IMG/VR virus record: IMGVR_UViG_3300031555_006012 | Direction: 5' to 3' (one strand) | Length of the DNA: 20,359 nucleotides | DNA from: an uncultured virus (IMG/VR IMGVR_UViG_3300031555_006012) | Lineage: Duplodnaviria; Heunggongvirae; Uroviricota; Caudoviricetes | In this document: piece after piece, positions 1 through 20,359 of the stretch | How positions within the stretch are numbered: the stretch's first letter is position 1 | Layout: each line of letters starts with the position of its first letter | Notes under the pieces: generated by a model | What the model was told of the DNA's origin: nothing | What the model saw: only the letters and a program-made list of their open reading frames with translations | Databases searched by the model: none | Program-made: the position numbers and the translations under genes

Positions 1-31
1 GCAAATAGGGTGATTATTACTCATCTTTGTA

Positions 32-1972
32 TCAATCCTTCTTATAGAAATCACAGACATAACCGTCTGCGCGGAGAAGCAGCCCGTTTGCCCATGCGGG
101 GGTCTGTCCCATAACGGTGCAGATGTCGTCGAGGGAGGTTTCAGCGGGGGCTTCAATAACAACTTCATCGTGGACATGCATCACAATCTTGTAGCCAGCG
201 GCTTCCAAGCGAACCATCGCTTCAGCGAGGATGTCTCGGGCGGTGGCCTGGACGATGTTCTCCACGAACTTAGGGCCGTAGCTCTCAATGCGGAGCCACT
301 TCTTCTGTTCGCCGACACCCTCGAAAGTGACGGACTCATTGCCATAGCGGTTAATACCCATCTTGGGCTTGACATAGGCCAGCTTTCTGCCGGAGGGCAA
401 CACAATGAACATGATGCCGCTCTGGTAAATGAAACGGATGCCGTGGGTTTCGGTGGCATTGCGGTCACGGACGCAGGTGGAAGCAGCGCGGTCAACATCC
501 CACCAGAAGCGGACGATGTTAGGATTGGCCTGCCGCCACATGTCGACGAGGGGCTTCAGCTCTGCTTCCTGGAGGCCCATGTTCAGAGCGCCCATTGCCT
601 TCAGCGCACCAACGGAACCGCCGTAGCCAAGGGCCAACTCTGCAATCTTGCCTTTCTGGCGAAGATGGCCGTTCACGCCATGCTTCTCCACAGGCACATG
701 GAACATCTGGGATGCGGATTCACAGTAGATGTCCTTGCCCTGGGCAAAGACCTCCTGTCGCCACAGCTCTCCGGCAAGCCAAGCGATGACGCGGGCTTCA
801 ATAGCGGAGTAGTCAGCTACGAAGAAGCGGTGGCCATCAACAGGAACGAATGCGGTGCGGATCAGTTCGGAGAGGACCAGGGGGACGGAATCATAAAGCA
901 TCTCAACCTCGTCAAAGAAACCGTCGCGGATGAGACTCCGGGCTTCCTCTAAATCAGGGAGGTGGTTCTGCGGGAGATTCTGTACCTGGATCAAACGGCC
1001 TGCATAGCGGCCAGTGCGGGCAGCACCGTTGAACTGGATGAGTCCCCGGGCGCGGCTATCGGAGCCAACCACAGATTCCATGGCGTTGTACTTCTTGACG
1101 CTGCTCTTCGCCAGTTCCTGTCGCAGGGACAGCGCCAGCTCAACTTCACCGTCGGCCTTTTCCAGCAATTCCAGAACGGCTGCTTTGGAGAGAGATTCAG
1201 ATTCAAAACCACGCTCTGCCAACCAGGCTTTGAGCTGGGCAGGGCTATTAGGGTTATCAAGCCCGGTGACGGACCGAGCTATATCCATGTGTGTCCGCTT
1301 GAACTGTTCATCGCACTCAATGGCTCTGCGGACAAGGGTCATGTCCAGCTTGATGCCACTGTCGTTAATCAGCTGGTCCAGACGGTAATTGTTCCACTCA
1401 CTGTCCATTACGGGGAACTTTTGCAGCCGATCTTGAACCGCGATCTCCACATCCACATCACGCGCGTTGTAGGTTTTGAAGCGGTCCCACTTCTCGGGAG
1501 CATCGGAGGGATAGTGCCGGAAGGTAGAACCGTCCTTATTCTTGGCAGGGGTGCAGAAATAACGAATGAGGTCTTTGCCTTCCTTGAGCTTCTGCTTTTC
1601 CAGACCCAGCACCGCACCGACACCTTCCAGGGACATGGGCAAACCGAGGGTCGATGCCCAAACCATGGAGCAGCGCCAGGAGGTTGGCGACAGGTACTTA
1701 CCAGTAGGCATGCCCAGGTACTTAGAGATACAGACACGCTCAAACTGAGCGTTGAAAGCCCATTTCAAAACGGAGTCGTCTTTCAGGGCGGCGAGGATTT
1801 CAGGGGGGATTTTCTCTCCGGCAGCAATATCCACAACCTGGGTTTTCCCGTCGTCAACGGCATAAGCAAACAACAGGATCTCAAAGGGCGGAGATTCGGC
1901 GTAGTGGTAGACACCACATTTCGCCAGGTTTTGGTCGGAGTAGGTTTCGATATCAATGTGGATTTTCTTCAT
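32..1972 (-). CDS. Phage-type family A DNA polymerase with N-terminal 3'-5' exonuclease
   Basis: 646 aa. ExoI DIET, motif A DYSAIEAR, motif B RQKGKIAELALGYG, motif C HVHDE. AGGAGG RBS upstream. Confidence 0.95.
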   Translation of the reverse strand: MKKIHIDIETYSDQNLAKCGVYHYAESPPFEILLFAYAVDDGKTQVVDIAAGEKIPPEILAALKDDSVLKWAFNAQFERVCISKYLGMPTGKYLSPTSWRCSMVWASTLGLPMSLEGVGAVLGLEKQKLKEGKDLIRYFCTPAKNKDGSTFRHYPSDAPEKWDRFKTYNARDVDVEIAVQDRLQKFPVMDSEWNNYRLDQLINDSGIKLDMTLVRRAIECDEQFKRTHMDIARSVTGLDNPNSPAQLKAWLAERGFESESLSKAAVLELLEKADGEVELALSLRQELAKSSVKKYNAMESVVGSDSRARGLIQFNGAARTGRYAGRLIQVQNLPQNHLPDLEEARSLIRDGFFDEVEMLYDSVPLVLSELIRTAFVPVDGHRFFVADYSAIEARVIAWLAGELWRQEVFAQGKDIYCESASQMFHVPVEKHGVNGHLRQKGKIAELALGYGGSVGALKAMGALNMGLQEAELKPLVDMWRQANPNIVRFWWDVDRAASTCVRDRNATETHGIRFIYQSGIMFIVLPSGRKLAYVKPKMGINRYGNESVTFEGVGEQKKWLRIESYGPKFVENIVQATARDILAEAMVRLEAAGYKIVMHVHDEVVIEAPAETSLDDICTVMGQTPAWANGLLLRADGYVCDFYKKD

Positions 1973-1989
1973 AAGCCCTCCTTAAGGGG

Positions 1990-2017
1990 TGGGTGGCAGA
2001 GGTTGCCCTCCACCACC
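1990..2017 (-). other. GC-rich intergenic stem-loop between DUF2815 and polymerase genes
   Basis: Imperfect inverted repeat GGGTGGCAGAGG-TTGC-CCTCCACCACCC with no U tract, so not called a terminator. Confidence 0.4.
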
Positions 2018-2029
2018 CGCAGGGGTTAA

Positions 2030-2575
2030 TCAGGACAGGAAGTCGTCGTCCAGGTCAGTGGCGAAATCGTCAGCTGCGGAGGACTTACCACCCAGAGGCT
2101 CACCGTCGCGGACCTTCTGGATGTTGCCCAGGCCGCAGGCGATGCCGCGATTGCCGTTGGAGTTGAAAGCATAGAAATTGATGGAAACGCGGGCGTAGCA
2201 GCCGCTGTAGACCTCGTTGCGGTCCAGGATAGGCTGGACGGAGCGGTCCACGATCTGGGGAGCAGAGTTGCTGTTGGCGTTCACAAAGTAAGCGCCCTTG
2301 TAGGCTTCGTCATCGCGCTCCACATCGCCGTCGCGCAGGGGCAGCTTCAGAGCAGCCTTGTTGGGGATCTTGCCGCCGAACTTAGCAGCACCTTCCTTGA
2401 TGGCTGCGTCAATGGCAGCGTTGATGTCGGAGATGGTCTTGGTGTCACGCTTGTCGATGATGAGGGAAACCTGGTACTTAGGGGTACCGCCATTGATGGA
2501 AGCGGGTTCCCACACATGGGCATAGGACAGACGGACAACGCCAGTAACGACCTTGGTAGAGTTCTTAGTAGCCAT
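2030..2575 (-). CDS. DUF2815 family phage single-stranded DNA-binding protein
   Basis: 181 aa. RLSYAHVWEP, LPLRDGD, EVYSGCYARVS and GLGNIQK motifs, acidic C-tail DLDDDFLS, typical position next to phage PolA, GGAGG RBS. Confidence 0.9.
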   Translation of the reverse strand: MATKNSTKVVTGVVRLSYAHVWEPASINGGTPKYQVSLIIDKRDTKTISDINAAIDAAIKEGAAKFGGKIPNKAALKLPLRDGDVERDDEAYKGAYFVNANSNSAPQIVDRSVQPILDRNEVYSGCYARVSINFYAFNSNGNRGIACGLGNIQKVRDGEPLGGKSSAADDFATDLDDDFLS

Positions 2576-2580
2576 AATTC

Positions 2581-3723
2581 TTATTCCTCCATAAATTCAG
2601 TAAAGTCTTGGTTTGCACCTGTGGTATGGATTGCCGGACGCTTGTCAGATGCGGGAACAAGGGTCGGCTTGCCCTTGGGCTTGACCACCAAGCCGCCAAG
2701 GACGGATGCGAAGGTTTTCTTTCCCATGAGCTTTTCCATTTCAGTAATGGGGATCAGGCTCTTGCGGAAAATGTCATGGTAGCCAGCGGCCTTGGCAGCG
2801 TCGATGACCGCGGCCTCGTCGCCATACTTGCGGTTGGTCTTGCTTTCGACCAACTTGAAGCCGTTCCAGTGCTTGCCATGGTTGATGGCGGCGTCCTGGG
2901 CGTAGGCAACGATCTCACTGGCCCATTTGGTGAGGTCATCCAGCTTGGAGAGGATTTCCTCAATTTCCTCATCGGTGAGGAGCGGAGGTTTGGCAAACTC
3001 GTACTTTGCCAGCTGGAGCTTGGCTTCTGCCCGGGCGCGGCATTTCACAGCAGCCTTGCAGAAGGTACACCAGGGGCCGGGGGCGAATTCACCTTCACCG
3101 TTAAATGCCATGGCGGCTTTGGGCTTAAGGGTATCTTCGGCCCAGGCAAGCAGCTCGTCCACGGTGGTAGTCCAGGTGGACACATTGTCACGCCGGGGCT
3201 GATAGACCGTCATAGCGATGGTGTCGATGTCGTACAGCCCTTCAAAGAGCCGGAGCGCCCCAAGCGCATAGAGCTTCATCTGGGGGTTATCCTCGGCTTC
3301 GACCAGAATGCCCTGGCCGTATTTGAAGTCGACGACATGCAGCAGGTGGTCGGCCACGATGAGACAGTCGCCAGTGCCAAAGCTGTCAGGGACATAGCAA
3401 GTCAGGTCCAGGCGTTGCTCAATAAGGATGAGCGGGTCGGAACAGAGCTGCTTTGCCTCTTCCAAGGCCTCAAGGATGAACTGGACATAGTCATCGGTGT
3501 GACCCTCCATCTCGTCACAGTCGTACTGGCTGACGGGGCGGGTGGAGCGCATCTTCAGCGCTTTGCGGAGCTTATGCTCGGCGAGGGCATGTGCTGCGGT
3601 TCCTTCAGCAGCAGCTTCCGTTGTCCGATCCGCGAACTCCAGCTCCTGATTAGCAGAGGGAGTACAGTTCAGCCAGCGGTGTGCGCCGGAGGGACCGAGC
3701 TTGGCGTGTTTCTCAGGAGGCAT
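2581..3723 (-). CDS. DUF2800 family Cas4/AddB-like PD-(D/E)XK nuclease
   Basis: Start reassigned to ATG 3723 (MPPEKHA, GGAGG RBS). GTGDCL...VVDFKYG nuclease motifs, QMKLYALG, and four Cys (WLNC; WCTFCKAAVKC) as in Cas4-like Fe-S ligands. Confidence 0.9.
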   Translation of the reverse strand: MPPEKHAKLGPSGAHRWLNCTPSANQELEFADRTTEAAAEGTAAHALAEHKLRKALKMRSTRPVSQYDCDEMEGHTDDYVQFILEALEEAKQLCSDPLILIEQRLDLTCYVPDSFGTGDCLIVADHLLHVVDFKYGQGILVEAEDNPQMKLYALGALRLFEGLYDIDTIAMTVYQPRRDNVSTWTTTVDELLAWAEDTLKPKAAMAFNGEGEFAPGPWCTFCKAAVKCRARAEAKLQLAKYEFAKPPLLTDEEIEEILSKLDDLTKWASEIVAYAQDAAINHGKHWNGFKLVESKTNRKYGDEAAVIDAAKAAGYHDIFRKSLIPITEMEKLMGKKTFASVLGGLVVKPKGKPTLVPASDKRPAIHTTGANQDFTEFMEE

Positions 3724-4051
3724 GGTCCAGTTCCTCCGCTTCCATAAGGAGTGCTTCGTAATACTCCGGCTCAATGGCACTGAGCTTGGATGCGCCGTAC
3801 TTCTGGAGCAGCGCCCGGACCTCGGCAGTCAATCCGTCATGGCTCTTCTGCGCCAGGACTGCCCGAACCTGTTCCAAGGTGACTTTCTTCTTGGGGGCAG
3901 GGGTAGGAGTCGGAGCCGCCGGGGCGTCTTTGATCGGGGTAGCGGAGTCCTCGTACTCATGCTCAACAATGGCGTTTGCTAGGGTTTGCAGGCTGTCGGC
4001 GAGGCTACGCAGATCCTGGACCACATCCAGGAGGAGCTTCATTCTGCTCAT
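3713..4051 (-). CDS. Conserved phage replication-module hypothetical protein
   Basis: 112 aa. GGAGG RBS, overlaps both neighbours, Pro/Ala linker followed by the helical VTLEQVRAVL...KYGASKLS domain typical upstream of DUF2800. Confidence 0.8.
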   Translation of the reverse strand: MSRMKLLLDVVQDLRSLADSLQTLANAIVEHEYEDSATPIKDAPAAPTPTPAPKKKVTLEQVRAVLAQKSHDGLTAEVRALLQKYGASKLSAIEPEYYEALLMEAEELDHAS

Positions 4052-4245
4052 ACAGTAGCGCCTCCTTCCTCAACCTCGGTGATGGAGACGGCAGAAACGC
4101 TGTTGCCGGGAATCAGGATCATGATCTTCTGCTTCCGGCCCAGCAGCTTGGTCAGCAGCTTCTCACGGATGGAGATTTTCTTGCACTGCACGATGCCGCC
4201 CTTGCGAGGATCCTTAGAAACACTGATGGTCAAATTGTGCTTCAT
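4048..4245 (-). CDS. Small phage hypothetical protein
   Basis: 65 aa. GAAAGGA RBS, 4-bp ATGA overlap with the downstream gene. Confidence 0.75.
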   Translation of the reverse strand: MKHNLTISVSKDPRKGGIVQCKKISIREKLLTKLLGRKQKIMILIPGNSVSAVSITEVEEGGATV

Positions 4246-4324
4246 GGCTTTCGTCCTTTCTGAAGGGGTGGTATTGTGTTGCCCTTCACTGTTAGGCCAC
4301 GGGAGAGGCCGTTTGGGGGGGTCC

Positions 4325-4702
4325 TCAAAAATATTTTTTCAAATTTTTAATTGCGGAATTGAGAGACTCCCGAACGGTGGAATGATCGAGACCCAACTCT
4401 CTGGCGATTTCACGGATCCCCATGTTCTCGAAAAAGTGGAGCTGGATAATCTGCCGCTGGCGGTCAGGGAGCTTCTTAATAGCATCACGCAGGGCGAGAA
4501 TGTCGGCATAAGTGGAGAGGTCTGCACTGTCATCGGCAAAATAGTCGCCTTCATAGCACATGGCGCTCAGAGAAGCGTGGCGGCGGGTTTCTGTGTGGTT
4601 GTTGTTGTATTCCTGACGGTCAAGGTCGATGACCAGGTTGCCCCAGTCCTCATCAACTTCGATTTCCACGATTTCGTCGATGAATTTGTACTGAATTTTC
4701 AT
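4325..4702 (-). CDS. Sigma-70 region 4 (ECF-like) HTH protein
   Basis: Start at ATG 4702 (MKIQYKF, AAAGGA RBS). C-terminal LPDRQRQIIQLHFFENMGIREIARELGLDHSTVRESL is a sigma region 4 HTH. Confidence 0.85.
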   Translation of the reverse strand: MKIQYKFIDEIVEIEVDEDWGNLVIDLDRQEYNNNHTETRRHASLSAMCYEGDYFADDSADLSTYADILALRDAIKKLPDRQRQIIQLHFFENMGIREIARELGLDHSTVRESLNSAIKNLKKYF

Positions 4703-4752
4703 AATTTCTGTTCCTTTCTTCGTGGGAAGCGAAGCGAGGAACAGAAAAAAGG

Positions 4753-4813
4753 CAAAAAAAATACCGCCGAGGTAAAGTAAAATCATTTCTGATCTTCACT
4801 TCACTTCGGCGGT
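4753..4813 (-). terminator. Long-stem intrinsic terminator (unit C)
   Basis: ACCGCCGA...TCGGCGGT stem extended by G-U pairs that only pair on the minus strand, GAAA loop, then ATTTTTTTT. Confidence 0.75.
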
Positions 4814-4819
4814 TTAGGT

Positions 4820-4856
4820 GACTCGGATGGTTACGGTCCCAGGGCTCGATAATGAA
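4820..4856 (-). promoter_or_regulatory. Two-hairpin CGAG RNA motif, copy C
   Basis: TTC-attatc-GAG, then GACCG-taaccatc-CGAGTC just upstream of the terminator. Same architecture at 5311-5350 and 6143-6175. Confidence 0.5.
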
Positions 4857-4905
4857 TCTATCTATATAAAGCTGAGGGCAGAGGGGCTACGATGCCCCCT
4901 TGGAA

Positions 4906-5103
4906 TCAGCGTTTTTTGTTTTTAGCGGCAGCAGCGATCTGCTCGGCTTCACGCTGGCCTTCTTCAATCTGCGCCCGGACTGCGTCAAGGGTAATGACAA
5001 GCCGCTGGCGGGCGATCTTCAGTTCGAGGGCAATGCTGCCATCGGGGTTGTATACTGCGTCAAACAGGCGGTTGCCTGCATCATCACGAATAGGTTTGTG
5101 CAT
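4906..5103 (-). CDS. Small hypothetical protein (paralog C of the small-protein array)
   Basis: 65 aa, GGAGG RBS. Shares the xDG-x-[VI]-x-L-xx-K and [IM]xL helix pattern with the ORFs at 5408-5608 and 6228-6395. Confidence 0.75.
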   Translation of the reverse strand: MHKPIRDDAGNRLFDAVYNPDGSIALELKIARQRLVITLDAVRAQIEEGQREAEQIAAAAKNKKR

Positions 5104-5131
5104 ATGAGTTTTCCTCCAATCATATTAAATA

Positions 5132-5170
5132 TTAGTTTCGGTAATGGTAACGGTGCTTTCTCGGATTCAC
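5132..5170 (-). CDS. Putative 12-aa leader peptide MNPRKHRYHYRN
   Basis: AAGGAGG SD 5 nt before GTG at 5170; TAA at 5134-5132. Confidence 0.35.
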   Translation of the reverse strand: MNPRKHRYHYRN

Positions 5171-5249
5171 AAGAACCTCCTTGTTCGGCGCGAAGGCCTA
5201 TCGGGGTGGGTGGGCGACTTATATTTTTGCGGTGAGAATTACAGGAAGC

Positions 5250-5314
5250 AAACAAAAAAGCCGCCACAGCCGGTCTGGAGAGGGTGTGGGCCTCTTCAGA
5301 CGACCGTGGCGGCT
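5250..5314 (-). terminator. Long-stem intrinsic terminator (unit B)
   Basis: AGCCGCCACGGTCGTCTG...CAGACCGGCTGTGGCGGCT followed by TTTTTGTTT. Confidence 0.85.
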
Positions 5315-5350
5315 CGGCTCTGTTTATCGGCCTAGCTCACTCGCGGAGTG
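5311..5350 (-). promoter_or_regulatory. Two-hairpin CGAG RNA motif, copy B (overlaps terminator stem)
   Basis: CACTC-cgc-GAGTG, then GGCCG-ataaacagagc-CGAGCC. Its last 4 nt (AGCC) are shared with the terminator 5' arm. Confidence 0.55.
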
Positions 5351-5407
5351 GATGGATTTATTCTTTTGGTAGAAACTGGCGATCGCCTCGGTATGTCGGG
5401 CAATCTG

Positions 5408-5608
5408 TCAGGCGGCGGATTCGGACTCTTCAAGCGCCGCAAGGACACGGCGAACAAATTCGAAAAGCTCGATTTCCTCAAAGAGAGGACTACGTGCTTT
5501 TTTGATGCAAAGCATTACACGGGTTCCATCAGCGGAGCGGTACACTTCTGCGAAGGGAATGTTTTCCTTCGGGGTGTGGACAAGGACCCGGCGAGGTGTG
5601 ACTTTCAT
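5408..5608 (-). CDS. Small hypothetical protein (paralog B of the small-protein array)
   Basis: 66 aa, AAGGAGG RBS. LVHTPKENIPFAEVYRSADG aligns with LVHTPDKNITVAEVFRDEDG of the ORF at 6228-6395. Confidence 0.85.
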   Translation of the reverse strand: MKVTPRRVLVHTPKENIPFAEVYRSADGTRVMLCIKKARSPLFEEIELFEFVRRVLAALEESESAA

Positions 5609-5649
5609 AACGGTTTCCTCCTTGAATTCGATTTTTAGGCCCTCAGGGC

Positions 5650-5696
5650 AAAAAAAATAGCGCCGAAAGGGTCGATTGGGAACCCCGTCGTCGCTT
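5650..5696 (-). terminator. Imperfect leader terminator (unit D)
   Basis: AGCG-A-CGA-CG-GGGT...ACCC-TT-TCG-G-CGCT stem followed by ATTTTTTTT. The 3' part is nearly identical to the unit C terminator. Confidence 0.55.
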
Positions 5697-5862
5697 TCAA
5701 GAGAGTCGTGGAAAGGCGATACTACGCCTTATGGCTCGGATGAAAGAGGCACGGAGAGATTGCGAGAAATAGAAATTTTAAGGTTGCAGGTATTTTTGAA
5801 CACGGCACACACTCCAATCTTCAGCCTCATTCATAAAAATTGCGGAGGCTTATCTAGTAAAT

Positions 5863-5891
5863 ACTATAGCAGACTTTTGTGCAATGGTCAA
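5863..5891 (-). promoter_or_regulatory. SigmaA promoter for the early/replication operon
   Basis: TTGACC-17 bp-TATAGT with extended TG. A TTGTGCAA pseudo-palindrome lies in the spacer. Confidence 0.7.
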
Positions 5892-5984
5892 TCCTAAAAT
5901 TCTACCTATTTCACTACTCAAAACTTGTGCAAGTAGCTGATTTTTGTTGAAAAACACAAAAAGTTCTTGCGTTTGAAAGAGTTC

Positions 5985-5993
5985 TGTTATAAT
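5985..5993 (+). promoter_or_regulatory. Divergent extended -10 promoter
   Basis: TGTTATAAT (TGnTATAAT) in an AT-rich region. No convincing plus-strand CDS downstream. Confidence 0.45.
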
Positions 5994-6074
5994 ATAAGCA
6001 AGCTGCCTTTTAGTGGCTTGCGCAAAATGAACGCTTTTCGCGGGGGAAGCCCCCAAAAAAATCGCATTATGCTT

Positions 6075-6143
6075 AATAAAACAGACTGCCGCCATGGCCC
6101 ACTTCTTCCGGCGTTTCCGGGAAGAGAGGACTCATGGCGGCAG
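6075..6143 (-). terminator. Long-stem intrinsic terminator (unit A)
   Basis: CTGCCGCCATG...CATGGCGGCAG (11 perfect bp plus an inner stem) followed by TCTGTTTTATT. Confidence 0.75.
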
Positions 6144-6175
6144 AACTCGTTTCAACGGTTCGGCTCGTTATGAGC
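6143..6175 (-). promoter_or_regulatory. Two-hairpin CGAG RNA motif, copy A
   Basis: GCTC-ataac-GAGC, then GAACCG-ttgaaa-CGAGTTC directly abutting the terminator. Confidence 0.55.
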
Positions 6176-6227
6176 TGTGTTGGATATGTAGGAACCTGCG
6201 ACGGTCACCTCACGATCGGGTGGCCTG

Positions 6228-6395
6228 TTACGCGGGGGTTCCTGCTGCCTGGTAGACCAGGTCAAGGAATTGTGCCAAGGACATGGATTCGTACACATTG
6301 GCTCCGGGCTTTTTCCAGCGGAGGGAAACGGCCCCGTCTTCATCGCGGAAGACTTCAGCTACGGTGATGTTTTTGTCTGGGGTATGGACCAGCAT
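6228..6395 (-). CDS. Small hypothetical protein, 55 aa (paralog A; not in the ORF track)
   Basis: AAAGGAGG RBS, ATG 6395, TAA 6230-6228. Sequence MLVHTPDKNITVAEVFRDEDGAVSLRWKKPGANVYESMSLAQFLDLVYQAAGTPA is clearly similar to ORF 5408-5608. Confidence 0.85.
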   Translation of the reverse strand: MLVHTPDKNITVAEVFRDEDGAVSLRWKKPGANVYESMSLAQFLDLVYQAAGTPA

Positions 6396-6422
6396 ATGGT
6401 ATCCTCCTTTGCATCTGGTTTA

Positions 6423-7205
6423 TTAGAACGGGAGTTCGTCGATGTTCATATAGCTATCGATGGCGGACCGTACATTTGCGGTAAGAATAGGATGCTTGCT
6501 GGAATCTGCCGCTGCGGCATAGAGGTCGGCCAGCGGCTGGTTGTAGGGGCTTTCCTCTTCCCAGGTGGAGTGACACACAATGGACACATTCCAGCGGCGA
6601 TCCACCATATACAGCTCATATTCATATTCCGCATCATTCCCTTTGTCGTCCATTTCGGTGGGGACAATGACTTTCATCAGGTAAAGGAACTGATCGCCGA
6701 AGGGGAGAATGTAGCCATCGTCGCAGACACTGACGCTCTCCTCTTCTCTGAACAGAGAGCAGTATCCGACGAAGGACTGCTCTTCAGGATAGCCGCCCAT
6801 ACCCGGTACGAGCTTGCTTTGCCAAGAGAAAAGCGGATGATTGGGATTCCCGTTGTCGTCAGCTCGGACACGCTTCAGCTTGGCATAGGTTTCCCGCTGC
6901 CAGATCTCGATGTTGTCAGAGGTCTTTTCGATCAGCTTAGAGATAAAATCGACCATGTATTTTTCGCCCGGGGTAAGGACTTCAAAATCGTGGTGGAGCA
7001 AGGCGTCAAGCGAGACCCCCAGCATATCAGCGACAGCTACCAGCATTTCGATGCTGGGAGATGTTTTGGTGTCGGCCTTATTCAGCCTGGAAATATAGCC
7101 AGCACTCACACCTGCTGCGTTTTCCAGATCGCCTATTTTGACATTCTTTTTCTTAGCCAGGTAATAAATATTGGAAAGGCACAGCCTTTTGTTGAACTCT
7201 TTCAT
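6423..7205 (-). CDS. XRE-family HTH regulator with a large unassigned C-terminal domain (candidate repressor)
   Basis: Start ATG 7205 (AAGGAGG RBS). KIGDLENAAGVSAGYISRL...PSIEMLVAVADMLGVSLDALL is an HTH_XRE. 260 aa. Confidence 0.85.
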   Translation of the reverse strand: MKEFNKRLCLSNIYYLAKKKNVKIGDLENAAGVSAGYISRLNKADTKTSPSIEMLVAVADMLGVSLDALLHHDFEVLTPGEKYMVDFISKLIEKTSDNIEIWQRETYAKLKRVRADDNGNPNHPLFSWQSKLVPGMGGYPEEQSFVGYCSLFREEESVSVCDDGYILPFGDQFLYLMKVIVPTEMDDKGNDAEYEYELYMVDRRWNVSIVCHSTWEEESPYNQPLADLYAAAADSSKHPILTANVRSAIDSYMNIDELPF

Positions 7206-7229
7206 GGGGAATCCCTCCTTTGTGACAAT

Positions 7230-7258
7230 ATGGTACACCATTTTGAATAAAATGTCAA
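7230..7258 (-). promoter_or_regulatory. SigmaA promoter of the XRE gene
   Basis: TTGACA-17 bp-TACCAT. Palindromes ATGGT-AC-ACCAT (7230-7241) and TGTAAATTTACA (7268-7279) overlap or flank it. Confidence 0.65.
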
Positions 7259-7356
7259 TAAGAAAAATGTAAATTTACAAATGGTTCAAAGAAGCAAGTC
7301 GAAATTGAAGGATTTTTCTATTTTGGTGTCGGAACTGGTCGAAAGTTCAAAATTCT

Positions 7357-8415
7357 TCAACTGAACTGGGACAACCATTCTAGGAACTGTTCCGTTGATT
7401 TCGTGCCTTGGGCGAGTTCTTGCCGCCATTCTTTTATGCCAGAAGTGAGGTCGGAGAACCTATCCCACGCTTCCTTATTGCCGGGATGGCGTTGCGTTTT
7501 CATTTTGTACCGCATGTAGGTCTTTCGGTATTCACGCGTGACAATGTCGGATTTTTCCTTATTGGCTCTTGCCGCCTGGGCTCCGACCTCGCGACAGGTC
7601 TTGGATTTGTTTTGAGGTGACGGATATCCACAATACACTGTATCACTGCGTCCGTCTGGCACAAAGATGTACTCGCAATTCGGGCATTTTTTAAAGTTAG
7701 CTTCGTGGTTGATGCTATTGGCCATTTCAAACAGAAGCAAGGAAATGGAGGACTTCAGTGTGTACATGGATTCAAACCCAGACTCTGTTACGACAATTCG
7801 GAAGTCGATATGCTGCATCTGCATGAAGGTGCTGTAGAACTGGCCGAAGTTTGACAGGATATTTTCTCGGGTTTCATTTTCCTCGCCGTAATAGCCGACG
7901 ATCTGATAGAACACCAGCTTGACGGTAGAGTAGACATCGGCGAAATGCAGATACGCAGACAGCATCAGCTGAAGGTTTGTCTCTCTGCCGACTTCGGAAT
8001 AAGGTGTATCTTTGAAAATATACTCCTTTACAGCATCCGGCTCATCTCTCTGGAACATAGCAACATATTCATTTTCATCGCCCTGTCGGATTGCCTGGAA
8101 CCACTCCGAGACTGTTGTCATGAATTCTACCAGGACCATTATGGCTATGACAGGGTCATACCTAGCAAACAGCTTTTCTTGGAAAGCCATCATGGTCTCC
8201 AGAAGAGTGTCAGGCGTTGCTTCGTCATCCAGTCCGGGGCAGTCAAGGATAACCTCTTTAAGTTCTGTAGGTGCAAGGCGGCAATACTCGCAGATAAGGC
8301 CTCCAACGGGATATTCCTTCAAAATCCCATCACCTACAAGGGTGTAGCTTTTGTTGTTGTTATAAAAGACAGACAGACCGTAGTCCATCATGGGCAGATC
8401 ATCTTGTGTTATCAA
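7357..8415 (-). CDS. DUF6076-like protein with C-terminal Cys (zinc-finger-like) motif
   Basis: 352 aa, TTG start with AAAGGAG RBS. KKCPNCEYIF...YC...KTCREVGA followed by a basic helical tail. Confidence 0.75.
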   Translation of the reverse strand: MITQDDLPMMDYGLSVFYNNNKSYTLVGDGILKEYPVGGLICEYCRLAPTELKEVILDCPGLDDEATPDTLLETMMAFQEKLFARYDPVIAIMVLVEFMTTVSEWFQAIRQGDENEYVAMFQRDEPDAVKEYIFKDTPYSEVGRETNLQLMLSAYLHFADVYSTVKLVFYQIVGYYGEENETRENILSNFGQFYSTFMQMQHIDFRIVVTESGFESMYTLKSSISLLLFEMANSINHEANFKKCPNCEYIFVPDGRSDTVYCGYPSPQNKSKTCREVGAQAARANKEKSDIVTREYRKTYMRYKMKTQRHPGNKEAWDRFSDLTSGIKEWRQELAQGTKSTEQFLEWLSQFS

Positions 8416-8482
8416 TTTATATTCTCCTTTCCTAAGCGCAAACTGTTAACATTGGTTACGGACACAATCGATTGATAACACG

Positions 8483-8511
8483 ATTATATGTGTAAAGCTG
8501 TAACTATGCAA
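8483..8511 (-). promoter_or_regulatory. SigmaA promoter flanked by ATTGATAACA repeats
   Basis: TTGCAT-17 bp-TATAAT. ATCGATTGATAACA at 8467-8480 and 8530-8543; inverted partial copy at 8407-8416. Confidence 0.65.
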
Positions 8512-8552
8512 CAAGGGAATAAGAAAATTATCGATTGATAACAGATGGAGGG

Positions 8553-9794
8553 CTATTGGTACATTAGACCGGGCATTTTGACTTGGTGCCGCCCATCGTC
8601 TGGCATTTTCAGGTCCCCGAGCAGCGAGCCGTAGGTCAGCGCATGTTTTCCGAACCGACCACGAAGTTCCTCAACAGTGTCCTGCAAGCGCTCTCGGCGA
8701 TCCATTTTCTGCGCATCAACGAAAAGTGAGAGCTGATCAGGTGAATTTTGGGGAACCAGGTCAATGGCCCTTACTGTGACAGCTCTGACCTTACTTCCCC
8801 AATGATACTTAGACTGAAAAATGCGGGAGGCGGCTCCGGCAATTTCAGAGGGAAGCTGTGTGGCAAACGGTAGCTTACACTGGAACTGAGATCCAAGGAG
8901 GTCGTTGCCACGGACGGCCACCTGAACGCCCCGAGCAGAAAGTTCATGGATACGCAGGCGATGTCCTATGTCTTGGCTGAGAGCCAGGATGACTTTGTGT
9001 ACTTCCTCCTCATCGACCAGATCGGCAACACAGGTGATTCCATGGCCGACGCTCTTTACCGGGGATACGAAATCCTTGTGCATAACCCGGGAGGTGTCGG
9101 TTCCATTGGCATAGCGCCACAGAGCAAGGCCGTTCACTCCGAACCATCTCTTGAGCAGTGCCGGGTCAGTGGCAGCAAGTTCTCCAATCGTGTGAATGCC
9201 GTATTTTGCCAGCTTCGCAGTGGTTGCTCGGCCACAATAAATCATTTCACTTGCATCCAAGGGCCAGACCTTCTCCATAAAATCCTCCCGACGAATCTGT
9301 GTGATCGCGTCGGGCTTTTTCATGTCTGAGCCCAGCTTCGCGAAAATTTTGTTGAAGGACACACCGATGCTTACGGTCAAGCCAAGCTCGTCACGCACAG
9401 AAGAGCGGATATTCTCTGCGATGGTCATGGCATCCCCATAAATGCCCTGGCTCCCGGTAACATCCATCCAGCACTCATCCATTCCGAAAGGCTCGACCTG
9501 GTCGGTGTAGCGGTGGTAGATGGACTGCGTCAGTTTGGAGTATTTCAGGTACTGGTCGTACTGGGGTGGTACGACGATCAGATTCTTGCACAATTGCCGT
9601 GCTTCCCAATTCACCATCCCCGTTTTAACGCCAGCCTTTTTAGCGAGGTCCGATTTGGCAAGCACGATGCCGTGCCGATCCTCAGTAGATCCGCACACAG
9701 CAACAGCCTTTCCCTTGAGGGACGGATCGAGCATCATCTCGACCGAGGCATAGAAGGAATTCAAATCACTGTGTAAAATTGCTCTATCTTCCAA
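8553..9794 (-). CDS. dinB: Y-family DNA polymerase (Pol IV/DinB-like)
   Basis: 413 aa. ILHSDLNSFYASVE, AKKAGVKTGM, GMDECWMD, SIGVSFNKIFAKLGSDMKKPD motifs. TTG start with GAGGTG RBS. Confidence 0.93.
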   Translation of the reverse strand: MEDRAILHSDLNSFYASVEMMLDPSLKGKAVAVCGSTEDRHGIVLAKSDLAKKAGVKTGMVNWEARQLCKNLIVVPPQYDQYLKYSKLTQSIYHRYTDQVEPFGMDECWMDVTGSQGIYGDAMTIAENIRSSVRDELGLTVSIGVSFNKIFAKLGSDMKKPDAITQIRREDFMEKVWPLDASEMIYCGRATTAKLAKYGIHTIGELAATDPALLKRWFGVNGLALWRYANGTDTSRVMHKDFVSPVKSVGHGITCVADLVDEEEVHKVILALSQDIGHRLRIHELSARGVQVAVRGNDLLGSQFQCKLPFATQLPSEIAGAASRIFQSKYHWGSKVRAVTVRAIDLVPQNSPDQLSLFVDAQKMDRRERLQDTVEELRGRFGKHALTYGSLLGDLKMPDDGRHQVKMPGLMYQ

Positions 9795-9834
9795 ACTTCA
9801 CACCTCATTTCAACAAAAACTTCGCAAATTGCTA

Positions 9835-9863
9835 TTGACAACGAGATGTTTGGAAGATATAAT
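9835..9863 (+). promoter_or_regulatory. Consensus sigmaA promoter for the XRE-ImmA operon
   Basis: TTGACA-17 bp-TATAAT. Confidence 0.85.
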
Positions 9864-9904
9864 CAGGTTGTAACTTCCCATAAACTTCTCGTCGTTACAG
9901 CCGG

Positions 9905-9933
9905 ATGATAACAAACCCGAGAAGTTTTGTCAA
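9905..9933 (-). promoter_or_regulatory. SigmaA promoter for dinB
   Basis: TTGACA-17 bp-TATCAT with extended TG, facing the plus-strand promoter. Confidence 0.8.
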
Positions 9934-9990
9934 TAGGATTTGCGAAGTTTGAGAAGTTACGAGTGTAAATTTCTGCGGAGGAGATTAGAT

Positions 9991-10416
9991 ATGACTTTTT
10001 CCGACAAGATTAAAAGATCCCGTGAAGTTGTGGGTCTGACTCAGGATGAACTGGCCGCGTTGGTTGGCGTATCCCGCCGCACTGTTACGGCCTATGAATG
10101 CACGAACGCGGTTGCTAGACGCTCCACAATCGTAAAACTGGCCCGAGCGCTGAAGGTCTCTGTAAGATACCTCACTGACGAGGCATGCACCGATCCTCTG
10201 GCTGACATTGAAAAGGATGATCATGTAGAAGAAGCCAGACGGTTATACGGTGCCAGCGGTGCAAGGGATGTTGAAGCCCTGCTGCACGAGAATGCTGCCC
10301 TGTTCGCGGGTGGCGAGCTGTCCCAGGATGAGAAGGATGCATTCTTTGAAGCTATCACCCAGGCTTACTTTGCCAGTAAGAGCGAAGCAAAGCGGAAGTT
10401 TGGCCACAAAGAATAA
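9991..10416 (+). CDS. XRE-family HTH repressor (ImmR-like)
   Basis: Start ATG 9991 (GGAGGAG RBS). GLTQDELAALVGVSRRTVTAYE HTH, directly upstream of an ImmA-like peptidase. Confidence 0.9.
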   Translation: MTFSDKIKRSREVVGLTQDELAALVGVSRRTVTAYECTNAVARRSTIVKLARALKVSVRYLTDEACTDPLADIEKDDHVEEARRLYGASGARDVEALLHENAALFAGGELSQDEKDAFFEAITQAYFASKSEAKRKFGHKE

Positions 10417-10489
10417 CAGTCCGTTTTATAGGACACAAGAGTTGATAGACTTGTCATACTGGAGAGACTCTTCAAAGGAGGGTTGAATT

Positions 10490-11044
10490 GTGACATACAA
10501 TGCTATATGCGAGTCGGTCGAACGGCTGAAAAAGAAGTACGGTGAGACCGATCCATTTCGATTGTGCAAGGCAATGGGGATCCTACTGCTGTTCCAGCCA
10601 ATGGGAAAGCATGATACCGCCATTAAAGGCTTTTTTATGAAGTGTAAGCGTGTACGGTCTATTACCGTAAATAGCGACCTGCCGGAGATAATCCAGAAAA
10701 TTATTGTGGCCCATGAGCTTGGACACGCGACGCTGCATGAAGGCAGTGGGGTCCATGCTTTTCACGAAGTGGCCCTGTTCGACCAGGCTTCCGATCTGGA
10801 GCGCGAGGCGAATCTTTTCGCGGCAGAGTACCTGTTGGAAGATGAAGAGGTCCTGGATGTCCTGAACCGTGACACGACATTCTTCAGCGCTGCTGCGCTT
10901 CTTCGGGTCCCCATGGAAATGCTGGATTTCAAATTCCGACTGATGAAATGGAAAGGCTACAAGCTGATGGAGCCTCCGATCCGCGCTCGGGGTGACTTCA
11001 TGCGGAACATGGAGGTGCCGGATGATGCAGACTACTATTCCTAA
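10490..11044 (+). CDS. ImmA/IrrE-family metallo-endopeptidase (antirepressor)
   Basis: 184 aa. AHELGH zinc motif and EREANLFAAEYL. GTG start with AAGGAGG RBS. Confidence 0.92.
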   Translation: MTYNAICESVERLKKKYGETDPFRLCKAMGILLLFQPMGKHDTAIKGFFMKCKRVRSITVNSDLPEIIQKIIVAHELGHATLHEGSGVHAFHEVALFDQASDLEREANLFAAEYLLEDEEVLDVLNRDTTFFSAAALLRVPMEMLDFKFRLMKWKGYKLMEPPIRARGDFMRNMEVPDDADYYS

Positions 11045-11312
11045 GCCCATCAAGGTCTATGTCGGTGTTGAGGCTGACTTCGGCTCCGATGGCGTTATGA
11101 TGCCCAAAGCGATAATTTGGGAAGATGGTAGCCGTTTTGAGGTTGATCGGGTGCTGGATATCCGCCCCGCCGCAGCGCAGAAAGCTGGTGGCCAGGGCGA
11201 CCGCTATACACTGCGGATCAATGGCCAGACGACCTATGTATTTTTTGAACGCAGTACAAACCTTTCCGGGAATGTAATCGGGCGCTGGTTCGCTGAACGC
11301 CGAGTTTCGTGA
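11022..11312 (+). CDS. Small conserved protein typically associated with clostridial DinB genes (DUF6504-like)
   Basis: GGAGG RBS, overlaps the immA stop. PKAIIWEDGSRFEVDRVLD...KAGGQGDRY...WFAE pattern recognised from memory. Confidence 0.75.
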   Translation: MMQTTIPKPIKVYVGVEADFGSDGVMMPKAIIWEDGSRFEVDRVLDIRPAAAQKAGGQGDRYTLRINGQTTYVFFERSTNLSGNVIGRWFAERRVS

Positions 11313-11345
11313 CTTATCATCTTAGAGGAAGGGAGCAGGGTCGCT

Positions 11346-11720
11346 GTGATAACTTGGGACGAATTGGTCTACAACTTGACCGAGCTGTGTAAGCTCGAAA
11401 ATGGTGGTGGAGCCGAAATCGAATTTGAATACGCCGGGGCCGAGTACATTATCATCTGTTACAAAGACTGGTGTTCGTTAGCCGCCATAAAAGATAACGG
11501 CGGCAATCAGCCAGGACCAGAGAAAAAATACGGCTCCCTTGATGAACTGGGTGCAGCACAAGACTTTGGTTTCCGGCTGCACGATGTTTGGGATCAGGTA
11601 CAGTACCTGGAATGTAGGCCTGATTTTGATAGCTTCTATTTGCAAGAAATCCTGGATGCCTACAGGGAGGCTTGGAATGAGCGCAACCGGGGAAGAGCGT
11701 CGCAGAATGGGGTGAAATAA
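11346..11720 (+). CDS. Hypothetical acidic protein
   Basis: 124 aa, GTG start after a purine-rich SD, co-oriented with short spacers. Confidence 0.7.
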   Translation: MITWDELVYNLTELCKLENGGGAEIEFEYAGAEYIIICYKDWCSLAAIKDNGGNQPGPEKKYGSLDELGAAQDFGFRLHDVWDQVQYLECRPDFDSFYLQEILDAYREAWNERNRGRASQNGVK

Positions 11721-11723
11721 AGG

Positions 11724-12695
11724 ATGGCAACGCTAAAGTCATATGGACGAGAAGTCCGTAGTGTTTTCCAACTCCTTGGCGACAAGGAAAATGACATCAC
11801 TAGTAGTATATGCTGGGCGCTTGTCAAATGTCCTCAATTTTTAAGAGAAGTTGTAAAAAAAGTGTGTGGTGTTGACGCCGATCCTGAAAAGGTCACCATT
11901 TTAAATCAGCAGTACGATGCAGCCACAGGTATTACCGACATTGAAGTGACGGACGATCAATCCTTCCATATCATTTTTGAGGCAAAGAGAGGATGGCTGT
12001 TACCTGGTGCAGAGCAGTTGACAAAGTATTCAACCCGAGAGGATTTTGTGAGGAAGCCAGTGGCGCATAAGCACATTGTTTCTTTGTCCGAATGCACACA
12101 GAACTATGCGAATCTATATTTGCCGTTCCATGAAGTGAACGGTATCCCGGTATCCCATCTTTCATTGGCTGAAGTGTACCACATGGCGAAGGCTGCAAGG
12201 CCAGTATCTAACCATGAGCAGAAGCATCTGCTCGACGAATTTACCGAGTACCTGGGAGGCGTTATGACAATGCAAAATAAAACATCCAATTGGGTATATG
12301 TTGTGGCGCTGAGCCATGGCCATTATGAGGGTTGTGATTTGTCTTGGATTGACATTGTCAAGACACATAATAAGTATTTCTGCCCGGTTGGTGGAAATGG
12401 CTGGCCTAAGGAGCCACCCAATTACATAGCTTTCCGATATGATGGTCGCTTACAAGCGATCCACCATATTGAAGGATATACCGTTACGCGTAACATCCAC
12501 GAACAGATCCCGGAAATGCCCGACGAAGAATGGTCGGAGAACCATTTCGTTTATTCTCTGGGTCCGGCAATCGTACCAAGTAAAACGGTAAAGACGGGTA
12601 ATATTTACAGAAGTGGGCGCGTATGGGCTATGTTGGACACGCTTCTGACATGTGACACAATCAGTGAAGCCCGTGATCTCAGCTATAGCCGATAA
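11724..12695 (+). CDS. PD-(D/E)XK nuclease-domain protein with separate C-terminal domain
   Basis: 323 aa. KENDIT...ITDIEV...IIFEAK...EQLTKY matches the PD-(D/E)XK core. Aromatic-rich C-terminal domain from about residue 181. Confidence 0.7.
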   Translation: MATLKSYGREVRSVFQLLGDKENDITSSICWALVKCPQFLREVVKKVCGVDADPEKVTILNQQYDAATGITDIEVTDDQSFHIIFEAKRGWLLPGAEQLTKYSTREDFVRKPVAHKHIVSLSECTQNYANLYLPFHEVNGIPVSHLSLAEVYHMAKAARPVSNHEQKHLLDEFTEYLGGVMTMQNKTSNWVYVVALSHGHYEGCDLSWIDIVKTHNKYFCPVGGNGWPKEPPNYIAFRYDGRLQAIHHIEGYTVTRNIHEQIPEMPDEEWSENHFVYSLGPAIVPSKTVKTGNIYRSGRVWAMLDTLLTCDTISEARDLSYSR

Positions 12696-12709
12696 GGAAA
12701 GGGCCTACC

Positions 12710-12886
12710 ATGAAACAGATTAGCAATAAGGAATACGAGGAATATCAGAAGTACCTACACGACAAAAATAACGGACGCATTCTTACCCCGGAGGCGCTCC
12801 GTGTAATTTGTGCGGGGTTGGGTAACAATCCTGAGAAAATTGGCCAGCACCTCCTGGAGGTCCTCCATAAGTTTGACCAGCAATAA
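12710..12886 (+). CDS. Small hypothetical protein, 58 aa (not in the ORF track)
   Basis: MKQISNKEYEEYQKYLHDKNNGRILTPEALRVICAGLGNNPEKIGQHLLEVLHKFDQQ. AAGGAAAGGG upstream; ends just before the hairpin. Confidence 0.7.
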   Translation: MKQISNKEYEEYQKYLHDKNNGRILTPEALRVICAGLGNNPEKIGQHLLEVLHKFDQQ

Positions 12887-12891
12887 GAAAT

Positions 12892-12928
12892 AACGCCTGA
12901 TAACGGGATGAGTCCGTTATCAGGCGTT
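12892..12928. terminator. Hairpin between convergent genes (probable terminator)
   Basis: AACGCCTGATAACGG / CCGTTATCAGGCGTT, perfect 15-bp stem. Confidence 0.8.
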
Positions 12929-12933
12929 CGGGA

Positions 12934-13248
12934 TTATATCATGTCGAGGAATGTGTTTACTTTCTTCAGCCCTGTTTCGTCCAATTCCCTCATGCGATTG
13001 CAGGTGTTGCAAAACAAGGAACCGTCTGTATCAAGTGGTGCGAAAAATTCAGCGGGAGTCATACCAAAGTATGCGATAATGTTGAATAGCTCCCGGAGAG
13101 AGGGCAGCGCGATACCACAGGTTATGCTACGGATATAGGAGCCGCTCTTATCAAGGTCGTGGCTCATTTTATGCTCGGATACATTCTTAGCAATCCGCAG
13201 CTCAGTGATCCGGCTCCGAATAAAGTCTTCCCATTGTTTGTCGGCCAT
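12934..13248 (-). CDS. XRE-family HTH transcriptional regulator
   Basis: RITELRIAKNVSEHKMSHDLDKSGSYIRSI...PSLRELFNIIAYFGMTPAEFF. ATG 13248 is best spaced from GGAGG. Confidence 0.85.
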   Translation of the reverse strand: MADKQWEDFIRSRITELRIAKNVSEHKMSHDLDKSGSYIRSITCGIALPSLRELFNIIAYFGMTPAEFFAPLDTDGSLFCNTCNRMRELDETGLKKVNTFLDMI

Positions 13249-13430
13249 TTTCATCCCTCCCTTATTCTATTATTTTAATATGAAACAAATAGGAGGGTTC
13301 GTAATATAAATATTAACTTCTGCTTCAAAATAGCTAAAATTGATGATACAATTATGAAAATCGGAGATCCGTTGATATTTGTATTATTAATTGCGGAGAA
13401 TCGATTATTACGGAATGGTTGGTGACTTGC

Positions 13431-13922
13431 ATGGCTACTGAAGCAGAGATGAGACAGCATCGTTGTTGCTTTACCGGGCATAGACCCCAGAAGCTGACAC
13501 GACCTGCTTGGCTTGTTAAAATGGTTCTGGAGAAGGAAATTAAGCGGGCGATAAGTGACGGCTATACTGTGTTTATTACTGGCATGGCCCAGGGCGTGGA
13601 CATTTGGGCAGCTCAGATTGTATTAAAGCTCCGTGATAAAGGTGAACCGATCAAACTGATATGCGCCAGCCCGTTTGAGGGCTTTGAGGAGCGCTGGGAT
13701 ATGAAGTGGCAGACCCAATACCGGGAAATCCTTGCTGCTGCGGACTTGGTTCGGTACATCTGCCCCAGTTACAGCAAAGCCTGTTTCCAGATTCGCAATG
13801 AATGGATGGTAAACCATTCGGCGCGGGTGATTGCCGTTTTCAATAATACCCCGAGTGGCACTTTTAATACGATCGAATATGCGATTGCACAGGGTGTGCA
13901 GGTGGAGTTCATAAAGGGTTAG
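13431..13922 (+). CDS. SLOG superfamily protein (YspA/DUF1273-like)
   Basis: CCFTGHRP, FITGMAQGVDIWAA, RNEWMVNHS and SGTFNTIEYA motifs. Confidence 0.88.
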   Translation: MATEAEMRQHRCCFTGHRPQKLTRPAWLVKMVLEKEIKRAISDGYTVFITGMAQGVDIWAAQIVLKLRDKGEPIKLICASPFEGFEERWDMKWQTQYREILAAADLVRYICPSYSKACFQIRNEWMVNHSARVIAVFNNTPSGTFNTIEYAIAQGVQVEFIKG

Positions 13923-14052
13923 CAAGAAAAAAGTTGTGATTTCAGGAGTGATTATTGTTTTTTCTCGACTCATATGTTATCATATATATTGAATTTTTGT
14001 ACCCGATCGTGGGGTTAGATTTATATTTCGGTCTCAAAAGAGGTGAATCGCG

Positions 14053-15216
14053 GTGCCAAATGACAGCTTAAGCAATGCAAAAAATAAGAAAAATGATGAG
14101 TTTTACACCGTTTACGATTATATTCAAAGGGAAATGAATGCTTACTTGGAGTACGACCCCGATGTTTTTAGGGGGAAAACAGTGCTTCTGCCATGTGATG
14201 ATCCTGAGTGGAGCAACTTTACAAGATTTTTTGCTCAAAATTTTGAAACCCTGGGATTGAAAAAGCTGATTTCTACTAGCTATGCTGTGGACAGTAAAAA
14301 GGCCAAGTATGGTTTTGAAGATCGAGATGGTTACCAGCAACTCACGATTTTTGAAATGATGTCGCCGCAGTATGATGAGACAATCACAATGTCTCGCGGA
14401 AAGATCTATACTCTGACAAGAGACATGAATCGGTCCGGCGTGGTAGATATCGAGGATCTTCAATGGCACTATTTGGAGGGGGACGGTGACTTCAGAAGCG
14501 ACGAGGTCAAGGCGCTTCGCGATGAAGCCGATATTATTGTTACAAATCCTCCATTTTCTCTTTTCAGAGAGTTTGTTGCCTGGGTAATGGAAGCTGGAAA
14601 AAGCCTTGTGATTATTGGTAGCCAAAATGCTATTACATACAAAGAGATTTTCCCCCTTTTGAAGGAAAACAAACTGTGGATTGGTGCTACAAATAACGGC
14701 AAAGATATGGTTTTCGAAGTGCCGGAAGGTGCCGAAGTGGCACCCAAAGACCGAGAGAAGGCAGCCAAGCTGGGGTATGTTGGAAACTACACTCGCCTGG
14801 GCAATGCCTGCTGGTTTACTAACATTAATCATGGAAGACGCCATCAGCCAATGAGCTTAATGACGAAAGCCGATAACGAAAAGTACAGCAAGCATAAACA
14901 AATTCGTGAAGCAGGTTATCAAAAGTACGACAACTACGATGCCATAGAAGTTCCTTTTACTGACGCTATCCCTTCCGACTACGATGGGGTAATGGGTGTC
15001 CCTATTACTTTTATGGACAAGTACTGCCCTGAGCAATTTGAAATCATCTGGCAGGCAAGTGGAAACGCCTATGCCAATGCTCCTAGTGGCGTGATGGAAA
15101 TGCTCAAGTTCGACCCAACTGTAAAGTACGGTGGGGGCCTTGGTGCAGCAGTAGTTGGGGGAAAAGCAGTATACTCTCGTATTCTCATCAAGAGGAAGGT
15201 CGTGAAGTCCGAATGA
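14053..15216 (+). CDS. Adenine-specific DNA methyltransferase, EcoRI family
   Basis: 387 aa. KNDEFYT, PCDDPEWSNF, GDGDFRS, catalytic IIVTNPPFSLFR, KYDNYDAIEV and GVMGVPITF motifs. Confidence 0.92.
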   Translation: MPNDSLSNAKNKKNDEFYTVYDYIQREMNAYLEYDPDVFRGKTVLLPCDDPEWSNFTRFFAQNFETLGLKKLISTSYAVDSKKAKYGFEDRDGYQQLTIFEMMSPQYDETITMSRGKIYTLTRDMNRSGVVDIEDLQWHYLEGDGDFRSDEVKALRDEADIIVTNPPFSLFREFVAWVMEAGKSLVIIGSQNAITYKEIFPLLKENKLWIGATNNGKDMVFEVPEGAEVAPKDREKAAKLGYVGNYTRLGNACWFTNINHGRRHQPMSLMTKADNEKYSKHKQIREAGYQKYDNYDAIEVPFTDAIPSDYDGVMGVPITFMDKYCPEQFEIIWQASGNAYANAPSGVMEMLKFDPTVKYGGGLGAAVVGGKAVYSRILIKRKVVKSE

Positions 15217-16388
15217 AAACCACACTGCTAATTGACTTGACAATTGACGAAATCTGCAAAGGGTTTGTCTATAATGAGCTTGAGGGCAAGGGCTTGTTTG
15301 GGTGGTCTGGTAAGTTGGTTATTCAGCCGGAGTACCAGCGTAACTATTTGTACGCCGAACAAAAGATGGAAGAGGCCGTTATCAGGTCGGTACTCAATGG
15401 TTATCCTTTGGGCCTACTGTATTTCAACAAAGTTGGTGAAAACCAATACGAGGTTTTGGATGGGCAACAGCGTATAACTAGCCTGGGACGGTTTATGACT
15501 GGAAAATTCCCTTTGCTTGATCATGAGGGAATGCCTCATTATTTTGATGCTTTACCAGCAGATATGAAAAAGACGATTCGTGAAAGCAAGCTCACGATTT
15601 ATATTTGTGAGGGAGAAGAATCCGAAATCAAAGCCTGGTTCAAAACAATTAACATCGCAGGCATTCCACTCAATCGTCAGGAGATTTCTAACGCGGTCTA
15701 CTCAGGTCCGTTTGTAACGAAAGCTAAAGAAGTTTTCAGTAATAGCGGTAATTCAAGCGTTCAGAAATGGGCGCATTACATTAAAGGCACTGTTAGCAGG
15801 CAGGATTTCCTCCGCGTTGCTCTCGAATGGGTAGCTCGGAGTAATGACCATGATGATGTAGATGCCTATATGAGCAAACACCGTTTTGACACAAATATCA
15901 CAGAACTGGAAAACTATTTCAATAGTGTGATTGATTGGATAGACGGCGTGTTTTCAGATGTGGAGTCTGAGATGCGCGGTTTGGAATGGGGGCATCTGTA
16001 TGAGGCCTACCACAACAACCCATATGACCCTGCGGCGGTTTCTGCGAAGGTTCACGAGTTGTACGCTGATGCTGCTGTGAAAAAGCGGGCAGGTGTGTTC
16101 GAGTACATCTTGGGCGGATGTACAGATACGCGACTGCTTGAGATTCGAGTATTTGAGGAATCTACTAAGAAGGCCGTTTACACTCAGCAGACCGATAAGG
16201 CTAGAAGAGAGCAGCGGTCAAACTGCCCTCTTTGCGCTCTTGGAACTGACAACAATGCCCGACGCATTTGGAAGTATTCTGAAATGGATGCCGACCATGT
16301 AACGGCATGGAGTAAAGGCGGCGCAACCGATATCAGCAATTGCCAGATGCTGTGCAAAACTCATAACCGCGCGAAAGGCAACAAGTAA
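15213..16388 (+). CDS. DUF262 (GmrS/ParB-like) plus HNH endonuclease
   Basis: 391 aa. QPEYQRNY and DGQQR (DUF262); CPLC...DADHVTAWSKGGATDISNCQMLCKTHN (HNH). ATGA overlap with the MTase. Confidence 0.92.
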   Translation: MKTTLLIDLTIDEICKGFVYNELEGKGLFGWSGKLVIQPEYQRNYLYAEQKMEEAVIRSVLNGYPLGLLYFNKVGENQYEVLDGQQRITSLGRFMTGKFPLLDHEGMPHYFDALPADMKKTIRESKLTIYICEGEESEIKAWFKTINIAGIPLNRQEISNAVYSGPFVTKAKEVFSNSGNSSVQKWAHYIKGTVSRQDFLRVALEWVARSNDHDDVDAYMSKHRFDTNITELENYFNSVIDWIDGVFSDVESEMRGLEWGHLYEAYHNNPYDPAAVSAKVHELYADAAVKKRAGVFEYILGGCTDTRLLEIRVFEESTKKAVYTQQTDKARREQRSNCPLCALGTDNNARRIWKYSEMDADHVTAWSKGGATDISNCQMLCKTHNRAKGNK

Positions 16389-16398
16389 ATCACGGTTT

Positions 16399-16439
16399 AT
16401 ACCCTCCGAGGCAAGAACGCCCCGGAGGGTATTTGTTTT
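16399..16439 (+). terminator. Intrinsic terminator between convergent genes
   Basis: ATACCCTCCG / CGGAGGGTAT stem followed by TTGTTTT. Confidence 0.8.
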
Positions 16440-17031
16440 ACAGGGGTACATACCCGTGGAACTTCATCATCTGCGCCTTAAACCGCGAGGTCTGGCTCCA
16501 GTCTTCACGATACCCCGGTTCAACCCAGGGGAGCAAATGATTGGCGATCACATACCCAGCATAATGAGCCAGCTTGGGGCCGGATAACTCCATAAAAATA
16601 TAATAGTCATCAATGTCGTGCAGCAGGTCGTCGTAATCGGCATGGAGTGTGGCACGGAACTTTTCACGGAGCATGTCCGCTGCGTCGTTCTGGGGGAAGT
16701 GACCGATGATGTGGTCCTTGACATAGTCGATGGTATCCAGGTGGAGAAATTCGACGGCGACCGGGTGACGGAAGTTCTCGGCATTAACGCGGAACCCCAG
16801 GTAGCCAGCGTATGCAACCCGGGCAATAATATCGGTTTCGTGCGCAGCGAGGTATTCGTCAAGGGTAGGAGTCATATCAGCGGGTAGCAGATCCCGCAAC
16901 TTAGCAACGGCGGCATGGTACTTCGGTTCGGCTTCTGCAAAATCAGGGTAGTTTTCTCGCATAGTGGCGGTGAGGTCCTCAATGACCCCGCGACCTGTCA
17001 TGGAATACATTACTTGCTCGATGGTTTTCAT
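16438..17031 (-). CDS. Hypothetical protein (197 aa)
   Basis: ATG 17031 with GAAAGGA RBS. Helical-looking, no recognised motif. Confidence 0.8.
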   Translation of the reverse strand: MKTIEQVMYSMTGRGVIEDLTATMRENYPDFAEAEPKYHAAVAKLRDLLPADMTPTLDEYLAAHETDIIARVAYAGYLGFRVNAENFRHPVAVEFLHLDTIDYVKDHIIGHFPQNDAADMLREKFRATLHADYDDLLHDIDDYYIFMELSGPKLAHYAGYVIANHLLPWVEPGYREDWSQTSRFKAQMMKFHGYVPL

Positions 17032-17195
17032 TATCAATCGTTCCTTTCGGTATGTAATCAACCGTGGCCACAGTTGGAGAACCAACTCCTAAATGCTTAG
17101 GGGTAGTTCTATTGGAACGAGTATAAACTATACCCGGGCGCGAAACTCGTCGAACCGTGGTAGGGAAATAAAAAAGAGCCGAATTTCTCCGGCTC

Positions 17196-17519
17196 TTAGC
17201 ATTTTACTTCTTCGCTTGCCCGAACCACCGATACGAGCATATCCCGTTCCCGTTTCGGCAGTTTCAAAATTGCCGCTGCCAAACTGCTGGCAGCACCTAC
17301 ATCTGAGTGGGTGACTACATCCTGGAGGAGGACATCCGAGGAAACCGCCAGGGTGTTTGCTATTTTTACGAAGGTCTCCAACTTGGGCGGCTTGACTCCA
17401 CGCTCCAACACACTGATATGTGTGGGGCTCATGCCAAGCTCGGCAGCAAGTTCTTCCTGTGTGTAGCCCGCCCGTTCTCTGGCGGCACGGATCCGCTTGC
17501 CAACTGCTGTCCAATCCAT
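17196..17519 (-). CDS. XRE-family HTH transcriptional regulator
   Basis: Start ATG 17519 (GGAGGGAGG RBS). GKRIRAARERAGYTQEELAAELGMSPTHISVLERG. Confidence 0.92.
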   Translation of the reverse strand: MDWTAVGKRIRAARERAGYTQEELAAELGMSPTHISVLERGVKPPKLETFVKIANTLAVSSDVLLQDVVTHSDVGAASSLAAAILKLPKRERDMLVSVVRASEEVKC

Positions 17520-17657
17520 AGTTTTCCCTCCCTCCAGAACCAGAACTAGTTCTGAAATAATTATAAATGGAAACATGGAGGAACGACAGGTTCTGGAATG
17601 CTTTGGCCTTGTTCTATTGGAACGAGAATTGATAATGGAAATATGAATTGCTCGACG

Positions 17658-17827
17658 CCCGGGGAACGATTTCACGATTACCAACGGTTTCACGATTACT
17701 CGACGATTTCACGATTACTCCCTAACGATTTCACGATTACCCCAACGATTTCACGAATACCCCGACGGTTTCACGATTACCCCAACGATTTCACGAATAC
17801 CCTTAACGATTTCACGATTACCCGGGG
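17658..17827. repeat. Tandem array of 8 x 16-bp ACGRTTTCACGAWTAC flanked by CCCGGGG direct repeats
   Basis: Cores start at 17666, 17684, 17703, 17725, 17745, 17765, 17785 and 17806 (period 18-22). CCCGGGG at 17658-17664 and 17821-17827. Confidence 0.95.
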
Positions 17828-17945
17828 CAGAGCGTTGAATGAACTCTGTCTCAGCAGGGGTATTCTCTCGCTAGAATACCCTCTCTGTGTGGAATTATGC
17901 CGCAAATAGTTCGGAAAACACCTAATATCGGTAGAAAAACGAACA

Positions 17946-17997
17946 AAAAAGAAAATCTCCCTTTGCAACCATTGTATCAATGATTGCAAAGGGAGAT
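17946..17997 (-). terminator. Terminator hairpin immediately after the tRNA CCA
   Basis: ATCTCCCTTTGCAA...TTGCAAAGGGAGAT stem followed by TTTCTTTTTT on the minus strand. Confidence 0.85.
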
Positions 17998-18072
17998 GGT
18001 CCGAGTGGGGAGATTCGAACTCCCGGCATCTTGAACCCAAATCAAGCGCCCTACCAACTGGGCCACACCCGG
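17997..18072 (-). tRNA. tRNA-Pro(TGG)
   Basis: 76-nt cloverleaf: CCGGGTG/CACTCGG acceptor, anticodon arm CTTGA-TT TGG GT-TCAAG, GGGAG-TTCGAAT-CTCCC T-arm, encoded CCA. Confidence 0.97.
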
Positions 18073-18085
18073 ATACTGAAAATAT

Positions 18086-18114
18086 ATTATACATTACACT
18101 GCAGAAAAAAGCAA
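18086..18114 (-). promoter_or_regulatory. SigmaA promoter of tRNA-Pro
   Basis: TTGCTT-17 bp-TATAAT just upstream of the tRNA. Confidence 0.7.
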
Positions 18115-18211
18115 CTGAAAAATGGCGCAAAGGGGATTTGTATTTTTTGTTATTCTATTATATAATGTAGGCACTTTGTGATATTGCCCGCTGAAGAAGA
18201 AAGGAACCGCC

Positions 18212-18988
18212 ATGAAGAAAGGAATCTCCCAGGAAGGACTGAAGCTCATTGCCTGCCTGACCATGCTTGTTGATCATATCGGCTATGAGATCATCTATCC
18301 GCTGTACGCACAAACTGTGGTGATCCATGAGCCTGGAACACTGTATCATATCTATCTGCTGTGCCGCTGTGTTGGACGGATTGCCCTTCCGATCTTCGCC
18401 TTTTTGTTGGTGGAAGGTATTCACAGAACCCGGAACCGGAAAAAATATGCCCTGCGGCTTTTGATTGGCACGGCTCTGGCGGAGATTCCCTATAATCTGA
18501 TGGTGTCCGGGGAAGTATTCTGGCGGCAGCAGAGCGTGATGGCCACACTGCTGCTGGGCTTCTGCGCCGTGCTCTGCATGGAAAAATGCCGCACCATTGC
18601 CTGGAAGCCTGTGGTCGTCATTCCCTTTGCTGTTTTGGCGAAACTGCTGATGACAGACTATGGATGGGCAGGTGTGGCGCTGATTGCCCTGTTTGAACTG
18701 AGCCGGGATATGTATCCGAAGAATCTGATTCGGTGCGGTGGCATGATTGTGCTGTTTCATTATATGTCGTCTTATGTTTTCTGGATCGGAAGCTTTTCTG
18801 TGCCCATGCAGGTGCTGGGTGTTCTGTCCATGCTGTTCATTGCCAATTACGACGGACGGAAGGTGACAAGCAGCAAGGCTGCCCAGTGGGGCTTTTACCT
18901 CTTCTACCCGGTACATATGCTGGTTCTGTGGGCAGTTGGCACACTGCTTACCGGTGTCTTCACCTGGGGAATCTGTATTGCAATATAA
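18212..18988 (+). CDS. traX: TraX-family membrane protein
   Basis: 258 aa. LKLIACLTMLVDHIG, GRIALPIFAFLLVEG, AEIPYNL, TDYG and FYLFYPVHM motifs; multiple TM segments. Confidence 0.88.
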   Translation: MKKGISQEGLKLIACLTMLVDHIGYEIIYPLYAQTVVIHEPGTLYHIYLLCRCVGRIALPIFAFLLVEGIHRTRNRKKYALRLLIGTALAEIPYNLMVSGEVFWRQQSVMATLLLGFCAVLCMEKCRTIAWKPVVVIPFAVLAKLLMTDYGWAGVALIALFELSRDMYPKNLIRCGGMIVLFHYMSSYVFWIGSFSVPMQVLGVLSMLFIANYDGRKVTSSKAAQWGFYLFYPVHMLVLWAVGTLLTGVFTWGICIAI

Positions 18989-18991
18989 GCA

Positions 18992-19017
18992 AAGCCCGCC
19001 GGGAATCCGGCGGGCTT
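18992..19017. terminator. Bidirectional terminator between traX and ychF
   Basis: AAGCCCGCCGG-GAAT-CCGGCGGGCTT perfect stem. Confidence 0.85.
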
Positions 19018-19027
19018 CTGTGTTGTG

Positions 19028-20125
19028 TTAAACGTTGAACAGGAAGTTTACGATGTCGCCGTCCTTCATAATGTATTCCTTACCTTCACTGCGGACCAGA
19101 CCCTTTGCCTTGGCGGCAGCCATGGTACCGCAGGTCTTCATATCCTCAAAGGCAATGACCTCGGCACGGATAAAGCCACGCTCAAAGTCAGTGTGAATCT
19201 TGCCGGCAGCCTGGGGCGCCTTGGTGCCACGCTTGATGGTCCAGGCACGGCATTCGTCGCTGCCTGCGGTCAGGAAGGAAATCAGGCCCAGCAGGGCATA
19301 GCTGGACTTGATGAGCCGGTCCAGACCGGATTCGGCAACACCCAGCTCTTCCATGAACATGGCCTTCTCTTCGGGATCGTCCAGCTCGGCAATGTCGGCC
19401 TCCAGCTTGGCGCAGATGGGCAGGCACTGACTGCCTTCCTCAGCGGCCAGCTCCTTGACGGCTACGAAGTGACGGTTGCTTTCGGGCTCGTTGATCTCGT
19501 TTTCTGCCAGGTTGGCGACGTAAATGGTCTTCTTCAGGGTCAGCAGGTCGGACTGGGCGATCAGAGCAAAATCTTCAGCGTCATCGGTGAAGGTGCGGGC
19601 CAGTTTGCCCTCGTTCAGGTGGGCCAGCAGCTCGGTCAGCAGAGCGGCTTCCTTTGCAAACCGCTTGTCGCCGCCCTTCATGGCCTTCTGAGCCTTGTCA
19701 ATGCGGCGCTCCACCATTTCGATGTCAGCCATCACCAGCTCCAGATTGATGATGTCGATGTCCCGCAGGGGATCGGTGGTGCCTTCCACATGGGTGACAT
19801 TGGAGTCCTCAAAGCATCTCACCACATGAACAATGGCATCGGTGGTGCGGATGTTGCTCAGGAACTTGTTGCCCAGGCCTTCGCCCTTGGATGCGCCTTT
19901 CACCAGACCGGCGATGTCCACGAATTCCACCACGGCGGGGGTGAACTTCTTGGGCTTATGAACTTCTGCCAGCCAGTCCAGCCGCTCATCGGGCACGGAA
20001 ACCACGCCCACATTGGGATCGATGGTACAGAAGGCATAGTTATCAGCAGGGACACCTGCATTGGTGATTGCATTGAAGAGGGTGGACTTGCCGACATTGG
20101 GCAGTCCCACGATACCTAGTTTCAT
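19028..20125 (-). CDS. ychF: Ribosome-binding ATPase YchF
   Basis: Start ATG 20125 (AAGGAG RBS). [57 protein letters not shown]; 365 aa. Confidence 0.97.
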
Positions 20126-20178
20126 ATATTTCAAAACTCCTTTATTTGCAACGGTTTTTTGGATTCTAAAATGATTTC

Positions 20179-20218
20179 CGCACCAATTCCGCACCAATTT
20201 TCCATCAGCGCACCAATT
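20179..20218. repeat. Three CGCACCAATT direct repeats (integrase arm-type sites)
   Basis: Copies at 20179-20188, 20190-20199 and 20209-20218, directly after the integrase stop. Confidence 0.8.
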
Positions 20219-20359
20219 TTAACTGGCAATGTTGGTGCTTCTCTCAAACTGCTTGACTGCGTTTGTCAGGGATGTATCGGTGACGTGAACGTAGCGGTCC
20301 ATGGTGGTTTTGATACTCGCATGGCCGAGTAATTTCTGCAAAACTTTGGGCTGCATTCC
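20219..20359 (-). CDS. Tyrosine recombinase/integrase, C-terminal 46 aa (truncated by window edge)
   Basis: GMQPKVLQKLLGHASIKTTMDRYVHV...: LGH box and catalytic Tyr; stop at 20221-20219. Confidence 0.9.
   Translation of the reverse strand, partial: GMQPKVLQKLLGHASIKTTMDRYVHVTDTSLTNAVKQFERSTNIAS

What the first reader, a model, noticed from the sequence alone, without database searches (positions are those of the whole stretch)
4741..6400. Candidate new system: serial 'small protein + cognate structured RNA + terminator' cassettes gating the phage replication operon
Seen: three related 55-66 aa ORFs (6395-6228, 5608-5408, 5103-4906). Each is followed by the same two-hairpin CGAG RNA motif and a long CCGCC/GGCGG terminator. 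Transcription from the promoter at 5863-5891 must pass three terminators (about 5650-5696, 5250-5314, 4753-4813) before reaching the sigma-like, DUF2800, SSB and polymerase genes. A further unit sits behind the XRE gene. Inference: the small proteins bind the adjacent motif and control read-through, like lambda N/nut or ANTAR dual-hairpin logic but with an unrelated protein family. Diverged copies could give cascade timing or element-specific immunity. An alternative is a protein/sRNA toxin-antitoxin-like repeat.
Basis: partly seen in the sequence, partly recalled or inferred. Interest (0 to 1): 0.85.

Follow-up and report, generated by a model that had tools for sequence, protein, structure and literature searches.

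The report
Small protein, RNA hairpins, terminator cassettes
In a gut-bacterial prophage, genes for a new family of tiny proteins are each followed by the same folded RNA element and a very strong transcription stop signal, placed just before the phage's replication genes, which looks like a new self-contained switch for letting transcription through.

Summary
The observation largely holds. ORF1 (6228-6395) and ORF2 (5408-5608) belong to a real, unnamed family of about 60-aa proteins, here called A2. A profile search found 53 clusters, and the AlphaFold model has four strands and one helix at pLDDT 91. No Pfam, PHROG, NCBIfam or PADLOC family matches.

Each A2 gene is followed by a conserved RNA of up to three short hairpins (P0, P1, P2) rich in CGAG. 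This RNA runs straight into a long intrinsic terminator (-30 to -42 kcal/mol).

A covariance model of P1-P2 gave strong matches (42 bits or more) only directly after A2 genes. These were 2 in the window, 3 in 80 related genome loci, 3 in viral contigs and 9 in metagenome contigs. Matches elsewhere scored 33.5 bits or less and looked like chance. Stem P2 shows compensatory changes in 4 of 4 pairs.

ORF3 (4906-5103) is only doubtfully related, and its RNA is not matched by the model. It does occupy the same position in a relative.

In several loci the next gene starts 14-60 nt after the terminator, leaving no room for a promoter, so these terminators must be read through.

Best reading (about 0.45): an autogenous RNA-binding regulator of read-through, with HutP-like logic but an unrelated protein and RNA. 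Binding and direction are untested, and no RNA data were available.

The parts
6228..6395 (-). ORF1, 55 aa, A2-family small protein. It is the last gene of the upstream regulatory operon, directly after the 272-aa HTH gene at 6423-7241.
   Evidence: (A2 HMM E 5.5e-24)
6203..6225 (-). Hairpin P0 of cassette 1. It starts 2 nt after the stop codon, and its loop ends in GAGG.
   Evidence: fold; compared with 8 other P0 segments
6128..6175 (-). Hairpins P1 and P2 plus the start of the terminator's 5' arm, cassette 1 (R1 match, 53.1 bits).
6075..6143 (-). Terminator T1: long hairpin 6086-6143, then a weak U-tract.
   Evidence: I2; -39.8 kcal/mol, z -6.2
5863..5891 (-). Promoter-like site: TTGACC, 17 nt, TG-extended TATAGT. 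An 8-nt word in its spacer (5877-5884) is repeated at 5924-5931.
   Evidence: 10 of 12; consensus match only; the repeat was read
5649..5695 (-). Leader terminator: hairpin 5659-5695 plus a U8 tract. There is no R1 motif before it.
   Evidence: -17.1 kcal/mol, z -1.1; D7: its tail is 95% identical to T3's tail
5408..5608 (-). ORF2, 66 aa, A2-family small protein.
   Evidence: E 4.5e-23; AlphaFold pLDDT 91.4
5381..5405 (-). Hairpin P0 of cassette 2.
   Evidence: -12.3 kcal/mol
5300..5348 (-). Hairpins P1 and P2 plus the start of the terminator's 5' arm, cassette 2 (R1 match, 41.9 bits). The P2 stem is GGC/GCC here, where other copies have AAC/GUU.
5249..5314 (-). Terminator T2: hairpin 5259-5314 plus a U6 tract.
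   Evidence: I14; -41.9 kcal/mol, z -6.6
4906..5103 (-). ORF3, 65 aa, family A3. It is only doubtfully related to A2.
4814..4905 (-). 3' region of ORF3: a GC hairpin after the stop codon and two CGAG words. It is closely similar to L027 but is not matched by R1.
4752..4813 (-). Terminator T3: hairpin 4763-4813 plus a U8 tract. It lies 50-60 nt before the sigma-like start codon.
   Evidence: I5; -30.0 kcal/mol, z -7.0
4696..4756 (-). Hairpin that pairs the ribosome-binding site of the sigma-like gene.
   Evidence: I1; -22.2 kcal/mol, z -4.4; the same hairpin in L027
4325..4702 (-). Sigma-70 region-4-like gene, 125 aa, the first gene after the cassettes. It is followed by phrog_7234, phrog_408, DUF2800, an Enc34-type SSB and a family-A polymerase.

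Best explanation
The region holds repeated copies of one conserved module with three parts. The first is a gene for a roughly 60-aa protein with four strands and one helix (family A2). The second is a 3' RNA of up to three short hairpins (P0, P1, P2), each presenting a CGAG or GAG word. The third is an unusually long intrinsic terminator whose 5' arm follows directly after P2 and, in most relatives, carries a further CGAG word.

The module sits between the element's regulatory operon (HTH, M78-peptidase-like, DinB/DUF6076 genes) and its sigma-like and replication genes. All of these are transcribed in the same direction.

Most likely mechanism (inferred, not shown): the A2 protein, probably as a dimer or higher oligomer, binds the GAG words of the RNA made just after its own gene. 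It thereby changes whether the adjoining terminator hairpin forms. In the more likely direction, the protein holds the 5' arm single-stranded and allows read-through. Transcription then reaches the sigma-like and replication genes only once the protein has accumulated.

In this window three terminator cassettes (leader, ORF2, ORF3) lie in series after the promoter-like site at 5891-5863. A fourth closes the upstream operon.
For: Shown, the protein family:
- A2 is a real family. The profile search found 53 clusters at E <= 1e-3, some of them tandem doubles of 109-126 aa.
- The AlphaFold model has pLDDT 91.4.

Shown, linkage of RNA and protein:
- All 7 A2 ORFs found independently of the RNA are followed by hairpins and a long terminator. 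These are the window's 2 and the 5 in L079 (two), L055, L040 and L056.
- R1 matched 6 of these 7 at E < 1e-3.
- Over 894,369 bases (window, 80 DUF2800 loci, 5 viral loci), R1 matches at E < 1e-3 lie only after A2 ORFs. The one exception is L090 at 26 bits, which was fetched by the pattern itself.
- Of 118 metagenome pattern matches, 9 score 47 bits or more. All 9 follow an A2 ORF; L169's ORF is cut by the contig end.
- The other 109 metagenome matches score 33.5 bits or less or are unlisted, and have no A2 ORF.
- In 150 further genomes of the order, R1 gave only 4 weak matches (21-23 bits), all inside long ORFs.

Shown, RNA structure and conservation:
- P2 has 4 of 4 pairs with changes on both sides and 90% of cells paired. 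0 of 500 shuffles reach the covariation score.
- P0 folds as a hairpin with different stem sequences in 7 of 9 copies.
- The RNA is more conserved than its ORF at nucleotide level: 65% against 44% mean identity, in 53 of 55 pairs.

Shown, architecture:
- The next gene's ribosome-binding site starts about 14 nt after the terminator in L055 and L056.
- The sigma-like start codon lies 50-60 nt after T3 in the window and L027. No promoter-like match lies between them in the window.
- The synteny is conserved across relatives.

Inferred:
- Binding of the protein to the RNA.
- The direction of the effect.
- Oligomerisation, suggested by the tandem-double forms.
Against: - There is no expression or binding data. 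The two RNA runs laid gave 0 reads.
- Fold similarity to nucleic-acid binders (PUR repeat, PC4/Sub1, YdbC) is weak, with Z 3.2-4.4 and a best Z of 4.7. That is below what the tool calls meaningful. Foldseek found nothing at E <= 0.001.
- The RNA sample is small (13 distinct rows).
- Five of the RNA copies were fetched with a pattern that demands the motif.
- Alignment A7 is fitted to the model, which favours the structure.
- P1 hardly varies, so it neither supports nor contradicts the fold.
- Two A2 paralogues have only a reduced motif. L079 840-1031 has no R1 match. L089 1050-1220 scores 16 bits, E 0.011-0.11.
- ORF1's terminator is followed by a promoter-like site. In L079 a TTGACA...TAGAAT-type site follows the terminator (read). 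Some of these terminators may therefore simply end an operon.
- The window's own T1 and T2 lack the CGAGCA word that relatives carry in the 5' arm.
- The leader terminator, and the terminators after the second small ORFs of L055 and L056, have no R1 motif. A2 acting at its own site would not explain their passage.
Confidence: 0.45

Rival explanations
1. The terminators are plain, strong insulators, and the protein does something else. They separate the regulatory operon from co-directional lytic genes. The conserved 3' hairpins stabilise or process the mRNA 3' end, or give a 3'-UTR-derived small RNA. A2 has another job, for example a single-strand nucleic-acid binder for replication or recombination, or a partner of the neighbouring HTH regulator.
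For: - Promoter-like sites follow T1 in the window and the L079 terminators (read).
- The weak fold matches are to ssDNA or RNA binders such as PC4, and a phage T5 PC4-like protein is among them.
- A2 is always the last gene of the upstream operon.
Against: - The gene upstream of A2 varies (HTH_3, HTH_17, DinB, unnamed), while the RNA downstream is constant.
- The RNA abuts the terminator and is more conserved than the ORF.
- In L055, L056, L027 and at the window's T3, the next gene follows the terminator without room for a promoter. These are internal attenuators, not operon ends.
Confidence: 0.25
2. The same protein-RNA pair works in the opposite direction. A2 binding stabilises P0-P2 or the terminator and enforces termination, as PyrR and TRAP do. 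The regulatory operon would then never run on into replication genes while A2 is being made.
For: - A2 is co-transcribed with repressor-type genes (HTH, M78 peptidase).
- The linkage of protein, RNA and terminator is the same evidence as for the best explanation.
Against: - Hairpins of -30 to -42 kcal/mol with U-tracts should terminate well without help.
- ORF2 and ORF3 lie downstream of the early promoter-like site, not in the repressor operon.
Confidence: 0.15
3. P0-P1-P2 with the terminator is a protein-independent sensor RNA, riboswitch-like, that responds to a small ligand or ion. A2 merely travels with it.
For: - The arrangement of conserved hairpins followed by a terminator resembles an aptamer with an expression platform.
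Against: - The hairpins are modular. Some copies lack P0 (L055, L157). L040 has another hairpin where P1 lies and scores only 26 bits, and L089 1050-1220 keeps only P0- and P2-like parts.
- That modularity fits repeated binding sites better than one compact fold.
- There is no Rfam match.
- The RNA is strictly linked with one protein family.
Confidence: 0.07
4. A protein-RNA toxin-antitoxin-like pair.
For: - A small protein lies next to a structured RNA with repeated words.
Against: - The order is protein, then RNA, then terminator. As I recall, type III systems run RNA repeats, then terminator, then a toxin of about 170 aa.
- There is no PADLOC or Pfam toxin match.
- The RNA is not a tandem array.
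Confidence: 0.03

Closest known systems
HutP and the hutP-hutH terminator of Bacillus subtilis
   Same: - The regulator is encoded first in the operon.
- Its RNA target lies in and just before the intercistronic terminator.
- The target is made of several NAG words in two clusters.
- Binding destabilises the terminator hairpin.
(PMC2425495, abstract; PMC12591593, section 25 read.)
Here GAG words occur in P0, P1 and P2 and, in most relatives, in the terminator's 5' arm.
   Different: - HutP is a ligand-activated hexamer whose monomer has six helices and four strands (PMC12591593, section 25). A2 is about 60 aa with four strands and one helix.
- No member of alignment A2 listed a HutP family in the Pfam scan at E <= 1.
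- The GAG words here sit in hairpins spaced 10-35 nt apart, not in triplet clusters.
- No ligand is known.
- The context is a prophage, with cassettes in series.
PyrR attenuation of the pyr operon (recalled, not looked up here)
   Same: - The regulator gene comes first.
- Several attenuators in series carry the same binding hairpin before a terminator.
   Different: - PyrR promotes termination through an anti-antiterminator and senses UMP.
- The protein and RNA are unrelated to those here.
- I saw no alternative antiterminator pairing here beyond 4 bp (by eye).
Lambda N/nut and other processive antitermination (recalled)
   Same: - A phage early transcript must pass several terminators before replication genes.
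- A small phage protein and an RNA site are involved.
   Different: - The nut site lies upstream of the N gene, and N modifies the polymerase with host Nus factors.
- Here the RNA lies after the gene and abuts one particular terminator.
- Whether action is processive is unknown.
ANTAR dual-hexaloop antiterminators
   Same: - Two short hairpins just before or overlapping a terminator are bound by a protein (PMC8934654, abstract).
   Different: - There is no ANTAR domain.
- The loops are 5-11 nt, not paired hexaloops.
- There are up to three hairpins.
- The protein is encoded in cis, immediately upstream.
PUR repeat and PC4/Sub1/YdbC-type single-strand nucleic-acid binders
   Same: - They share the topology of four strands followed by one helix.
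- The family has tandem-double forms, as expected if two repeats pair.
- They are among the top structural rows: PURA repeat III Z 4.4 (rmsd 5.5, 63 aligned), PC4 Z 3.9, Sub1 Z 3.9, Borrelia Pur-alpha Z 3.7, YdbC Z 3.3, T5 PC4-like Z 3.2.
   Different: - All Z values are below 5 with rmsd of 4-5.5 A, which may be only a common arrangement.
- There is no sequence match.

Membership tests
HutP-type antiterminator | Protein belongs to the HutP family | tested here: not met
   Pfam scan of 31 A2 members at E <= 1 listed only five unrelated families, one member each. The predicted fold is four strands and one helix in about 60 aa.
HutP-type antiterminator | Regulator gene is followed by an intercistronic terminator carrying repeated NAG words | tested here: met
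   GAG occurs 44 times against 16.3 expected; CGAG 26 against 4.7.
HutP-type antiterminator | Protein binds that RNA and prevents termination | not testable with these tools
   Needs EMSA and in vitro transcription. The RNA runs gave 0 reads.
ANTAR antiterminator | ANTAR domain protein | tested here: not met
ANTAR antiterminator | Two hairpins with hexaloops overlapping the terminator | tested here: not met
   The P1 and P2 loops are 5-11 nt, and there are up to three hairpins.
PUR / PC4-like ssDNA/RNA-binding fold | Structural match over the whole domain that stands clear of background | tested here: inconclusive
   Z is 3.2-4.4 for seven PUR, PC4, Sub1, YdbC or T5 PC4-like entries among the top 22 rows; the best row overall is Z 4.7. 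Foldseek found none at E <= 0.001.
Known Rfam RNA family | Match at or near a family's gathering score | tested here: not met
   Window at gathering threshold: tRNA only. Region 4300-8600 at E <= 10: three chance-level rows. Five related loci: none.
Type III toxin-antitoxin | Tandem RNA repeats, then a terminator, then a toxin gene | tested here: not met
   The order here is protein, RNA, terminator. There is no tandem array and no PADLOC match. The definition of the family is recalled.
A2 small-protein family (defined here) | ORF3 is a member | tested here: inconclusive
   No BLASTP match. hhalign probability 23%, E 9e-4. The model has strands and then a long helix, pLDDT 77. The A3-like ORF holds the same position in L027.

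The most novel reading that the evidence does not exclude
A2 is a new family of minimal (about 60 aa) RNA-binding antiterminators. Each protein acts on a CGAG-hairpin RNA encoded immediately after its own gene. Prophages string several such self-contained cassettes, with different small proteins, in series. The result is a transcriptional delay line, or an element-specific lock, between the immunity operon and the replication genes.
Probability: 0.3. Interest if true: 0.8.

Novelty: new variant of a known kind. Interest (0 to 1): 0.62.

Why it matters
If the protein controls its own downstream terminator, this would be a new and very small protein-RNA switch of the HutP/PyrR type. It would be built from an unrelated protein fold and an unrelated RNA. 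It sits at the junction that decides whether a gut-Clostridia prophage expresses its replication genes.

Being compact (about 350 nt) and self-contained, it would be easy to test and could serve as a regulatory part. The serial arrangement would give a concrete model for timing by successive terminators in Gram-positive phages.

Even if the mechanism is wrong, two things stand. One is a covariation-supported RNA motif absent from Rfam. The other is an unnamed protein family strictly linked to it.

Tried and rejected
Family and similarity searches:
- Rfam gave nothing relevant: window at gathering threshold, 4300-8600 at E <= 10, and five related loci.
- Pfam, PHROGs, NCBIfam and PADLOC gave no family for ORF1-3 or the A2 members.
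- The PDB sequence search had a best E of 0.13.
- Foldseek against PDB found nothing at E <= 0.001.
- The ESM Atlas gave no usable feature hit.
- blastn of 4300-7300 against phage records found 1 record covering 3%.

Searches for more loci:
- Protein-based locus searches found no relatives for A1 in viral and genome contigs, the sigma-like protein in viral contigs, A3 in viral contigs or the tandem-double forms A9 in viral contigs.
- A2 was too diverse for the locus tool.
- A2 in 401 genomes of the order of G001 matched only the seed genome.
- No whole genome is held for the window.

Other checks:
- Earlier findings of this scan: nothing.
- Literature: 'DUF2800' with 'RNA motif' gave 0 papers. 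The 15 of 18 'DUF2800' papers listed, judged by title and abstract start, do not concern this module. The listing showed nothing matching.
- Expression: no RNA holder was listed. RNA runs X21 and X22 gave 0 reads laid, so this is no test.

Ideas dropped:
- I thought by eye that the second small ORF of L056 (4722-4877) resembled ORF3. hhalign rejects this against both A3 and A2 (probability 0.2% and 0.5%).
- The ORF3 model against PDB gave nothing clear, with a best Z of 3.3.
- I looked by eye for an RNA-only antiterminator. P1's 5' arm can pair with the GAGC word in the terminator arm, but only over 4 bp. That is too weak against a stem of about 20 bp.
- The MAFFT alignment of P0 (A8) put the 3' arms out of register, so I did not count pairs on it. 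I folded each copy separately instead.
Full report
**Setting**

The window joins chromosome to an integrated phage-like element whose genes lie on the - strand.
- Chromosomal features are a YchF GTPase gene at 19028-20197 and tRNA-Pro at 17997-18072.
- From right to left the element holds an HTH gene (17196-17693), a restriction-modification pair (14053-16388) and a DinB/ImpB-type polymerase (8553-9794).
- Next come a DUF6076 protein (7357-8415) and a 272-aa HTH protein (6423-7241), followed by the region in question.
- After that region lie a sigma-70 region-4-like gene (4325-4702), two small PHROG families, DUF2800, an Enc34-type SSB and a family-A DNA polymerase.
- No whole genome is held for the window.

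**The observation**

- ORF1 and ORF2 are homologous: 43% identity, E 7e-12.
- ORF3 has no BLASTP match to either.

Four hairpins followed by U-tracts lie on the coding strand.

| Terminator | Hairpin | Energy (kcal/mol) | z-score | Tail |
|---|---|---|---|---|
| T1 | 6086-6143 | -39.8 | -6.2 | weak U-tract |
| Leader | 5659-5695 | -17.1 | -1.1 | U8 |
| T2 | 5259-5314 | -41.9 | -6.6 | U6 |
| T3 | 4763-4813 | -30.0 | -7.0 | U8 |

The leader hairpin is not exceptional in itself.

The promoter at 5891-5863 is a good consensus match: 10 of 12, TG-extended. The region as a whole has no more such matches than its shuffles (7 against 5.5 +/- 2.4). No other promoter-like match lies on the - strand between 5863 and the sigma-like gene.

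**The protein family**

- Word-based search found only 5 close relatives of ORF2 and 13 rows for ORF3, the window's own protein among them.
- A profile of ORF1, ORF2 and close relatives, run against 1.84 billion representatives, found 53 proteins at E <= 1e-3.
- Most of these are 53-87 aa. Several are 109-126 aa with two matched stretches, that is, tandem doubles.
- An alignment of 31 members (A2) shows conserved T-P, I, G, K and E positions (K36, usually followed by a second K).
- None of Pfam, PHROGs, NCBIfam or PADLOC names the family.
- AlphaFold on A2 gives a confident model (pLDDT 91.4) of four strands and a C-terminal helix.
- Foldseek finds nothing at E <= 0.001.
- The exhaustive structural search gives only weak rows, with a best Z of 4.7. 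Seven of the top 22 are strand-strand-strand-strand-helix binders of single-stranded nucleic acid: PURA repeat III (Z 4.4), PC4 and Sub1 (3.9), Borrelia and Drosophila Pur-alpha (3.7), YdbC (3.3) and a phage T5 PC4-like protein (3.2).
- By the tool's own note these Z values can reflect a common arrangement only, so this is a lead and not a classification.
- The tandem-double forms suggest that two copies work together. The homodimer prediction could not be run.

**ORF3**

- Its family (A3, 13 sequences) aligns to A2 in the expected register, but with a probability of only 23% (E 9e-4).
- Its model has strands followed by a long helix at pLDDT 77, with no clear structural neighbour.
- In relative L027, an A3-like ORF (E 7.8e-6) sits exactly where A2 genes sit in other elements. 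It is the last gene of the upstream operon, followed by a near-identical RNA and terminator and then the sigma-like gene.
- I treat membership of ORF3 in A2 as open.

**The RNA**

I fetched 80 loci around relatives of the DUF2800 protein. I then searched their six-frame ORFs with the A2 profile.
- There were five hits in four loci: L079 (two), L055, L040 and L056.
- Every one, like ORF1 and ORF2, is followed by short hairpins and a long GC-rich terminator.
- Reading these side by side shows a modular RNA.

| Module | Description |
|---|---|
| P0 | A hairpin starting at or just after the stop codon. The stem varies; the loop begins with CC and ends with GAGG. |
| P1 | GCUC, a loop, then GAGC. 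|
| P2 | A 3-4 bp stem closing a loop that begins CGA and ends GA. |
| Terminator | Follows P2 directly. In most relatives its 5' arm carries CGAGCA, paired through G-U wobbles (read). |

- Not all copies have all modules. L055 and L157 lack P0. L040 has another hairpin in place of P1 and scores only 26 bits. L089 1050-1220 keeps only P0- and P2-like parts.
- An unbiased k-mer count over 12 copies puts CGAG first (26 seen, 4.7 expected), followed by GAGC and CCGA.

**Linkage of RNA and protein**

- Of the 124 places, 12 have an A2 ORF ending within 200 nt upstream on the same strand.

I built covariance model R1 from 10 copies (48 positions, 8 pairs).
- Over the window, the 80 DUF2800 loci and 5 viral loci (894,369 bases), matches at E < 1e-3 were as follows.
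  - The eight seed copies searched there, at 42-63 bits.
  - L040 at 26 bits, after its A2 ORF and not a seed.
  - L090 at 26 bits, a pattern-fetched place with no A2 ORF and no terminator.
- L089 1050-1220 scored 16 bits. L079 840-1031, ORF3 and L027 were not matched.
- On the 118 metagenome loci the scores are bimodal: 9 loci at 47-65.5 bits, and the rest at 33.5 bits or less or unlisted.
- All 9 high scorers follow an A2 ORF. For L169 the ORF is cut by the contig end, but its last 30 residues are those of the L157 protein.
- In 150 further genomes of the same order, R1 gave four matches of 21-23 bits, all inside ORFs of 184-824 aa and without terminators.
- The A2 profile found no other carrier among 400 genomes of that order.
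- The RNA and the protein are therefore both rare, and they were found together.

The reverse direction is less clean. Of 7 A2 ORFs found without reference to the RNA, 6 have an R1 match at E < 1e-3. The seventh (L079 840-1031) keeps only P0 and a terminator.

**Structure support**

- On the model-fitted alignment of 14 matches (13 distinct), P2 has changes on both sides in 4 of 4 pairs, with 90% of cells paired.
- The whole structure pairs in 84.6% of cells, against 19-46% when partners are slid by 1-3 columns.
- 0 of 500 shuffles reach the covariation score.
- P1 varies on one side only, so it says little.
- P0 folds as the expected hairpin in 7 of 9 copies, with different stem sequences. 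MAFFT could not put its 3' arms in register, so I give no pair counts for it.
- The P1-P2 stretch is more conserved than the adjoining ORF at nucleotide level: mean 65% against 44%, higher in 53 of 55 pairs.

Caveats:
- Five copies were fetched by a pattern that demands the motif.
- The sample is small.
- The alignment leans towards the model.

**Architecture**

In all loci examined, the A2 gene is the last gene of an operon of regulatory or repair-type genes: an HTH protein, an M78 IrrE-like peptidase, DinB/ImpB or DUF6076. The sigma-like gene and the DUF2800-SSB-polymerase module follow in the same direction. The upstream neighbour varies; the downstream RNA does not.
- In L055, L056 and L129, a ribosome-binding site and start codon follow the terminator's U-tract by about 14 nt.
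- That second small ORF (69 or 52 aa) is unrelated to A2 and A3 by hhalign.
- It is followed in turn by another long terminator before the sigma-like gene.
- In the window and L027 the sigma-like start codon lies 50-60 nt after T3. That space is filled by a hairpin that pairs the ribosome-binding site (-22.2 kcal/mol, z -4.4).
- These terminators therefore stand inside transcription units, and downstream genes can be expressed only by read-through.
- Serial 'small ORF plus long terminator' units ahead of the sigma-like gene are thus a recurrent design, not an oddity of this window.

Against a pure gating picture, T1 is followed by the promoter-like site. In L079, a TTGACA...TAGAAT-type site follows the terminator (read).

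**Natural variation**

Contigs of two DNA runs show relatives that keep three blocks: 4973-5183, 5255-5355 (T2 with P1-P2) and 6120-6308 (T1's 5' arm, P2, P1, P0 and the end of ORF1).
- Between these blocks lie 74 and 719 other letters (record 12).
- Summed contig depth over 4670-4817 is several times that of the flanks in one run.
- This suggests that the terminator blocks are shared among different elements and that cassettes are exchanged as units.
- Contigs cannot show more than that. The two RNA runs gave no reads.

**Mechanism**

What is shown is a conserved, co-inherited trio of protein gene, structured RNA with repeated GAG words, and a strong terminator, placed where read-through is needed.

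What I infer is that the protein binds the RNA made just after its own gene and alters terminator formation.
- I favour antitermination for three reasons. The motif runs into the 5' arm of the terminator. In most relatives that arm carries a further CGAG word, held by G-U pairs. Hairpins this strong need no help to terminate.
- The modular gain and loss of hairpins fits repeated binding sites for an oligomer better than a single compact aptamer.
- The opposite direction (enforced termination), a 3'-UTR stability or small-RNA role, and a protein-independent sensor all remain possible.
- A2 acting only at its own site would not explain passage of the leader terminator, or of the second terminators in L055 and L056, which lack the motif. 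Either each small protein serves its own terminator, or the action is processive. Nothing here decides between these.

**Comparison with known systems**

The nearest known logic is HutP. The regulator gene comes first, its target is clusters of NAG words in and before the intercistronic terminator, and binding opens the hairpin (PMC2425495, abstract; PMC12591593, section 25 read).
- A2 is not a HutP, ANTAR or CAT protein.
- The RNA is not in Rfam.
- Comparisons with PyrR, TRAP, lambda N/nut and type III toxin-antitoxin systems rest on recall.
- My searches found no paper on this module. They cover open-access text only.

**Verdict**

Its regulatory reading is plausible but untested. I rate it a new variant of a known kind (protein-controlled intrinsic termination), built from a new protein family and a new RNA motif. 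Interest 0.62.

Noticed in passing
window 4696-4756 (-): A hairpin pairs the ribosome-binding site of the sigma-like gene with an upstream stretch (-22.2 kcal/mol, z -4.4). The same hairpin, with changed but still pairing stem bases, is seen in L027 just before its sigma-like gene (read). This suggests translational control on top of the terminators.
   Followed up: partly
L055 4629-4838 and L056 4722-4880, with hairpins at about L055 4868-4925 and L056 4920-4990: A second small ORF (69 and 52 aa) starts about 14 nt after the A2 terminator and is itself followed by another long terminator before the sigma-like gene. These proteins match neither A2 nor A3.
   Followed up: partly
window 5877-5884 and 5924-5931 (-): The same 8-nt word occurs in the spacer of the promoter-like site and again about 47 nt upstream (read). 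It could be an operator for one of the HTH proteins.
   Followed up: no
window about 5997-6023 (-); L087, L089 and L040 downstream of their terminators: A short element of the form AGCC...AAGGCAG, able to form a small hairpin, recurs some tens of bases after the cassette terminator in several loci (read). It is not analysed further.
   Followed up: no
window 8406-8543: A 14-nt word is repeated exactly at 8467-8480 and 8530-8543 and is inverted at 8406-8427, just upstream of the DUF6076 gene start at 8415 (D20, I3, I4). This looks like an operator.
   Followed up: no
window 7357-9794 (-); L027, L055, L137: A DinB/ImpB-type polymerase gene, in the window and L027 followed by a DUF6076 gene, lies upstream of the cassette in several of these elements.
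   Followed up: partly
window 14053-16388 (+): An EcoRI-type adenine methylase gene and a GmrSD_N plus HNH gene lie inside the element on the opposite strand. The second gene matches the PADLOC type II restriction enzyme model at E 3.7e-90.
   Followed up: no
window 17997-18072 (-): tRNA-Pro (TGG) lies between the chromosomal YchF side and the element's first HTH gene. It is a likely integration site. No integrase gene was identified among the window ORFs scanned.
   Followed up: no
proteins P0024, P0031, P0049, P0069: Four long proteins (320-4753 aa) match short parts of the A2 profile 5-12 times each. These are probably unrelated repeats. I did not look at them.
   Followed up: no
window 4670-4817: In one metagenome run, summed contig depth over T3, the ribosome-binding-site hairpin and the start of the sigma-like gene is 5-8 times that of the flanks. 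Several different contigs cover it. This block seems to be shared by several elements in that sample.
   Followed up: no

Follow-up and report, generated by a model that had tools for sequence, protein, structure and literature searches.

A recurrent RNA motif adjoining long-stem terminators in the early operon of a Heliusvirales-type prophage, with a possible role in the control of terminator read-through

Layout of the locus

The window, by which we mean the whole stretch of 20,359 nucleotides that was analysed, comes from an uncultured virus (IMG/VR IMGVR_UViG_3300031555_006012), and its host element is a Ca. Heliusvirales-type prophage. Temperate phages of the Ca. Heliusviridae type have been reported from the gut samples of more than 90% of people (PMC9226167). 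In the early, leftward operon of the element we find an array of three copies of an RNA motif, followed by a conserved replication module with the gene order sigma-like protein, 65-aa protein, 112-aa protein, DUF2800, Enc34-type SSB and PolA. In the direction of transcription, the features are as follows (bulged A in brackets).

6228..6395, minus strand: small ORF-A, 55 aa; stop codon 60 nt before box 1 of copy A
6163..6175, minus strand: copy A hairpin 1, GCTC-ataac-GAGC; box 1 CGAGC at 6167-6163
6144..6160, minus strand: copy A hairpin 2, AACCG-ttgaaa-CG(A)GTT
6075..6143, minus strand: terminator A, stem-loop 6143-6086 (~24 bp), then tctgTTTTaTT; -39.1 to -39.9 kcal/mol
5863..5891, minus strand: promoter-like site TTGACC-17-TATAGT (10/12; TG before the -10 hexamer)
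5657..5739, minus strand: fourth related site, with box CCGAGCC (5739-5733), hairpin GGCG-tagtat-CGCC (5728-5715) and terminator (5695-5658; -16.8 kcal/mol) plus U-run
5408..5608, minus strand: small ORF-B, 66 aa, paralogue of ORF-A; stop codon 64 nt before box 1 of copy B
5338..5350, minus strand: copy B hairpin 1, CACTC-cgc-GAGTG; box 1 CGAGT at 5343-5339
5311..5332, minus strand: copy B hairpin 2, GGCCG-ataaacagagc-CG(A)GCC
5250..5313, minus strand: terminator B, stem-loop 5313-5260 (~22 bp) and U-run TTTTTTGTTT; -38.4 kcal/mol; 3 nt in common with hairpin 2
4906..5103, minus strand: small ORF-C, 65 aa; stop codon 57 nt before box 1 of copy C
4844..4856, minus strand: copy C hairpin 1 (weak), TTC-attatc-GAG; box 1 CGAGC at 4848-4844
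4820..4838, minus strand: copy C hairpin 2, GACCG-taaccatc-CG(A)GTC
4753..4813, minus strand: terminator C, stem-loop 4813-4762 (~22 bp) and U-run TTTTTTTT; -29.7 kcal/mol
4705..4747, minus strand: hairpin burying the RBS of the sigma-like gene; TTTCTGTTCCT pairs with AGGAACAGAAA, two pairs with compensatory changes among six relatives
4325..4702, minus strand: sigma-70 region-4-like gene, 125 aa, which opens the replication module

The promoter-like site at 5891-5863 is the only one on the minus strand within 4700-6200. It comes downstream of terminator A; copy A closes the upstream transcription unit, and terminator A may therefore merely end an operon. The fourth site, terminator B and terminator C all stand between this sole promoter-like site and the genes for the sigma-like protein, DUF2800, SSB and PolA. 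The sigma-like gene comes shortly after copy C, the copy and its terminator together occupying the region 50-150 nt from the gene, with 50 nt between the end of terminator C and the ATG; no promoter-like site occurs between the two on the minus strand (4700-6200). Because the sigma-like gene and the replication module thus have no promoter-like site behind terminator C, control of read-through is required there. Among 151 distinct stretches of 230 nt that precede sigma-like genes, 136 contain a terminator. Used as a single query against viral contigs, the sigma-like protein of the window retrieved no relative, and a DNA search of phage records gave one match, of 87 nt, within its gene.

Anatomy and folding of the three copies

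Each minus-strand copy comprises a CGAG(C/T) box and a hairpin of the form xxCCG-loop-CGAGx'x' with an invariant bulged A, adjoining an intrinsic terminator of 22-24 bp; the distance from this hairpin (hairpin 2) to the terminator is 0-6 nt in all three copies. The original prediction had described three copies on the minus strand, all of which lie where it placed them, and had stated that a terminator starting RCCGCC follows within 0-6 nt, as is the case: the arm GCCGCC begins 2 nt after hairpin 2 in copy A, the last 3 nt of hairpin 2 are the first 3 nt of the arm GCCGCC in copy B, and ACCGCC begins 6 nt after hairpin 2 in copy C. Two of its details needed correction, since the nucleotides shared between hairpin 2 and terminator in copy B had been counted as four, and hairpin 2 of copy A, which is indeed present, had been given as 6143-6161, one base too wide on each side of the actual 6160-6144. 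In hairpin 1, the change from GAGC in copy A to GAGT in copy B is paired with a change from GCTC to ACTC.

The pattern CGAG-N4-14-CCG-N5-14-CGAG occurs three times in the window, exclusively at copies A-C; the mean in shuffled sequence is 0.70 and three are reached in 2 of 100 shuffles, a result that is modest if taken alone and post hoc. The box of the fourth site with its flank, CCGAGCCATAAGG, is found again before a terminator in another locus (L131).

Folded as a whole, copies A, B and C have energies of -49.3, -47.9 and -36.9 kcal/mol (z -5.6 to -6.1). The single-sequence MFE folds contain hairpin 1 in copies A and B and hairpin 2 in copies B and C; hairpin 2 is missing from the fold of copy A, where the U-tract region captures its 3' half. 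The predicted folds of the copies show no evident antiterminator as an alternative. In all three terminators a G+C-rich hairpin runs directly into a U-run, with a 4-nt tctg spacer in A, and their stems of 22-24 bp are far above the 7-9 bp average. None of the three sites is complementary to a putative leader RNA (5860-5650; z +0.2 to +0.8), and no other strong trans RNA partner was found within the window except the trivial antisense strand.

Recurrence and covariation in relatives

Relatives were scanned with a Python descriptor that combined the window pattern with a terminator and did not demand a match of the outer pairs. In 2.14 Mb it returned 16 distinct instances that are intergenic and on the operon strand; both outer pairs are complementary in 12 of these, compared with 1 of the 11 set-aside and antisense matches and, as a background from the viral scan, 16 of 140 chance matches. 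Seven further distinct operon-strand instances were present in 80 metagenome loci. When a viral collection was scanned for the pattern of A-type copies, the matches listed (at least 142, in at least 120 loci) included two with a terminator and no true relative.

The outer pairs of hairpin 2 had been predicted to covary (AA/TT, GG/CC, GA/TC), and the relatives bear this out by adding AG/CT, AT/AT, CA/TG and GA/TT. One natural variant contig carries the copy C hairpin 2 with AT...AT replacing GA...TC, a double compensatory change. In six C-type relatives (L002, L045, L081, L102, L283 and L303) the second outer pair is a U-U mismatch; these sequences can alternatively fold in a shifted register, in which a C rather than the A would be bulged. 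An alignment restricted to hairpin 2 (A6) is 93.3% paired, versus 79.8 +/- 2.6% in shuffles (0 of 500 reaching the observed value) and at most 52% with the partners slid, and in the outer pairs of 19 distinct hairpin-2 sequences 32 of 38 cells are paired (0 of 10,000 shuffles); the sequences are kin with about eight outer-pair states, and these shuffle counts are not to be read as probabilities. The bulged A is kept in 19 of the 19.

Conservation is distributed unevenly along the motif: it is 94% in the box, 83-85% in the stems of hairpin 2, 28% in its loop and 49% at the terminator tip, so that the CGAGC box is conserved as sequence, besides the structure of hairpin 2. The copy C block GTTCAT..CGAGCCCTGG is 94% identical among six relatives versus 53% for the upstream sequence. 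The 5' arm of the terminator is more conserved than its 3' arm (96 vs 89% among six sequences; 71 vs 54% among four A-type sequences). The original claim of a conserved RNA structure accordingly stands for hairpin 2, with its covariation, bulged A, kept stems and free loop. Hairpin 1 is weakly supported: the A-type relatives L052, L145 and L132 keep its GCTC...GAGC, but it is not general and is absent from the AG/CT type. In A-type relatives the terminator 5' arm shows a conserved GCCGNNAYGAG, whose YGAG is paired through G-U; as a candidate for a general third box this YGAG was rejected, being absent from copies B and C.

A reading without any RNA function, as the leftover of a tandem duplication of small-gene cassettes or as an operator at the DNA level, would draw on the paralogy of the three cassettes and on the fact that hairpin 1 of copies A and B is a DNA palindrome. 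Yet the motif has been kept though the cassettes otherwise share almost no nucleotide identity, the changes in hairpin 2 are compensatory, the instances are strand-specific, and palindrome spacings of 5, 3 and 6 nt together with the bulge of hairpin 2 are ill-suited to a dimeric DNA operator. We disfavour this reading as highly improbable. The three copies are real, selected RNA elements, composed of a single-stranded CGAG(C/U) box and a hairpin core of C-G, bulged A, C-G and G-C.

The small genes before each copy

Every copy follows a small gene predicted to encode four strands and a helix. The AlphaFold2 models of ORF-B (pLDDT 90.3) and ORF-C (pLDDT 87.6) have this arrangement, ORF-A belongs to a family predicted to have it, and a profile-profile comparison relates ORF-C to the ORF-A/B family with a probability of 68.7% (E 4.6e-5, 54 columns). 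From this recurrence, we regard the array as three paralogous cassettes. A homologue of ORF-A with 46% identity precedes the A-type motif in L052/L053. Searches of Pfam, PHROG and NCBIfam assigned no family to the small ORFs, no usable match came from the ESM Atlas, and Foldseek returned nothing at E<=0.001. The order of secondary-structure elements agrees with a PUR/PC4-like fold, the best scores being low (Z 4.3 to PURA repeat III, rmsd 5.5, 62 aligned; Z 3.5 to Borrelia Pur-alpha). No known RNA-binding regulator domain was recognised among the window-encoded proteins, and no CAT/PRD, ANTAR or HutP domains.

One conceivable reading of this arrangement is a relay, in which each cassette would hold a gene for a putative nucleic-acid-binding protein, its own variant of the motif and a long-stem terminator, and each protein would bind the RNA site that follows its gene and so open the terminator of its cassette. 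Were this so, transcription would advance cassette by cassette, a delay line that postpones expression of the sigma-like gene and of the replication module, the outer pairs of hairpin 2 (AA/TT, GG/CC, GA/TC) and the loops would set the specificity of each protein-RNA pair, and the long-stem terminators would be impassable to ordinary antitermination. In AG/CT-type relatives, however, the upstream small protein is a four-cysteine zinc ribbon, and a cassette-specific binder fits poorly with one core motif that accompanies unrelated small proteins. We consider the relay distinctly unlikely.

Candidate mechanism and alternatives

Long, near-perfect stems are typical RNase III substrates, and one account of the array would be a constitutive part of terminators or 3' ends that enhances termination, stabilises the RNA or directs RNase processing, with no regulated switch. 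The long stems of the window suit RNase III, every copy sits 10-64 nt past the stop codon of a small ORF, within its 3' untranslated region, the promoter-like site comes after terminator A, and the folds offer no evident antiterminator. This account leaves unexplained why a single-stranded box is conserved, why the bulged A is invariant and why the 5' arm is constrained beyond pairing, and it does not provide the read-through control that the position of the sigma-like gene and replication module behind terminator C requires. We judge it unlikely.

The bulged-A hairpin, the conserved single-stranded box and the excess conservation of the terminator 5' arm over the 3' arm together make the motif, as judged from its sequence, a plausible protein-binding site. 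Tentatively, as something short of an even chance, we propose that it acts in cis to control, in a factor-dependent way, whether the adjacent terminator is read through. Box and hairpin would form the docking site for a trans-acting factor; once bound, the factor would also hold the adjoining, sequence-conserved 5' arm of the terminator, RNA polymerase would then read through that terminator, and such local, site-by-site antitermination would gate entry into replication. We stress that factor binding, the identity of the factor and the favouring of read-through over termination are all three what we infer.

In nutR and putR, a box-plus-hairpin layout stands between a small gene and a terminator. 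The window, with its small gene, box and hairpin, and terminator, resembles these, which raises the alternative of a processive antitermination site in the style of lambda nut, HK022 put, Tn916 canT or pLS20 conAn2, where the nascent box and hairpin, alone or with a protein, would modify RNA polymerase to ignore this and later terminators. Processive antitermination of both the RNA-only and the RNA-plus-protein kind occurs in Gram-positive mobile elements (PMC11658703, PMC8191782), and the sigma-like protein has a weak likeness to Q-type antiterminators, although the matches are sub-threshold (PF06530, E 0.0025; phrog_79, E 0.00048) and lie in the helix-turn-helix region. One processive site per transcript would suffice, yet each terminator here has its own copy at 0-6 nt. 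The boxA consensus of lambda, GCTCTTTA, has no minus-strand match with up to one mismatch within 4700-6200, which includes the surroundings of the copies. Furthermore, a stem of 15 bp already resists processive antitermination by conAn, as reported in PMC10325885; stems of 22-24 bp are of this resistant kind, which argues for local rather than processive control. We consider a processive site quite unlikely.

A translational switch, of the anti-anti-Shine-Dalgarno or 'zipper' type, would have the motif pair with sequence behind the terminator that locks the RBS of the next gene. Such a lock does follow copy C and is also present in other leader classes; in AG/CT-type relatives (L004, L090, L094 and L125) the motif and an anti-SD stretch that follows the terminator are complementary (duplex z -2.7 to -3.3), with compensatory changes in L125, and the zipper attenuator of pLS20 has a comparable layout (PMC13401043). 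On the other hand, copies A-C and the A- and C-type relatives are no more complementary to the downstream 110 nt than shuffles are (z +0.4 to +1.7; L052 0.0; L132 -1.2), and no locked RBS lies behind copies A and B. For the window copies, the computation already speaks against pairing of the motif with sequence behind the terminator, and a translational switch is improbable.

A conserved, structured RNA signal that is uncatalogued in Rfam 15 stands at the gate of a Heliusvirales-type replication module. In the same position, homologous phages have several unrelated-looking leader RNAs, including the functionally unexplained DUF2800 RNA of Rfam, and this interchangeable set could reveal the function that they share. 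The CGAGC box, the bulged A and the covarying pairs, which can be broken and restored, give a handle for reporter and binding experiments. The array also provides another example of terminators with very long stems that stand within an operon and do not close it.

Comparison with known RNA control systems

The DUF2800 RNA, to which the original prediction had tentatively related the motif, exists in Rfam as RF02960 (type Cis-reg) and was reportedly described by Weinberg et al. 2017. DUF2800 is not mentioned in the main text of that paper, and a literature search, judged by title and abstract, yielded no paper on a DUF2800 RNA. The proposed link is correct as to the family and its position: RF02960 matches six related loci, which served as positive controls (L113, L060, L067, L071, L079 and L080; 132-148 bits), where the matches end 43-170 nt before the sigma-like gene, comparable to the 50-150 nt of copy C and terminator C. 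Both thus belong to the same phage family and occupy the same spot, immediately before the sigma-like gene, which in turn precedes DUF2800. Both have an intrinsic terminator inside the element, in the leader of the DUF2800 operon; RF02960 has a box UAUUGAGCAGG just before its terminator, much like UUAUCGAGCCCUGG of copy C, and in L113 an RBS lock follows, as it does behind copy C. As a statement of kinship, however, the link failed: the window has no RF02960 match at the gathering score of 60.2 bits, nor even at E<=10 (4500-6500 and 4690-4930), and 0 of 15 loci carrying the present motif have one. The architecture differs as well. RF02960 begins with a long, 50-nt 5' hairpin that has conserved loops and the conserved GGCUCAA, continues with the linker ACAAGUAAAU and has a helix enclosing the terminator, and it lacks the CCG...CGAG hairpin with bulged A; the pattern GGCTCAA-N5-30-ACAAGTAAA is found in 6 of 6 RF02960 loci and 0 times in the window. 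It is, moreover, present once per locus and the window motif three times. Since RF02960 occupies the same position in six relatives but matches neither the window nor the 15 motif loci, the window motif is a positional analogue, an alternative leader class in the same system, and not a member of RF02960.

With lambda nut (boxA and boxB), HK022 put, canT and conAn2 the motif shares the character of a cis-acting element of nascent RNA, in the early operon of a mobile element, after a small gene and before terminators, and its single-stranded box and hairpin echo boxA and boxB of nut in particular. It differs from them in having one copy per terminator, adjoining it, and no sequence likeness was found; no N-like arginine-rich peptide was recognised in the window. 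The canT element has a length of 341-452 nt and no defined motif (PMC11658703), and the terminators of the window are of the long-stem kind that resists conAn (PMC10325885).

The zipper attenuator of pLS20, as presented in PMC13401043, is made up of a weak stem-loop, a long stem-loop in the centre and a further element downstream, an order that the present motif resembles. Complementarity of the upstream part to the sequence behind the long hairpin is seen in the AG/CT-type relatives only; in the window the long hairpin is a terminator, and copies A, B and C have no upstream-downstream complementarity (duplex z +1.3, +0.8 and +1.1).

The window arrangement, in which a small protein gene directly precedes an RNA hairpin, bears some likeness to another phage system. 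In phage Mu, the gene for the small protein Com lies directly upstream of the mom mRNA hairpin that controls the next gene. The zinc ribbon of the AG/CT-type relatives adds to the likeness, but the Pfam Com model gives E 0.02-0.04, below the cut-off, and the small proteins of the window are not zinc ribbons.

Local antiterminators use protein-binding sites that overlap the terminator, as in RAT with LicT/SacY, ANTAR targets and HutP sites. An ANTAR target has two tandem hairpins with hexanucleotide loops (A at position 1, G at position 4), the second of which overlaps the terminator. In copies A, B and C the loop of hairpin 1 measures 5, 3 and 6 nt and that of hairpin 2 measures 6, 11 and 8 nt, which does not follow this hexaloop rule. 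The likeness to RAT, ANTAR and HutP sites lies in the arrangement: in each case a small RNA structure stands immediately 5' of the 5' arm of a terminator or overlaps it, and theirs is the type of mechanism that we favour here.

Organization of the minus-strand operon

On the minus strand, the order from about position 9900 to 32 begins with a Y-family polymerase, a DUF6076 protein and an XRE-type protein, and continues with ORF-A, copy A, a promoter-like site with a fourth terminator, ORF-B, copy B, ORF-C and copy C, where ORF-A, ORF-B and ORF-C are small open reading frames (55, 66 and 65 aa) and the copies are instances of the RNA motif. After copy C come a hairpin that buries a ribosome-binding site, the gene of a 125-aa sigma-70 region-4-like (sigma-like) protein, 65-aa and 112-aa proteins, DUF2800, an Enc34-type SSB and a family-A DNA polymerase. 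XRE and ImmA genes form a divergent pair at 9940-11044, and accessory and host genes are found in the right part of the window along with a tRNA. The gene order is the same in the isolated Oscillospiraceae phage NatCom_27610 (Ca. Heliusvirales). PMC9226167 counts DUF2800, DUF2815 and PolA among nine signature genes of the Ca. Heliusviridae, and reports the family in >90% of participants.

The DUF6076 protein (7357-8415, minus strand), encoded in the early operon, has a basic, cysteine-rich C-terminal region, and homologues lie 5' of C-type leaders in the related loci L081 and L082; it is a candidate regulator. Near the prophage end, an accessory block (13419-16388, plus strand) encodes a YpsA/SLOG-family protein, an EcoRI-like adenine methyltransferase and a GmrSD-N + HNH nuclease. 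A tRNA gene (18000-18072, minus strand), followed directly by a terminator with a 20-bp stem (whole 17955-18072), adjoins a TraX-like gene and the host YchF GTPase gene; this region may mark where the prophage ends at its attachment site.

Three similar motif-terminator units

Three minus-strand units of the same build can be read from the sequence: hairpin 1 with the box CGAG(C/T), hairpin 2 and a terminator.

Elements of copies A, B and C and of the fourth site (all minus strand)
6175-6163: copy A hairpin 1, GCTC-ataac-GAGC
6160-6144: copy A hairpin 2, AACCG-ttgaaa-CGAGTT; terminator starts GCCGCC, 2 nt 3' of hairpin 2; stem ~24 bp, -39.9 kcal/mol
5891-5863: promoter-like site, TTGACC-17-TATAGT
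5739-5657: fourth, looser motif relative 3' of the promoter-like site; box CCGAGCC, GGCG/CGCC hairpin, weaker terminator
5350-5338: copy B hairpin 1, CACTC-cgc-GAGTG
5332-5311: copy B hairpin 2, GGCCG-ataaacagagc-CGAGCC; terminator starts GCCGCC, its first 3 nt common to hairpin 2; stem ~22 bp, -38.4 kcal/mol
4856-4845: copy C hairpin 1, TTC-attatc-GAG
4838-4820: copy C hairpin 2, GACCG-taaccatc-CGAGTC; terminator starts ACCGCC, 6 nt 3' of hairpin 2; stem ~22 bp, -29.7 kcal/mol

Hairpin 2 pairs in the order x-x', x-x', C-G, bulged A, C-G, G-C in all three copies (x-x' being the outer pairs), and each terminator is a very long hairpin with a U-run. The pattern CGAG..CCG..CGAG occurs in the window at these three sites and nowhere else; shuffled windows contain a mean of 0.70, and at least three in 2 of 100 shuffles. 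Among the motif classes of relatives (A-type, C-type and AG/CT-type), hairpin 1 is kept in A-type units, as it is in copy B, where a GAGC to GAGU change is met by GCUC to ACUC; since it is weak in copy C and the AG/CT type lacks it, we take the general feature to be the box sequence and not hairpin 1.

Between terminator B and ORF-C lies a 12-codon mini-ORF (5132-5170, minus strand) with a GTG start and a strong AAGGAGG 6 nt upstream, which may be a leader peptide.

Occurrence and covariation in relatives

We collected 80 viral loci via the DUF2800 protein, and 80 genome and 80 metagenome loci with aligned sigma-like proteins as the query. In the first 160 loci and the window (2,142,856 bases), both strands were scanned for a box [C/A/T]GAG[C/T], then NN-CC[G/T]-loop-[C/T]GAG-NN, in which the NN were not required to match, then a terminator of -15 kcal/mol or lower. 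Of the 27 distinct matches, 7 are antisense; of the 20 that lie on the operon strand, sixteen are intergenic and upstream of a sigma-like gene (13 besides the three in the window), and four (L012/L031, L068/L139, L096, L123) were set aside by position. In the 80 metagenome loci we found 7 further distinct operon-strand instances and 1 antisense.

The original prediction held that the outer pairs of hairpin 2 covary, and the relatives bear this out. Twelve of the 16 intergenic instances have two complementary outer pairs and the other four have one; two, one and no pairs are complementary in 1, 5 and 5 of the 11 set-aside or antisense matches, and as a chance background two pairs match in 16 of 140 among the matches listed in a viral pattern scan. 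Across 19 distinct sequences, pair 1 is A-U (9), C-G (7), G-C (2) or G-U (1), pair 2 is A-U (6), G-C (6), U-A (1) or U-U (6), and the inner pair is G-C (14), G-U (4) or U-U (1), while both C-G pairs are invariant and the bulged A is present in all 19. Paired outer cells number 32 of 38, which 0 of 10,000 shuffles reach, and in an alignment restricted to hairpin 2 (15 sequences) the paired share of cells is 93.3% (shuffles 79.8 +/- 2.6%, 0 of 500 reaching 93.3%; slid partners at most 52%); as the sequences are akin and show about eight outer-pair states, these shuffle counts are not probabilities. C-type relatives swap whole compensating blocks in upper hairpin 2 (UCA/UGA, UAC/GUA, UACCG/CGGUA). 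A DNA contig from another sample, with ~94% identity in the vicinity of copy C, has AT-CCG...CGAG-AT (as decoded from a table) in place of the window's GA...TC, and this variant lends independent support for the motif beyond chance. That the motif is a relic or a DNA site seems to us extremely improbable.

Sequence conservation in 6 C-position leaders and 4 A-type units
Upstream sequence: C-position 53%, A-type 25%
Box block: C-position 94%, A-type 72%
Hairpin-2 stem: C-position 83-85%
Hairpin-2 loop: C-position 28%
Terminator 5' base/arm: C-position 96%, A-type 71%
Terminator tip: C-position 49%, A-type 27%
Terminator 3' base/arm: C-position 89%, A-type 54%

In A-type units, YGAG is kept in the terminator 5' arm and paired through G-U.

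Small-protein cassettes

The small ORF in front of each copy stops 57-64 nt ahead of it. ORF-A and ORF-B are paralogous, their relatives lie 5' of A-type motifs in three loci (L052, L145, L132), and ORF-C relatives are found before C-type motifs. AlphaFold2 models of ORF-B (pLDDT 90.3) and ORF-C (87.6) have the same element order, four strands then a helix, and the two profiles align over 54 columns (probability 68.7%, E 4.6e-5); the array thus consists of a cassette of small protein gene, motif and terminator in three diverged versions. Structure comparison of the models gave weak matches only (best Z 4.3, to PURA repeat III; Z 3.0-3.8 to Pur-alpha and PC4-type domains), with identical top entries for both, so that single-strand nucleic-acid binding by the predicted folds is a lead and no more. 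Preceding the AG/CT-type motif is a small ORF for a four-cysteine zinc ribbon (Com model, E 0.02-0.04 only), which indicates that the core motif is not restricted to one protein family.

Proposed passage through the terminators

The promoter-like site is the sole one on the minus strand in the region, and none was found on that strand from 5863 to 4702; the conserved replication module would thus be reachable only via read-through of the fourth terminator, B and C. The fourth terminator is preceded by CCGAGCCATAAGG and the GGCG/CGCC hairpin, and its box and flank recur 5' of a terminator in L131. The leader of ~200 nt that follows the promoter-like site ends in this terminator, and the span 5657-5891 (minus strand) may yield a leader RNA that is short and terminated.

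Three features would fit the binding of a factor: the box is conserved and single-stranded, the bulged-A hairpin abuts the stem, and the constraint on the 5' arm goes beyond pairing. We tentatively favour local factor-dependent antitermination: a factor would dock on the box and hairpin 2 and hold the terminator 5' arm, so that the terminator could not nucleate. Processive antitermination of the nut, put or canT kind would also permit read-through, but is unlikely: according to PMC10325885, terminator stems average 7-9 bp and a 15-bp stem made pLS20 TerR resistant to conAn processive antitermination, and stems as long as the 22-24 bp seen here speak for local action at the individual terminators. 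A constitutive role at the 3' end or in processing is somewhat unlikely. A search of the window for a trans RNA partner of the motif sites found none.

Alternative leader classes and the DUF2800 RNA

The 50 nt from the end of terminator C to the sigma-like ATG are occupied by a hairpin (4705-4747, minus strand), in which TTTCTGTTCCT pairs with AGGAACAGAAA and sequesters the sigma-like gene's ribosome-binding site. This hairpin shows compensatory changes in relatives, and analogous locks are present in nearly all leader classes.

In AG/CT-type leaders (L004:1620-1760; L090, L094 and L125, ~2600-3000), the motif's GGAGCCG(N5) is complementary to a segment 3' of the long hairpin, and the alternative partner of this segment is the Shine-Dalgarno (SD) sequence; L125 has compensatory changes; in L004 the long-range pairing and the following U-run would themselves make a terminator. 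Another class (L099, L100, L117, ~2830-3000) has CCGC(A/G)GAGC(C/U)G 5' of the terminator, pairing with GGCUC(U/C)(U)GCGG behind it, which also matches the SD AAGGAGC(C/U)G, an anti-anti-SD arrangement with covariation. A translational switch of this sort in the window is very improbable: the AG/CT-type relatives do show the pairing (z about -3), whereas copies A-C lack it (z at least +0.8). In two distant relatives a match to the Rfam pemK RNA (RF02913, 41-42 bits) lies just 3' of the sigma-like gene (L148:3611-3706, L153:3632-3713).

Taking the 230 nt upstream of sigma-like genes gave 151 distinct regions, of which 136 contain a terminator and 20 the window's motif; 6 sigma-like loci have an RF02960-like signature within 400 nt upstream. 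The motif had been guessed to be related to the DUF2800 RNA. That RNA exists as RF02960 (type Cis-reg) and precedes the same sigma-like gene in relatives, ending 43 nt before it in L113 (132.6 bits), with matches of 137-148 bits in five viral loci; the relationship itself did not hold, as RF02960 has no match in the window at gathering or E<=10, nor in any of 15 loci with the window's motif (0/4 and 0/11), and a pattern search of the window did not find its 5' hairpin signature. Our conclusion is that one position is filled by any of several alternative leader classes in this phage family, the window's motif being a class absent from Rfam 15. With RF02960 it has in common the UAUYGAGC box just 5' of the terminator, and nothing else.
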